NCBI GenBank assembly: GCA_963771275.1
Contig: CAVYSW010000009.1
Location: 96,001-160,000, forward strand
Length of the DNA: 64,000 nucleotides
DNA from: an uncultured Gemmatimonadales bacterium
GTDB taxonomy: Bacteria; Gemmatimonadota; Gemmatimonadetes; Gemmatimonadales; GWC2-71-9
Direction of reading: 5' to 3'
A program made the translations under genes and the position numbers. The notes beneath the pieces were generated by a model, which worked only from the letters and a program-made list of their open reading frames with translations, searched no databases and was not told the origin of the DNA. Positions 1-64,000 of the stretch are shown piece after piece. Numbering within the stretch: position 1 is the first letter of the stretch; every line of letters begins with the position of its first letter.

Positions 1-2
1 GC

Positions 3-1004
3 GTCGCGTTCGAGAACGCCGGGAACACCGCGAGCTACCGCGTCGAGTCGTCCGAAGGCGCGTGGCGCGCCCGGGAGCTGGGGAGCGGCTACACCGTGCC
101 GCTGCGCGGGGGCTACCACACGATCCCCCCGCACGACCACCTGCACAACGCGCGGACGCGCATCGCGCTCCATCTCGACGCGATGGGCCTCGAGGTGAAA
201 TACCACCATCACGAAGTGGGCGGGCCGGGGCAATGCGAGATCGAGATCCCGCTGATGCCGTTGCTCCGGGCGACCGACGCCGCGATGCTCGTGAAGTACG
301 CGGTGCGCATGACGGCGATCGAGCTGGGCATGACCGCGACCTTCCTGCCGAAGCCGCTGCACGGTGAGGCCGGCTCGGGCATGCACTACCACCAATGCCT
401 ATGGATGGGCGACTCCAACGTTTTCTACGATCCCGGGGGGTACGGGCGGCTGAGCGAGATCGCCCGGCAGTACATCGCGGGCCTGCTGCTCCACGGCGGC
501 GCGGTCATGGCGCTGAGCAATCCCTCGACCAACTCGTATCGCCGCCTCGTCCCGGGCTTCGAGGCGCCCGTGAGCGCGTTCTTCTCGGCCGGGAACCGGA
601 GCGCGGCCATCCGCATCCCGAAGTACGCCGACAAGCCCGAGAGCACCCGATTCGAGTTCCGGCCGCCCGACGCCACCGGCAATCCCTATCTCGCGGTCGC
701 GGCCCAGCTGCTGGCCGGCCTCGACGGCATCCGGCGCCGGCTCGACCCGACGCAGCTGGGCTTCGGGCCGGTGGACGAAGACATCTTCACCTGGCCCGCG
801 GAGCGGCGCGCCACCATCCGGGCGCTCCCCACCTCCCTCGGCCAGGCGCTCGACGCGCTGGAGGGGGACCACACGTTCCTGCTCGAGGGCCACGTGTTCA
901 GCGCCGACCTGATCGAGCGCTGGCTCGCCAAGAAGCGCGCCGAGGAGCGCGACGTGCTCGGTCGCCCGCATCCCTACGAGGTCGAGCTGTACTACGACCT
1001 GTGA
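3..1004 (+). CDS. glnA: Glutamine synthetase type I (5' part lies outside the window)
   Basis: Motifs HHHEVGGPGQCEI, TFLPKP..GSGMH, NSYRRLVPGFEAP, NRSAAIRIP, RFEFRPPD and C-terminal PHPYEVELYYDL; the frame is open back to the window start. Confidence 0.95.
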   Translation, partial: VAFENAGNTASYRVESSEGAWRARELGSGYTVPLRGGYHTIPPHDHLHNARTRIALHLDAMGLEVKYHHHEVGGPGQCEIEIPLMPLLRATDAAMLVKYAVRMTAIELGMTATFLPKPLHGEAGSGMHYHQCLWMGDSNVFYDPGGYGRLSEIARQYIAGLLLHGGAVMALSNPSTNSYRRLVPGFEAPVSAFFSAGNRSAAIRIPKYADKPESTRFEFRPPDATGNPYLAVAAQLLAGLDGIRRRLDPTQLGFGPVDEDIFTWPAERRATIRALPTSLGQALDALEGDHTFLLEGHVFSADLIERWLAKKRAEERDVLGRPHPYEVELYYDL

Positions 1005-1080
1005 GCCCGGCGCGGCGCACGGGGTTCCGGCCCGGCGCGGCGCGCACTAGCTTGCCAAGCACCGGTCTCCCACGAGCGCC

Positions 1081-2349
1081 ATGAAGCACGACGACGTGAT
1101 CCGCCCCGAGCTGGCTGGCGAGCTCGCCCACATCGGCCAGGCCGACATCCTCGTCGGGATCCCGAGCTACAACAACGCGCGCACGATTGCGCACGTCGTC
1201 CGCGCGGTGAGCGCGGGGCTCGCCAAGTACTACCCCGACCGCGCCTGCCTGCTGGTGAACTCGGACGGTGGCTCGCACGACGGCACGCCGCAGCGCGTGC
1301 TCGACACGGAAACCGGCGACTTGCCGACGCTGCTGGTGGCGCACCGCTCCCGGCCGTTTCACCGCGTGGCCACGAGCTACGTGGGACTTCCCGGCAAGGG
1401 CAGCGCGTTCCGCACGATCTTCCGGATCGCCGAGCTGATGAAGGCCAAGGCGTGCGCGGTCGTGGACAGCGATCTCCGCAGCATCACCCCGGAGTGGGTC
1501 GAGCTGCTGATCGAGCCGGTGCTCGGCCAGGGCATGGACTACGTCTCCCCGCTGTACGCGCGCCACAAGTACGACGGCACGATCACCAACAGCATCGTCT
1601 ACCCCCTGACCCGGGCGCTGTACGGGCAGCGGGTCCGGCAGCCGATCGGCGGCGACTTCGGCTTCTCCGGCCCGTTCGCCATCCGGCTCCTGGCGGACGG
1701 CGCGTGGGACACGGACATCGCGCGCTATGGCATCGACATCTGGATGACGTCGATGGCGCTCGCCAACGGCTTCCGGGTGTGCCAGTCGTACCTCGGGGCC
1801 AAGATCCACGACGCCAAGGACCCGGGGTCGGACCTGAGCGCGATGTTCACGCAGGTCGTGGGCACCGTGTTCGACCAGATGGAGACGTACCACCACGCCT
1901 GGAAGGACGTCAGCGGCAGCGCGGACGTGCCGACGTTCGGGTTCCGCTACACCGTGGGCGTCGAGCCGGTCGGCGTGAACACCGAGCGGATGATCGGCCT
2001 GTTCCACCAGGGAGTCGCCGACCTGATGCCGGTCCTGCACCGCATGCTGAGCGCCGAGACGTGCGATGCGCTGCGGGCGGCTGCCGAGCGACCCGCCGAG
2101 CAGTTCGACTTCCCGCCCGCGCTGTGGGTGCGGGTGGTGTACGAATCGGCGGCGAGCTACCATCACCACACGCTCCCACGCGACCATCTGCTCAAGGCGA
2201 TGATTCCGCTCTACCTCGGCCGCACCGCCGCGTTCGTGCTCCAGACCTCCGCCAGCACGGGCGACGAGGTCGAAGACGAGATCGAGCGCCTCTGCGGCCT
2301 GTTTGAATCCATGAAACCGTACCTGCAGGAGCGCTGGCGCGCCCGCTAG
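1081..2349 (+). CDS. GT-A glycosyltransferase, glucosylglycerate synthase (Ggs)/mannosylglycerate synthase-like
   Basis: ILVGIPSYNNARTI, NSDGGSHDGT, GKGSA, VDSDLRSITPEW (DxD), RHKYDGTIT, RQPIGGDFG, YGIDIWMT; next to gpgS/gpgP-like genes. Confidence 0.75.
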   Translation: MKHDDVIRPELAGELAHIGQADILVGIPSYNNARTIAHVVRAVSAGLAKYYPDRACLLVNSDGGSHDGTPQRVLDTETGDLPTLLVAHRSRPFHRVATSYVGLPGKGSAFRTIFRIAELMKAKACAVVDSDLRSITPEWVELLIEPVLGQGMDYVSPLYARHKYDGTITNSIVYPLTRALYGQRVRQPIGGDFGFSGPFAIRLLADGAWDTDIARYGIDIWMTSMALANGFRVCQSYLGAKIHDAKDPGSDLSAMFTQVVGTVFDQMETYHHAWKDVSGSADVPTFGFRYTVGVEPVGVNTERMIGLFHQGVADLMPVLHRMLSAETCDALRAAAERPAEQFDFPPALWVRVVYESAASYHHHTLPRDHLLKAMIPLYLGRTAAFVLQTSASTGDEVEDEIERLCGLFESMKPYLQERWRAR

Positions 2350-2377
2350 CGGCCGTCACCTGAGGAAGGGGCCCCCG

Positions 2378-3088
2378 ATGCAGACTTCATTCTGGAACGA
2401 CACCGTCCTCGAGCCGCTGCGCCGCTTTGCGCACGAGGCGCTCGGCTTCCTGCTGAACAACCTCCTCGCGATGCTCGTCGTCCTGGCGCTGGGGGTCCTG
2501 GTCGCCCTGGCGGTGCGCGTCCTGCTGCGCCTGCTGCTGCGCCTCGTCCGGTTCGATCAGATGTGCGAGCGCCAGGGCATCACGGGGCTGCTGCGCACCG
2601 CCGGCATCGGCCGCCCGCCGTCCGCGGCGGCCGCCCGGCTGGCCTATTGGCTCATCGTGTTCCTGTTCCTGATGTTCTCGCTCGCGGCGCTCAACGTTGA
2701 GCCGATGAACGACCTGATCTCGCGCGTGTTCCTGTTCGTTCCCCAAGTGATCGCCGCCCTGGTCATCCTGGTGCTGGGCTATCTGGCCGCGGCGTTCCTG
2801 CACCGCGCGGTGCTGCTCGCGGCCGTGAACGCCGGGCTGCCGCGCGCGCGCATCCTCGCCACCACCGTCCAGGTGCTCGCCCTGCTCTTCACGGTCGCCG
2901 TGGCGCTCGAGCAGGCCGGGATCGGACGCTCCATCGTGCTGGCCACGTTCACCGTGGCGCTCGGCTCGGTGGGCCTCGCCGCCGCCCTGGCGTTCGGCTA
3001 CGCCGCCCGGGACCTCGCCCGCTCGGTGCTCGAACGCCAGATGACCGCGCCGGAGCGCGACCATCTGGGCGACATCTCGCACCTGTAG
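2378..3088 (+). CDS. Membrane protein with MscS-associated TM-helix repeats (CmpX-like)
   Basis: Hydrophobic helices, FLFVPQVIAALVILVLG and ALAFGYAARD motifs; GAGGAAGG RBS upstream. Confidence 0.7.
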   Translation: MQTSFWNDTVLEPLRRFAHEALGFLLNNLLAMLVVLALGVLVALAVRVLLRLLLRLVRFDQMCERQGITGLLRTAGIGRPPSAAAARLAYWLIVFLFLMFSLAALNVEPMNDLISRVFLFVPQVIAALVILVLGYLAAAFLHRAVLLAAVNAGLPRARILATTVQVLALLFTVAVALEQAGIGRSIVLATFTVALGSVGLAAALAFGYAARDLARSVLERQMTAPERDHLGDISHL

Positions 3089-3193
3089 CAGCGCGTGAGG
3101 GCGACGTCGCGGTCCGGCGGTGGAACGCATGCCGTGGCGGTGGGAACACGACGCACCGCGGAGGCCGCAGAGGTCGTGACGTCCCTGGCGGGA

Positions 3194-4747
3194 TCAGGGG
3201 ATGGTGACGACCGCCGCGATGAGCAGGGGAAGCACCGCGAGGATGACGAGCATCGCCAGGAACGCGCCGCCCAGGAGCCAGGTCTCGCGCGGTCGCGGGC
3301 CGGGGTTCCGCAGCACGAGCCGGCCCCCGCTCACGCCGGCGGCGACGCCGCTCGCCACGAGGAAGCCCGCCGGATTCCACCACAGCCAGGACACGCCGGG
3401 CGCGAAGCGGGCGAGCAGCAGGTTCGCGGCGAGCCCCGCGGCCAGACCGCTCACCGCCGCGCCCCCCGTCACGCGCCGTGTCACGACGCCGAGGACGAAC
3501 ACGGCCAACACCGGCCCGTAGAAGGCGGAGCCCACCTGATTCACCAGCTCGAGCACGCCCCCGCCGCTCCGCGCGGCCACCATCCCGGACGCCACCGCGA
3601 ACAGCCCCCAGAGCAACGACGTGAGGCGCCCGACCCACGGGCGCTGACGCTCCGGGCTCATCCCGAAGACGTCCTCGAGCGTCACCGCCGCCAGGGAATT
3701 GAGCGCGGAATCGATCGACGACATCGCGGCGGCCAGGATCGCCGCGAGCAGCAGGCCCCGGAGGCCCTGCGGCAGATAGGTGGTGATGAAGACCGGCACG
3801 AGCGCGTCGAGCGGGCGGCCGCGCATCGCCTCCGCCAGCGCCGGATCGACGGCGAGCAGCCCGGCGAGCAGCAGCCCGAACAGGCAGTACGTCAGCACGA
3901 GCGGGAACCGCAGTAGGCCGTTGAACACGAGCGCCCACCGCGCCTGCGTGTCGTCCCGCGCCGTGAGCAGGCGCTGCGCCTGGCTCTGGTCGCAGCCGTA
4001 GTACGACAGGTACAGGAAGAACCCGCCAATCAGCATCGGCCAGAAGGCGAACGTGTTGCCGTCCCCCAGGCCGAGCGAGCCCATCACCAGCGTATGCGTC
4101 CGCGCGGCGGGGATGGCGCTCAGCGGGTGCAGGCCGATGCGTGCGAGCACGTACAGCGCGGCGACCAGCGTGCCGCCCCAGAGGAGTACCAGCTGCAGGA
4201 CGTCGCTCCAGATGTCGGCGACGATACCGCCGAGCGATGTGTAGGCGACCGACGTGAGCCCGACCGCGAGGAGGGCGGCGTCGATCGACCAGCCGAGGGT
4301 TTCGGCGAGCACCAGGGCCGACGCGTAGAGGATGACCCCGAGCGAGAGGCCGCGCGAGAGGAGGAACGCGCCGGCGAGGGCACGCCGCGTGCCCGGCCCG
4401 AAGCGATGCTCGGCGAACGCGTAGATCGACGACCCCGGGACGGCGCGCAATGTCGGGAGCAGCAGGAACACCGCCGCGAGCATCGCGAGCGGCACGCCCA
4501 GCTCGTACTGCAGCCATACCAGCCCGCCGCCGGCCCGGAGCGCCACGAACGCCGGCGCGCCGACCAGGCTCACCGCACTCGCCTGGTTCGCCAGGATGGA
4601 GGCGGCGAGCGGGGCCGTACCCATGCGGCGGCCCGCGAGGAAGTAGTCGCTGCCGCTCCGCTGCCGCCTGGCGAACGCAAACGACATCCCGAAGATCGCC
4701 GCGACGTAGGCGACCAGCACGGTGAGGTCGATCGCGGAGAGCCGCAC
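3194..4747 (-). CDS. Sodium:solute symporter (SSS family)
   Basis: DYFLAGR, YTSLGGIVADIWSD, DQSQAQRLL, LAAAMSSIDSALNS; about 13 TM segments. Confidence 0.92.
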   Translation of the reverse strand: MRLSAIDLTVLVAYVAAIFGMSFAFARRQRSGSDYFLAGRRMGTAPLAASILANQASAVSLVGAPAFVALRAGGGLVWLQYELGVPLAMLAAVFLLLPTLRAVPGSSIYAFAEHRFGPGTRRALAGAFLLSRGLSLGVILYASALVLAETLGWSIDAALLAVGLTSVAYTSLGGIVADIWSDVLQLVLLWGGTLVAALYVLARIGLHPLSAIPAARTHTLVMGSLGLGDGNTFAFWPMLIGGFFLYLSYYGCDQSQAQRLLTARDDTQARWALVFNGLLRFPLVLTYCLFGLLLAGLLAVDPALAEAMRGRPLDALVPVFITTYLPQGLRGLLLAAILAAAMSSIDSALNSLAAVTLEDVFGMSPERQRPWVGRLTSLLWGLFAVASGMVAARSGGGVLELVNQVGSAFYGPVLAVFVLGVVTRRVTGGAAVSGLAAGLAANLLLARFAPGVSWLWWNPAGFLVASGVAAGVSGGRLVLRNPGPRPRETWLLGGAFLAMLVILAVLPLLIAAVVTIP

Positions 4748-4753
4748 CGTGGG

Positions 4754-5605
4754 CTACGGGTCGAGCAGACGGCTCACCGCGGCGGCCCAGCCCGCCGGGC
4801 CCGGCGCCGGCGCCACGCGGGCGCGCGGCACCCGGCGGCGCAACACGGGATCGGGGCGGCCGTCGGGACGCGGCACGATGATCGGCACGTCGGCCACGGC
4901 GAGCATCGGCGCGTCGAGCGCGCTGTCGCCGAGCGCGACCAGCGTGACGGGGCCGCCCGCTTGCTCCAGCAGCCGGCGGACGAGCAGCGTGGCCCGCCCC
5001 TTGTCGGTGTCGCCGTGGAGGTGGTGGAATCGCCCGCCGCGCGTTACCGCCAGCCCGTGCCGCGCGGCGAGCCGGTTGAGGAGGGCCAGAACCCGGCGGG
5101 GCGCGCGCGTGATGACGAACGGCTCGTCGAACTCCCGGCTCGCCGCGCGCCGGGCGGCCGCCAGCGGCAGCTCGGCAAGCCGCGCGATGTCCGCGACCTC
5201 CAGGTCGCCGAACCCCACCACCGCGTCCCCGCTCCGTCGCCGGAGCTCGGCGAACACCCGGCGGACCCGCGCGTACGGCGCGCTCAGCGCGACGAGTCGG
5301 CCGTGGCGCGTGCGGCGCGCACCCGCCGCCGCCGCGCGCGGCACCACCCCCGGGGGCAGCAGCAGCCCGCCCCCATCCTCCACCACGGCCACGTGCGGCC
5401 CGCCCAGCCGATGAAACAGATGGGCCACCTCGCGCCGCGTCTTGCTGGTGCACAGGACGAGCGGTACGCCGGCGCGGCGCAGCCGGCGGAGCGTCTGACG
5501 CGCCGGCCCGCAGTCGTACGTCCGCGCGTCGAGCAGGCAGCCGTCGAGGTCCGTGATGACGGCGAGCGGGCGCCGGGTCGCGGCCTCAGCGGTTGTCGGC
5601 GGCAA
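4754..5605 (-). CDS. HAD-IIB mannosyl/glucosyl-3-phosphoglycerate phosphatase (MpgP/GpgP-like)
   Basis: DLDGCLLD, CTSKTRRE, REFDEPF, GGRFHH, DKG and LGDSALDAPML motifs; exact start uncertain, overlaps the upstream gene. Confidence 0.88.
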   Translation of the reverse strand: MPPTTAEAATRRPLAVITDLDGCLLDARTYDCGPARQTLRRLRRAGVPLVLCTSKTRREVAHLFHRLGGPHVAVVEDGGGLLLPPGVVPRAAAAGARRTRHGRLVALSAPYARVRRVFAELRRRSGDAVVGFGDLEVADIARLAELPLAAARRAASREFDEPFVITRAPRRVLALLNRLAARHGLAVTRGGRFHHLHGDTDKGRATLLVRRLLEQAGGPVTLVALGDSALDAPMLAVADVPIIVPRPDGRPDPVLRRRVPRARVAPAPGPAGWAAAVSRLLDP

Positions 5606-6794
5606 CCGCCTCTCGCAGCTCGTCCAGAAAGTCGGGCAGCGCCGACGTCACGCGCGCCCACTGCGGCATCGGCGGGTCGCCCAGCGGGTCTTCGTAGACG
5701 TCCTTGGCGGCCAGCTCGATCGCCTTGGCGAAGATCTCGACCGCCGTCCCCTCGGCGTGGCGGTCGAACTGCAGATGGTTGATCGCCGCATCGTCGGCGT
5801 AGCGGCGCACCTGATCCTGCCCCATGCGGAGATAGGCGGCGCGCACGCTGCGGAAGAACCCCTCGGAGATCTCGATCCCCTCCTGCGCGAGCGTGCAGAA
5901 CAGGGACTTGGCGATGTCGACGGCCATCTTGAACAGGCCCGATCCCGGCCAGTCCATCTCGAGCGACTTGTGCTTGTGCTCGTAGGCGTCGGCGATGTCC
6001 ACCTCGCACACGCGCCGCGTGGCGATGTTGCGGTGGACTTCCGCCAGCATGCTGATCTCGAGTCCCCAGTCGCACGGCACGCGCATGACGCGGGCGACGT
6101 CTTCGTCCATCGCGAACTCGCCCGCGAGCGGGTAGCGGAACGAGTCGAGGAACACGAGCAAGGGGTGGTACCCCACGATCTTGAGCAGCGTGCGGAGCAG
6201 CGGCGTGACGAACAGCCGGGCGACGCGCCCGTACATGCGATCCGTCAGGCGGGCGTAGTACCCCTTGGCGTACTCGTAGCCAAGCGACGGGTTCATCACC
6301 GGATAGCAGAGCCGCGCCAGCAGGTCGCGCCGGTAGCTCACGATGTCCGCGTCGTGCAGCGCCACCGTCCGGCACGCCGGGTCCGCGAGGACGCAGCCGA
6401 GCGCCATCCACACCAGGCGCCCCTTGCCCGGGGTGCCCGTGAAGATGCCCGCCGCCTCGAGCTCGCGGTTCAGCGCCTGAATCCGGTCGCCGTCGCGCCA
6501 CAGGATGTCGACGGGCTGCGGCAGCACGCCGAAGAACGTCCGGGCCCGCTCGAAGTCGGTGCGTGTCGCCGCGTCGAGGCCGATGAGAATGCGATGCAGA
6601 TAGGGGACGCCGCCGAGCTCGCGGACGATGCCGCCCAGGGCCGGGCCGTCCATCTCGGAGGCGAGCGATGGGATGATCAGCGTGAGCGGCCGCGTCGCCG
6701 CGAACTCGACCAGCTCGGCCTCCAACAGATCGAGCCGCATCTCGCCGAGGCGGTGCAGCGTCGTGATGATGCCGGTTTGGTAGAAATCCGCCAT
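5586..6794 (-). CDS. gpgS: Glucosyl-3-phosphoglycerate synthase (GpgS-type glycosyltransferase)
   Basis: MADFYQTGIITTLH N-terminus, GKGR..W, LHDADI (DxD), KGYYAR, GRVARLFVTPL, RYPLAGEFAM, DWGLEI, YEHKH. Confidence 0.82.
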   Translation of the reverse strand: MADFYQTGIITTLHRLGEMRLDLLEAELVEFAATRPLTLIIPSLASEMDGPALGGIVRELGGVPYLHRILIGLDAATRTDFERARTFFGVLPQPVDILWRDGDRIQALNRELEAAGIFTGTPGKGRLVWMALGCVLADPACRTVALHDADIVSYRRDLLARLCYPVMNPSLGYEYAKGYYARLTDRMYGRVARLFVTPLLRTLLKIVGYHPLLVFLDSFRYPLAGEFAMDEDVARVMRVPCDWGLEISMLAEVHRNIATRRVCEVDIADAYEHKHKSLEMDWPGSGLFKMAVDIAKSLFCTLAQEGIEISEGFFRSVRAAYLRMGQDQVRRYADDAAINHLQFDRHAEGTAVEIFAKAIELAAKDVYEDPLGDPPMPQWARVTSALPDFLDELREAVAADNR

Positions 6795-6889
6795 GCGACC
6801 CGCGCCGGCTGATGGTCCAGCAAAGGTGGCCCGCGCGTCCCACCGGGCGCAATGGGCGCGGAGGCACGGCCGTCCTCGGGGCTTTGCGG

Positions 6890-9535
6890 TCAGCGCCCCG
6901 GGACGGGGTGCGGGCCGGTGACGGCGACGGTATCGCTCACGACCCCCGTCGTCGCGGCGTCGGCGAGACCGCGGAACCCGGGCTGCTTGCCTCCCACGCT
7001 GATGGCGAACGCCCCCGGCTCGATCACACGCCGATTGGCGGTGTCGATCACCGACAGCTGTCGCGGCGCGAGCGCGAAGGCCACGCGCCGGCGCTCGCCG
7101 GCCTCGAGATGGATGCGGCGGAACCCCGCGAGCGCCCGGATCGGGACCGGCACGGACGCCGCGAGGTCGGTGACGTACAGCTGGACGACCTCCTCGCCAG
7201 CGCGGGTCCCCGTGTTCGCAACCTCGACCGAGATCAACACGCTGTCGCCGGCCCGCACCGCCGCCGGCACCCGCAGGTCGCGATAGGCGAACGCCGTGTA
7301 GCTCAGGCCGTAGCCGAACGGAAACAGCGGCTCGCCGGTGAAGTAGCGGTATGTCCGCCCCTGCATGCGGTAGTCGGTGAACGGCGGGAGCTGTTCAACG
7401 GAGCGGTAGACCGTGACCGGGAGCCGCCCCGCCGGATTCTCGTCGCCGAACAGCACGTCTGCGAGCGCCGTGCCCGCCGCCTGGCCGGGATACCACGCCT
7501 CGACGATTGCCGGCACGTGCTCGACCGCCCAGTTGATCGCCAGCGCGCTGCCGTTCAACAGCACCAGCACCACGGGCTTCCCCGTCGCCACGACCGCGCG
7601 GAGCAGGTCCTCCTGCGGTCCGGGCAGGCCGAGGTCCACCCGGTCACCCCCGAGGAAGCCGGGCACCTCGACCGGCATCTCCTCCCCCTCGAGCCGGGGC
7701 GAGAGCCCCAGCACCATGACGACGACATCCGCCGCGCGGGCGGCGGCGAGCGCGTCCGACCGCAGGCCGGAATCCGGCCTGGCCCAGACGAGCTGGACTT
7801 GGGCGTCGGCCCGCCGGTCCTGGTATTCGACTCGGAGCGCGTGCGGCACGCCGGCCGCGAGGTCGACGGTCGCCCACTGGGTGAGCACGACGTGCCGATC
7901 GGAGAACTCGACCAGCAGGGAATCGTCGAGCAACAGGCGCACGGCACCGAACGCCCGGAGGCCGAGCGCGTAGCGTCCCGAAACCGGCGGCGTAAGCCGG
8001 CCCGTCCAGCGGACCGAGAAGCTGTCGGCGGGCATGCCCAAGAGCGGCGCCGCGTCCCACCACGTGAAGTCGAGCGCACTGTCGGCGCGGGTCGCGAACG
8101 GCGCCCCCGTGAAGTCGTGGTTGGCGAAGTACTGCCCGGTGAGCGCGAGCGCGCCGGCCGGCACGACCTCGAACGACGGGGTGTTGGGCGCGACGTCGCT
8201 GCCCCGGGCGTAGAGCACGCGGGTTCCGGGCGCGACCGCGCGGCGGAGCCCCAAGAGCGGCGTGACGGGGTCCGTGGGGATGCCGTTGTAGTTCCCCAGC
8301 AGCACGTCCACGTCGGCGGCGTTGGGACCGATCACGGCCACGGTGCCCAGGTCCTTGCGGAGCGGCAGCAGCCCGCCCGCGTTCTTGAGCAGCACGATCG
8401 CCTTGCGCGCCGCTTCCCGCGCCAGCATACGGTGCGCCGGCGCGTCGTTGACGCTCGCGGGAATCGCGGCGTACGGTACGCGCGCCGGCGGGTCGAACAT
8501 GCCGAGCCGGAAACGCGCGCGGAGCAGGCGGGCGAGCGCCGTGTCCACCTGCGCCGTGGTGACGAGGCCCTGCGCGACCGCCTGCGTGAGACTCGCGTAC
8601 TCGGGCCCGCAGGAGAGATCGGTCCCGGCCTTCAGGGCCAGCGCGGCGGCCTCGGCCTCCGTGGCCACCATCTTGTGACCCTGGGAGATGTCGGTGATCG
8701 CCCAGCAGTCGGACACGACGTAGCCGCCGAATCCCCACTCGCCGCGCAGGATGTCGTGGAGTAGCAGCGGGCTCGCGCAGGCCGGCTGCCCGAGCACCCG
8801 GTTGTACGCGCACATCACCGACCCCGCGCCGCCTTCCACCACCGCCATCTCGAAGTGCGGCAGGTAGGTCTCGCGGAGATCCCGCTCGTCCACCACGGCG
8901 TCGAAGCTGTGGCGCTCCGGCTCGGGACCGCTGTGCACGGCGTAGTGCTTCGGCGTGGCTACCGTCTTGAGGTAGCGCGGGTCGTCGCCCTGCATGCCCT
9001 TCACGAACGCCACGGCCAGCCGGCCGGCGAGGTACGGGTCCTCGCCGTACGTCTCCATGCCGCGGCCCCAGCGCGGATCGCGGAAGATGTTGATGTTGGG
9101 CGACCAGAACGTGAGCCCCTCGTAGATCCCGCGCCGGCCCTGGCGCGCGGCCTCGTGGTGCTTGGCGCGCGCCTCGTCCGAGATCACCGTGGCCACACGG
9201 TGCAGCAGGTCCGTGTCCCAGGTCGCGGCCAAGCCGATCGCCTGCGGGAACACCGTGGCGCGGCCGGCCCGCGCCACGCCGTGGAGCGCCTCGTTCCACC
9301 AGTTGTATGCCGGGATGCCGAGCCGCGGGATCTCCGCCGAGGTGTACTGTAGCTGCGAGACCTTCTCCGCGAGCGTCATGCGGCCAATCAGGTCCTTCAC
9401 CCGCGCTTCGAGCGGCTGGTCGGGGTCGAGATACGCGACCGCGGCAGCCGGCTGCGCGGTCGGTTGCGGCGGCTGCGCGGCACAGGCCGCGAGGAGCGCG
9501 AGGCACGGCGGGAACACGGCGCGTCGCAGCGGCAT
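6890..9535 (-). CDS. GH3 beta-glucosidase/xylosidase with PA14 insert and Fn3-like C-terminal domain; lipoprotein
   Basis: WWNEALHG, WSPNINIFRDPRWGRG.ETYGEDP, KHY, MCAYN, VVSDC; PA14 (FSVRWTG); lipobox LLAAC; AGGGAGG RBS before ATG 9535. Confidence 0.93.
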   Translation of the reverse strand: MPLRRAVFPPCLALLAACAAQPPQPTAQPAAAVAYLDPDQPLEARVKDLIGRMTLAEKVSQLQYTSAEIPRLGIPAYNWWNEALHGVARAGRATVFPQAIGLAATWDTDLLHRVATVISDEARAKHHEAARQGRRGIYEGLTFWSPNINIFRDPRWGRGMETYGEDPYLAGRLAVAFVKGMQGDDPRYLKTVATPKHYAVHSGPEPERHSFDAVVDERDLRETYLPHFEMAVVEGGAGSVMCAYNRVLGQPACASPLLLHDILRGEWGFGGYVVSDCWAITDISQGHKMVATEAEAAALALKAGTDLSCGPEYASLTQAVAQGLVTTAQVDTALARLLRARFRLGMFDPPARVPYAAIPASVNDAPAHRMLAREAARKAIVLLKNAGGLLPLRKDLGTVAVIGPNAADVDVLLGNYNGIPTDPVTPLLGLRRAVAPGTRVLYARGSDVAPNTPSFEVVPAGALALTGQYFANHDFTGAPFATRADSALDFTWWDAAPLLGMPADSFSVRWTGRLTPPVSGRYALGLRAFGAVRLLLDDSLLVEFSDRHVVLTQWATVDLAAGVPHALRVEYQDRRADAQVQLVWARPDSGLRSDALAAARAADVVVMVLGLSPRLEGEEMPVEVPGFLGGDRVDLGLPGPQEDLLRAVVATGKPVVLVLLNGSALAINWAVEHVPAIVEAWYPGQAAGTALADVLFGDENPAGRLPVTVYRSVEQLPPFTDYRMQGRTYRYFTGEPLFPFGYGLSYTAFAYRDLRVPAAVRAGDSVLISVEVANTGTRAGEEVVQLYVTDLAASVPVPIRALAGFRRIHLEAGERRRVAFALAPRQLSVIDTANRRVIEPGAFAISVGGKQPGFRGLADAATTGVVSDTVAVTGPHPVPGR

Positions 9536-9861
9536 GGCATCCTCCCTCGGTCCTCGGGGTCGCGGGGAGCTGACCGCCCTCTGGACGGCCGCCCCGCGGG
9601 GCCGCTGGGAATCTCCGCCCGGGTCGGGCGTGCGGCAACCGGCCGGCCGGCGCTTGACGCCCACTTGACGCCCCTGCGCCAGCGTCCCGGCACCAACGCT
9701 CCGATGAGGGCATCCCATGCGCGTCCCGGAGCCTCGGTTTCGCGGTGCGGATCGGGTGCTGACGCCGCGCCGCAGGGCGTCGTTCGCTTGCGGAGATCGC
9801 GCCCCGCTGCCGAGACTTGGGGAGTCCCCCCTCTTCCCCAGTACCTCCGCGTGGAGCGGTC

Positions 9862-10932
9862 ATGACCGGTTCTGACAACGTCGCCGATCTGCGCCGGCGG
9901 CTCGGTGAGATCGACGCCGAGTTGCTGGCGCTCGCCGCGGAACGCATTCGCATCGGCCGCGCCGTGGGCGAGGCCAAGCTGCGTGACGGCCTGCCGACGG
10001 TGGACTACGCCCAGGAGCGGGTCGTGCTCGATCGCGCCCGGGCGGCGGCGCGGCAGGTCGGGCTCGCCGAGCCCGTGGCCGAGGATCTGCTGGCCGGGTT
10101 GATTCGCGCGTCCGTGACGGCGCAGGAGGCAGATCGGGTGCGGGGCGCCGCGGTGGGCACCGGGAAACGCGCGGTCGTGGTCGGCGGCGCCGGGCGGATG
10201 GGCGCCTGGTTCGCGGAGTTCCTCGCCGCCCTGGGCTACCGCACGGCGATCGTCGACCCCGCGGCATCGGCGCTCGAGAACGAGCGCGGGCGCTCGAGCC
10301 TCGCCGAGGCCGACCTCGTGCTGTGCGCCACGCCCCCGCGCGTGACCGCGGACCTGTATGACGCGTGGTGCAGCGCGCCGCCGCGCGGGGTGGTCTGCGA
10401 CATCGCGAGCATCAAGACGCCCATCGTAACGCCGATCGCGCGGCTCCGCGCGGCGGGCGCCGGGGTCGCCTCCATCCACCCGATGTTCGGGCCGGGCACG
10501 GTGCTGCTGCGCGATACCGACGTGGTCGTCTGCGACACCGGCGACGCGGAGGCGCGGGCCCTCGTGGAAGCGCTGTTCGCGCCCACGACCGCGCGCCTCG
10601 TGCGGCTGCCGCTCGCCGAGCACGACCGCGTCATGGCCGACCTCCTGGCCCTGGCGCACGCCACGGCCATCGGGTTCTCCCTGGCGCTCCCCGCGGACGA
10701 CCATCCGGTGCGGAGCACGACGTTCCAGGCGCTGGAGCGGATCGCGGCGGGTGTGGTGCGGGAGAGTCCGGCGGTCTACTACGAGATCCAGGCCGCCAAC
10801 CCGCACGCGGCGGCGGCGGTGGCCCGCCTGCGCGCCGCGCTCGACCGGCTGGCGGGCGCGGTGGCCGGCCAGGATGCCGCCGGCTTCGCCGCCCTCATGG
10901 CGGAAGGGACGCGCCGCACGCCCGGGGCGTGA
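9862..10932 (+). CDS. tyrA: Chorismate mutase / prephenate dehydrogenase fusion
   Basis: N-terminal AroQ (LRRRLGEIDAELLAL..ER), GGAGRMG, DIASIK, SIHPMFGP, EHDRVMA. Confidence 0.88.
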   Translation: MTGSDNVADLRRRLGEIDAELLALAAERIRIGRAVGEAKLRDGLPTVDYAQERVVLDRARAAARQVGLAEPVAEDLLAGLIRASVTAQEADRVRGAAVGTGKRAVVVGGAGRMGAWFAEFLAALGYRTAIVDPAASALENERGRSSLAEADLVLCATPPRVTADLYDAWCSAPPRGVVCDIASIKTPIVTPIARLRAAGAGVASIHPMFGPGTVLLRDTDVVVCDTGDAEARALVEALFAPTTARLVRLPLAEHDRVMADLLALAHATAIGFSLALPADDHPVRSTTFQALERIAAGVVRESPAVYYEIQAANPHAAAAVARLRAALDRLAGAVAGQDAAGFAALMAEGTRRTPGA

Positions 10933-10944
10933 CGATCGCGCGCC

Positions 10945-11859
10945 CTACCACTTCTTCCAGCGCCAGACGGTCCCCACGGCGAACGCCGAGATCAGAGCGA
11001 ACAGCATGATGATCCAGAATGCGTACGGATGGCGCTGGAGCGGGATCGTGACGTTCATCGAGAAGGCGCTCACCACCAGGGTCGGCAGCATGATCCCGAT
11101 CGTGATGATCGTGAGCGTCTTGATGAGCTGGTTCAGGTTGTTGCTCACGATCGACGCCCGCGCGTCCATCAGGCTGGAGAGAATGTTCGAGTAGATCTCC
11201 GCCTGGCGGTAGCACTGCTGGTTCTCGATCGCCAGGTCCTCGAGCAGCTCCTGCTGCTCCGGGGTGAAGCCGGTGCGCGGCGCGTTGTTCCGCAGCTTCT
11301 CGATCACCACCGCGTTGGCGTTGAGCGCGTTCAAGTAGTACACCAGGCTCTTCTCCAGGGTGAACAGGTTGAGCAGATGCTTGTTCTCCATGGAGCGGTT
11401 GATCTTCGCCTCCACCTGATCGGAGATCATCGTGATGGTGCGCAGGTGCCCGAGGAAGTGCGCGATCGTGGAGGACAGGACCCGCAGCAGCAGGTCCGCC
11501 GGTCCGGCGGCGGCCGCGAGCGGCTTCCCTTCGAACAGCGGGACCTCGTCGGACAGCACGACGACCAGGCGCTCCTTGAACAGGAACAGCCCGGTGGACA
11601 GGACCCTGAACACCAGGTCGTCCTCCGCGCGGTACGTCTTGGGGCGCTTGAACACGACCGCGAGGTGCTCGGGCTCGAATTCCAGGCGGGACACCTCGTC
11701 GGGATCGAGCGCCGAGTTCAGCGTGTGCTCGTCCACCCGCAGCGTTTCCACGAGGTAGCGCTTCTCGGCGGAGTCCGGGTTGAGGGCCACCAGGATCGGC
11801 GCGGACTCGGAGGACGAGGGAACGATCTTGCCCGCCTGAAGCTCAAGCGTCTGGAGCAT
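10945..11859 (-). CDS. corA: CorA-family Mg2+/divalent cation transporter
   Basis: ALDPDEVSRLE, EKSLVYY, NNLNQLIKTLT, SMN variant of the GMN signature, two C-terminal TM helices. Confidence 0.88.
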   Translation of the reverse strand: MLQTLELQAGKIVPSSSESAPILVALNPDSAEKRYLVETLRVDEHTLNSALDPDEVSRLEFEPEHLAVVFKRPKTYRAEDDLVFRVLSTGLFLFKERLVVVLSDEVPLFEGKPLAAAAGPADLLLRVLSSTIAHFLGHLRTITMISDQVEAKINRSMENKHLLNLFTLEKSLVYYLNALNANAVVIEKLRNNAPRTGFTPEQQELLEDLAIENQQCYRQAEIYSNILSSLMDARASIVSNNLNQLIKTLTIITIGIMLPTLVVSAFSMNVTIPLQRHPYAFWIIMLFALISAFAVGTVWRWKKW

Positions 11860-11912
11860 CGGTGACTCCTGCGGTTCGGGTCGTGCGGCGCTCGACGGCG
11901 CCACGCCCCGCA

Positions 11913-12445
11913 CTAGTGCTCCTGGTGCGCCCCGGCGTCCGGTGCGGGCGTCATCTGGTGCTGTTCCCCATGCGCCGGCATCCGGTGCGATCCCACGATC
12001 CCCTGCCGCATGGCGACGGACCACAGGCCCGCGGCGAGCACGGCGGCCGCCATCAGCCGGCGGAACCGGATGTCCCGCGCCACGACGCGTCGCACGCCGA
12101 GGGCCACCGCGGAGAGGGCCGGCAGGGTCCCCGCCCCGAACGCGAGCATCGCGAGCGCGCCTTCCGCCGGCCGCCCGAGCGCCACCGGCACGCTCAGCGC
12201 CGCGTAGACCAGCCCGCACGGCAGCAGCCCGTTCACCACGCCGAACGCGTAGCGCATCGCGCCGGCCGGGTTGCCCGCGACGGCGCTCCCCAGCTGCTTC
12301 AGCCCGGGGATGACCACCCGGGGCTCCGGCACAGGCCCGCCAGGCCCGCCGCAAACCACACCATGAGACCGATCGAGACGAGCGCCGCGAGCCAGGAGGG
12401 TCCGGGCACGAGCGAGCCGGACGCGCCCGCCAGGCCGCGGGACGG
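11913..12445 (-). pseudogene. Truncated, frameshifted DsbD_2/TauE-SafE (UreH-like) membrane protein
   Basis: C-terminal half has NGLLPCGLVY and MLAFGAGTLP; the upstream TM segment (LAGASGSLVPGPSWLAALVSIGLMVWFAAGLAGL) is in another frame, with an apparent 1-nt loss near 12331; the N-terminal HCxxMCG part is absent. Confidence 0.7.
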
Positions 12446-12459
12446 CTCAGCCCGCCACG

Positions 12460-13575
12460 TCAGAGCGGCTTCTGATACACCCGGTACTTCTTGACCAGCT
12501 TCGCCCCCCACCGCTCCATCTCGGCCCGAACGAGCGTGTTGCTCTCGAGCTCGTGGTGGGTATCGAACACGGTGAATCCGGCCGCGTGCGCCGAGCGCAG
12601 CATCTCGCGGCCCATCAGCATGTCCACACCCCGTCCCCGGTGTTCTTCCTTGATACCGCCGAGCAGCAGGTCGAGCTGCTTGGCGCGCTTGCCGGCCCGG
12701 AGCACGTGGATGAAGCCGAACGGGAACAGGCGGCCGCGTGCCTTGACGATCCCCTCGTAGAGGTTGGGAATGCCGATCATGAACCCGACGACTTCGCTGT
12801 CCTTCTCCACCACCTTGACGAACCGCACGTCGAGCAGCGGCACGAACTTGTCCGCCAGGGCCCGCATCTCCTCGTCGTCGAGCGGCGAATAGCCGTACAC
12901 GCCGACGAACGTGGCGTTCATCAGACCGAGGACCGGCAGGATGTAGCGCCGCGCCTCCCGCTTGTTCTTGAGCCCCACCTCGCGAAAGCCGCGGCGCTCG
13001 ACGCGCTCCGCCACCTTGCCCATCAGCGGCGGGACCTCCGCCATCACCGGGACGTGGTAGACGAAGTAGTCCACCTCCTTCGTGTACCCTTCCACCTCGA
13101 GGAACCGCGGCACGAACGGGAAGTTGTAGTAGGTCACGATCGTGGGCGGGTGCTCGAACCCTTCGATCTGAAACCCCTCGGGATCCTGGTCGTTGAAGCC
13201 GAGCGGCCCCACGCTCTTGGTCATCCCCTGGGTACGCCCCCACTCTTCGACGTAGCCGAGCAGCGCGTGGAACACCTCGGGATCCTCGCCGGACTCGAGG
13301 CACGAGAAGCGCACGTTCCGCTCGTTCATCTTCTCGTTGTGGCGGCGGTTGATGATCCCCATCACGCGGCCGACCGGCGCGCCGTCCCGCCAGGCGAGCG
13401 CCATCGTGGCATCGCAGTACCGGAACGCGAGGTTCTTCTTCGGGTTGAACCACTGGCGCTCGTCCCAGTAGATCGGCGGCATCCAGAGCGGGTGGTCGCG
13501 GTGGAGCACCTCGGGCAGATACATGAATCGCCGCAGATCGCTACGCGACACAACAGGCACGATTCGGACGGTCAT
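12460..13575 (-). CDS. GNAT-fold acyltransferase of YghO / bacterial ceramide synthase (bCerS)-like type
   Basis: FMYLP..DHPLWMPP, GRVMGIIN, GPLGF, EGFEHPP..YYNFP, GYTKEVD, GRLFPFGF, acetyl-CoA loop EHRGRGV; ATG 13575. Confidence 0.7.
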   Translation of the reverse strand: MTVRIVPVVSRSDLRRFMYLPEVLHRDHPLWMPPIYWDERQWFNPKKNLAFRYCDATMALAWRDGAPVGRVMGIINRRHNEKMNERNVRFSCLESGEDPEVFHALLGYVEEWGRTQGMTKSVGPLGFNDQDPEGFQIEGFEHPPTIVTYYNFPFVPRFLEVEGYTKEVDYFVYHVPVMAEVPPLMGKVAERVERRGFREVGLKNKREARRYILPVLGLMNATFVGVYGYSPLDDEEMRALADKFVPLLDVRFVKVVEKDSEVVGFMIGIPNLYEGIVKARGRLFPFGFIHVLRAGKRAKQLDLLLGGIKEEHRGRGVDMLMGREMLRSAHAAGFTVFDTHHELESNTLVRAEMERWGAKLVKKYRVYQKPL

Positions 13576-13736
13576 CCTTGCACCCGCGGGTCTCGAGGTT
13601 ACCGGGCTGTCGGGCTGCGGTACGCGCCTCGGGACAAAACCTACCACTGGAATGGGAGCCTGCAAGGCTGTTCCCGGAAGGAGGCCTCCGCAGCCGCCGA
13701 GCCCGGCCGCAGCCGGGCTCGGCGGCTGCCTCGGGG

Positions 13737-14810
13737 TCAGAACAGCAGGTGGGCCTCCAGGCTCCAGCGGTCGAGATCCGTGGTCGCCTGGGGAATGTCG
13801 GCCAGCAGCGTGTAGAACCCCGCGAGCCGCACGAAGGCCACCGGGAAGAACTCGAGCCCGAACCGCGCGCGGACCTTCTGATCTTCGGGGACGTCGAGGT
13901 TCTTGTCGAGGTACCCGTAGGTGACCTTCGCGTTGAGCCCGCGCCGCACCAGCCAGTCCGCCTCCGCGTAGGCGGCGAGCTGCCGCACGGTATCGCCCTG
14001 CACCGGCGTGTCCCGCACCCAGTCGACCTCGCCCAGCAGCGCCAGCGGGCCCAGCGCGACCCCGCCAAACGAGCCCACCGCGTCGCGCCGGCTGCTTGCC
14101 GTGCTGTTGCGCGACGCCGACGCGCCCAGACGCCAGCGCCGGAAGATCACCGCGGCGCTGGACGTGATCTGCTTGCCGTTGTCGCTCTCGGCCGCGCCCA
14201 CCGAGCCGTTGGTGAGCGCGACGGACACGGTCAGGGGGCCCGGCTCGAAGCCCACCTCCACCCCCTGGTCCGGCGTGTAGTAGGTGAACCCCGTGCGCTC
14301 CCGCACGAACTCGGCGTTGTCCGGGAGGCGGAGCCCGTAGGGGAGCAGGAACTTGCCCGCCTTGGCGTAGCCGTTCCCCGGGAGCCGGCGCACCATGCCG
14401 AACGCCTCGCGCGCGACCGCGCGGTCCGGCCCGACGGTCTGATCGATGTACAGCGTGAGGCGGTCTTCGAGCAGGCGCGCCGCCACGTAGAGCTGCGCCT
14501 CCTCGAGCTCGAGCGCGGTCTGCGGCGTCGCGGCCTTGAACGTCCCGGACCCGTCGAGCCGCAGGTCCCACCCGATGCTGAGAAAGTCGCTCAGCGTCTT
14601 CCGAACGATCGCCCCGGCCGGCCGCATCGGCAGCTGCGTCTGGGCGAAGATCGCGCCGTAGTCGGTGCGGTTACCGCCGCCCGTGACGTTGGTGTGGCAC
14701 TGGGAGCACTTGAGGCCGGTCCGCACCGACAGGTACGGCTCGGCGACCGCTGGCGTGACGATCGTGACGAAGGCGACCGCGCCCAGCACCACTCCGACGG
14801 GGAATCGCAT
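13737..14810 (-). CDS. Putative outer-membrane beta-barrel protein with an N-terminal CxxCH heme-binding motif
   Basis: Signal peptide (AVA-EPY), CSQCH followed by GGGNRTDYG, alternating beta-strand pattern, C-terminal Phe (EAHLLF). Confidence 0.7.
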   Translation of the reverse strand: MRFPVGVVLGAVAFVTIVTPAVAEPYLSVRTGLKCSQCHTNVTGGGNRTDYGAIFAQTQLPMRPAGAIVRKTLSDFLSIGWDLRLDGSGTFKAATPQTALELEEAQLYVAARLLEDRLTLYIDQTVGPDRAVAREAFGMVRRLPGNGYAKAGKFLLPYGLRLPDNAEFVRERTGFTYYTPDQGVEVGFEPGPLTVSVALTNGSVGAAESDNGKQITSSAAVIFRRWRLGASASRNSTASSRRDAVGSFGGVALGPLALLGEVDWVRDTPVQGDTVRQLAAYAEADWLVRRGLNAKVTYGYLDKNLDVPEDQKVRARFGLEFFPVAFVRLAGFYTLLADIPQATTDLDRWSLEAHLLF

Positions 14811-14821
14811 GTGAGCCTCGC

Positions 14822-15268
14822 TCAGTTGTTGGGGGCGCCAGCCGCGATCCAGGCGCGAATCGTGGCGATCTCCGCGTCGCTGAGCGGGGGAGCCCCCAGC
14901 GGCATCCGGCCCCCGGAGCCGCCCAGCTCGCCGGGCGTGCCCTCGATCTTGTGCACCAGGTAGCTCGAGTCGGGCAGCGACGGACGCACTCGGAAGAAGC
15001 CGGGCGCTTCCTGGGCGGGCACGTTCACGATGCTGGCGTACGCGAGCCCGGCGCTCAGATTCTGGCCGAGCACCGGGGCACTCCCCGCATGACAGCCGGA
15101 GAGCGCGCAGTTCGCCGTGAAGATCGGCTGGACGTCCCGGGCGAGCGAGATCGAATCGGGCGGGCCGCCCGACCCGATCGGATTGCCATCCGGGTCCAGC
15201 CCCGTCCCATCACCGACACAGGCCACCACCCCACTCGCCACCAGCAGCACGCACACCGTTCGTCGCAC
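14822..15268 (-). CDS. Lipoprotein with a cytochrome c-like domain (atypical CxxxxCH)
   Basis: Lipobox VVAC; DVQPIFTANCALSGCH, SYLVHKI, RMP, IRAWIAAGA resemble planctomycete-type cytochrome c domains; GTG start inferred. Confidence 0.7.
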   Translation of the reverse strand: MRRTVCVLLVASGVVACVGDGTGLDPDGNPIGSGGPPDSISLARDVQPIFTANCALSGCHAGSAPVLGQNLSAGLAYASIVNVPAQEAPGFFRVRPSLPDSSYLVHKIEGTPGELGGSGGRMPLGAPPLSDAEIATIRAWIAAGAPNN

Positions 15269-15475
15269 GCCACCCTCCCCGGCCGGTTCGGCCGACACCC
15301 GGACACCTGCGTTCCCGGGGTAACAGCAGTCCCGCCTCCCGGGTTCCCGGACGCCGTTCCCGCCATCCCGCCACGGCCTGGGGAGCAGACCCGGGAACCT
15401 CCCAGGCGGGTCCCGTGTTCTCGCCTCTGTGTATATGGGAGTCTGTTTGTCTGGATTTCACCTGAGGGAGGGCTC

Positions 15476-16765
15476 ATGGCACTGTCGCGTCATGCCGGAC
15501 TCAGCATCCTCGCCCCTGTGGTCATGCTCGGGATCGTCACCCAAGGCTGTGGCGATGGCGGCACGGGACCGGATACCACCCCCGCCGCGGTCGTGATCGT
15601 GAGCGGCAACAACCAGACCGCCCAGGTGGGGACGGCGCTGGGGAGCCCCCTGGTGGTCCGCGTGACGAACGCCGCGGGCGGCGCGTTGAGCGGGATCACC
15701 GTCACCTGGTCTGTCCTGGCGGGCGGTGGAACGCTGGGGAGCGCCTCCAGCACGACCGACGCGCAGGGTCAAGCCCAGGTGACCTACACCGTCGGCGCGA
15801 CCGCCGTTGCCAATCAGGTGCGGGGCACCGTCCAAGGTGCCGCGAGTCTGACGGCGACGTTCGGGGCCACCGCCTCGGCGGTGATCGACAACACCCCGGC
15901 GGTCATCACGGTGGTGAGCGGTGACAATCAGTCGGCCTTTGCGGGCGAGCCGCTGGGCAGCCAGCTCGTGGTCAGGGTGGCGAACGCCGCGAACCAGGTG
16001 CTCCAGAACGTCACGGTGAGCTGGACCGTCGTGCAGGGCGGCGGCGCGCTCGGCTCCGCCACGAGCACGACGAACGCGCAGGGCCAGGCCACCAACAGCT
16101 ACACGGTCGGCGCCTCCGTGGGGGCGAACCAGGTGCAGGCCGCGGTCCAGGCCAACACCAGCATCAACACGACGTTCAACGCCACGGCGCAGGACGCCAC
16201 TCCGGCGGTGATGTCGATCGTGAGCGGCAACAATCAGTCGGCCACGGTGGGCAACGCGCTGCCGAACCCGCTGGTGGTCCGCGTGGCGAACGCCGCGAAT
16301 CAGGCGATCCCAAACGTCGTCGTGAGCTGGACCGTGACGCAGGGTGGCGGCACCCTGGGCTCGGCCACGAGCACGACCAACGCCCAGGGGCAGGCCAGCA
16401 ACACGTACACCGCCGGAGCGGCGGCGGGCGCGAACGAGGTGCGCGCGGAGCTGCAGGCGAACGCGGCGATCAACACACTGTTCGCCGCCACGGCCAACGC
16501 CGTCGCGACCACCGCGAGCGTCGACGTCACGAACTTCCAGTTCACGCCGCCCAGCGCCACGGTCGCGGCGGGTGGCACGGTGACGTGGAACTTCAACCTG
16601 GGCACGCACAACGTCACCTGGGTTTCCGGCGGGTTCACCAACTCGGGCGACAAGTCGTCGGGCACGCATCAGGTCACGTTCCCGAGCGCCGGGACCTTCC
16701 AGTACTACTGCTCGATCCACGGTACGCCGACGACCGGGATGCGGGGCAGCGTGACCGTGCAATGA
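15476..16765 (+). CDS. Lipoprotein with three bacterial Ig-like (Big_1) repeats and a C-terminal cupredoxin domain
   Basis: GAGGGAGG RBS; lipobox TQGC; three ~100 aa repeats (SGNNQ..VG..L..PLVVRV...TT[DN]AQGQA); type-1 Cu ligands HNV and YYCSIH..GM. Confidence 0.85.
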   Translation: MALSRHAGLSILAPVVMLGIVTQGCGDGGTGPDTTPAAVVIVSGNNQTAQVGTALGSPLVVRVTNAAGGALSGITVTWSVLAGGGTLGSASSTTDAQGQAQVTYTVGATAVANQVRGTVQGAASLTATFGATASAVIDNTPAVITVVSGDNQSAFAGEPLGSQLVVRVANAANQVLQNVTVSWTVVQGGGALGSATSTTNAQGQATNSYTVGASVGANQVQAAVQANTSINTTFNATAQDATPAVMSIVSGNNQSATVGNALPNPLVVRVANAANQAIPNVVVSWTVTQGGGTLGSATSTTNAQGQASNTYTAGAAAGANEVRAELQANAAINTLFAATANAVATTASVDVTNFQFTPPSATVAAGGTVTWNFNLGTHNVTWVSGGFTNSGDKSSGTHQVTFPSAGTFQYYCSIHGTPTTGMRGSVTVQ

Positions 16766-16802
16766 CGCGGGGAATCACACACTCGAACCTTCAACCGGAG
16801 CG

Positions 16803-17141
16803 ATGTTCATGACGCGCCTACTCGCCTGCACCTTGGCTGCGCTCGCCCTCACGGTCGGCTGCAGCAGCAGCACCGGCCCGAACGGGACGGGCGTTACGGT
16901 GCAGGACAACTCGTTCAACCCGTCGAGCAACACCATCACCGCCGGCGAGACGGTCACGTGGACCTGGGCTGGCAGCGCCGCGCACAACGTCACGTGGGAT
17001 AGCGGCTCACCGGCGGCGTCGGCGACCCAGTCGAGCGGCACCTACCAGCGCACGTTCAGCCAGGCGGGCACGTTCAGCTATCACTGCTCGATCCACGGCA
17101 GCCCGGGCTCGGGTATGCACGGCACGGTGACGGTGCAGTAG
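16803..17141 (+). CDS. Small plastocyanin-like cupredoxin lipoprotein
   Basis: Lipobox TVGC; FNP, HNVTW, YHCSIHGSPGSGMHG; start may be 16809. Confidence 0.88.
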   Translation: MFMTRLLACTLAALALTVGCSSSTGPNGTGVTVQDNSFNPSSNTITAGETVTWTWAGSAAHNVTWDSGSPAASATQSSGTYQRTFSQAGTFSYHCSIHGSPGSGMHGTVTVQ

Positions 17142-17210
17142 ACCGTTGAGACCTGCGGGCGGTGCTCCACCTGTCGGAGCACCGCCCGGCCTGCCTTCCG
17201 CCTCGTGGAA

Positions 17211-17549
17211 TCACCCCACGGCGTCACGGCCTGCAAGGCGTGCTCCGCCCGCCATCACGAGCCAGGTGCCGGCCGCGTAGACCAGGAGATCGAATCGCGC
17301 CTCCCGATGCACCGCATGCGCGACGAGCGCGACGGCGAGCGTCAGGAGCAACAACAGGCCACCCGGCCGCACCGTCCCAGGAAAGAGAAACAGCGCGGCA
17401 CCGATCGCCTCGACGGCCGCCAGGGCGGCGAGTGGCAGATCGGCGCCGCCGATGGCGTGCAGCGCGGTGTGGGCGCTCCCGACCAGCAGGGTGATCCCCA
17501 GCGTCAGGTGGAACGCGATGAAGGAACGTCGGAGCGCCGTGGTTGGCAT
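17211..17549 (-). CDS. Small 4-TM membrane protein (DoxX-like)
   Basis: Hydrophobic; LAAVEAIGAALFLFP motif; GAGGA RBS before ATG 17549. Confidence 0.6.
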   Translation of the reverse strand: MPTTALRRSFIAFHLTLGITLLVGSAHTALHAIGGADLPLAALAAVEAIGAALFLFPGTVRPGGLLLLLTLAVALVAHAVHREARFDLLVYAAGTWLVMAGGARLAGRDAVG

Positions 17550-17581
17550 GTGTTCCTCGGCGCGCGCTGGGTGTGGGGCGG

Positions 17582-18655
17582 TCACTCGATCCGGGCGGGA
17601 TCGAGCACCACGTGGCGGATCCGCTCGCGGTTCCAGGTGAACGTCACGTGCACCAGGCCGTCGCGCGTCTGGATCATCGCCGGATAGGAATACTCCCCCG
17701 CCGAGTCCGCCAGCACGGCGGCGTCACGCCACACGGTTCCATCGCGCGAGCGCGCGATCGCGAGCTTCTGGCGATCGCGGCTGGTCGGATTGTATGCCAG
17801 GAGGAATCGGCCATCGGCGAGCCGCGTGGCGTCGATCCCCGCGCTCGGGTTCGGCAGCCCGGTCGCGGTCATCCGGCTCCAGGTGCGGCCGCCGTCCCGG
17901 GACCATGCCTCGGTGATGACGCCCTGCCGGCTGCGACACAGGATCTGGAGCCGCGTCGGCGAGTGCACCAGGATCGTCGGCTGAATCGCCGCGAACGCCG
18001 TCGGGTCGTTGAGCGGGCCAATCGTCCGCCAGGCGTCCGGTGACGCGAGCGCGATGCTCCAGTCGGCGCGTCCCAGCGCGCTGTCGCCCGGGCCCCGGAA
18101 CCGCTCGAGGTGCACCACCCAGCCGGCATCCTCCGTGCTCGACCCCGCGAGCACGTTGCCGTCCGGCAGCTCGACCGGCTTGGCGCGGATCGGGCCGAGC
18201 ATCCCGCGCGGGAGCCTGACCGCGTCCGACCAAGTGCGGCCGTTATCCCGCGACGTGCGCACGAGGCCCCACCACGCCGCGGGACTGGGACCGACCTTGT
18301 AGAACAGCAGCAGCGGGCCGTGCGACGGCTGGAACAGCACGGGGTTCCAGCACGGGTACCGCGTGCCGTCGGGCTGCGCACCGCTCGCCACCTCGACCGG
18401 TGCCGACCACCGGTCGCCATCCTGCCGCGACAGCCAGATGCCGACGTCGGGGTTTCCCTCCTCGGTCCCGCCGAACCACGCGGCCACCAGACCGTCGCGC
18501 GTCTCGACGATGGTCGATGCGTGCGCCGAGGGAAACGGCGCGCGCGCGTAGACGAATTCGGACTTCACGACGGCACCCGTGGACTGCTGCGCCGCGGCGG
18601 GGGACCCCACCGTCATCGCGGCAAGCGCGCCGAGGATCGGTGTTCGCGCCGCCAT
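17582..18655 (-). CDS. Sialidase/BNR_2 (Asp-box) family secreted protein
   Basis: HASTIVE, AAWFGG.EG..DV, WNPVLF, Asp boxes SRDNGRTW, SRDGGRTW, SRDGTVW; YSYP. Confidence 0.85.
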   Translation of the reverse strand: MAARTPILGALAAMTVGSPAAAQQSTGAVVKSEFVYARAPFPSAHASTIVETRDGLVAAWFGGTEEGNPDVGIWLSRQDGDRWSAPVEVASGAQPDGTRYPCWNPVLFQPSHGPLLLFYKVGPSPAAWWGLVRTSRDNGRTWSDAVRLPRGMLGPIRAKPVELPDGNVLAGSSTEDAGWVVHLERFRGPGDSALGRADWSIALASPDAWRTIGPLNDPTAFAAIQPTILVHSPTRLQILCRSRQGVITEAWSRDGGRTWSRMTATGLPNPSAGIDATRLADGRFLLAYNPTSRDRQKLAIARSRDGTVWRDAAVLADSAGEYSYPAMIQTRDGLVHVTFTWNRERIRHVVLDPARIE

Positions 18656-18671
18656 GCCCCTCCCTGCGGAC

Positions 18672-19208
18672 CTACGCGGCGTTCGGCGCAACCCCGCGCC
18701 GGACCGCGTACCTGAGCAGCGTGATCCCGCTGGGGAAGGTCTCCGTCTTCGTGAGCTCGAGCCGCGTGGCGGCGTCCCCGCCCGGGAGCAGCGGAACCCC
18801 CTGCCCCAGCAGCACGGGCACGACTCCCACCTCGACCGTGTCGACGAGACCGGCCTCGAGCAGGCTCCTGAACAGCACGCCGCCGCCCATGAGCCAGATG
18901 TCTTTCCCCTGCTCGGCACGCAGCGCCGCCACGATGGACGCCGCACCCTCGGTCACGATCGTCACGCCCGGATGATCGTCGGCCCGCAGCGTGCGGGAGA
19001 AGACGTACGTGCGCATGCCCGGCATGCCGGCGCCGCCCTGTTGCAGCACCACCTCGAAGGTCCGCCGGCCCATGAGCACGGTGTCGATCGTCTTGAAGAA
19101 CGCGGCGAAGTCGATGGCCGGATCCATCACGATCCAGTCGTATTCGCCATGCGGGCCCGCGATGTACCCATCGAGGCTCGCGGCCACGGAATAGCGGACT
19201 TTGCGCAT
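18672..19208 (-). CDS. Dihydrofolate reductase-like / RibD C-terminal domain protein
   Basis: SLDGYIA, MGRRTF, DIWLMGGG, PVLLGQG.PL. Confidence 0.88.
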   Translation of the reverse strand: MRKVRYSVAASLDGYIAGPHGEYDWIVMDPAIDFAAFFKTIDTVLMGRRTFEVVLQQGGAGMPGMRTYVFSRTLRADDHPGVTIVTEGAASIVAALRAEQGKDIWLMGGGVLFRSLLEAGLVDTVEVGVVPVLLGQGVPLLPGGDAATRLELTKTETFPSGITLLRYAVRRGVAPNAA

Positions 19209-19267
19209 CGGGGACCTCCGCGGGCTGGGCGGCTGGTGATGCTGCGCGGGTATGGGCGCGCCGGGGG

Positions 19268-22066
19268 CTAGGTCACCGGCGGCTCAGAGGGCGCATCGAG
19301 CACGTCGCGCACCCTCCGCGCCAGCACCTCCGGCGTGAACGGCTTCTGCAGGAAGTGGAGCCCCGGCTCGAGCGCGGCTTGCTGCAGCGCCACGTCGTAC
19401 GCGTAGCCGGACATGAGCAGCACTTTGAGGCCAGGATGGTCGGCGCGCAGTCGGTCCGCCAGCGCGGCGCCGTCCATCCCGGGCATGACGACGTCCGTCA
19501 CCAGGATCGCGATCGGTGTTTCCTGTCGCCGGGCCACGAGCATGGCTGCCCCCCCGTCGGCCGCCTCAAGAACCGTGTACCCCAGTCGGCGCAACGACTG
19601 ACACGCCACCGTGCGGACCGCTCCTTCGTCCTCCACGAGCAGGATCGTCTCGTTCCCTTCCAGGGATCCGGGCCGGTCGGGCCCCGCCTCGCCCAGCTCG
19701 GCGGATCCGCGGACCCGCGGCAGGTAGATGCTGAACGCCGCGCCACGGCCGGGCTCACTCTCCACCGCGATGTAGCCGCCGCTCTGCTTGACGACGCCAT
19801 ACACGGTCGCCAGCCCGAGCCCGGTGCCCTTCCCGAGCTCCTTGGTGGTGAAGAACGGCTCGAACAGATGGGCCATGGTCTCGGCGTCCATCCCGCTGCC
19901 GGTATCGGCGACGCGCAGCAGCACGTAGTCCGCCGGGGGCATGACGGTCACGAGATCCGCGGGCGCCACGGTCCCCAACGGGACGTTCACGGTCTCGACC
20001 GTCAGGGTCCCGCCATCCGGCATCGCATCCCGCGCGTTGACCGCGAGATTCATGATCACGTGCTCGAGCTGCCCCGGGTCCGCCTTGACCGCTCCCAGCG
20101 TCGGGTCGAGCCGGGTGACCAGGGTGACGTCCTCGCCGATCAGACGCCGGAGCAGGCGCTCGGCGCCGGTGACGACGGTGTTGAGCGACACGACGCTGGG
20201 CTGCAGCACCTGGCGGCGGCTGAACGCGAGCAGCTGACGGGTCAACACGGTGGCGCGCCGCGCCGCCTCGCGAATCTCCTCGATGTCCGCGCGGCGCTCG
20301 TCCTCGGCCGGCAGGCCATCGAGGATCAGGTCACTGTAGCTCCTGATCACCGTGAGGAGATTGTTGAAGTCGTGCGCCACGCCGCCGGCCAGCTGGCCCA
20401 CGGCCTCCATCTTCTGCGCCTGGCGGAACTGCTCTTCGAGGGCGAGGCGGTCGGTGATGTCCCGCACGATACCGAGGATCCCGACGATCGCGCCGTCCCG
20501 ACGCTGTACGGTGGTGTGAAACTCGCCGACCCGATGCCCACCATCCCTGGTACGCACGCGGAGCTGGGCGGTGGGGCGCGGCTCGTCCTGGAGGACCCGC
20601 TGCAACAGCCCGACCGCCGCCGGGACATCCTCCGGATGCAGCAACCCCACGAACGGCCGGCCCAGCCACTCCTCCCGGGGCCATCCGGTGATCTCCGCGA
20701 ACGCGGGATTGAGGGCCTCGAGCGTCCCGTCCGGCGACATGGCGAAAATCACGTCGCGCACGCCCCCGACCAAGGCCTGATACTGCTCCTGTGACCTCCG
20801 CAGCGCCTCTTCCGCCTGCTTCCGCTGCGTGATATCGACGAAGGCCGAGAGCAGCAGCGACTGGCCTTCGAGCTCGATCGCTTGCGCCGAGTAGCGCAGG
20901 GTGACGATACGGCCGTCCTTCGCGCGCAGCTGCAGCTCGAGGTCCTTCACCTCCCCCCGCGCCGCGAGCAGCCGGAGGATCCGGCCCCGGTCGCCGGAAT
21001 CGAGCCAGAGACCCAGCTCGAACGACGTGCGCCCGATGGCCTCGTCCCGCGTGTGGCCGAACAGGCGCGAGAACTCCTGGTTGATCTCGAGCAGCCGCCC
21101 GTCGCCCAGCCCGCTGACCGAGATCCCCGCCGGGGCCGCGAGGAAGACCTTGGAGAACTTCTCCTCGGACTTGCGCAGCGCCTGCTCGGCCCGCCGGCGC
21201 TCGGTGATGTCCCGGACGGCGACCACCTTGAGACCCCGGCCCCGATGGGTGAGGGCGCGGCCCTGGACTTCGACGGGGAACACCGAGCCGTCCTTGCAGA
21301 GCGCCAGCAGCTCGTGGCGATCGCCCGCCCCGGTCCGGAGACGCTCGCTCACGACCTCCCGGTGCTCGGGTGCCACGATGTCCAGCACGGCTTTCCCGAT
21401 CAACTCCCGCGGCGCGTAGCCGTGCATGGTGGCCAGGCGCTCGTTGCAGTCGACGATTCGCCCCAGGTCGATGACGGCGATGCCCTCGAAGGCGGCCTCC
21501 GACAGCAGACGGAACCGGTCTTCGCTCTCCCGCAGCGCCGCTTCATGCAGCTTCCGGTCCGTGATGTCCTGGATCGTGCCCAACATCCGCAACACCCGAC
21601 CCGCCGCGTCGCATTCCAGGTCGCCCAGACCATGGACCCAGCGCTCGCGCCCGTCATCCGGCCGGACGACCCGATACTCCCGGTCGAAGCGCTGCTGCTT
21701 TCCCAGGACCTCGTGTTCGAAGTACTGCTGCATCTCGGATCGCGCGTCCGGGTGGATGACGGCGACCCATCCCGCGACGTCGTGCGGGTGCGTCCCGTCG
21801 ATCCCGAAGATCTCGTCGAGCACCACGGAGCTGCGCCACCGCCCGGTCTGGACGTCGAGCACGTAGCTGCCGAGCCGCGCGACGGCCTGCGACTGCTGCA
21901 GCAGGCGCTCGTTTTCGGTCAGCTCCACCTCGGTGGGACCCCAGCCCTCCCGCTTGCCGCGCGCGCGGCCGGCGGCCCGAGGCCGAGGACCCTTCTTGGC
22001 AGGCGCCACGAATGACCTCCGGATGAAGCGCAGTCCCCGCGGGGCGGGTGCCCTAAAATGGGGCAT
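19268..22066 (-). CDS. Hybrid sensor histidine kinase (4 PAS, HisKA, HATPase, receiver)
   Basis: [10 protein letters not shown]-box, [28 protein letters not shown], receiver LVEDE..TDVVMPG..KP; true start may be the GTG near 21928. Confidence 0.93.
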
Positions 22067-22425
22067 GCCCGGCGCAAACGCGAGCGGCAGCGCGGCCGGG
22101 CGCTATGCGCTGCGCGAAGCGTGACCTCGCACGTGAGCCGATGATAGTCCTCTCGCGCATGCCGGCTGCCGAAACGCCAAGGCAGAAGAAGCAGGCGTGA
22201 TCACCTTCATAGCTCACCTCACGCGCACCCGCGGTCGCACCGGCCAACACGCGAACGGGCGGCCAAGAGGCCGCCCGCACTCGATTCGTGGTCCGTCGTC
22301 GATGCGCCGCTCAAGCGTCGAAGGTGGAACCTACAGAGTCGCGCCACGTCGGCAACCCGGACGATCCCGTTCGGTCAGGCACGCCACACCCCGGCGCTGG
22401 GAACGGCGGGTCGCCGGGAGTGCCG

Positions 22426-23946
22426 CTATTGGACGCCGACGCTCGGTGCGCGAGCGTCTCCCTCCCCCACGGCTGTCCCGCCGCAGACCCCCAGGGCCGC
22501 GCTGACCTCGCCCAACACACCGTCCGCCCGGGATCGACCGAGACTCCAGCTCCGCCAGTCGGACTGCTGCCGTTCTCGGTACTGCTCCGCCAAATGCCGC
22601 GTGAGGGCACAGCGCTCGGGGAGCGCGAGACTGGCCAGTGCCGCCGCGAGTGCGGGTGTCGCGTCCGCGCTCAGCCGCTCCAGGTAGCGCGCGTCCAGCT
22701 CGTGGCCCCGGCTCGCCTGGAGCAGGTTGGCTCGTGCGATCACGGCGTCCGGGTTGAGCACGTTCATCCCCGCGACGACCGCGAAGCCGGCGATGATCGC
22801 GCCGAACACGAAGCGCTTCCGGTGACCGCGGAGCACCGTTGTCCCAAACCAGGCCAGTGCACCCGCGATCCAGACCATCACCGCCGCGGCGTAGAGCCGG
22901 TCCTGCGTCAGCCCGTACGCGGCACGGTACAGGCGCAGCCGAATCGCGGCGGACGCGATGATCAGGCCCACCAGCAGCAGAATCAGCGTGGCGAGGATAC
23001 GGAAGACGCGTGCCGCCGACCGGTCACTTGCCTTCAGCGACCACTCGCCCGCCATCAGCAGCGGGAGCACGAGGCCCGCGACCGTGACCAACTCGAAGAA
23101 CCCGCGTCGCGCGTATTCGGCGTACGTGAGCCCGACCGCGCTGCGGATCAGGTCCTCCCCGCCGAACAGGTAGCGCGCCTGCACGACCACGAAGGCCAGA
23201 AACAGCACCGCCAGCGCCGCGAGCGGGATGCCGATCTCGACCGCACCCCACGTCGGACTGCCCAGCGCCACGAGGGGGCGCGAGCGTTCGGGGCCGGCCA
23301 CGACGACGCTCCGGAGATATCCGGCGGCGAGCCAGCTTACGATGCCGATCACGATCACGTGCGAGAGCAGTCGCTCGAAGTCCCAGTCGACGAGGAATCG
23401 CGTCAACCGCTCGAACACGGGATCGGCCGAAGCGAGCAGCGCGCCGAAGACGATGATGATGGGAATCGCGACCAGGATCCCGAGCACCACGGCGCGCATG
23501 CTACCATGGGGTGGTCGTCCGCCGGTGGCCCGATCGATCAGGTCGCTGCCGAGCAGCACGATCGGTCCGACGGCGGCCCGGAAGGCGACGCTCGCGCTCT
23601 CGGCGACGTAATCGACGAGGCCGGTGGCGCGGAGCCTCAGGTTGCCGAGCTGCAGCAGGCCCAACGTCAGCGCGGCACAACAGGCCAGCACGTTCCAGCC
23701 CTTGAGGCTGGTCGCGTCACGCCAGGCGAGGCACATGGCGAAGCACGCCGCCGTGAGAAGCAGCGCGGTGAGGGCGGGAAGGCCGGTCCGCCGGGCGGCG
23801 CGGGCGGCAGCGAGGGCGGTACCGATCGACAGCAGGAGCCACGCCGCCGCGCCGGCTCCCCAGGGAGCCGGTCGCAGGAGTTGGTCGCCAACCAGGCCGA
23901 TGACGAGAGCGGCTCCGCAGAGCCACCATGCGGCGCGCCTGGGCAT
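22426..23946 (-). CDS. DUF4153/DUF4173-type polytopic membrane protein
   Basis: LLASADPVF, YAEYARRGFFELV, AYGLT..R, NPDA.IA..N, YLERLSADA motifs; GGAGG RBS. Confidence 0.8.
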   Translation of the reverse strand: MPRRAAWWLCGAALVIGLVGDQLLRPAPWGAGAAAWLLLSIGTALAAARAARRTGLPALTALLLTAACFAMCLAWRDATSLKGWNVLACCAALTLGLLQLGNLRLRATGLVDYVAESASVAFRAAVGPIVLLGSDLIDRATGGRPPHGSMRAVVLGILVAIPIIIVFGALLASADPVFERLTRFLVDWDFERLLSHVIVIGIVSWLAAGYLRSVVVAGPERSRPLVALGSPTWGAVEIGIPLAALAVLFLAFVVVQARYLFGGEDLIRSAVGLTYAEYARRGFFELVTVAGLVLPLLMAGEWSLKASDRSAARVFRILATLILLLVGLIIASAAIRLRLYRAAYGLTQDRLYAAAVMVWIAGALAWFGTTVLRGHRKRFVFGAIIAGFAVVAGMNVLNPDAVIARANLLQASRGHELDARYLERLSADATPALAAALASLALPERCALTRHLAEQYRERQQSDWRSWSLGRSRADGVLGEVSAALGVCGGTAVGEGDARAPSVGVQ

Positions 23947-23979
23947 TCGGGCCTCCGGTCCGGGGCAGGGTGACCGGCT

Positions 23980-24009
23980 ACTATAAAGTACTTTGCTACT
24001 TAAAGTCAA
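23980..24009 (-). promoter_or_regulatory. Sigma70-type promoter (TTGACT-N18-TATAGT) overlapped by an ACTTT-N7-AAAGT inverted repeat
   Basis: AT-rich patch directly upstream of the DUF4153-like gene; motifs read directly from the sequence. Confidence 0.6.
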
Positions 24010-24111
24010 GCCGCGAGGACCGCCGCGGGAGAACGCTCGCCGGCCGCGGCGTGCGGCTCGGCACCAAGGTGATGGGAGAGGTGAGGTACGGCAGGTTGGA
24101 ACGGACCGGAG

Positions 24112-24184
<73 letters not shown>

Positions 24185-24280
24185 GCGGACGTGAACCTAA
24201 CAGGGCCGGGGCCCCGCTTCAACCCTGCGCCGGCCCCGCGCGGCGGGACACGGTGCTACCTTACGCCGGTTGGAGGTCCC

Positions 24281-26428
24281 ATGACTCGATTCGTGCGCGT
24301 GGCAATCGCCGCGCTTGCCGTTACGTTCCCGTCCTCCCGCGCCGGCGCTCAGCGCCCCGATTCCCTGCGCCAGGGCGCCGACTCCGCACTCCGCATGGCG
24401 GCCATCGTCGTCACGGCCACCCGCTCCGAACAGGTGCCGGCGGGCGAGAGTCCCGTGGCCGCGTCGGTGGACACGGTCACGCCCGCCGATCGCGCCGAGG
24501 GCCGGATCGCCGTGGATCTGCTGCGGAACGCCACGGGCGTGCACGTCCAGCAGACGTCCGCCGGCCAGGGCGCCGTCGTGCTGCGCGGCCTGGTCGGCAA
24601 CCAGGTGCTGTACCTCGTCGACGGCATCCCGCTCAACAACGGGACCTATCGTGACGGCCCAGGGCAGTACCTCGCCACGATCGATCCCGAGAGCATCGAC
24701 CGGTTCGAGATCATCCGGGGCCCCGCCTCGGTGCTCTACGGCTCGGACGCGCAGGGTGGCGCCATCAACGTGATCACCCGCCCGCACGCCGTGGGAGTCG
24801 GTTGGAGCCTGGGAGCCACCGCCGAGGCGCGGTCGGCCAACATGGGGGGACGGGTCCACCTCTCCACCGGGTACGGCACGAGCGCGCTGCGCCTGGGCAT
24901 CGGCGCGACGCTGGCGGATGCCGGAGACCTGCGCGCGGGCGGCGCCGTCGGCACGCAGCGGCCCACGGGCTTCACGACGGCGGGGGTGGACGCGCGGCTC
25001 GAGTGGGCGCCGAGCACGCGGCACCGGCTCACCCTCGCGGCCCAGCACTTCGCGATGGACGGCGTCCCCCGCTACGACCGGTACGTGGACTTCCGCGGCC
25101 CCGCGCCGGGGCCCGACGCCCGGTACGAGTTCGACCCCCAGACGCGGCAGCTCGCCTACGCCCGCTACGCGTGGCACGCCGGCACGCAGCTGCTCCGGGT
25201 CCTCACCACGACGGCCAGCCTGGCGGTGCAGCGCGAGGGCCTGCTGCGGCAGCGCCTGCGCGGCGGGGCCCCCGAGGCCGCCACGACCTACACCCGAGAT
25301 GACGTGTTCACGCCCGGGCTGAGCCTGGTGGGCGAGTCCCGGATCGTGGCGGGTGTCCGCGCGATCACGCTCACGTGGGGCGCCGAGATGTACCACGACC
25401 GGCTGTACAGCTACGGCGAGATGACGAACCTGGTGACCGGCGCGGTTGCACCCGTCGTGCGCGAGACCGCGACCGGCCTGATCGCCGCCGGCAAGTTCCC
25501 GACCGGCGCCACGATGGACCGGACCGGCGCGTTTCTCGAGGTCAGCACCCTGGTGCTACCGCGGCTCCGTCTGTCGGCCGGTGGGCGGTGGAGCGGCTTT
25601 CGCACGAAGGCCGAGGTGGGCACCGAGTTCGGCGGCCTGGTCGAGAACACCGCGAGCGCGCTCACCGGGCAGGGCGGCCTGGTGCTCTCCGTCACCGAGT
25701 CCGTGGACGCGGTGGCACGGGTCGCCCAGGGCTTCCGCGCGCCCAACCTCTACGATCTCACGAACATCGGCGCCGTGCCGGGCGGCGTGGTGATCCCCAA
25801 CCCCGACGCGCAGCCCGAGCGCTCCCTGAGCTACGAGGCGGGCGTGCGCGTGCGCACGCGGCGCACCGGCGCCGCGATCACGGCGTACCGCACCCTGATC
25901 AACGACTTCATCGACCGCGTGCCGGCGAGCTTCCACGGCGACACCCTGCTCGACGGCGAGCGCGTGTTCCAGGGCGGGAACGTCGGCGAGGCGCGGTTGT
26001 GGGGCGTCGAGGCGGAGGCGCTGCACGCAGTCGACCGGATCGAAGGCCGCGCCACCCTGCTCTACACCTACGGCCAGCAGACACTGGGCGACGGGACGCG
26101 CGAGCCGATGTCCAAGATCCCGCCGCTCGCCGGCACGCTGCGGCTGCGGTGGCTGGGGTCGGCGGGACGCTGGTGGGCCGGCTACCAGCTGGCGTGGGCC
26201 GGCCGGCAGAATCGGCTCTCGAGCCGCGACCTCACCGACACCCGCATCGCGCCCGACGGCACGCCCGGTTACGCGGTCCATTCCCTGCTCGCGAGCGTCG
26301 CCGTGACGCCGCTGCTCAGCGCGAGCCTCGGGTTCGAGAACCTGGCCAACACGCTCTACCGTACCCACGCGAGCGGCGTGGACGCGCCGGGGCGGAACGT
26401 GTGGGTGGGGGTGCGGTTCCTGCAGTAG
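24281..26428 (+). CDS. TonB-dependent outer-membrane receptor
   Basis: TonB box IVVTATR, plug motifs LRG..LVDGIP and EIIRGPASVLYGSDA.GG, AQGFRAP, ENLANTLY..PGRN C-terminus; GGAGG RBS. Confidence 0.93.
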   Translation: MTRFVRVAIAALAVTFPSSRAGAQRPDSLRQGADSALRMAAIVVTATRSEQVPAGESPVAASVDTVTPADRAEGRIAVDLLRNATGVHVQQTSAGQGAVVLRGLVGNQVLYLVDGIPLNNGTYRDGPGQYLATIDPESIDRFEIIRGPASVLYGSDAQGGAINVITRPHAVGVGWSLGATAEARSANMGGRVHLSTGYGTSALRLGIGATLADAGDLRAGGAVGTQRPTGFTTAGVDARLEWAPSTRHRLTLAAQHFAMDGVPRYDRYVDFRGPAPGPDARYEFDPQTRQLAYARYAWHAGTQLLRVLTTTASLAVQREGLLRQRLRGGAPEAATTYTRDDVFTPGLSLVGESRIVAGVRAITLTWGAEMYHDRLYSYGEMTNLVTGAVAPVVRETATGLIAAGKFPTGATMDRTGAFLEVSTLVLPRLRLSAGGRWSGFRTKAEVGTEFGGLVENTASALTGQGGLVLSVTESVDAVARVAQGFRAPNLYDLTNIGAVPGGVVIPNPDAQPERSLSYEAGVRVRTRRTGAAITAYRTLINDFIDRVPASFHGDTLLDGERVFQGGNVGEARLWGVEAEALHAVDRIEGRATLLYTYGQQTLGDGTREPMSKIPPLAGTLRLRWLGSAGRWWAGYQLAWAGRQNRLSSRDLTDTRIAPDGTPGYAVHSLLASVAVTPLLSASLGFENLANTLYRTHASGVDAPGRNVWVGVRFLQ

Positions 26429-26450
26429 AAGCGGCGGCAGGGGCGGCAGA

Positions 26451-26522
26451 TGGCCCCAAGGGGAATCGAACCCCTGTTCCCACCTTGAAAGAGTGGTGTC
26501 CTAGCCGTTAGACGATGGGGCC
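26451..26522 (-). tRNA. tRNA-Glu (TTC)
   Basis: GGCCCCA acceptor stem, anticodon arm CCACT-CTTTCAA-GGTGG, T arm AGGGG-TTCGATT-CCCCT. Confidence 0.95.
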
Positions 26523-26548
26523 TGCGAGCCTGCCGGAGGGAAAGGTAA

Positions 26549-26621
26549 TAGCGGTAACGGGAATCGAACCCGTGTTTCAGCCTTGAGAGGGCCGCGTCCT
26601 AGTCCCCTAGACGATACCGCC
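26549..26621 (-). tRNA. tRNA-Glu (CTC)
   Basis: GGCGGTA acceptor stem, anticodon arm CGGCC-CTCTCAA-GGCTG, T arm ACGGG-TTCGATT-CCCGT. Confidence 0.95.
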
Positions 26622-26699
26622 GCGCGGGCTGCAATATCGCGACCCCTCCCACTCCGCCGCAACCGGCTGCACGGGAGGGTCCGCGCCCGCGCTCTGCCC

Positions 26700-28730
26700 C
26701 TACCAGATCTTCACGCGCTGCTCCGGCGGCAGATACATCTTGTCGCTCGGCTTCACGTCGAACGCCGTGTAGAAGGCCGGCACGTTCCGCACCGTCCCGT
26801 TCGCGCGGAATTCGGCCGGCGAGTGGGGGTTGGTCTTGAGCTGGTTGAGCAGCGCCTGGTCGCGCTGCTTGCCCCGCCACACCTGCGCCCACCCCAGGAA
26901 GAACCGCTGGTCGCCCGTCAGGCCGTCGATCACCGGCGCCTGGCGGTCGCCGAGCGCGAGGTGGTACGCCTTGTAGGCGATCGAGAGCCCGCCCAGGTCG
27001 CCGATGTTCTCGCCGATCGTGAGCGCACCGTTGACGTGCTGCCCGGGCAGCGGCTCGAACTGGTTGTACTGCTGGATCAGCATCGTGGTGCGCTGCTCGA
27101 ATTCGGCGCGATCCTGCGGCGTCCACCAGCTGGTGAGATTCCCGTCGCCGTCGTACTTGCTTCCCTGGTCGTCGAATCCGTGGCCGATCTCGTGCCCGAT
27201 GACCGCGCCGATCCCGCCGTAATTCACCGCATCGTCCGCCGCCATGTTGAAGAACGGCGGCTGCAGGATCGCGGCCGGGAAGACGACCTCGTTCATCGAC
27301 GCGTTGTAGTACGCGTTCACCGTCTGCGGCGTCATGCCCCACTCGGCGCGATCCACCGGCTTGCCGAGCCGCGACAGCTGCCGGGCGTAGCCGAACTCCG
27401 CCATCCGGCGCACGTTCCCGACCAGGTCGTCGCGCCGGATCGCCAGCGTGGAGTAGTCCCACCACGTGTCGGGGTAGCCGATCTTGGGCGTGAACTTGGC
27501 CAGCTTGGCGAGCGCCCGCTGCCTGGTCTCGGGGCTCATCCAGTCGAGCTGCGTGATGCTCTGCCGGTACGCCTCGATCAGGTTCGTGACGAGCGCCTCC
27601 ATCCGCGCCTTCGCCTCCGGCGGGAAGTACCGCTCCACGTACATCCGGCCGACCGCGAAGCCGAGCCCTCCGCCCCCCAGTCCGCCGCTCAGCTGCTGGA
27701 CGGCGCGCTTCCAGCGCGGCCGGATCTCCTCGGTGCCCTGGAGCGTCCGGCCGTAGAACTCGAAGTCCGCGTCCACGAAGTCCTTGCTCAGCACGTCGGC
27801 GTAGCGCCGGATGACGTGCCAGGTCATCCAGCTCTTCCACTGCTCGAGCGGCACGGAATCCAGCGCTCCCGCCAGCGCCGTGAAGTAGCTCGGCTGCCGC
27901 ACGATCACCTCGGTGACGCCGGTGGCGCCCGCGGCCGCGAAGTACGCCGCCCAGTCGAGCCCGGGCGTCAGCGCGGCGAGGCCCGCGCGGTCCAGCTTGG
28001 TGTACGCCTTGTCCCGGTCCCGGCTCTGCACCCGGGTCCAGTGACTCCGCGCGAGGCGCGTTTCCAGCGTCATGACGTTCCGGGCGCCCTCGGCGGGATC
28101 GGGCACCCGCGCCAAGGTGAGCAGCCGCTCGACGTGCGCGACGTACTTGTCGCGCAGCCCCTTGAACGTGTCCTCCCGGTAGTACGACTCGTCCGGCAGG
28201 CCGATGCCACCCTGGGACAGGTTCACGACATAGCGGTCCGACTGCTTGTCGTCCTGGCGCACGCCCGCCGCGAACGCGCCGGGCACGCCGTCGCGCGCGA
28301 GCCGCGCCATCAGGCGCAGCAGGTCGACCTTGGTCGCGACGGCGCGCACCGCCGCCAGCTCGTCCGCGATCGGCCCGGCGCCGAGCGAATCTGCCCGCGC
28401 GGCGTTCATGTAGGCGGCATAGAAGTCGCCGACCTTCTGCGCGTCGGAGCCCGGCGCGTTCGACGCGCGCGCGGCCGCCTCGATCAGCGCCTGGAGTTGG
28501 CCCTGCACGCTGTCGGCGAGCTGCTGGAACGAGCCGTAGCCCGCCTGATCGGCCGGGATCGCGAACGTCGCGAGCCACTTCCCGTTCAGGGAGCGGAAGA
28601 AGTCGTCCTGCGGCCGCACCGCCGGATCCACGTACTGCCTGTCGATGCCCGAGACCGCGGCGCGCTGCTGCGCGGAGAGCGGGCCGCCCAGGACGACGAC
28701 GGCGAGCACCAAGCCGAGAAGGCGCTTCAT
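26700..28730 (-). CDS. pepO: M13 family metalloendopeptidase (PepO/neprilysin-like), secreted
   Basis: PQDDFF, KIGYP, VNAYY, HEIGHGFDDQG (HExxH), GENIGDLGG, PHSP. Confidence 0.95.
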   Translation of the reverse strand: MKRLLGLVLAVVVLGGPLSAQQRAAVSGIDRQYVDPAVRPQDDFFRSLNGKWLATFAIPADQAGYGSFQQLADSVQGQLQALIEAAARASNAPGSDAQKVGDFYAAYMNAARADSLGAGPIADELAAVRAVATKVDLLRLMARLARDGVPGAFAAGVRQDDKQSDRYVVNLSQGGIGLPDESYYREDTFKGLRDKYVAHVERLLTLARVPDPAEGARNVMTLETRLARSHWTRVQSRDRDKAYTKLDRAGLAALTPGLDWAAYFAAAGATGVTEVIVRQPSYFTALAGALDSVPLEQWKSWMTWHVIRRYADVLSKDFVDADFEFYGRTLQGTEEIRPRWKRAVQQLSGGLGGGGLGFAVGRMYVERYFPPEAKARMEALVTNLIEAYRQSITQLDWMSPETRQRALAKLAKFTPKIGYPDTWWDYSTLAIRRDDLVGNVRRMAEFGYARQLSRLGKPVDRAEWGMTPQTVNAYYNASMNEVVFPAAILQPPFFNMAADDAVNYGGIGAVIGHEIGHGFDDQGSKYDGDGNLTSWWTPQDRAEFEQRTTMLIQQYNQFEPLPGQHVNGALTIGENIGDLGGLSIAYKAYHLALGDRQAPVIDGLTGDQRFFLGWAQVWRGKQRDQALLNQLKTNPHSPAEFRANGTVRNVPAFYTAFDVKPSDKMYLPPEQRVKIW

Positions 28731-28847
28731 GGGAATCCCTCGTGCCGGGGAGATGGATGGCGAATAATAGGGTGGCGGCCGGGTGGTGTGCAGCAGGCGT
28801 AGTCTCCGAGCCGGCGCCGGTCCTTCAGAATGCCCTGGGGAACCCTC

Positions 28848-31772
28848 TCACCAGCGGCGCCCGGACTTGAGCAGCGCCTCGACGCCGCCGGGCTCGAGCG
28901 GCCCCGCGAACAGGTACCCCTGCATCGCGTCACAGCCGAGGCCCTCGAGATAGGCCCGCTGGCCCTCGGTCTCCACGCCCTCGGCGACCACCGCCATGCT
29001 GAGGTTGCGGGCGAGCGTCACGATCGTCCGCACGATCTCGCGGTTCTCGGCGTCGACCTCCACGCGGTTGACGAACGAGCGGTCCACCTTGAGCGCGTCG
29101 AGCGGGAAGCGGTGCAGATAGCCAAGCGACGAGTACCCCGTCCCGAAGTCGTCCACCTCGACCTGCACGCCGAGCTCCTTGAGCCGCGTCAGGAGCCGGA
29201 CGCTCGCTTCGGCGTGATCCATCAGGATGCTCTCGGTGATCTCGAGCCGCAGCCCCGAAGCGGGGAGGCCGGTGTCGGCGAGGGCCCCCGCGACCGTTTC
29301 GACCAGCGCCGGATCGCCGAACTGGCGCGGCGACAGATTGACGCTGACCGCCACCGGATGGCCGTTCGTCACCGCGCGCCACGCGTGCATCTGGCGGCAC
29401 GCCTCGCGCAGCACCCACTGCCCGATCGGCACGATCTGCCCGGTCTCCTCCGCCACCCGGATGAACTCCTGCGGCGACACGAGCCCGCGCTCCGGGTGGT
29501 GCCAGCGGAGCAGCGCCTCCAGGCCCGACACCCGGCCGGTCGCGACGGAGACGACCGGCTGATACGCCAGCCCGAACTCGTGCCGCTCCAGCGCGCGGCG
29601 CAGGTCGGTCTCGAGCCGGAGCAGCGAAACCGCCGTGCGATGCATGTCGGCGTCGAACACCTCGTGCCGCGCCCGCCCGCGCGACTTGGCGCGGTACATC
29701 GCCGTGTCCGCGTCGCGCAGCACCTCCTCCGGCCGGAGGTAGTGCACGTCGCTCAGCGCGATGCCGATGCTGGCGCTGGTGAACACCTCATGCGAGCCCA
29801 CGAGCACCGGGGAGATGAACTCGGCCTGGATCCGTTCCGCCACCTGGATCGCGTCGGCGGAATCGTGGATGTCCTCGAGCAGAATCGTGAACTCGTCGCC
29901 CCCGAGCCGCGCCACCGTGTCCTCGGGCCGGACGCACGCGCCGAGACGACGGGCCACCTCGACCAGCAACTGGTCCCCGACCATGTGGCCCAGGCTGTCG
30001 TTCACGTTCTTGAACCGGTCCACGTCGAGAAACAACACCGCGAAGCGTGTGTCGCGCCGGCGCTTGAGGCGGATCACCGCACGGTCGAGCAGCGTGGTGA
30101 ACAGGGCCCGGTTGGGCAGGCCGGTGAGGGTGTCGTGCAGGGCATCATGGACCAGGCGCTCCTCCGCCCACTTCCGGTCGCTGACGTCGGTGAGCGAGCC
30201 GGCCATCCGTGTCGCGCGACCCTGGGCATCCCGCTCGGCCACGCCGCGGCACAGCGCCCAGCGGTAGCTCCCGTCCCGGTGCAGCAGGCGATGCTCGCTC
30301 TCGAAGTGGTCCGACGCGCTGCTGAGGTGATCGTCCAGCTCCCGGCGCACCCGCTCGACATCTTCGGGATGCACGCGGCCGAGCCAGTCCTCCAGCGTCG
30401 CCCCCACGTCGCCGCCCCCGTACCCCAGCATCGCCTTCCAGCGCGCCGAGTAGTAGACCGCCCCCCGCGCCAGATCCCAATCCCACAGCCCGTCGTTGGA
30501 GCCGCGCGCCGCGAGCGCGTAGCGCTCCTCGCTCTCGCGCAGCGCCTGCGCGGTGCGCAGCCGCTCGGTGGCGTCGCGCATCATGCCGCGATAGCCGACG
30601 ATCCACCCCGACCCGTCGCGGACCGGGGCGACCGACGCCTCGACCCCCCGCGACTGGCCGTCGGCCCGCGTGATCACCCACTCGGTCCGCTGCGGCGTCC
30701 CGCTGGCGTACACCTCGCTCAAAACCCGCTCTACGCGCGCGGCGTTCCCCGCGTCCACGAACTCGCGATAGGCGGACCCCACGAGCCGGCTCGCCGGATG
30801 GCCCAGCAGCCGCTCCAGCGCGGGGTTGCACGCCGTGAGCTTGCCGGCGGTATCGAGCTCGTAGTAACCGTCCTCGATGGTCTCGAGAATCGTGCGGGCG
30901 CGCTCCTCGCTCTCGCGCATCGCCTCCTCGGCATGCTTCCGCTCGCTGATGTCGTTGGTCAGCCCGAGCAGACACGGCTCGCCCTGCAGCTGAACGAGGT
31001 CCGCCGAGAACAGGCCGGTGCGCAGCGCGCCCGTCTTGGTGCGGAACGTGTACTCGAAGTCCCGCACCTTCCCGTCCCGCTCCACCCGCGCCATCATGCG
31101 GTCGCGCTCGCGCGGCTCCGCCCAGAGGCCGAGCGTGATGCTCGAGCGCCCCAGCACCTCCTCCCGCGCGTACCCCATGATCGCGACGAACGCGTCGTTG
31201 ACGTCGACCAGTCGGCCGTCGGCCGCGCTGCTGATCGTCGCCGGCCCCGGGGCCGAGCGGAATGCCAGCGAGAACTTCTCTTCGGAGGAGCGGAGCGCTT
31301 CGAGAGTCTGCTTGAGCTGCGTGACGTCGCGGTAGATGCCGTACACGACGGTCCGCCCGCCGGCGAGCCGGATCGGCGTGCCGAGCACCGAAACGTCGAT
31401 CGGCGTGCCGTCCCGGCGGCGGCGCACCGTCTCGAAGCTCACCCGCCCGCCGGCCGCGACCCGCGCCGTGGCAGCCGCGGCCTCCCCGTGCAGCGCCGTC
31501 GGGGCCAGCAGGTCGTCGAGCGACTGCCCGCGCGCCTCGTCCGCCGTGTAGCCGAACATCCGGGTGAACTCGGTGTTTGTCCGGATCACACGGCTCTCGA
31601 TGTCCGCAAGGACGATCGCCTCCGGCGCGGTCTCGAACAGCTGCTCGAGCAGTACGCCCTCGCTCCCGTTCGACGATCCGCCCCGCGCGCGCGCGCGTCG
31701 CCCCCGCGCCAGCCACGCGGCGAGGGCCCCCAGCAGGAAAGCCAGAGCGGCGGCGAAGAGGGTCGGCCACAT
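28848..31772 (-). CDS. Multi-PAS GGDEF-EAL c-di-GMP signalling protein
   Basis: N-terminal TM, four PAS domains, ARLGGDEF, EAL, DDFGTGYSSL, AEGVET, QGY. Confidence 0.95.
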   Translation of the reverse strand: MWPTLFAAALAFLLGALAAWLARGRRARARGGSSNGSEGVLLEQLFETAPEAIVLADIESRVIRTNTEFTRMFGYTADEARGQSLDDLLAPTALHGEAAAATARVAAGGRVSFETVRRRRDGTPIDVSVLGTPIRLAGGRTVVYGIYRDVTQLKQTLEALRSSEEKFSLAFRSAPGPATISSAADGRLVDVNDAFVAIMGYAREEVLGRSSITLGLWAEPRERDRMMARVERDGKVRDFEYTFRTKTGALRTGLFSADLVQLQGEPCLLGLTNDISERKHAEEAMRESEERARTILETIEDGYYELDTAGKLTACNPALERLLGHPASRLVGSAYREFVDAGNAARVERVLSEVYASGTPQRTEWVITRADGQSRGVEASVAPVRDGSGWIVGYRGMMRDATERLRTAQALRESEERYALAARGSNDGLWDWDLARGAVYYSARWKAMLGYGGGDVGATLEDWLGRVHPEDVERVRRELDDHLSSASDHFESEHRLLHRDGSYRWALCRGVAERDAQGRATRMAGSLTDVSDRKWAEERLVHDALHDTLTGLPNRALFTTLLDRAVIRLKRRRDTRFAVLFLDVDRFKNVNDSLGHMVGDQLLVEVARRLGACVRPEDTVARLGGDEFTILLEDIHDSADAIQVAERIQAEFISPVLVGSHEVFTSASIGIALSDVHYLRPEEVLRDADTAMYRAKSRGRARHEVFDADMHRTAVSLLRLETDLRRALERHEFGLAYQPVVSVATGRVSGLEALLRWHHPERGLVSPQEFIRVAEETGQIVPIGQWVLREACRQMHAWRAVTNGHPVAVSVNLSPRQFGDPALVETVAGALADTGLPASGLRLEITESILMDHAEASVRLLTRLKELGVQVEVDDFGTGYSSLGYLHRFPLDALKVDRSFVNRVEVDAENREIVRTIVTLARNLSMAVVAEGVETEGQRAYLEGLGCDAMQGYLFAGPLEPGGVEALLKSGRRW

Positions 31773-31888
31773 GACCCAACAATAAGGAAGAGTCGTGCCC
31801 GACCGTCACACTGGTTGGATCACCAAAGGCACTGAACGGCAATCACTTGGAACGCGAGCGAGCGCTCACGTCATGGCAGGGGCCCCGC

Positions 31889-33295
31889 TCACTGTGGCAC
31901 TATGCGGTAGAGGCTGCCGCTTTGCGTCATGATGTAGAGGTTGCCACCCCCATCCTCGCCAAACGACGTGACGCCGCTGCCAACCGCCAAGGCGGGCCAG
32001 TCCCGGGGGTCGGTGGCCTGCCCCGCGACGTAGGTGAAGCTCCGGATCCAGCCCGTGCAGTAGTCCGAGTAGAGGTAACGGCCACGCAGCACGGGCAGCG
32101 CCTGGCCGCGGTAGACGTACCCGCCCGTGATCGAGCAGGCGTTGTCCGTGTGGGGATAGTCGATGACGGGGCGAGTGAGGCCCGCCTGCGCGCAGCTCGC
32201 CGCGCCGTAGCACGCGGTGCCCTCCATGATGTTCCAGCCGTAGTTGGCTCCACCCGCGCTGCCGGCCGGTTGGACGTCCACTTCCTCGCGCGCCGACTGG
32301 CCCACGTCGGCGATGTAGAGGTCGCCCGTCGCCGCGTCGAAGGAGAAGCGCCACGGATTCCGCAGCCCCCACGCCCAGATCTCGCCCCGCACGCCGGTGA
32401 CCCCCACGAACGGGTTGTCGGCGGGAATCGCGTACGGGCTGCCGCCGTCCACGTCGATCCGCAGGAGCTTGCCGAGCAGGGTGCCCCGGTTCTGTCCGTT
32501 GCCCTGGGGATCGCCGCCCGATCCCCCGTCCCCGAAGCCGATGTAGAGCATACCGTCGGGCCCGAAGGCGACGAGCCCGCCGTTGTGGTTCGCGTAGGGC
32601 TGGCCCAGGAAGAGGACCTCGGCAGCCGAGGCCGGATCGGCGACCTCGGGATTGGCGCTCGTGCGGTACCGCACGACGCGCGAGTCGCCATTCGTATCGG
32701 TATACGAGACGTAGCAATACCGGTTGGTCTGGTAGTCCGGGTGGAACGCCATGCTGAGCAGGCCCCGCTCGCCGCCCGCGCTCACGAGGCCGGAGACGTC
32801 GAGAAAGGGCGTGGCCAGCAGCGTGTCGTTCCGGATCACGCGGATCAGCCCCCCCTGCTCCACCACGAACAGCCTGGTGAGGTCGCCGGGCGGGGTCGTG
32901 AGAAACAGCGGCGCGGCAAGCCGGTCGGTGACGAGCGCGAGCCCGGGCACCGCCACGGGCCCCGCGCTCACCGTCACGGCCGCCGAATCCTGCAGCGTGT
33001 CGACGGCGGCCACGACCTGCGTCAGCCCGGCGGCGACACCGCGCACGAGCCCATCCGCCGAGACCGCCGCCACGTCCGTGTCCCGGCTCGTCCACGCCGC
33101 AGCCTGGGCGACCGTATCGCCGGCGCCGGTGGCGAGCAGGGCGGCGAGCCGGGCCGTGTCGCCCACCGCGATCAGCAGGGTGGCGGGGGAAACGACGAGA
33201 GCGGTGTCGACCGACCCGGGCGGGCCCTCCCCATCACCGCAGGCGTGGAGGCCGGCGGCGGCGAGACAGCTCCAGCAGGCGAAGGTTCTCAGCAT
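31889..33295 (-). CDS. PQQ-dependent sugar dehydrogenase (GSDH family) lipoprotein with an Ig-like (Big_2) domain
   Basis: GERGLLSMAFHP, NHNGG..FGPDGMLY..GDGG, GLRNPWRFSFD, NYGW; lipobox LHAC. Confidence 0.88.
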   Translation of the reverse strand: MLRTFACWSCLAAAGLHACGDGEGPPGSVDTALVVSPATLLIAVGDTARLAALLATGAGDTVAQAAAWTSRDTDVAAVSADGLVRGVAAGLTQVVAAVDTLQDSAAVTVSAGPVAVPGLALVTDRLAAPLFLTTPPGDLTRLFVVEQGGLIRVIRNDTLLATPFLDVSGLVSAGGERGLLSMAFHPDYQTNRYCYVSYTDTNGDSRVVRYRTSANPEVADPASAAEVLFLGQPYANHNGGLVAFGPDGMLYIGFGDGGSGGDPQGNGQNRGTLLGKLLRIDVDGGSPYAIPADNPFVGVTGVRGEIWAWGLRNPWRFSFDAATGDLYIADVGQSAREEVDVQPAGSAGGANYGWNIMEGTACYGAASCAQAGLTRPVIDYPHTDNACSITGGYVYRGQALPVLRGRYLYSDYCTGWIRSFTYVAGQATDPRDWPALAVGSGVTSFGEDGGGNLYIMTQSGSLYRIVPQ

Positions 33296-33353
33296 CAGCG
33301 CAAGATAGCCCGGACCGGTCCATGGCGCCCCGGTCTCGCTGCTATAATCCGGC

Positions 33354-34595
33354 GTGCGCAAGTCGCTCCTCGCCCTGCTGGTGCCCGAAGGGCTGATCGT
33401 GCTGGCGGCCGCGGCGCTGCTCCGCTGGGACGCGACGCTCGCCCCGATCGCTCCGTTTCTCCCCGCCTACCCGTGGGTCGCCCTCGCCGCCGCGGCCCTC
33501 CTGGCCGTGCGGTTCGGCCGGAGCGGCGTGGTGTTCGGTCTGGCCGCCCTGGCGCTCGCCGAGCGCGCCGTGGCGTTGAGCGGCGCCGCGCCGGCGGTGC
33601 TGCGCGCCACGGGCCTGCTGCTCCCGCTCAACCTCGCCGCGTTCGGGGCGCTGCCCCAGCGCGGGCTGCTGAGCGCCTCCGGGGCGCGCCGCGCCCTCGC
33701 GCTGCTCAGCCAGGTGGCCCTCGTGCTGGTCCTGGCCCGCCCGGACCAGCGTGACGCGGCGGCTCTGCTGGACGCGCGGTTGCTGCCCGGCTGGCTCGGC
33801 GGGGGAGCGCCGGTGGGCGATCTCGCGCTCGTGGCATTCGCCGCCGCGGCGATCCTGTTCGTCGTGCTGATCGTGCGCCATCCCGGCCCGCAGCCCCGCG
33901 GGTTCCTCTGGGCGCTCGTGGCGGGCGTGCTGGCGCTTTCCGCCGGATCCGGCGCCGTCGTGGCCGGCCTGACGGCGGCGACCTTCCTGTTCGGCACCGC
34001 CGCGCTGGTACTGCTCGTGGCCGTGGTCGAGGGATCGCACGCGCTCGCCTTTCGCGACGCGCTGACCGGCCTGCCCAGTCGCCGCGCGTTCGACGACGCC
34101 CTGCGGCGGCTCGCTGGACCCTGCGCGATCGCCATGGTGGACGTGGACCACTTCAAGGCGGTCAACGACCGGCACGGGCACGACGTCGGCGATCAGGTGC
34201 TGCGCATGGTGGCGCGCGTGCTGGAGGACGTGGGACACGGCGGCCGCGCGTTCCGCTACGGCGGTGAGGAATTCGCGCTGGTATTCCCGGCCGCGAACGC
34301 CGCGGATTATACCAGGGCGCTCGAGGAGCGGCGCGCCGCCGTGGAGGCGTCGGCATTCACGCTGCGCTCGCCGGATCGCCCGCGGAGGAAGCCGAAGCGG
34401 CCGGCGCGACGCGCGGCGCAGAGCCGGCTGGGTGTGACGATCAGCATCGGCGTGGCCGAGCGCGCCGGGGCCGACGTCCCGCCAGACGCCGTGGTGCTGG
34501 CCGCGGATGAAGCGCTGTATCGCGCCAAGGACGCCGGCCGCAACCGGGTGATCGTGGCGGGCGGCCGTGGCGGACGGCCCGCGCGCGCGCCCTGA
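33354..34595 (+). CDS. Membrane-bound diguanylate cyclase (GGDEF)
   Basis: About 8 TM; DALTGL, DVDHFK.VND..GH..GD, RYGGEEF, ADEALY.AK..GRN. Confidence 0.93.
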   Translation: MRKSLLALLVPEGLIVLAAAALLRWDATLAPIAPFLPAYPWVALAAAALLAVRFGRSGVVFGLAALALAERAVALSGAAPAVLRATGLLLPLNLAAFGALPQRGLLSASGARRALALLSQVALVLVLARPDQRDAAALLDARLLPGWLGGGAPVGDLALVAFAAAAILFVVLIVRHPGPQPRGFLWALVAGVLALSAGSGAVVAGLTAATFLFGTAALVLLVAVVEGSHALAFRDALTGLPSRRAFDDALRRLAGPCAIAMVDVDHFKAVNDRHGHDVGDQVLRMVARVLEDVGHGGRAFRYGGEEFALVFPAANAADYTRALEERRAAVEASAFTLRSPDRPRRKPKRPARRAAQSRLGVTISIGVAERAGADVPPDAVVLAADEALYRAKDAGRNRVIVAGGRGGRPARAP

Positions 34596-34685
34596 GCGTG
34601 ACCCGGCGCCTGGCCTACCAGGGCGCTGGTTTCGTTCCCCATCCCGTGTTAGCCTTAGGCCTGCTCATCACCCAGAGGACATGCC

Positions 34686-34931
34686 ATGACGCCGGTCTCG
34701 GTCGCGCGGTTCGCGCAGGAGCTCGAGCACCTCAAGAAGCAGATGGACGTGGGCGCCCTGAAGCACGGCGAGTATGACCAGCGCCTGGCCCGCATGATCG
34801 GCGAGCTGCGCGAGCGCAAGGTCGAGGGCGGGCGGGACGACCTGACCAGGACGCTCGACGATCTGCTGAAGCGCGGCGTCATCACCCCCTCGGTACAGAG
34901 CCACATCACCAAGCGGCTCGGCCTGGAGTGA
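34686..34931 (+). CDS. Small hypothetical protein (81 aa, helical)
   Basis: AGAGGA RBS; host-like codon usage; no recognised motif. Confidence 0.7.
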   Translation: MTPVSVARFAQELEHLKKQMDVGALKHGEYDQRLARMIGELRERKVEGGRDDLTRTLDDLLKRGVITPSVQSHITKRLGLE

Positions 34932-34939
34932 CGCATGGA

Positions 34940-35063
34940 CGTCTAGCGTGTAGCGTCTAGCGTATAGCGTATCCCTCTCACGCTGCCCGCTGCACGCGAG
35001 ACGCTACACGCTACACGCTGCACGCTGCACGCTGCCCGCTGCACGCCGCACCCTGCACGACTA
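34940..35063. repeat. Degenerate 7-bp tandem repeats in inverted arrangement (TAGCGTx array facing a CACGCT[AG] array)
   Basis: gtctagc/gtgtagc/gtatagc units, then cacgctg/cacgcta/cccgctg units, between convergent genes. Confidence 0.85.
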
Positions 35064-36581
35064 CGTCCGCTTCAGCTCCACGCCCTCCCATTCCAGTCCT
35101 TCCACCGTTCCATCCGCGGCGAGCCGGAACGTCACCAGCGTCCGGCCGAGCCACGCGTTGCGCCAGCTGAGGGCGAACGTGTCGAAATGCCAGTGCGCGA
35201 GGTCCGCCGTGAGAAACGGCGAGCGGGCGAACACGAGGTGGTCGCCGGCCAGCGTGATCGTGACGGTGCCGCGCGTGCTGTCGGCGTACGTGCCCGCGTA
35301 GCGCTCCAGGGCGAGGGACGGATGCGTACCGGGCACGCGCCCGGCCTCGAGCGCCGCGCGGCGCGCCAGCGCCTGCGCGTCCAGGCTGTCGTACATCGCC
35401 TTGAGCTCCGCACTCCAGTCGCGCCGCGGCCCGCCCAGGTAGAGATCGAACACCCGGAGCATGAGCGCGTGCCGCAGCTCCGCGTGCTCGCGGTTGGCGA
35501 ACACCACGACACCGAGCGTGCGCTCGGGCAGCAATCCCACGATGGCCACGGTCCCGTCGATGCTCCCGGTGTGGAACGCCACGAATTCCCCGCGATAGTC
35601 CTGCAGGAACCACCCCATGCCGTAGGCGGTGAAGTGCGGCAGAGTGCGCCGCGCCGTCGGGTAGAACGAGGCCGTCGGGATGATCGTCTGCGGCCGGAAC
35701 AGCTCGGCGAGCGTCTCCCGCTTCACGAGGGCGCTGTCGCCCACCCGCCCGTCGTTCAGCAGGAACCGGATCCACCGCGCCATGTCGAGCACGCTCGAGT
35801 ACATCGCGCCGGCCGGCGCGATCGGGTCCACCAGCCGGCCGACGTCGGGGATCGCGCGCAGCGTGTCGTGCACCAGATCGTGCGGGCTCGCGACATCGGC
35901 GCCGGCGCCCAGGTCGTGGCCTTCGGTCACCGTCTCGCGCATGCCGAGGGGCTCGAGGATCCGCTCGCGGACCAGCGCGTCCCAGCCGCGCCCGTACGCC
36001 GTGCCGGCGATCACGCCGGCCGTGGCATACGTCACGTTGTTGTAGGCGTAGCGCGAGCGGAAGCTCGACTCGGGATCCACGAACCGCAGCCGGTGCAGGA
36101 TCGTCGCGTAGTCGTCATCCACGCCGTACCACAGGTAGTCGGGATCGCCGAACCCGACCTTGTGGCTCAGCAGGTCCCGCAGCGTGATCTCGCGGGTGAC
36201 GAACGGATCGCGCAGGGTGAACGCCGGCAGATGCCGCGTCACGGGGTCGTCCCACGCGAGCTTCCCCGCGTCCACCATCAGCGCCACGCCGACGGCCGTG
36301 AACGCCTTGGTCGTCGAGGCGTTGGCGAACAGCGTGTGGGCCGTGACCGAGTCCGTCGTGCCGAGGGTGCGCACCCCATAGCCGCGGGCGAAGACGACCG
36401 AGTCGCCGTGCACCACCGCGATCGCGAGCCCGGGCACCTGCCAGTCGCGCACGGCGCGCGCGACGTAGCTGTCGAGCGCCCGCAGGTCGGAGGCGCGGGG
36501 CGCCTGGGCGGCGAGCGGCGTGGCGCCGGCGGTGCCGGCGGCCGCGCTCGCGGTGAGCAGGACGATCGGATACAGCCGCAT
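35061..36581 (-). CDS. Serine hydrolase (beta-lactamase/peptidase S12 family) with a DUF3471-like C-terminal domain
   Basis: SxxK (ASTTK), YxN (YAYNN), HTG; signal peptide. Confidence 0.88.
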   Translation of the reverse strand: MRLYPIVLLTASAAAGTAGATPLAAQAPRASDLRALDSYVARAVRDWQVPGLAIAVVHGDSVVFARGYGVRTLGTTDSVTAHTLFANASTTKAFTAVGVALMVDAGKLAWDDPVTRHLPAFTLRDPFVTREITLRDLLSHKVGFGDPDYLWYGVDDDYATILHRLRFVDPESSFRSRYAYNNVTYATAGVIAGTAYGRGWDALVRERILEPLGMRETVTEGHDLGAGADVASPHDLVHDTLRAIPDVGRLVDPIAPAGAMYSSVLDMARWIRFLLNDGRVGDSALVKRETLAELFRPQTIIPTASFYPTARRTLPHFTAYGMGWFLQDYRGEFVAFHTGSIDGTVAIVGLLPERTLGVVVFANREHAELRHALMLRVFDLYLGGPRRDWSAELKAMYDSLDAQALARRAALEAGRVPGTHPSLALERYAGTYADSTRGTVTITLAGDHLVFARSPFLTADLAHWHFDTFALSWRNAWLGRTLVTFRLAADGTVEGLEWEGVELKRT

Positions 36582-36647
36582 GCGCGAGAGCTCCGGTGAG
36601 GGCGCGCCGGAACATCCGGGCCGCGCCATGCCCCGTCAAGCCGGTGA

Positions 36648-39899
<3,252 letters not shown>

Positions 39900-39901
39900 G
39901 C

Positions 39902-41149
39902 ATGCCGAGCCCCACGTCTCCGCCCGACGCGACCGATCTCGATCGGCTGCGCGCGGCATTCCGCACGCATTTCGGCGCCCCGGACGCGACCGCGCTGGTA
40001 CGCGCGCCCGGCCGCGTCAACCTGATCGGCGAGCACATCGACTACACCGGTCTCTCGGTGCTGCCGATGGCGCTGCAACGGCATGTCGCGCTGCTGCTCC
40101 GCCCGCGCGCCGACGCGACCGTGCGGATCGTGAGTCTCGAGTCCTCGTTCGAGCCACGCGAGTTCGCGATCGCGCACACGATCCCGCACTACCCGCTTGG
40201 CGACTGGGGCAACTATGTGAAGGCGCCTGCCCAGGCGCTGGCGCAGGAGTACGGCGCCCTCGTCGGGTTCGACGCGGTGCTCGGCTCCTCGGTGCCGGTG
40301 GCGGGCGGGCTCAGCTCGTCGTCGGCGCTGGTGATCGCGGTGGCCCTGGCGCTGCTCCGGGCGAACGACCTGTCGGAACCGCCGATCCCGCTCGCCGAGC
40401 GCATGGCGATCGCGGAGCGCTACGTCGGGCTCCAGGGCGGCGGGATGGATCAGGCCATCTGTCTGGGCGCCGAAGCGGGCACGGCGAGCCGCGTGGACTT
40501 CCACCCGCTCCGCATCACGCCCCGTCCCGTGCCGCCCGACTGGCGCATCATCGTCGCCTCGTCACTCACGCGCGCCGAGAAGTCGAGCGGCGCCAAGGAG
40601 CGCTACAACCGGCGCACCCAGGAGTGCCGCGCGGCGCTGGAGCGCGTGCGCGCCCACCTCGGCTACGAGGCGGAGGGGCCGGCCGCACCGGGCTATCGCG
40701 AGCTGCTGGCGGCGCATCAACCGGCGGAGCTCATCGAGGCGGGGACGGCCGTGCTGACGGATCCCGTCATGCAGCGCTACCGCCACGTCGTGACCGAGGC
40801 GGACCGCGTGGCGCGGTGCGAGGCGGCGCTCCTGGCCGGGGATCTCACCACGTTCGGGCGGCTGCTCACGGCCGGCCACGCGAGCCTGCGCGACGACTAT
40901 GAGGTCAGCTCAAAGGAACTCGATCAGCTCACGCGGATTGCCGAGGCGGCCGGCGCCGCGGGCGCGCGGCTCACGGGCGCCGGGATGGGGGGCTGCATTC
41001 TCGCGGCCGCCGACGAGGACTCGGTGACGGAGGTGCTGGCGGCGCTGACGCACGAATTCTACGACGGCCGGACGTACGCGGGGCCACTGGACCAGCACCT
41101 GTTCGTGGCCGAGCCGGCGGGAGGGGCGGGCGTGGAGGATCTGCGGTAG
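39902..41149 (+). CDS. galK: Galactokinase
   Basis: APGRVNLIGEHIDY, GGLSSSSA, GGMDQ, GARLTGAGMGGC. Confidence 0.93.
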   Translation: MPSPTSPPDATDLDRLRAAFRTHFGAPDATALVRAPGRVNLIGEHIDYTGLSVLPMALQRHVALLLRPRADATVRIVSLESSFEPREFAIAHTIPHYPLGDWGNYVKAPAQALAQEYGALVGFDAVLGSSVPVAGGLSSSSALVIAVALALLRANDLSEPPIPLAERMAIAERYVGLQGGGMDQAICLGAEAGTASRVDFHPLRITPRPVPPDWRIIVASSLTRAEKSSGAKERYNRRTQECRAALERVRAHLGYEAEGPAAPGYRELLAAHQPAELIEAGTAVLTDPVMQRYRHVVTEADRVARCEAALLAGDLTTFGRLLTAGHASLRDDYEVSSKELDQLTRIAEAAGAAGARLTGAGMGGCILAAADEDSVTEVLAALTHEFYDGRTYAGPLDQHLFVAEPAGGAGVEDLR

Positions 41150-41233
41150 GGGTAGCGGACCGGCTCGCGCGTGGAGGACCGCCCTGGAGAGGCAGATGAC
41201 GGGTCACCTTTTCCTTGTTCACGCTTCACCGTT

Positions 41234-42127
41234 TCACTCGAGCCTGCCCACCAATCGACCGACGTTCGCGGTCGCGACCTTCTCCCGAGTACTGTCTGAC
41301 AGCTGGCTCAGGAAAAGCCGGATGCGATCGATCTTCCGCCGCTCGTTTTCCATGGAGCGGTAGCTGGCATCGGTTCCAACGATGAAGCGTGTCGCATGGC
41401 TTTCAATCAGCGCAAGCCATTCGGGCCAGACCAGCGAGTCGTTGCGAAAGATCGTGTAGTCGGGTGACCGCGGGTGGCGACTCCAGGTGCGCGCACTCAG
41501 GTCGTAGACGAGGTTGGGATGAGCGTCCAGCATCCGTGACGCCAGCACCAGCTGCGTGTAGCCGCCGTGGGCCCACATCACCGGCACGCGCGGGAACGAA
41601 TCGAGCAGCGCCGAGAATTCCCGGAGGCGCGTCACTTCGCAATGAACGAGGACCGGCACCTGGCGGCGGTCCGCCACCCGCATGATGCCGCGCATGATCG
41701 GCCCGGTGGGATCGAAATCCGACTCCGGGAACTCGTCACCGCCAAAATGCACGACACTGATTTCGCCGACGCCACGAAACTGGCCCGCCTCGAGCATCCG
41801 ATCCAACTCGGTGACCAGCGTCGTATCCTGGCTGATCCACCGCTGGCGATACTCCCGCCGCTCGGGGGATACGGACGCGAATGGGATGAGACGGCCGCCG
41901 GACCGGCGGGCCGCCTGCAGGATGCCGTCATTCGTCCCGCGGGCGCCGATGAAGGCGATGGCACTGACGATGCCCGCTCGCTTCATTAGCGCCAGCGCGC
42001 TGTCGGGTTCATTCAAGTGAACGTGGGCGTCGACGAACGGAATGCGTGGCTCTTGTGGTGACGGGCCGCTCGAGCCCATCGCGCCAGCCATCAGGACCGT
42101 GCAACCGAGAGCAAGGAGGACGCGCAT
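41234..42127 (-). CDS. Amidohydrolase/TatD-like metallo-dependent hydrolase, secreted
   Basis: DAHVH, GVGEI, LVH, WAHGG, GTD motifs. Confidence 0.8.
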   Translation of the reverse strand: MRVLLALGCTVLMAGAMGSSGPSPQEPRIPFVDAHVHLNEPDSALALMKRAGIVSAIAFIGARGTNDGILQAARRSGGRLIPFASVSPERREYRQRWISQDTTLVTELDRMLEAGQFRGVGEISVVHFGGDEFPESDFDPTGPIMRGIMRVADRRQVPVLVHCEVTRLREFSALLDSFPRVPVMWAHGGYTQLVLASRMLDAHPNLVYDLSARTWSRHPRSPDYTIFRNDSLVWPEWLALIESHATRFIVGTDASYRSMENERRKIDRIRLFLSQLSDSTREKVATANVGRLVGRLE

Positions 42128-42235
42128 GGTGCCTGGTTGGTTGTTGGTTGGCAGTTCCCCGTTCGACACCGTAACCACGGGCATAGCGGGCCGGACAGCC
42201 TCGAGCGCCGGTGAGGCGGCTCGCGCGGCTCGGCG

Positions 42236-42680
42236 CTACTGGGATCGAACCCGATCCAGAACGAATCGGATTACGGCGATCACCAACTGCGGCTCGTCAC
42301 TCTGAATATCGTGACCGCTGCGCGCCGAATCGATGTGAATGCCGTTGCTCGAGCGCCGAAACCACTCATCGTGCAACGCCCGCCAGACGTCGTGGCCACG
42401 GATCGTCGCATTGACGTACGGCGACGCCGAGTCTGCCTTCCTGCTCGTCAGCACGGCGATCGGGAGGTCGGGCAGCGGGGCCATGCCCTCCACGGCTCGA
42501 GCTGAATGGTCCGACGAGCCCGGATCGGATCGACCCAAGCCGGCGCGCGAGTACGCGATCGCCGTGGTGTATTCGCCGATGGCAGGCACGAGCGGAGCCC
42601 TCGTATCCAGCGAATCCGCCAGACCGGTTTCAAAGATGACGGCTGGGCTTCCCCTCCCGACACGAACTACATCAAGGAAC
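42236..42680 (-). pseudogene. Internally deleted alpha/beta hydrolase remnant
   Basis: N-terminal SPAVIFETGL..AYSRAGLGRSD joined directly to C-terminal PIAVLT..SGHDIQSDEP; no GxSxG nucleophile region; in-frame stop upstream and no clear start. Confidence 0.6.
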
Positions 42681-43330
42681 GCGTGTCAATGAACGTACCA
42701 GGGAATTCACCACGCGGTCAAAGAGCCCTTCCTCCGCGAACGTACCGGGTCCGACAGCTTGAGCGCCGGTTGTTTCGCGGCCTGCGTCAAGCCGTGCCTG
42801 ATCGACGACCTCCAAGTCCCGCTCCCACCGCCACACGGGTCCATCGACAGGGTCGACGACCGTGCCGGCGTGGTGGAACCCGCACTTGAGCAGGACACGC
42901 GTCGAGGGGTTCGTGGTGGGCAACGTGTGGGCGCGCACCAGCCGGACCTGGCCGCTCCTGACCGCGAACTGGACGAGGGCCGCTGCGGCCTCAGTGGCAT
43001 AGCCATGACCCTCGAAGCTCGGCACGATGCCGTAGGCGATCTCGACGGTGCCGGTGGAGTCGGGCGGGCCAGTGAATCCGGCACTGCCAATGACCACCCC
43101 GCGTTCACGGTAGAGCACGAAGAAGCCGTGGCGCCAGGGATCTGGGCCCACGGAGGTGCGAAGCGTGGCGAGCCACGTGGGGGAGACCTGATCTGACACG
43201 AAGAACGCTCGGAGGCCGTCGGCGGGGCGGAGGCCAGCCACCTGCTCAAAGCGCAGCGGATCGTCGATCAACGCGACGACGTGCTCGGGTGAGCACGGAA
43301 CGAGGGTGAGGCGGAGGGTAGTGATTGCGA
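42672..43330 (-). CDS. GNAT acetyltransferase (RimJ/RimL-like), start codon unclear (possibly degraded)
   Basis: TLRLTLVP N-terminal strand, VEIAYGIVPSFEGHGYATEA, N..S.RVLLKCGF. Confidence 0.7.
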
Positions 43331-43368
43331 CGATACGCGGACGATCGTTTTGGCAGGTGCACGTCCGG

Positions 43369-43710
43369 TCAGTCGACCGTTATTACGACTTTTCCTCGAG
43401 CATGCCCTGCTTCCAGGTACCGGATCGCCGCCTGAACCTCGCTCAACCGGTAACGCCGGTCAATGACCGGTGTCAGCGTTCCGGCCTGCATGAGATCGAC
43501 GCTCCGTTAATCAAGACCTTCTGCCCCGCCGCGATCTTCCCCTGGTCACGAAGACCCTGTAATGCCGTGATGGCCGCCACGGGTACGGCGGCGGCCTGCT
43601 CGAACGTCACGTTACCGGGTTTCAGCACCACCGATCGATCCTCGCGAACCGACACATATTCCGCCAGCGCGCCGGTTCTCCCGCCGAACACCTCGTCGCC
43701 CGGCCAGAAC
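43369..43710 (-). pseudogene. Fragmented MDR-family (quinone oxidoreductase/ADH-like) gene
   Basis: PGDEVFG..GALAEY..KPGNVTFEQAAAVP..QKVLINGAS, then a jump in another frame to the C-terminal LTPVIDRRY.L.EV..AIRYLEAGHARGKVVI; N-terminus and middle missing. Confidence 0.8.
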
Positions 43711-43841
43711 CAGGGAAATCGCGCCCGCACTCCACTTCGCCGCCCACGCAAACGTCTGGGCTTTCGCACCCCGGAGGAATGCTAGGTCCCCTAACCCTCA
43801 CTGTTGCACTTCGAAGTTGACTCTGAGCCTCTTGCGTGAGG

Positions 43842-44183
43842 CTAGAGATCGAGCACAAGCCGGAGGCCGGTGTCCACCCGCCGCAGGGTGGCCGCATCCA
43901 ACCTCCCCGACAATTCCTGAAGGGCGCTGCGATCGAGCGTGATCACCTGCGAGACGTTGGCGACCGAGTCGCGCGGCAGGCCGGAGACCTGTGCGGGCAC
44001 CAGGACGTTTCCTGGAGCATCCAACAACCGGACATTGGAGGTCAGGACAACGGCGATGACGGTCTGGATGCGACTGCGGTTAAACGCATCTGCCTGCACA
44101 ATGAGAACAGGACGGCGAAAGCCGGGCTCCGATCCACTGGGCTCGCCGAGGCCGGCCCACCAAATCGTGCCCCGCGCGATCAC
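43842..44183 (-). CDS. mazF: PemK/MazF-family endoribonuclease toxin
   Basis: RGTIWW..L.EP.GSEPG.RRPVLIVQ.D.FN, LTSN, GLPRDS..N.SQ..TLD. Confidence 0.93.
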   Translation of the reverse strand: MIARGTIWWAGLGEPSGSEPGFRRPVLIVQADAFNRSRIQTVIAVVLTSNVRLLDAPGNVLVPAQVSGLPRDSVANVSQVITLDRSALQELSGRLDAATLRRVDTGLRLVLDL

Positions 44184-44416
44184 CAGGCATCCGTGGCGAG
44201 CGCCCGAACCTGGGCGTGGCGCACGGCGGGGTCGAGGGCGCTGGACTCGGCCGAATAGACGGCATCCAGCCGCGCCGTGACCTTGCGGCCTTGGTGCTTG
44301 GCCAGAAACTCGGCGAGGGCGGTCGCGAACAAATGACTGCGGGAAACCCCAAGGCGCTCCGCAAGGGCTTCGGCGGACGCGAAGAGGTCATCGGGAAGGG
44401 AGATGGCGGTTTTCAT
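44180..44416 (-). CDS. Ribbon-helix-helix antitoxin (MazE/ChpI-like)
   Basis: MKTAISLPDDLF..AE.LA..LGVSRS.L; stop overlaps the toxin start (GTGA). Confidence 0.9.
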   Translation of the reverse strand: MKTAISLPDDLFASAEALAERLGVSRSHLFATALAEFLAKHQGRKVTARLDAVYSAESSALDPAVRHAQVRALATDAW

Positions 44417-44478
44417 ACTCTAGTATAACACAGGTATAACAATAACGCAAGAGGCCTTAGGCGGCTCCTCTCCTGAAG

Positions 44479-45066
44479 TCATTTCAGGCTCTGGCAGACG
44501 GAGGTGCGATACAGCGCTCGGAGACTGCGGCGCGCTCCATCATCAAGCTGTCGTACCCGATCGTCGACCACGATGGCGATCCGTCGCGCCTGAACTGTGC
44601 GCAAGAAGTCACCGTGTGCAAGATGGATGGAGAGCGGCAACACGACATGATCGCGGGGCCCTACGTAGCTGCCGATCGTGACAGGATAGGGACCGAGGGT
44701 GATGGAGTCGTCGAGGCGCACGTGCGCGGGTGAGGCGCGAGCCCCGTCAAGATAGGGGAACGCCTCGGGCGCGCGCAGGAAGATCGTAACCGTGGGATCC
44801 GGTGAGGGGTACGGACCGCGGCCAAAGAATGTGACGTCAGCTTGAAGGCCGCTTCTGGACAGGGGACTAAAGGGACCGCCGGCGACGAGCCTACCGACAT
44901 CTTCGGTCTCGCTGTAGAACCCACGGAGGTCACCGCGCCCGTCACCTCCCTTGGGACCGAGCAGACTGTCCGCCAGGGGGCACGACGGAATCCGCACCGG
45001 CCGGTAAGGGCTCTGAGCGCAAACAGCGCCGGGGAACATGAAGGCCGTGGTCCAAAGCGCGAGCAA
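44479..45066 (-). CDS. Hypothetical protein (possibly secreted; start uncertain)
   Basis: 195 aa ORF with plausible composition; no recognised motif. Confidence 0.45.
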   Translation of the reverse strand: MLALWTTAFMFPGAVCAQSPYRPVRIPSCPLADSLLGPKGGDGRGDLRGFYSETEDVGRLVAGGPFSPLSRSGLQADVTFFGRGPYPSPDPTVTIFLRAPEAFPYLDGARASPAHVRLDDSITLGPYPVTIGSYVGPRDHVVLPLSIHLAHGDFLRTVQARRIAIVVDDRVRQLDDGARRSLRALYRTSVCQSLK

Positions 45067-45195
45067 TCCGTCGCACCAGGATTCGGCGGACCACGCCGCT
45101 TCTTGCCTCGGGCTCCAAACTGCCCGCGCTCACCTCAGCCGCGCGCTCCTGCTGCTCACGCACGCGCTCACTCGTCGCACCCTGCAGTTTCGATC

Positions 45196-45270
45196 GCTAT
45201 CCCCGTTTCCCATTTCCCTTTTCACTTTTCACTTTCGCTTTTCGCTTTTCGCTTTTCGCTCTCCACTGTT
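45196..45270. repeat. Degenerate 7-bp pyrimidine-rich tandem repeats (TTTCCCx / TTTTCAC / TTTTCGC)
   Basis: Directly visible just downstream of the SSS gene stop, at the edge of the accessory patch. Confidence 0.8.
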
Positions 45271-47033
45271 CACTCGAACCTCACCCGCGGCAGCATCCTG
45301 AACAGTCCCACCCCACCCAACACCGCCCCCCCCGCGCAGAGCACGCCGAGTGCCGTCCGGCCGTAGAGCAGAAACCCGGTCCCGAACAACACGCCGTACA
45401 CCGTGACACAGCCGAGGAACCAGCACGCGAACGCGGCGGCGAGGCTGTCCTGCTCCACGGCCGCGGTGCGCACGACCTTGCGCCACCCGTGGCCGAACGG
45501 CCGGATCCGGTCGTAGAATGTCTGCAGCGTCGCGGTGTCGGCCGGTGCCGTGAGCAGCGTCACGGTGACCCACCCCACGGTGGTGATCGCCACGCCGATC
45601 AACAGCGTCGCCCACGCGTCGAGCGGCGCGAATCCCAGCGCGGTGTGGATGAACTGGAAGTAGATCGCCACGAGGAACGAGATGATCATTCCGGAGATCT
45701 CGCTCCACGCATTGATCCGCCACCAGAACCAGCGCAGCAGGAAGATCAGCCCCGTGCCGGCGCCGATCTGCAGCAGGATCTTGAACGTCTCCAGCGCGCT
45801 CTCGAGCCACAGGGAGAGGGCCGCCGACAGGATCACCAGGACGACGGTCGCCAGCCGTCCGACCGTGACGTAGTGCCGGTCCGAGCGACCGGGCTTGAGG
45901 AATCGCCGGTAGAAATCGTCCACGATGTATGACGATCCCCAGTTGAGGTGGGTCGCGATCGTGGACATGTACGCCGCCGCGAGCGACGCCACCATGAGCC
46001 CGAGCATGCCGTGCGGCAGGAACACCAGCATCGCCGGGTAGCCGAGGTCGTTCCGGATGATCTTGGGATCGAGATGCGGGAACGCCCGCGCGATGCTCGC
46101 AAGATCCGGGTAGACGACGATCGAGGCCAGCGCCACGATCACCCACGGCCACGGCCGGAGCGCGTAGTGGGCGATGTTGAACCACAGGGTCGCCTTCATC
46201 GCGTGCCGCTCGTCCTTGGCCGCGAGCATGCGCTGCGCGATGTAGCCGCCGCCCCCCGGCTCCGCTCCGGGGTACCACGTGCTCCACCACTGCACGGCGA
46301 TCGGGATGACGAACACCGCCAGCGCGGTGTGCCAGTCGCCGAAGTCCGGCAGGAACCCCAGCTTGGGGTGCACCGCCGGGTTGGCCAGCAGGCCCTGGAG
46401 GCCCCCCACGGCGGGATGGTGCAGCGCGTAGAACGCCGCCGCGAACGCCCCGATCATCGCGATCCCGAACTGCAGGAAGTCGGTGACGACGACGCCCCAC
46501 AGGCCGGACGACGCCGCGTAGACCATGGTGCTGCCCGCGGCCACGAGCACGGTCGTGTACTTGTCGAGCCCGAGCAGCACGCCCGCGATCTTGATGGCCG
46601 CGAGCGTGACGCTCGCCATGATCACGACGTTGAAGAACACGCCCAGGTAGAGCGCGCGGAACCCGCGGAGAAACGCGGCCGGCCGCCCGGAGTAGCGCAG
46701 CTCGTAGAAGCCCATGTCCGTGAGCACGCGCGACCGGCGCCACAGCTTGGCGTAGAAGAACACGGTGCACATGCCGGTGAGCAGAAACGCCCACCACAGC
46801 CAGTTCTGGCGCACGCCCCCCGTGCGGACCATGTCGGTCACGAGGTTCGGCGTGTCGGTCGAGAAGGTCGTCGCGACCATGGACGTGCCGAGCAGCCACC
46901 AGGGCAACGACCGGCCGGAGAGGAAGAACTCCTGCATGCCGCTCCCCGCGCGGCGCGTGTACGCGAGCCCGACGGCGATGGAGATCACGCCGTACACGAT
47001 GATCACCATCCAGTCCACCGTCACGAGCTGCAT
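45270..47033 (-). CDS. Sodium:solute symporter (sugar-type)
   Basis: FFLSGRSLPWW..GTSMVATTFSTDTP, GLWGVVVTD, GGGYIAQRML, AAYMST..THLNWG. Confidence 0.92.
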   Translation of the reverse strand: MQLVTVDWMVIIVYGVISIAVGLAYTRRAGSGMQEFFLSGRSLPWWLLGTSMVATTFSTDTPNLVTDMVRTGGVRQNWLWWAFLLTGMCTVFFYAKLWRRSRVLTDMGFYELRYSGRPAAFLRGFRALYLGVFFNVVIMASVTLAAIKIAGVLLGLDKYTTVLVAAGSTMVYAASSGLWGVVVTDFLQFGIAMIGAFAAAFYALHHPAVGGLQGLLANPAVHPKLGFLPDFGDWHTALAVFVIPIAVQWWSTWYPGAEPGGGGYIAQRMLAAKDERHAMKATLWFNIAHYALRPWPWVIVALASIVVYPDLASIARAFPHLDPKIIRNDLGYPAMLVFLPHGMLGLMVASLAAAYMSTIATHLNWGSSYIVDDFYRRFLKPGRSDRHYVTVGRLATVVLVILSAALSLWLESALETFKILLQIGAGTGLIFLLRWFWWRINAWSEISGMIISFLVAIYFQFIHTALGFAPLDAWATLLIGVAITTVGWVTVTLLTAPADTATLQTFYDRIRPFGHGWRKVVRTAAVEQDSLAAAFACWFLGCVTVYGVLFGTGFLLYGRTALGVLCAGGAVLGGVGLFRMLPRVRFE

Positions 47034-47035
47034 GA

Positions 47036-47956
47036 TCAGGCACGCTCCTGGACCGCGCGCACCGGCGCGGCAAGCGGTTCGGGATAGCGGCCGGCCCGCG
47101 TCAGCGCGCCGATGCGCGCGACCACGGCAGCCCGGTCGTCCGGGTAGGTGACGCCCATCCACGCCTCGGCCGTCGGCAGCACGCGCAGCACGATGCGCCC
47201 GGCCGCCACGAGGTCGTTCACGGCGGTGCTGATCAGAAACTCGGCCTTGGCGTCACCGCCCTGGGCGCCGAGAAACGCCGCGAACCCCTCCCGCAGCAGC
47301 GGGAAGATCGCGGGCGTGAAGCCCCAGAGGTTCATCGAGACCACGGCGTCCGGCGCCAGCGTCATTGCGGCGCCCGCCCCGTCGCGCCCCGTGAGCACCC
47401 CGCCCTGCTCGCGCGCCTCGAGCACCTCGGTGACCCGCGTCAGGCACCCGGCGGCATCGGTCTCGCACACCCCGCGCGACACGCCGCCGAACGCGGAGAG
47501 CGTCCCGCGGAGCGCGTACCCGATCAGGGCCTGCTCGCCAGCCGCTTCCGCCCGGCCCAGGTGGCGCGCCAGCGCCGCGTACGCGTCCGCGCCGTAGAAA
47601 TCGTCCGCGTTGCACACCGCGAACGGCCCGCCGACGAGTGCCTCGGCGGCGAGCACGGCGTGCGCCGTGCCCCACGGCTTGACGCGCGCGGGCGCGGCCT
47701 GGGGGACCAGGAACGTCAGCTCCTGATAGGCGTACCGCAGGTCCGTGCCGCGCCAGCGCGGCTCCAGATGGGCCCGGAACTGCGCCTCGAGCTCGCGCCG
47801 GATCACCAGCACCACCCGCCCAAAGCCCGCCCGCAGCGCGTCATGCACGGCGTACTCGAGCAGCGACTCGCCCGCCGGCCCGAGCGGCTCGAGCTGCTTG
47901 AGCCGGCCGTATCGGGTGGATATCCCCGCGGCGAGAATGACGAGCGAAAAGCTCAC
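47036..47956 (-). CDS. Sugar-phosphate nucleotidyltransferase
   Basis: LVILAAGISTRYG.LKQ, KPWGTAHA, NADDFYG, VSRGVC, SMNLWGF, W.GVTY.DD; GTG start inferred. Confidence 0.88.
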   Translation of the reverse strand: MSFSLVILAAGISTRYGRLKQLEPLGPAGESLLEYAVHDALRAGFGRVVLVIRRELEAQFRAHLEPRWRGTDLRYAYQELTFLVPQAAPARVKPWGTAHAVLAAEALVGGPFAVCNADDFYGADAYAALARHLGRAEAAGEQALIGYALRGTLSAFGGVSRGVCETDAAGCLTRVTEVLEAREQGGVLTGRDGAGAAMTLAPDAVVSMNLWGFTPAIFPLLREGFAAFLGAQGGDAKAEFLISTAVNDLVAAGRIVLRVLPTAEAWMGVTYPDDRAAVVARIGALTRAGRYPEPLAAPVRAVQERA

Positions 47957-47968
47957 CGGTAGCCAAGA

Positions 47969-48050
47969 GAACCGGGAACCGGGAACCGGGAACCGCGACA
48001 CCGATCGCGACCCGATTCCACGTTTCCCGTTTCCCCTTTCCCGTTCCCCA
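47969..48050. repeat. Inverted 7-bp repeat arrays (GGGAACC x3-4 facing TTTCCCx x4)
   Basis: Directly visible between the M28 stop and the nucleotidyltransferase start. Confidence 0.8.
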
Positions 48051-48051
48051 T

Positions 48052-49581
48052 CTAGTTCGTGGCGGGCGGTTTCGGCTTCCGCGGCACCATCTCGTCGCGA
48101 TTCGCCAGCGCCCACGCCGTCGCCGCGACGACCACGGCGGCCTGCTCGAGGTCGTCGAGCTGCAGGTGGTCGTACACGTCGAGGAACGTGTGATGCGTCT
48201 GGGCGCTGTAGGCGATCGGATCCTGGATGAAGTTGAAGCCGGGGATCCCCGCGGCATCGAACGCCAGGTGGTCGGTCCCGCCGGTGTTGCCGTGCTTCAC
48301 GGCGACCACGCCGAGGTCGCGGAACGGCCAGAGGATCTGCTCGAAGATCGGGATCGCGGCCTCGTTGGACTGATCCCAGATGCCGCGGATCTTGCCCGTA
48401 CCGTTGTCCACGTTGAGGTAGGCGGAGATCTTTGCGTGCATCTCGGGGTGCTTCGCCACCCAGCCGCGCGAGCCCAGCAGGCCCTGCTCCTCCGCGCTCC
48501 ACAGCCCGATCCGGATCGTGCGGCGCGGCTGGAGGCCGAGCGTCTTGAGGATCCGCATCGCCTCCATCATGACCACGACGCCGGCGGCGTCGTCCGCCGC
48601 GCCCGTGCCGAAATGCCACGAATCGAGGTGCCCACCCAGCATGACGTACTCGTCGGCCTTGGCGCCGCCGGGGAGGTCGGCGAGCGTATTGTACGCCTGG
48701 AGATCGCCGGGGAAGAACCGATTCCTCACGTTGAGCTCCAGGCTCACCGGCACGCCGCGCTCGACGTTGCGATACACCTGCGCATACTGCTCCTGCGAGA
48801 CGATCAGCTCGGGCAGCGGCTCGGGGTTCCCGGGATCCCGGCCCGCGGTGTTGCCGCCGCCGGCGAGGATGCCGTACGCCCGCGACGACGGCACGAGCAC
48901 GGCGAGCACGCCTTCGGCGCGGAACAGCCTGTCGGCCGAATCCCGCACCGCCCGCATCTGGCGGAACCGCCCCATCTGTCGCTCACGGTCCGCCGGGTTG
49001 CGAGCCAGCGTCGGCTCGGGTGGCGGGCCGAGCAGATCGTCCAGCGAGGTGCGCGACGCCGGCGCCTCCCACGCCTCGCGGATCGCGGGCCGGGGTTGGA
49101 GCAGGACCACGGTGCCCTTGAGCTTGCCCCGGTACTGCGCCAGGTCCGCGACGCTGTCCACCTTCACCACGACGGCCGTGCCCGTGACCGTCCCCTTGGT
49201 GCTGCCGGTCCAGCCCGTGGGGATCGCCTGGAGTCCCTGCACGTAGGGGGTGAGCATCCGGCCGCTGTAGGCGACGCGCTCCCACCCCTGCCCGAACTCG
49301 CCCCACGGCTCGACCATCACGTTCACGAAGCCCCAGCCGCGCAGCTTGTCGGCCGTCCAGTCGAGCGCGGTCCGCATGGCCGGCGACCCGGTGAGCCGCG
49401 GCCCGATCACGTCGGTGAGGTAGCCGGCGAGGTCGGGGACCTGCGACCGCTGGAGTCCCTCCTCACGGATCTTCTGGACGACGGCCAGATCGACCCGTTC
49501 CTGGGCCACCTGGGCGCGGGCGGACGGCGCGGCGAAACCGACCGCGCCGCACAGCACGATCGCACGAACGTACCGGTGCAT
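48052..49581 (-). CDS. M28 family metallopeptidase (carboxypeptidase Q-like), secreted
   Basis: IGPRLTGS, GGHLDSW..GTGA.DD..G, WSAEEQGLLGS, TDH, HHT..D. Confidence 0.92.
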   Translation of the reverse strand: MHRYVRAIVLCGAVGFAAPSARAQVAQERVDLAVVQKIREEGLQRSQVPDLAGYLTDVIGPRLTGSPAMRTALDWTADKLRGWGFVNVMVEPWGEFGQGWERVAYSGRMLTPYVQGLQAIPTGWTGSTKGTVTGTAVVVKVDSVADLAQYRGKLKGTVVLLQPRPAIREAWEAPASRTSLDDLLGPPPEPTLARNPADRERQMGRFRQMRAVRDSADRLFRAEGVLAVLVPSSRAYGILAGGGNTAGRDPGNPEPLPELIVSQEQYAQVYRNVERGVPVSLELNVRNRFFPGDLQAYNTLADLPGGAKADEYVMLGGHLDSWHFGTGAADDAAGVVVMMEAMRILKTLGLQPRRTIRIGLWSAEEQGLLGSRGWVAKHPEMHAKISAYLNVDNGTGKIRGIWDQSNEAAIPIFEQILWPFRDLGVVAVKHGNTGGTDHLAFDAAGIPGFNFIQDPIAYSAQTHHTFLDVYDHLQLDDLEQAAVVVAATAWALANRDEMVPRKPKPPATN

Positions 49582-49763
49582 GGTGGGTCCTTTCCCGTAT
49601 CCTGCGGAGCGCTGCGGCGGCGGGCCGGACCGCGGGTCCGGCCGATGACCGCGCGAAACATGTCCTGCCGAGGCACGCGCGGCAACCGCGGGCGGAACGC
49701 ACGCGGGGGCCGGATCGCTCCGGCCCCCGAGCCGCGCCCACCAGCCGCGCGGTGCCTTGCGGT

Positions 49764-51869
49764 TCAGCGCCCGCCGAGCAGCTCGTCGGCGAGCGGGCCC
49801 GCGTTGTACACCTTGCGCAGGCCTTCGATGATGCCGCGCACGTCCACCCACACCGAGCGGCTCACCGCCTCGGTGAAGAGGAAGCGGTTCGGCAGCATCT
49901 CGATGTTCCCGTCGAAAATCAGGCCGACGATCTCGCCGTCACGGTTGACCACGGGACTGCCCGAGTTGCCGCCAATGATGTCGTTCGTGGAGACCGCATC
50001 GAGCGGCGTGGCCAGGTTGAGCTTCTCCCGCGCGTCGATCCAGCGGGACGTGAGGTTCCAGGGTTCCTGGCCCGCGAACCCGGCCCAGCGGTCGAACAGG
50101 CCATAGAACGTCGTGTACGGCGCGGCGTCGGTCCCGTTGTACGGGTAGCGCTTGATCTCGCCGTCCGAGATGCGGAGGCTGAACGTCGCGTCCGGCGCGA
50201 CCGAATTGCCGAACACGGCGAGCAGCGCGCGCGCGACGCGGGTGTCCTGCTGCGCCTCGCGATCCTGCAGGTCCGTCACCTTGGCGCTCATCTCGCGCTC
50301 CAGCGGCTCGATCACGCGGGCCAGCGCGATGAATGGGTCCGTCGAGGCGGCGATCGCCGCGGCGCCGCCGTTCACCAGCCGCCCGGCCTCACCCGCCTGT
50401 GTGAGCGACGTGCCCGCCACCATGGCCTGGGCCGCCGCCTCGGGCGTCCGGTTCCCCAGCACGGCGCGCCGGACGGGATCCGTCGCGGGAAGCCCGGCGG
50501 CCATTTGAGCGAAGTACGCGGCGAGCATCCGCTGCTCGAGCTCCTTGTCCACCGCCTCGAGCCCCCCGAGCGTCCGGTCGAGCATGCGCCGGCTGGCATC
50601 CCGGTAGATGCGCGCCCGCTCGCCGTCGGGCTTCGCCATCTCGATCGGGTAGCGCACGATGACGCCCGCCGCCGCCATCAGGCTGGAGCCGAAGGCGTTG
50701 AAGCCGTAGAACCGCCGCTTCACGTCCAGGGCGGCGAGATCACGGCGCATCTGCGCGATCAGGTCCCACGCGGAGCCATACTCCCCCTTGAGCTTGGGAT
50801 CCGCGTCCACCCTGGCGCGGAAGCTCTTCTCCCAGGCCTGCTTCTGCGCCATGAGCTTGGGGTCCAGCAGACCGGACTGGTAGCCCTTGGTGGCCTTCTG
50901 GCTGTTCTCCAGGCCGAACACCGTGTTGCGGAACGCCTTGGCGCGCTCGGGATCGGCGTTGCCGAGCTCGTGCAGCACCGCGATCTGCCGCGCGTACCCG
51001 TCGAGGGTCGCCGGGTACTGCACGTCGCGCAGGTACTCGAGCTGCGCCATCGTGTTCAGCCGTCCGGTCGACCCGGGGTTCCCGACCACGAAGACGAGGT
51101 CGTTCTCCTTCGAGCCGTTCGCGCTCCACCGGAAGTAGTCGGTGTGCACCGGCTGGCCGTTGTCGTAGGCGCGGTAGATGCTCAGGTCCAGGTCGTGGCG
51201 GGGGTACGTGAAGTTGTCCGGGTCGCCGCCGAAAAAGGCCGCCTGGCCCTCGGGCGCGAACACCAGCCGGACGTCGGTATAGCGCCGGAACGTGTAGAGC
51301 TTGAACTGCCCGCCGCGGTACATCGAGACGACCTGACAGTAGAGCCCCAGGCCGGTCGCGGCGCAGCGGTCCTGGATCGCGGTGATCGCCGTGGCGCGCA
51401 GATCGGCCGCCCGCGTGGGCGCGGCGGTCGCGGGCACCGCGGCGTTCACGCTGTCGGTGACGTCCCGGATCGACAACAGCTGGTCGAGCGTGAACCCCTG
51501 ACACGGCCGTTCCTCGTCGCGCGTCCGCGCGTAGAAGCCGTCCGACAGCAGGTCCTCGCCCTCGCGCGTCACGCCCTCGATGCAGCGCCGCGCGCAGTGG
51601 TGATTGGTCAGCACCAGTCCGTCCGCCGACACGAACGAGGCCGTGCAGCCGGGCTGGCGCAAGGCCGACATCCGGACGTGATCGAGCCACTGCGCCGACG
51701 GGCGGAAGTCGTAGCGCTTGGCCCAGTAGTCGAGCGGCGGCACGTCGAACGTCCACATCTTGCCGGTTTCAAGACCTGGATACTCGGTGCGCTGCTGCTG
51801 CGCCGCCACCGGGCGCGCCAGGACGAGCAGGAGCAGGACGCCGAAGAGCCGGGTTGGGAGACGCTTCAT
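49764..51869 (-). CDS. S46 family dipeptidyl peptidase
   Basis: GCTASFVS..GLVLTNHHC, FGGDPDNFTYPR, PDATFSLR, DIIGGNSGSP, FDGN. Confidence 0.93.
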   Translation of the reverse strand: MKRLPTRLFGVLLLLVLARPVAAQQQRTEYPGLETGKMWTFDVPPLDYWAKRYDFRPSAQWLDHVRMSALRQPGCTASFVSADGLVLTNHHCARRCIEGVTREGEDLLSDGFYARTRDEERPCQGFTLDQLLSIRDVTDSVNAAVPATAAPTRAADLRATAITAIQDRCAATGLGLYCQVVSMYRGGQFKLYTFRRYTDVRLVFAPEGQAAFFGGDPDNFTYPRHDLDLSIYRAYDNGQPVHTDYFRWSANGSKENDLVFVVGNPGSTGRLNTMAQLEYLRDVQYPATLDGYARQIAVLHELGNADPERAKAFRNTVFGLENSQKATKGYQSGLLDPKLMAQKQAWEKSFRARVDADPKLKGEYGSAWDLIAQMRRDLAALDVKRRFYGFNAFGSSLMAAAGVIVRYPIEMAKPDGERARIYRDASRRMLDRTLGGLEAVDKELEQRMLAAYFAQMAAGLPATDPVRRAVLGNRTPEAAAQAMVAGTSLTQAGEAGRLVNGGAAAIAASTDPFIALARVIEPLEREMSAKVTDLQDREAQQDTRVARALLAVFGNSVAPDATFSLRISDGEIKRYPYNGTDAAPYTTFYGLFDRWAGFAGQEPWNLTSRWIDAREKLNLATPLDAVSTNDIIGGNSGSPVVNRDGEIVGLIFDGNIEMLPNRFLFTEAVSRSVWVDVRGIIEGLRKVYNAGPLADELLGGR

Positions 51870-51999
51870 GGGACTCTTCTCCGTCAGGAAGGGAAAGCGT
51901 AGGTTTTCACGTCAGGCCACTGAGGATCATGGCCCCAGCATATCAAGAGAATCGGTGGGACCGGCAAATACCAGGGGGTGGGAGCACGGGCGCGGCTGA

Positions 52000-52035
52000 C
52001 GGGGAACCGGGAACCGGGAAGCGGGAACCGGGGGC
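52000..52035. repeat. GGGAACC-type 7-bp tandem repeat (about 4 copies)
   Basis: gggaacc gggaacc gggaagc gggaacc. Confidence 0.75.
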
Positions 52036-52053
52036 CGGGACCCGGCTGCTGTG

Positions 52054-52765
52054 CGACGTCCACGGGCGGATCACACACGTCTGTCTCGCGCTGCCGACAT
52101 ACCAGTCCGAGACCGTGCCCCGCCTGCTCGTGGACGAGCGCCACGTGGTGCTGGGCCGCTCGGTCGGCACGGGACCGCCGGCGCGTACCGCGGCCCGGAC
52201 CCTGCGGCGCCTGTTCGCGCCCCCCGGTGGCCGGGCAGCGCCCGCACTGTTGCGCGTGCCGGCCCGCTCGCGCCAGCCCAGCTCCCACCAGGACCTCTAC
52301 CTCACGCTCGCGGCACAGCCCGGGGGCCGCCAGTCGCGGCCTCGAGCGCGTGGCCCGGACGATGGCGGCCGCGGGCTACGAGGTCGTGCGCCTGCCCTAC
52401 GCCACGACGCGGCTGCCAGAGGCGCGCAGGGACAGCGTGATCACGTACAACAACGCAATGGTCGAGGTGCGGCCGGGGGCGGGCGGGCGGACCGCGCGGC
52501 GCGTGATTCTCGCGCGGTGCGGTACGGACGGCGGGGCGGACATGGCGGCGTTGGACGACGCCGCCGGTGCGGTGTGGCGCAGCTGGGGTTCGACGTGTGC
52601 TTCGCGGAAGGACCGTTCACCTGGCTCGGCATCTTCGAGGGCAGCGTCCACTGCCTCACCAAGGTGCTCACGCGGGCCGAACCCGCTACAGCAGCACGTC
52701 GTTCCGGAGCAGCTTCCGGACCCCCCACCACACGGCACCCAGCAGATTCGAGCGGCGGACGGTGA
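52054..52765 (+). pseudogene. Frameshifted pentein-superfamily (agmatine/peptidyl-arginine deiminase-like) remnant
   Basis: Joining two frames gives HQDLYLT ... GYEVVRLP ... ITYNNA ... WRQLGFDV ... GSVHCLTK, the HxD and GxxHCxT catalytic pattern; frameshifts near 52335 and 52580; no clear start. Confidence 0.55.
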
Positions 52766-54743
52766 TGCGCGCCGGTCCGACGCCCCCGGGGCGGATCCCG
52801 GCCGCCCCGGCGGGGACCCGCACCCGCACCTCGAGGCCCGAGTCCGCCGCGCTTGCCGCCGCGACGGCCGTCACCGGCGCGTCGAGCCAGCGCCGCTCCC
52901 CCACCTCGGACAGGATCGCCGCACGCTGCCCAGCGCGCACCAGGGTGGCGCCCGCCCGCTCGAGCTGGATGCGGAGCTCCAGCGAATCGAGCGCCATCAG
53001 CCGCACCACGGGCTCGCCGGCGTCGTACCGGCGCCCGATCTGCTCCTCGATGCGCGGGCTCACCACGGTCGCGGCCGTGACCGCCCGCAAGGTGAGCGCC
53101 GCGATGCGGTCGGCCAGCACGTCCCGCCGTGCCGTGGCCTCGCCGAGCGCGCGGGCCGTCTGCTCCGCCTGATCGTACCGCCCCCGCGCCTGCGCCACCC
53201 GTACCTCCGCGGCAAGCGAGTCGGCCTGGCGGGCCGCCACGACGGACTCCCCCTCGAGCGCGAAGCTCCGCAGCCGGGCGACCGCCGCGCCGGCGGCCAC
53301 GCGCCCGCTCTCGCCCACGAATACCTGCTCGAGCACCGCGTCGTCGGGCGCGGCCAGGATCGTCTCGCGGGCCGGGCCGGCCGCGTAGCGCCCGGCGACG
53401 CGGATCGGCCAGGGCGTGAGGATCAGCGTCGCCAGGAGCGCCGCGGCGACCCCCGCGGTCCATCGCAGCCCGCGCCGCTCCCGCCACAGCGCGCGGTGCT
53501 CCCGCACCGTCATGACGAGGGCGCGGGCCCACTCGCGCACGCCGCTGCGGAGCAGCGCGCCGATCAGCAGCAGCGCGGCCAGTCCGCCGAGCGCGCCCAT
53601 CGTCCGATTGGCCCAGCCGAACACCGCGCCGGCGATGACGAACAGGATGGTCCCGATATACGCCAGGGACAGCGCGCCGTACACGAAGAACGCGCGCCGC
53701 TCGTAGGCGTCCGCCGGCGGCTCGGGCGTGTTGAGGCGCAGCACGTGCCGCTTGAGCGCCCAGGCGACGTGCCCCAGCGCCCGCTGTCGCAGGTTGGGGA
53801 TCTCGAGATAGTCGCTCAGCGCATAGTAGCCGTCGAGCGGGATCAGCGGGTTCGCGTTCATCAGCACCGTCGTGGCGCCGCCGATCAGCAGCGCCGCGAA
53901 CGCAATGCGCGACACGAGGCTCCCGGGATCCACCAGCACCCAGACGATGGCGGCGAGGCCGGCGATCACCAGCTGGATCCACGACCCCGCCGCCGTCACC
54001 CACAGCCGCTTGCGCAGCTCCGGAAAGGTCCAGGCATCATTCACGTTGCAGTAGAAGGCGGGCTCGAAGTAGATCAGCATCGCGCCCATCTCGTAGACCT
54101 GGCCGCCGAAGTACTTGCAGGTGAAGCCGTGGCCCAGCTCGTGGATCGCGATCACCACCATCCCGGTGCCCCAGAACACGGCGATGTTGGCGGGCGTGAA
54201 GAACTCGAGCGAGTACATCGCGCGCATACCCGCGAAGACCTGGCTGGCGTGGCCGACGAAGATGAGCCCGTAGACCACGAACAGCACGACCGACAGCACG
54301 AGGAACGGCGTCGAGAAGAACCACCGGAGGCGCGGCAGCCAGCGCGTGAAGAACCCGTCGGGGTCCCCCACGGAGAACCGCATGCGCAGCAGGCTGCCCT
54401 GATAGTGCGTGTTGCGTGCCCGCCGTGTGCGCTCGGCGCGCAGCCGCTCGAGCTCGAGCACCGATTTCTCGGCGAGCGACCGCTCCAGCAGCCCGAGCTG
54501 CCGCAGCCGCCGCGCGAACCCCTCCACCGCCGGCTGGGCGATCGGCATGCCCTGCGCGCGCAGGGCCGCCGCGACGTCGCCGCAGGTCGCGTCGCCGGTG
54601 AACTGCTGCATCACCAGCACCTCGAGCGGCTTGAACCGGAAGTACTTCCGGCTCACCGGGTCCTTCACGATGTAGGTGATCGCGCCGCGGTAGCGCTGCT
54701 CGACCAGGGACAGGTCGGACCGAAAGGCCGGGCGGGGCGGCAC
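52686..54743 (-). CDS. Fusion: PqqD/RRE-like N-terminal domain + M50 (site-2) intramembrane metalloprotease + HlyD-like adaptor domain
   Basis: N-terminal YIVKDP..RKYFRF..F.RRL..LGLLE; HELGH (HExxH); NANPLIPLDGYY (NxxPxxxLDG); C-terminal lipoyl/hairpin/barrel pattern; GTG start next to the upstream stop. Confidence 0.85.
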   Translation of the reverse strand: MPPRPAFRSDLSLVEQRYRGAITYIVKDPVSRKYFRFKPLEVLVMQQFTGDATCGDVAAALRAQGMPIAQPAVEGFARRLRQLGLLERSLAEKSVLELERLRAERTRRARNTHYQGSLLRMRFSVGDPDGFFTRWLPRLRWFFSTPFLVLSVVLFVVYGLIFVGHASQVFAGMRAMYSLEFFTPANIAVFWGTGMVVIAIHELGHGFTCKYFGGQVYEMGAMLIYFEPAFYCNVNDAWTFPELRKRLWVTAAGSWIQLVIAGLAAIVWVLVDPGSLVSRIAFAALLIGGATTVLMNANPLIPLDGYYALSDYLEIPNLRQRALGHVAWALKRHVLRLNTPEPPADAYERRAFFVYGALSLAYIGTILFVIAGAVFGWANRTMGALGGLAALLLIGALLRSGVREWARALVMTVREHRALWRERRGLRWTAGVAAALLATLILTPWPIRVAGRYAAGPARETILAAPDDAVLEQVFVGESGRVAAGAAVARLRSFALEGESVVAARQADSLAAEVRVAQARGRYDQAEQTARALGEATARRDVLADRIAALTLRAVTAATVVSPRIEEQIGRRYDAGEPVVRLMALDSLELRIQLERAGATLVRAGQRAAILSEVGERRWLDAPVTAVAAASAADSGLEVRVRVPAGAAGIRPGGVGPARITVRRSNLLGAVWWGVRKLLRNDVLL

Positions 54744-54744
54744 G

Positions 54745-55707
54745 TCAGGGTCGGACGACGCGCTCGCCGGGGGCGAGCCCCTGCACCACCTCCACCATCC
54801 CACCCGCCAGGGTCGCGCCGAGCGTGACGCGCCGCAGCACGGGCCGGCCGTCCTCCCACACGAGCACCCGGTCGCCGTCGCGCACCGCCGCCGCCGGCAC
54901 GGCGAGCACGCGCCCCGGCTGGGCGCCGAGTCGCACTTCCACGCCCGCGCCCGGCCGCAGACCGGCGCGCGCGTCGAGCTGCAGCACGATCTCCCGCGTG
55001 CCGCTCGCCGGGTCGATCGCGGGAGACGCCCGGATCACCCGCGCCGCCACCTTGCTGCCGTCGAGCGCACGCACCTCCGCCGCGGCCCCCGTCGTCATGC
55101 CCTGCGCCGCCTGCTCCGGCACCTGCACCGCCACGAGGAGCGGCCCCATGGCGCTCACGCGGAGCAGCGTGTCGCCTTCCTGCACGAGCCGGCCGGGCCG
55201 CACCTGGCGCTGCGTCACCATCCCGTCGAACGGCGCCAGGACGCGGGTGAATTCGAACGCCCGGCGGGCGCGGCGCTGCGCGACGTCCGCCAGCCGGTAC
55301 GCGAGCGCCGCGCGCTCGGAATCCGCCGGCGACACCAGGTGGCCGTCGGCCAGCGCCTCGAGCCGCTCGAGGGTCCGTCGGGCGTTGGCGACGTTGGCCT
55401 CGGCCTCATCGACCGCGATCACCTGATCGGTGCTCTCGAGCCGCACGAGCGTGTCACCCGCCCGCACGCGGCTCCCCACGTCCACGTAGACCGATTCCAC
55501 CGCGCCGGTGGCGCGCGCGTGCACGACCGCATCGTGCTCCACGTACAGTTGCCCGCGCAGCGTGACCGGCAGCGTCACGCTGATGCTGTCCACCGCGACC
55601 AGGTTCTCCGGCGAGCCCGTCGCCGCGGGGAGCACCGTTTGGGCCCGCTCGCCGCAGGCGAACGCCCCGAGCAGCAGTCCCGGCAGGGCTGCGCGACGTC
55701 CGATCAT
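54745..55707 (-). CDS. Periplasmic adaptor / membrane fusion protein (HlyD/RND MFP), lipoprotein
   Basis: Lipobox AFAC; G.VESVYVDVGSRVRAGD, APFDG.V, IDPASGT, VEVVQGL.PGE.VV; ATGA overlap with the upstream gene. Confidence 0.9.
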   Translation of the reverse strand: MIGRRAALPGLLLGAFACGERAQTVLPAATGSPENLVAVDSISVTLPVTLRGQLYVEHDAVVHARATGAVESVYVDVGSRVRAGDTLVRLESTDQVIAVDEAEANVANARRTLERLEALADGHLVSPADSERAALAYRLADVAQRRARRAFEFTRVLAPFDGMVTQRQVRPGRLVQEGDTLLRVSAMGPLLVAVQVPEQAAQGMTTGAAAEVRALDGSKVAARVIRASPAIDPASGTREIVLQLDARAGLRPGAGVEVRLGAQPGRVLAVPAAAVRDGDRVLVWEDGRPVLRRVTLGATLAGGMVEVVQGLAPGERVVRP

Positions 55708-57644
55708 GGCCACATCCTCCACCACAGCAGGCGGAGCCAGCGCACCGGCCCGCGCAGCACCCGCCCGAGCGTCGAGGCGGGCGCGGTGAGCACGCGCGCG
55801 TGGGCGACCATGCCCGGTCGCAGCGCGCCCTCCGGGTTGGGGACGACCGCCCGCACCGCGAACGCGACGTCGGGGGTCGCGTCGAGCGGCAGCGCCCCGA
55901 GGAACGTCACCCGGCCGTAGAACGTGCGTTGCGGCAGCGCGTCCACGCGCAGCCGGACCTCCTGCCCCAGGGCGACCCGCTCGACGTCGCGCTGGCTCAC
56001 CCCGAGATCGAGCTCGAGCGAATCGGTGCGCCCGATCACGAGCAACGAGTCGCCGGCCTCGGGCCGTCGCCCGATCAGCTCCTGCGGGCGCGCCGTCAGC
56101 ACCACGCCGGGCACCAGGCTCCGCACCGTCGCCGCGGCCACCTGCTCGTCGAGCAGGGCGCGCTCACGCCGCAGCGACGCGGCCCGGCCGCGCTGCAGCC
56201 GCTCGGTGGCGGCGTCGCCATGCGCCGCGGCCGCGGCGGCGAGCCGGTCGGCCACGTCCGCTTCCGCCCCCGTCGCTTCCGCAGCCCCGCGCAGCTCGAC
56301 GGTGCGCAGCTGCACGACGGGGTCGCCGCGCCGCACCATCTGCCCCTCGGCCACCAGCACCCGCTCCACCGAGCCGTCCACCAGGGGACGCACCACCACC
56401 CGATCCAGCGCGCGGAACGTCGGCGCGACCCCGACGACCCGGAGCGGCCAGCGAATCAGCGTGAGCGCGGCGAGCGCGAGGGCGGTCGCGGCCACGTACA
56501 CCTGGAGCCGGCGCCGCGGCAGGGCGAACACCGCGCGCTTGGCGCGGGCCACCTTGCCAAGGACGTCCACCAGCGGCACCTGCGCATACAGCTCGGCGTT
56601 GCGGGCGGCCACGGTCGTCTGGTTGGCCAGCACGCCGGCCAGCTCCCGCTGCGTCGCGCTCAGGAAGTCCGGCCGCTCGGCCTCGAAGATCAGCACCCCC
56701 AGCGTCCCCTGCTCGTCCCTGAGCGGCAGGTACAGCCCGCTCCGCGCGGCGTCCGCCGTGAGCCCGTCGCCGAACGCGCTCACGAACGCCCGGGCGTCGT
56801 CGGCCGTGGGGGCCCCGCCATCGGTGAGGTAGAACGGCTCGCCGCGCTCCACCGCCCACGTGCCCCGGCGTGCCAGCCGGCGCACCGCGTCGTCCTTGGG
56901 GTCCACCGCTTCCTGCCCCGCGATCGCCCGGATGTCGAGCCGGCCGTCGTGGTACAGACCGACCGCGCCGCGGTCGAACGGCAGGGCCTGCGTCGCCAGG
57001 TTCACCACCGAGCCCAGCACGCGGTCGAGGTCGAGCGTGGCGGTGATCTCCCGCGAGATCTCGAGCAACAGCGCCAGGTTGCGCGCGCGCTTCTCCGCCT
57101 GGTGCAACTGCGCGTTGCGCAGCGCCACGGCCGCGCTCTCGGCGAGCCCCTCCAGCAGCAGGCGGTCGTTCTCGTCGAAGATGCGCACGCCGCGCACCTT
57201 GTTGTTGACCTGGATCGAGCCGACGGTCTCCCCCTTGGCGACCATCGGCGCGGCCATCACCGTCGTCGTGATCATCGTGCTCGAGCGATCGAGCCGTGCC
57301 TGGAACCGCTCGTCCCGCATGGCGTCGGCCACGATCGTGCTGCGCTGCTTCCGCGCGACGTCGCCGACGAACCCGGTGCCGATCGGCGTCTCGCTGCCCA
57401 CGAGCTTGGCGCTCCCGGGCCCGAGCGCCAGCCGGCACGTGAGCACGTCGCCCTCGGCGATCCAGATGGATCCGCCCTGGGCGCCCAGGGCGTCGAGCAC
57501 GGTGTTGAACACCCGGGGCAACAGCTCGTCGAAGTCCAGCGAGCTGTTGAATTCCTGGCCGATGGCGCGCAGCAGGCGAAGTCGCTCGATTTCAGCGGTC
57601 AGATCGCCCAGGGCGTCCGTCGGGGGGAGGGGAGCCTCGTCCAT
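55704..57644 (-). CDS. GAF-GAF-TM-HlyD fusion protein
   Basis: Two GAF domains (SSLDFDELL..NK..FDENDR; ATLDLDRVL..LPL..GVL), TM helix, then adaptor motifs DGSVERVLVAEGQ.V..GD and LRPGM. Confidence 0.87.
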   Translation of the reverse strand: MDEAPLPPTDALGDLTAEIERLRLLRAIGQEFNSSLDFDELLPRVFNTVLDALGAQGGSIWIAEGDVLTCRLALGPGSAKLVGSETPIGTGFVGDVARKQRSTIVADAMRDERFQARLDRSSTMITTTVMAAPMVAKGETVGSIQVNNKVRGVRIFDENDRLLLEGLAESAAVALRNAQLHQAEKRARNLALLLEISREITATLDLDRVLGSVVNLATQALPFDRGAVGLYHDGRLDIRAIAGQEAVDPKDDAVRRLARRGTWAVERGEPFYLTDGGAPTADDARAFVSAFGDGLTADAARSGLYLPLRDEQGTLGVLIFEAERPDFLSATQRELAGVLANQTTVAARNAELYAQVPLVDVLGKVARAKRAVFALPRRRLQVYVAATALALAALTLIRWPLRVVGVAPTFRALDRVVVRPLVDGSVERVLVAEGQMVRRGDPVVQLRTVELRGAAEATGAEADVADRLAAAAAAHGDAATERLQRGRAASLRRERALLDEQVAAATVRSLVPGVVLTARPQELIGRRPEAGDSLLVIGRTDSLELDLGVSQRDVERVALGQEVRLRVDALPQRTFYGRVTFLGALPLDATPDVAFAVRAVVPNPEGALRPGMVAHARVLTAPASTLGRVLRGPVRWLRLLWWRMWP

Positions 57645-57733
57645 CGCCGTTCAAGTGGTCGCCGGGTGGGGGCGGTGTCAAGCACCGCAGGTGACAGCCC
57701 GACGCCTCGCCCGTCCGCAGGCCCCCCAATAGA

Positions 57734-57766
57734 CGAATCCCCGCGGCGTGCGGCCGCGGGGATTCG
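57734..57766 (-). terminator. 14-bp perfect hairpin downstream of precursor gene 3
   Basis: CGAATCCCCGCGGC-gtgcg-GCCGCGGGGATTCG; only a weak U-tract (TCTATT) on the minus strand. Confidence 0.65.
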
Positions 57767-57789
57767 GATCCGGAGAGCGGGAGAGCCGC

Positions 57790-57945
57790 CTACTCCTGGA
57801 GGCGGATCAGCTTGCTCGGCGCGATGCGCTCTTCGAGCTCCTCCACCGACAGCTCCAGCACCTCGGCCTGCTTCCCCGTCGCCTGCTTGATCGCCTTCTT
57901 CTGATCCGCCGTCAGCGCCAGGCGGAACGTCCCCTTCTTCTCCAT
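57790..57945 (-). CDS. Putative precursor peptide 3 (51 aa): MEKKGTFRLALTADQKKAIKQATGKQAEVLELSVEELEERIAP-SKLIRLQE
   Basis: GAGGAGG RBS; paralog of the two peptides at 58882 and 59071. Confidence 0.88.
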   Translation of the reverse strand: MEKKGTFRLALTADQKKAIKQATGKQAEVLELSVEELEERIAPSKLIRLQE

Positions 57946-58002
57946 GACCCCTCCTCGGCAAGTGGCTCCACCACGGTGACCGTCCACAATATCGGGAGCC
58001 GC

Positions 58003-58040
58003 CGTGAACGGGCCGTGAAACGACCTCGCCGGACCGTGAA
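58003..58040 (-). promoter_or_regulatory. Three TTCACG direct repeats (SARP-box-like) upstream of precursor 3
   Basis: CGTGAA on the plus strand at 58003, 58014 and 58035 (spacing 11 and 21); candidate -10 GATATT 9 nt after the last hexamer. Confidence 0.7.
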
Positions 58041-58053
58041 ACACCGCCCCACG

Positions 58054-58800
58054 TCACCCCTCGGCGTCCAGGAAGTGCTCGAGGCCCAGCTCGGCAAGCA
58101 GCTGCGGGGCCTCGGTGACCACATGCCAGGTGCGCTCCTGCTCGTTGGCCGCCTCGACGCAGGCATCGAGGTGGCCCCGCTCGTAGGGCGGGAAGTCGCC
58201 GGCCCGCTCCTCCGGCTCCGCCGAGCGCACGGTCAGGGCCCGGGTGGGCCGCGCCGGATCCGCCCACAGCGCGGCACGCCCGCCCGGCGTGATCGAGCAG
58301 CCCGCGGCGTACCCGAACTCGATGCGACCGGTTCCCACCGTGTACGCGATGCCGAATGGGAAGGTGCGGCAGATCGTCGGCCGATGCTCCCAGATGGTGC
58401 AGCGGCGCTCCGCCGGATCGTAGTGCAGACAATGCCCATCCACCGAGCGCATCCGCGGCTGATCGCGCGACGACACCCGGAACGCCCCGCGGACGCTCGC
58501 CAGCAGGCCCGCCGCCCGCAGCCGCACCAGATCCAGGAGGTTGAGGCGGATGCCGGCGTCCGCCGCCCAGCCGGTGCAGCACACCTTGGCGCAGCGGTGC
58601 GGCTGGCAGCGAAACACCCCGTCCCGCCAGGCGCGCGTCACGGTGCGCTCGTCGTCCACCGGCGCCAGCGCCGGATGGGGCGGGACTCCGGCGCGGGACT
58701 CTACCCACCGGATGTACTCGTCGGGAGTGGTCGGGTCGGTCACTTGACGCCTTCCGGGGATGGCCGGCCGGAGCCGCGGGTCGATTGGTGAGCCGCTCAT
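58054..58800 (-). CDS. YkgJ-family (CxxCxxCC) Cys-cluster, putative Fe-S/Zn protein
   Basis: FRCQPHRCAKVCC, CLHYD....CTIWEHRPTICRTFPF and a further Cys. Confidence 0.82.
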   Translation of the reverse strand: MSGSPIDPRLRPAIPGRRQVTDPTTPDEYIRWVESRAGVPPHPALAPVDDERTVTRAWRDGVFRCQPHRCAKVCCTGWAADAGIRLNLLDLVRLRAAGLLASVRGAFRVSSRDQPRMRSVDGHCLHYDPAERRCTIWEHRPTICRTFPFGIAYTVGTGRIEFGYAAGCSITPGGRAALWADPARPTRALTVRSAEPEERAGDFPPYERGHLDACVEAANEQERTWHVVTEAPQLLAELGLEHFLDAEG

Positions 58801-58818
58801 GAACGCCTGAACAACACA

Positions 58819-58863
58819 CCGGACGGTGCCGCCGCACAGCCTGCCCGCTGCGGCACCGTCCGG
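58819..58863 (-). terminator. 14-bp stem hairpin between precursor 2 and the YkgJ gene
   Basis: CCGGACGGTGCCGC (58819-58832) pairs with GCGGCACCGTCCGG (58850-58863). Confidence 0.6.
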
Positions 58864-58881
58864 ACGCGGCGGTGGCTGCGA

Positions 58882-59037
58882 CTACTTCAGGAACATCCTC
58901 GCGGGCGCGATCCGCTCTTCGAGCTCCTCGATCTTCAGCTCGAGCGCCTCGGCGTCCCTCCCGGTCGCGGTGCGGATCGCCTTCTTCTGCTCTTCCGTCA
59001 ACGTCAGGCGGAAGGTCCCTCCCTTTTTCGCCGGCAT
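58882..59037 (-). CDS. Putative precursor peptide 2 (51 aa): MPAKKGGTFRLTLTEEQKKAIRTATGRDAEALELKIEELEERIAP-ARMFLK
   Basis: Translated by hand (not in the ORF track); GGAGG RBS; near-duplicate of precursor 1. Confidence 0.88.
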   Translation of the reverse strand: MPAKKGGTFRLTLTEEQKKAIRTATGRDAEALELKIEELEERIAPARMFLK

Positions 59038-59070
59038 GGTGCTTCCTCCATGTGCTGGGGGTACGTGGGC

Positions 59071-59229
59071 TTAGAACTTGTCGAACAGCTTCGCGGGCGC
59101 GATCCGATCTTCCAGTTCCTCGATCTTCAGCTCGAGCGCCTCGGCGTCCTTCCCGGTCGCGCTGCGGATCGCCTTCTTCTGCTCTTCCGTCAGCGCCAGG
59201 CGGAAGGTGCCTCCCTTCTTCTGCGCCAT
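59071..59229 (-). CDS. Putative precursor peptide 1 (52 aa): MAQKKGGTFRLALTEEQKKAIRSATGKDAEALELKIEELEDRIAP-AKLFDKF
   Basis: GAGGAGG RBS; paralogous to precursors 2 and 3. Confidence 0.88.
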   Translation of the reverse strand: MAQKKGGTFRLALTEEQKKAIRSATGKDAEALELKIEELEDRIAPAKLFDKF

Positions 59230-59284
59230 CCATCCTCCTCGTGGACATGGGCCCCTCGGGAACGGTCGCAATGTGTTCCGCAAG

Positions 59285-59323
59285 CGTGAAACCGGCGTGA
59301 ACGACTGCGCCGCGGCGCGTGAA
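59285..59323 (-). promoter_or_regulatory. Three TTCACG direct repeats (SARP-box-like) upstream of precursor 1
   Basis: CGTGAA on the plus strand at 59285, 59296 and 59318 (spacing 11 and 22); candidate -10 CACATT 9 nt after the last hexamer. Confidence 0.72.
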
Positions 59324-59415
59324 ATACGCCAGGCGGATCGACCGGCCGGGCGACACTTGCCGGGCGGCCGGGCCGGGGTAGGTTAGACGGTGACCCACCC
59401 TGCGGGGCAACGCTG

Positions 59416-61650
59416 GTGCGCCTCACCCTGTTCGGGACCCTTCGGCTGGCGGAGCCTGGTGGCGCCGACCAGGAGCCCCGCCTGGGATCTAAGCCCATGG
59501 CGCTGCTGGCGTTCCTCGCCCTGGAGCCGGGGCTTCACCCGCGCGACGAGCTGGCGACCCTGTTCTGGTCCGACGCCCCCACGTCATCGGCGCGGGCGTC
59601 GTTGCGCCAGGCGCTGCGCGCGGTGCGATCCGCCGTCGGCGACCGGCTCGAGACGGACAATCGGTCCGTCCGCCTGCTCCCCGGACTCACCTGCGATGTC
59701 GCGGAGTTCCGCCGGTCGGTGGAGGAGAACCCGTCCGCCGCCCTGGAGTACGACGTCCCCCGGTTCCTCGCCGGCGTCTCCGTGCGGGGCGCGCCGGCCT
59801 TCGAGGAGTGGGCGGACACCACCAGAGCCGCCCTGCTCCGGCAGTACGCCAAGGCGCTGCGCAAGGCCGGCCGCCAGGCGTTGCGGCTTTCGCGATGGGC
59901 TGAAGGCGCTGCACTGGGCAGGCGATGGCTGAGCATCGAGCCGCTCTCCGCCGAGGCGGCGATCCTCACGGCGGAAGCGCATTTCATGGCGGGAGAGAAC
60001 GGGACCGCGCTGGCGGAGCTCACCGAGCACATGCGCCGGGTGCGCGTGGAGACGGGCGCGGAGCCGGACGGCTCGCTGCGCGCCTTGGCTGAGCGAATCG
60101 CAAAGGCCGGGCGCCACACCGGACGCCGTTCTTCCGAGACGGGGCTGGAACCCGCTTTCGAGACCTCCCTGGTCGGCCGGGAGACCGAGTGGCGCGCGGT
60201 GATGGACGCCTGGTCCGCCGTGACGCGCGGGGAAACGCGTGTCGTGCTGTTCGAGGGGGATCTCGGCATGGGCAAGACACGCCTGGCGGAGGAAGCGCTC
60301 CGCTGGGTCCGCGCGGCCGGCGCCACCGTACTTGATGGCCGGGGATACGATGCCGCCGCCGGGATCGCCTACGCGCCGATCGCCGACGCGCTGAATGACG
60401 CGCTCGACGCCCCGGGCCTGCCGGCGGTGTCCCCCGAATGGCTGGCCGAGGTGGCCCGGTTGCACCCCGGGATTCGCGACCGGTTTCCCGGCCTGCCCGC
60501 CCTGGCCGAGCCGGTCGAAACCGACCGCCGCTGGCGGTTGTTCGAAGCGGTGGCCCAGGTCATTCTCGGATTGGCCGCGGAGCGCCCCACGGCGGTCGCG
60601 ATCGATGATCTGGAGCTGTGCGACGCCGATTCGTGCGCCCTGCTGCAGTTCCTCGCGCAACGGGTCGACGCCGCCCCCGTGCTCTTCCTGTTCACCTCCA
60701 GTCCGGGCGAGGTGGAGCGCACGGCACCGACCGGCCGGCTGTGCCGCACGTTGCGCACCGCGGAGCGGGCGACCGTCGTGTCGCTCGGCGCGCTCGACGC
60801 CGGCGCCGTGTGGCGGCTGGTGCGCCAACTGGCCCGGATTACCGAGCCGGAGGGCGGCCGCCGGCTGGCGGAGCGGCTCCATGCCCTCACGGAGGGCAAC
60901 CCGTTCCACGTCGTCGAGCTGCTGAAGAGCCTGTTCGGGCAGGGGCTGCTGACCGTGGACGCCACCACCGGAGCGTGGCGCGTCGCGCCCGGCGCGACGG
61001 ACGACCTGGGCGGGGCCATCCCCCTGCCGCGGTCGGTTCAGGAAGCCGTGCAGGCCCGCTGCGCGGGGCTTCCCTACGAGCTGCGCGACCTGCTGGCGGT
61101 GGTCGCGGTGGCGGGCCGCCGCGCCTCCACCCATCTGATCTCCCACGTCCTCGGCATGTCACGCCTGCGGGCGGCGGCGCTGGCTGATTCGCTGGTGGAC
61201 CGCAGGCTGCTGGCGCAGGAAGGCGGCGGCTACCGCTGCGCGCACCCCGTGATTCAGGACGTGGTGCGCGCCGGCCTCACCCCCGCCCGCAGCCGGGAGA
61301 TGCACCGCGCGATCGCCTACGCCCTCGAGGAGCTGGCCGACCCGGCGGACGCGGGCGATGTCGCGCGCCACGCGGAGCAGGGCGGCGAGCGCGGGCTCGC
61401 CTACCAGGCCGCGCTGCGTACGGGGGCGGCCGCCGCGGCGCAGCTCGTTCCCGACGACGCCCTGGCCTGGTTCGAGTTCGCCGCCCGCGTCGCCCCGACG
61501 GCGGCAGAGGCCGAGGAGGCAAACCGCCGCGCCGCCGCAGTGGCGGGCGCGGACGCCGCCAAGCCGGCGCGGGCGCGGCGCAGGACGGGCACGCCGGCGC
61601 ACGGCCTGACGCGCCGCGACCTGGACCTCGGAGTCGGCCGGCGGGACTGA
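59416..61650 (+). CDS. SARP/AfsR-like transcriptional regulator (wHTH + BTAD + AAA/STAND ATPase)
   Basis: LTLFG, ALLAFLAL, RDELATLFW, ARASLRQAL, FEEW, LVGRETE, Walker A GDLGMGKT, IDDL...D..S, TEGNPF. Confidence 0.9.
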   Translation: MRLTLFGTLRLAEPGGADQEPRLGSKPMALLAFLALEPGLHPRDELATLFWSDAPTSSARASLRQALRAVRSAVGDRLETDNRSVRLLPGLTCDVAEFRRSVEENPSAALEYDVPRFLAGVSVRGAPAFEEWADTTRAALLRQYAKALRKAGRQALRLSRWAEGAALGRRWLSIEPLSAEAAILTAEAHFMAGENGTALAELTEHMRRVRVETGAEPDGSLRALAERIAKAGRHTGRRSSETGLEPAFETSLVGRETEWRAVMDAWSAVTRGETRVVLFEGDLGMGKTRLAEEALRWVRAAGATVLDGRGYDAAAGIAYAPIADALNDALDAPGLPAVSPEWLAEVARLHPGIRDRFPGLPALAEPVETDRRWRLFEAVAQVILGLAAERPTAVAIDDLELCDADSCALLQFLAQRVDAAPVLFLFTSSPGEVERTAPTGRLCRTLRTAERATVVSLGALDAGAVWRLVRQLARITEPEGGRRLAERLHALTEGNPFHVVELLKSLFGQGLLTVDATTGAWRVAPGATDDLGGAIPLPRSVQEAVQARCAGLPYELRDLLAVVAVAGRRASTHLISHVLGMSRLRAAALADSLVDRRLLAQEGGGYRCAHPVIQDVVRAGLTPARSREMHRAIAYALEELADPADAGDVARHAEQGGERGLAYQAALRTGAAAAAQLVPDDALAWFEFAARVAPTAAEAEEANRRAAAVAGADAAKPARARRRTGTPAHGLTRRDLDLGVGRRD

Positions 61651-61688
61651 GCCCGGCGCGCGCCGCCCGACCCGGCCGGGACCTGCGG

Positions 61689-62123
61689 CTACTGCTTCGT
61701 GGCGGTGATGCTCAGCGTGGCGGCCTCGTCACCCGTGCCGAAGTCGAACTCGACATCCCCGCCCGTCAGCGTGACCGTATTGCCCGACAGGACGAACTGG
61801 AACTCAACGCTGAACGCCTGTCCCGTCTCTTGGAGCGTGAGCAAGTCCAGGCTCGCCGTCCAGGTGCCGGTCGTCGTATCCGGCGCGATCAGGGGCGCGG
61901 TCTGGATCGCCCTCCACGTGCTGTCGGCGGCGAACGTGATGCGGAAGGTGACCCCGAGCGTGATGGCGTCCACCTTCTCCGTCGTGTCGGCCACGCGCGT
62001 GAACTCCATCTTGGTGGCGTTCCACGTGCCGACGAATTCGTCCGTCGGGGGCGCTCCGCTGTCGCTGCACGCTGCCGCCGCAAGCACGAGTCCCGCGATC
62101 ACCATTCCCGCCGCGTTCCGCAT
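61689..62123 (-). CDS. Lipocalin-like lipoprotein
   Basis: Lipobox AAAC; FVGTW, TF.AD.T, GTW beta-barrel pattern. Confidence 0.65.
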   Translation of the reverse strand: MRNAAGMVIAGLVLAAAACSDSGAPPTDEFVGTWNATKMEFTRVADTTEKVDAITLGVTFRITFAADSTWRAIQTAPLIAPDTTTGTWTASLDLLTLQETGQAFSVEFQFVLSGNTVTLTGGDVEFDFGTGDEAATLSITATKQ

Positions 62124-62345
62124 GTCGTCTCCCGGTGTATCGACCGCGGTAAGATCGCCCGCGTGCGCTCAAGCAGCGGTGAATTGGACGTGAAGCGCGG
62201 CGTGAAGACCACCAGTGGGCCATAAGGGGAGGACCGGATCAGTGATTCGCCGGGGAGCGTGAAGAGCGCTTCAGGCCCCGTTCACGTCCCTGCCACCAGG
62301 CGCACCGTACCGTTCCCGTTCAGGGACGCTCTCGGACGGGGATCG

Positions 62346-62618
62346 ATGATCACAACCAGCATCACGGTCGAAGACGCCCGCTGGATCGGCGAGGAGCTGG
62401 GCGTCGACTGGGCGGTGGTGGGCGTCGACGAGTTTCGCCACGGCATGGAAGTGGAGCTGGAGCACGGACGGCGTCATCCTCTCACCAACGTCACCAACGA
62501 CGATCTGCTCATGACGGGGAAGATCGCGCTGGCGCACATCGTGGAGTTTCCGGACTACTACCAGCGCCTGGCCAAGATGGAGGCCGAGGCACAGGTGTAC
62601 TGGGCCCGCCGGAAGTAG
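62346..62618 (+). CDS. Small conserved protein (DUF5661-like)
   Basis: F..GMEVELEHG..TNVT.DD...TGKIALAH..EFPDYY.RL..ME. Confidence 0.75.
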   Translation: MITTSITVEDARWIGEELGVDWAVVGVDEFRHGMEVELEHGRRHPLTNVTNDDLLMTGKIALAHIVEFPDYYQRLAKMEAEAQVYWARRK

Positions 62619-62631
62619 CGCGCGGCGCACC

Positions 62632-63312
62632 ATGGCGAAGCAGTACGTGTCCAATGCGGACGTCTCGGTGCGGATCTTCCAGAGCGACGTCCTGGAGTGG
62701 TTCAGCCATGTGCACCCCGCCGTGCCCCACGTCCTCTACTGGCCGGTCGTCGCGGTGATGCTGTGGCTCGGCGCGGCCCGCGGTGCGGCGCCGGGCCGCG
62801 TCGCGCTGCTGTTCGCCGCGGGTGCGCTGCTGTGGACCATCGCCGAGTATCTCGTCCATCGCTTCACGTTCCACGCCGGTCCGACGATCGAGGGCGACGT
62901 CCGCCAGATCGTCGCGGGACTCGCGCCCGGCGAGCCCGCGCTGCGGGCCATGCGCACGTTGCGGCAGAAGCAGTATTTCCTGGCGCACGGTGTGCACCAC
63001 GACTTCCCGAACGACACGGGGCGGCTCGTCATGCCACCGTCGGTGAGCATCCCGCTCGCCGTCGGGTTCTTTGCGCTGTTTCGCTGGGCGTTCGGCGCGG
63101 CCGACGGACCGGCCCTGTTCGCGGGCCTGGTGGCCGGGTATATCGCGTATGACACGATCCACTACGCGGTGCACCACTTCTCGCTGCGCGGCCCGATCCT
63201 GCTGTTCCTCAAGAAGCACCACTTTCGCCACCACTATCAGGATGCGACGAAGAACTTCGGCGTGAGCAGCCCCCTGTGGGATTTCGTCGCCGGCACGTTC
63301 AGTCGCGGATAG
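62632..63312 (+). CDS. Fatty acid hydroxylase (FA2H/Scs7-like, sterol desaturase superfamily)
   Basis: His boxes HRFTFH, HGVHH, HYAVHH, HHFRHH; RLVMPP; NFGVSSPLWD. Confidence 0.88.
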   Translation: MAKQYVSNADVSVRIFQSDVLEWFSHVHPAVPHVLYWPVVAVMLWLGAARGAAPGRVALLFAAGALLWTIAEYLVHRFTFHAGPTIEGDVRQIVAGLAPGEPALRAMRTLRQKQYFLAHGVHHDFPNDTGRLVMPPSVSIPLAVGFFALFRWAFGAADGPALFAGLVAGYIAYDTIHYAVHHFSLRGPILLFLKKHHFRHHYQDATKNFGVSSPLWDFVAGTFSRG

Positions 63313-63396
63313 CTCACCGGGGGAGTGCGGCGGCCCGACGTCGCCGGCGGCGCCCCCGCGTCATACCTTAGGACCTCCGGCCGAACGGAGCCACGG

Positions 63397-64000
63397 GTGC
63401 CGAACGCGTCGGATCGCCTCACGAGCGCGCTGGCCGACCGCTATACGATCGAGCGGGCGATCGGCCGGGGCGGGATGGCCACGGTGTATCTCGCCGAGGA
63501 CCGGCGGTATGGCCGCCAGGTCGCGGTGAAGGTCCTGAAGCCGGACCTGGCCGCCGCGGTCGGCCCCGAGCGGTTTCTTCGCGAGATCCGCATCACGGCG
63601 CAGCTCAACCACCCGCACATTCTGCCGCTGCTGGATTCGGGGGAGGCGGACGGATTCCTCTACTACGTGATGCCGTACGCGACCGGGGGCTCGCTGCGGG
63701 GGCTCCTGGGGCGGGACACGCCCGTCGAGCACCAGGTCATCCTCCAGGTCACCGCGCAGGTCGCCGCGGCGCTCGACCACGCGCACCGCCACGGCATCGT
63801 GCACCGCGACATCAAGCCAGAGAACATCCTGTTCTCCGAGGGGCTTGCCGTCGTCGCGGATTTCGGCATCGCCAAGGCCGTGGCCAGCGTGAGCGACGGC
63901 GGCCTCACCCGGAGCGGCTTCCCGCTCGGGACGCCCGGCTACATGAGTCCGGAGCAAGCCGCCGGGCTCACGTCGCTCGACCCGCGCACCGACGTGTTCG
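63397..64000 (+). CDS. Hanks-type Ser/Thr protein kinase (runs off the window end)
   Basis: Translated by hand: IGRGGMATVYLA, VAVK, HPHIL, HRDIKPEN, DFG, GTPGYMSPEQ. Confidence 0.93.
   Translation, partial: MPNASDRLTSALADRYTIERAIGRGGMATVYLAEDRRYGRQVAVKVLKPDLAAAVGPERFLREIRITAQLNHPHILPLLDSGEADGFLYYVMPYATGGSLRGLLGRDTPVEHQVILQVTAQVAAALDHAHRHGIVHRDIKPENILFSEGLAVVADFGIAKAVASVSDGGLTRSGFPLGTPGYMSPEQAAGLTSLDPRTDVF

Follow-up and report, generated by a model that had tools for sequence, protein, structure and literature searches.

Introduction

Proteins of the YkgJ type (Pfam PF03692) are widespread and almost all of them are uncharacterized; to our knowledge, two have a known function, and both are unusual N-methyltransferases. 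The first of these, FliB of Salmonella, is a flagellin lysine N-methyltransferase (PMC8598068). As far as the published account goes, its C-x4-C-x3-CC motif binds a [4Fe-4S] cluster that is needed for the SAM-dependent lysine methylation of flagellin (Wang et al., PMC8598068), and the protein has eight conserved cysteines in total (PMC8598068). The second, DpdM, is a phage DUF3109 protein characterized as a dPreQ1 N-methyltransferase and linked in its description to an 'E. coli homolog YkgJ' (PMC10516641). In phage DNA, its methylation target is the aminomethyl group of dPreQ1, and the same description gives it a CxxxxCxxC-C block, three cysteines spaced ten apart and a distal cysteine, from which two four-cysteine metal sites around a tunnel were proposed (PMC10516641).

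In terms of gene layout, daptide and epipeptide systems (NF041824, NF058609) resemble the locus described here in that leader-bearing small peptides are encoded beside an HExxH intramembrane protease. These systems also encode tailoring enzymes beside their precursors, a position that can be compared with that of the YkgJ-type protein at our locus. The locus lies in a 64,000-nucleotide stretch of DNA from an uncultured Gemmatimonadales bacterium (hereafter the window). In our literature search, we found neither a link between ribosomal peptides and proteins of the YkgJ type nor a description of the cassette in which the present protein is embedded.

Organization of the peptide cassette

The cassette spans positions 52686-61650 of the window and contains the features listed below.

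59416..61650, plus strand: BTAD-AAA_16 regulator, divergent, a core cassette gene (domain matches; related cassettes)
59071..59229, minus strand: pre1, leader plus tail AKLFDKF (leader alignment; leader HMM)
58882..59037, minus strand: pre2, leader plus tail ARMFLK, directly upstream of YkgJ and its proposed substrate (leader alignment; leader HMM, E 1.9e-31)
58819..58863, no strand assigned: hairpin with 17-bp arms in the gap between pre2 and YkgJ (hairpin search)
58054..58743, minus strand: YkgJ-type CxxCxxCC protein, most likely extent (PF03692; homologue starts; dN/dS ~0.2)
57790..57945, minus strand: pre3, leader plus tail SKLIRLQE, downstream of YkgJ (leader alignment; leader HMM)
57734..57766, no strand assigned: perfect 14-bp hairpin in the gap between pre3 and GAF-HlyD (hairpin search)
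55704..57644, minus strand: GAF-GAF-HlyD adaptor, a core cassette gene (Pfam GAF and HlyD_D23; kept in related cassettes)
54745..55725, minus strand: HlyD-type adaptor, a core cassette gene (Pfam; related cassettes)
52686..54803, minus strand: fusion of an M50 (HExxH) intramembrane protease with a HlyD-like domain (Peptidase_M50)

On the minus strand, pre1 is followed in turn by pre2, hairpin, YkgJ, pre3, hairpin, GAF-GAF-HlyD, HlyD and M50-HlyD. The initial annotation had likewise placed YkgJ directly downstream of pre1 and pre2. The three precursors share a leader of ~45 residues that ends in ...EELEERIAP and is followed by a tail of 6-8 residues. As had also been stated, Lys occurs in all three tails; those of pre1 and pre2 contain an aromatic residue and that of pre3 contains none. 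The M50-HlyD protease is the likely leader peptidase of the cassette. Daptides require genes for a decarboxylase, an aminotransferase and a methyltransferase as well as a C-terminal Thr, and none of these was seen at this locus. Scored on the daptide_HExxH model (NF041824), the M50-HlyD protease stays at 190 bits, short of the required 300, which makes it a relative of that family and not a member.

Both hairpins are GC-rich and strong, lack a T-run and stand right after pre2 and pre3. No terminator-like site was found on the minus strand within 57500-59500, and the hairpin between pre2 and YkgJ aligns with GC-rich inverted repeats in the related loci L029 and L030. The two hairpins may be attenuators or RNA-stabilizing elements.

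The description of YkgJ as the only intact enzyme-like gene besides the protease is accurate inside the cassette but not beyond it, where genes for an S46 peptidase (49764-51869, minus strand) and an M28 peptidase (48052-49851, minus strand) lie downstream on the same strand. These two genes are probably unrelated to the peptide system, as they are syntenic in the close relatives L029, L014 and L016 only and are absent at other cassettes. A further observation concerns 52040-52687 of the window (plus strand), where a remnant of the gene for a 365-aa protein is left, with frameshifts and an internal deletion. In tblastn it appears in four pieces, which in window order lie in frames 2, 2, 3 and 2, and query residues 34-182 are lost. 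An intact copy is found beside a tandem pair of orphan leader peptides in G001 and G002, which belong to the same genus (L014 10374-11468, minus strand; L016 8583-9680, plus strand). The 365-aa protein has no Pfam match, and its C-terminal GGIRCM is presumably reminiscent of arginine-deiminase/amidinotransferase-type enzymes. The remnant may represent a second, decayed peptide-linked enzyme.

The YkgJ gene and its start

In our ORF check of the window, 58054-58800 (minus strand) is an open frame of 248 aa with an ATG at 58800. Its identification as a YkgJ/CxxCxxCC protein is borne out by a PF03692 match at E 1.1e-9 (39.2 bits, cut-off 23), a family that Pfam labels 'putative zinc- or iron-chelating domain'. 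A search of 5.8 billion protein clusters returned nine homologues that are 64-85% identical, and PF03692 is also matched by 9/9 members of the homologue alignment. All nine start 19 codons inside the 248-aa frame, at a position that corresponds to GTG 58743 in the window. Because the homologues start there, GGAAGG precedes this GTG and locus L030 has an ATG at the aligned position, the true gene is most likely 58054-58743 (minus strand), encoding 229 aa from a GTG start that lies 138 nt past pre2.

With respect to the reality of the gene, the dN/dS of YkgJ is 0.20-0.21 in comparisons with L029 and L030, and that of the neighboring GAF-HlyD gene is 0.19. YkgJ is thus under purifying selection and is constrained to the degree seen for the cassette genes. 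Parts of it are also covered by contig pieces from four public runs in four studies; the first run is possibly the sample from which the present DNA was obtained. A 1187-nt piece spans 57768-58954 and a second spans 58610-58982, so that the junctions with the flanking peptide genes are included. These pieces attest to the DNA only, and the gene is no assembly artefact.

Cysteine pattern and relation to FliB and DpdM

The two cysteine motifs reported initially, C-x4-C-x3-CC and C..C..RP..C, were both found in YkgJ. Numbered along the 248-aa frame, they are C65-x4-C70-x3-C74C75 and C124..C134..RP..C144; the former is contained in the N-terminal block CQPHRCAKVCC and the latter in the block CLHYDPAERRCTIWEHRPTIC. 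In the numbering of the 229-aa protein, the cysteines are C46, C51, C55, C56, C105, C115, C125, C149 and C195. Eight of these are invariant in homologues of 30-86% identity, and the ninth, C51 (C70 of the longer frame), is kept within the close subfamily. The first 45 residues are specific to the subfamily, and so is the C-terminal part, comprising roughly the last 80.

The C-x4-C-x3-CC spacing of YkgJ is identical to that of the published FliB motif (PMC8598068). Both proteins are cytoplasmic with a substrate that is exported afterwards, the peptide substrate of YkgJ being putative. The kinship with FliB that had been claimed therefore stands as regards motif spacing; sequence similarity beyond the cysteine motif was not detected, and the likeness is one of cysteine pattern, judged by the published description of FliB and not by direct alignment. 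The two proteins also differ in setting, with YkgJ adjoined by peptide, adaptor and protease genes and a flagellar context absent, and in substrate, which would be a peptide of ~50 aa for YkgJ but is flagellin for FliB.

The resemblance to DpdM, likewise a pattern match to the published description only, extends to the cysteine block, the C-x9-C-x9-C series and the distal cysteine. All eight metal-ligand cysteines of the catalytic tunnel proposed for DpdM, as that description gives them, are kept in YkgJ. In contrast, DUF3109 (PF11307) is touched by one of nine YkgJ members at E 0.16, no deazaguanine genes were found near YkgJ, and the substrate of DpdM is DNA. When YkgJ was searched with tblastn against 50,697 phage records, two weak matches resulted (E 0.6-0.8), and the NCBIfam models returned no family at E up to 10 for any of the nine YkgJ members. 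Overall, YkgJ is best explained as a member of the CxxCxxCC (YkgJ/FliB/DpdM) superfamily that resides in the cytoplasm and binds metal or an Fe-S cluster.

The AlphaFold2 model of YkgJ was of moderate quality (pLDDT 65.8, pTM 0.67), with low confidence at the loops of the cysteine sites. It gave no match to the PDB at E <= 0.001 in Foldseek and no chain at Z >= 2 in VIA-align wide, while a PDB sequence profile search produced one chance-level match (E 0.34) and matches in the ESM Atlas were to PF03692 clusters only. No SAM-binding fold was recognizable by Pfam or by the PDB fold search with this moderate model. For an RRE/PqqD-like docking domain, there was no Pfam PqqD match at E up to 1 and no match in the fold search, again with a model of pLDDT 65.8. 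The predicted complex of YkgJ with precursor scored 0.01 against a mark of 0.32, a value that counts neither for nor against an interaction.

Distribution of YkgJ relative to the peptide cassette

The conserved unit of the cassette consists of the regulator, one or more leader peptides, GAF-HlyD, HlyD and M50-HlyD. In a leader alignment search, leader peptides were found in 20 of 60 relatives, and the YkgJ protein was found in none of the same 60 at E <= 1e-5. Across a sample of 400 genomes from the phylum, the leader is present in 52 at E <= 1e-6 (including the unpublished genome G100), and the YkgJ subfamily profile gave an orthologue-level match in 0/400. The profile did yield 14 weak, domain-level matches in this sample (best E 9.6e-7), and the genomes concerned have zero overlap with the 52 that are leader-positive; one of the 14, G018, carries a weak leader match (E 1.6e-4) on the same contig as its YkgJ-like match, ~73 kb away. 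In a second sample of 400 genomes, drawn from the family, the YkgJ subfamily occurs in one.

The picture was the same at the level of individual loci. A total of 80 leader-peptide loci in other genomes were examined, the first 20 by tblastn with YkgJ and the other 60 with a generic CxxCxxCC HMM built from HMMER matches among 1.84 billion representatives. This HMM finds the unrelated paralogue in the present genome at E 8.5e-18 and all of its positive controls (5/5). A CxxCxxCC gene was found in none of the 80 loci. GAF-HlyD and M50-HlyD are both present in 42 of the 80 (38/60 and 4/20), and in eight further loci a contig end truncates the cassette; no cassette gene is present in 20 of the 60. 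In the same-genus genomes G001 and G002, a single peptide is followed directly by GAF-HlyD. The Gemmatimonadota peptide/M50/HlyD cassette is normally without a tailoring enzyme, and for this reason the short peptides that it usually yields are probably unmodified.

These counts overturn the proposal in the initial annotation that YkgJ is the maturase of the precursors. It had named co-occurrence with precursor homologues as a check and the absence of YkgJ from homologous clusters as evidence against the proposal, and YkgJ is in fact absent from nearly all such clusters.

Adjacency of YkgJ to leader-peptide genes

Searched with HMMER against 1.84 billion representatives, YkgJ gave 112 matches at E <= 0.001. 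Seven of these are near full length (P0004, P0010 and P0011-P0015), and the others cover the cysteine domain only; P0012-P0015 are 30-37% identical to YkgJ. A leader-family peptide lies directly upstream of the YkgJ subfamily member, on the same strand, in four of four visible contexts. These contexts are the window and loci L029, L030 and L045, with P0012-P0015 not among them, and as three of the four are close kin (83-100% identical), they amount to two independent observations. In L030, where YkgJ is 83% identical, the order is peptide, YkgJ and then directly GAF-HlyD. L029 (85% identical) opens with a partial peptide, ...RIAPMIYLK, at 2-64, followed by the YkgJ match from 193, and beyond YkgJ it has two more peptides and then the cassette.

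The remaining context, L045, is contig C248 of G437, which belongs to another genus. Its YkgJ is 43% identical, with a match that runs from 4291 and is cut by the contig end, and the peptide ORF before it, at 4016-4237, matches the leader HMM at E 1.9e-13. On its other side, this pair is flanked by an ORF of 942 aa that looks like a Ser/Thr kinase. The cassette of G437 is on a separate contig (C218) with two other peptides and no YkgJ. Since pair and cassette are on different contigs in this genome, YkgJ travels with the peptide gene and not with the export genes.

Adjacency of this kind was not found for CxxCxxCC genes at large. In a locus search with a narrower YkgJ alignment, 79 of 80 loci held generic CxxCxxCC genes with no leader peptide or cassette nearby, the exception being L045. 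No further member of the YkgJ subfamily was found among 40 relatives of G437. The second PF03692 gene of the present genome (C3:1385954) is on another contig from, or >400 kb away from, every leader match, and PF03692 genes are present in 10 of 14 control genomes. The link between YkgJ and the precursors thus fails for a general maturase and survives in a narrower form, that of a rare subfamily with a peptide upstream in each visible context. Taken together, the sequence comparisons support a YkgJ subfamily that would be tied to one peptide subtype as a rare, lineage-restricted 'peptide + YkgJ' module.

Peptide tails and the wider leader family

The tails of the four directly upstream peptides are ARMFLK, AKAFYK, MIYLK and MAISLKFA, all of which have an aromatic-Lys motif. 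Specifically, an aromatic residue within one residue of Lys occurs in 6 of 8 peptides from YkgJ-bearing loci versus 1 of 26 elsewhere, a difference that the Fisher p of 1e-4 makes look too strong, as the motif was defined post hoc on sequences that share ancestry. Most leader-family peptides have Lys or Arg at the second position past the invariant ...IAP, hence this basic residue is not specific to YkgJ; the protease may recognize it when cleaving. The shortest tails in the family have 3-4 residues (MKI, VKLA, MKMM).

Several leader-family genes lie apart from any cassette or diverge from the common form. The present genome (G000) has further orphan copies on contigs other than that of the cassette, among them two leader-peptide genes far from cassette genes, C10:168529-168663 (plus strand) and C3:983729-983872 (minus strand), with the tails SKLIRS and ARVPTAGGPIPIPYPNTG, respectively. 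A divergent branch of the family, with a longer tail that ends in VWECLNPYP, is found in three genomes (G000:C9:49943-50131, minus strand; L021 7524-7790; L026 9933-10133). Large Ser/Thr kinases are encoded beside orphan leader peptides in L045 (104-2932, minus strand), L167 (4093-6945, minus strand), L172 (2998-5844, plus strand) and L165 (7223-10204, minus strand); two of the four have TPR repeats and one an FGE-sulfatase domain, and the L045 kinase was judged by eye. In L185, the neighbor of the orphan peptide is a cyclase-AAA-TPR STAND protein. The kinase neighbors hint at a signaling role for leader peptides. The suggestion that orphan leader peptides usually lie beside enzymes was rejected, their neighbors being heterogeneous.

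Proposed role of YkgJ

The reading that we tentatively favor, at somewhat under an even chance, is that YkgJ is a lineage-restricted accessory tailoring enzyme that would act on the aromatic-Lys peptide subtype, possibly as a lysine methylase. In terms of mechanism, YkgJ and the leader peptide upstream of it, with a short tail in which an aromatic residue stands next to Lys, would form a two-gene module. This module would have been inserted into the peptide cassette in this lineage, the cassette working without it in almost all other genomes. YkgJ would modify the aromatic-Lys peptide subtype prior to leader removal, after which the M50 protease would cut off the leader and the adaptors would export the tail. 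By analogy with FliB and DpdM, the chemistry would most likely be N-methylation of an amine, namely that of the Lys side chain. Lysine methylation is the most economical guess, because both characterized relatives methylate a primary amine, and it is nevertheless improbable as a specific proposal. In favor of this reading stand the adjacency to peptide genes, also away from the cassette, the confinement of the subfamily to such settings, the tail motif, the cysteine pattern, the purifying selection and the lack of a terminator-like site. The sequences show family membership, conservation, rarity and the adjacency, whereas we infer the action on the peptide, the target residue and the chemistry alike.

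Several observations count against an accessory tailoring role. The absence of YkgJ from almost every cassette makes it dispensable for the basic system, and the RRE/PqqD docking domain by which precursor might be engaged was not detected in it. The hairpin at 58819-58863 could be a terminator that uncouples pre2 and YkgJ. Finally, the similarity to FliB and DpdM is confined to the cysteine pattern, and YkgJ falls in no NCBIfam family.

A broader version of the accessory reading, possible though doubtful, is that YkgJ represents a new class of peptide-tailoring enzyme that would direct FliB-like metal- or Fe-S- and SAM-dependent chemistry to the aromatic-Lys C-terminus of a leader-guided short peptide, which would afterwards be cleaved by the M50 protease and exported. 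Candidate modifications would be N-epsilon-methylation or a radical-type change such as a Lys-aromatic link.

Alternative explanations

YkgJ might instead be a passenger, that is, an Fe-S or Zn protein with an unrelated cellular role that is carried along with a mobile or duplicating peptide gene. A cassette that is complete without YkgJ in 42 loci would be expected of a passenger, and so would membership of a broad family whose roles are mostly unknown and which the majority of our control genomes contain; many unrelated genes also adjoin orphan leader peptides, and the docking domain that went unfound in YkgJ fits here as well. We nonetheless regard this explanation as unlikely, given that the adjacency persists at 43% identity and outside the cassette, that the YkgJ subfamily was found nowhere else and that the constraint on YkgJ equals that on the cassette genes. 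Moreover, chance adjacency is put at ~1 in 1000 by a rough estimate that assumes ~150 nt, 3-6 peptide genes and a genome of 3-4 Mb.

Quite unlikely, in our judgment, is a non-catalytic partnership, with YkgJ binding either the aromatic-Lys peptide or the leader. It would then act as a chaperone, protect the cell from its own peptide, or regulate release by sensing redox state or metal. Such a partner would account for the adjacency as well as a tailoring enzyme does; the N-terminal 45 and C-terminal ~80 residues that set the subfamily apart could provide a binding surface, and the lack of a recognizable SAM-binding fold would fit it. However, FliB and DpdM, the two characterized relatives, are both enzymes according to their published descriptions, and YkgJ has kept every one of the eight cysteines described as metal ligands in the DpdM tunnel. 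Least tenable of all, and close to inconceivable, is YkgJ as the core maturase of the whole peptide family: its standing as the sole enzyme-like cassette gene besides the protease within the window is outweighed by CxxCxxCC genes in none of the 80 leader loci of other genomes, by peptides in 52 of 400 phylum genomes that yielded no orthologue and by the direct succession of peptide and GAF-HlyD in G001 and G002, a distribution that refutes this reading.

Significance

Should YkgJ be an accessory tailoring enzyme, this would, as far as our literature searches show, be the first peptide-tailoring role reported for the YkgJ family, and 'peptide + YkgJ' would constitute a portable module. The proposed enzyme-substrate pair is a simple one, in which a protein of 229 aa would act on a peptide of 51 aa. 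It could shed light on the function of the YkgJ family, and ribosomal peptide chemistry could gain a new type of modification.
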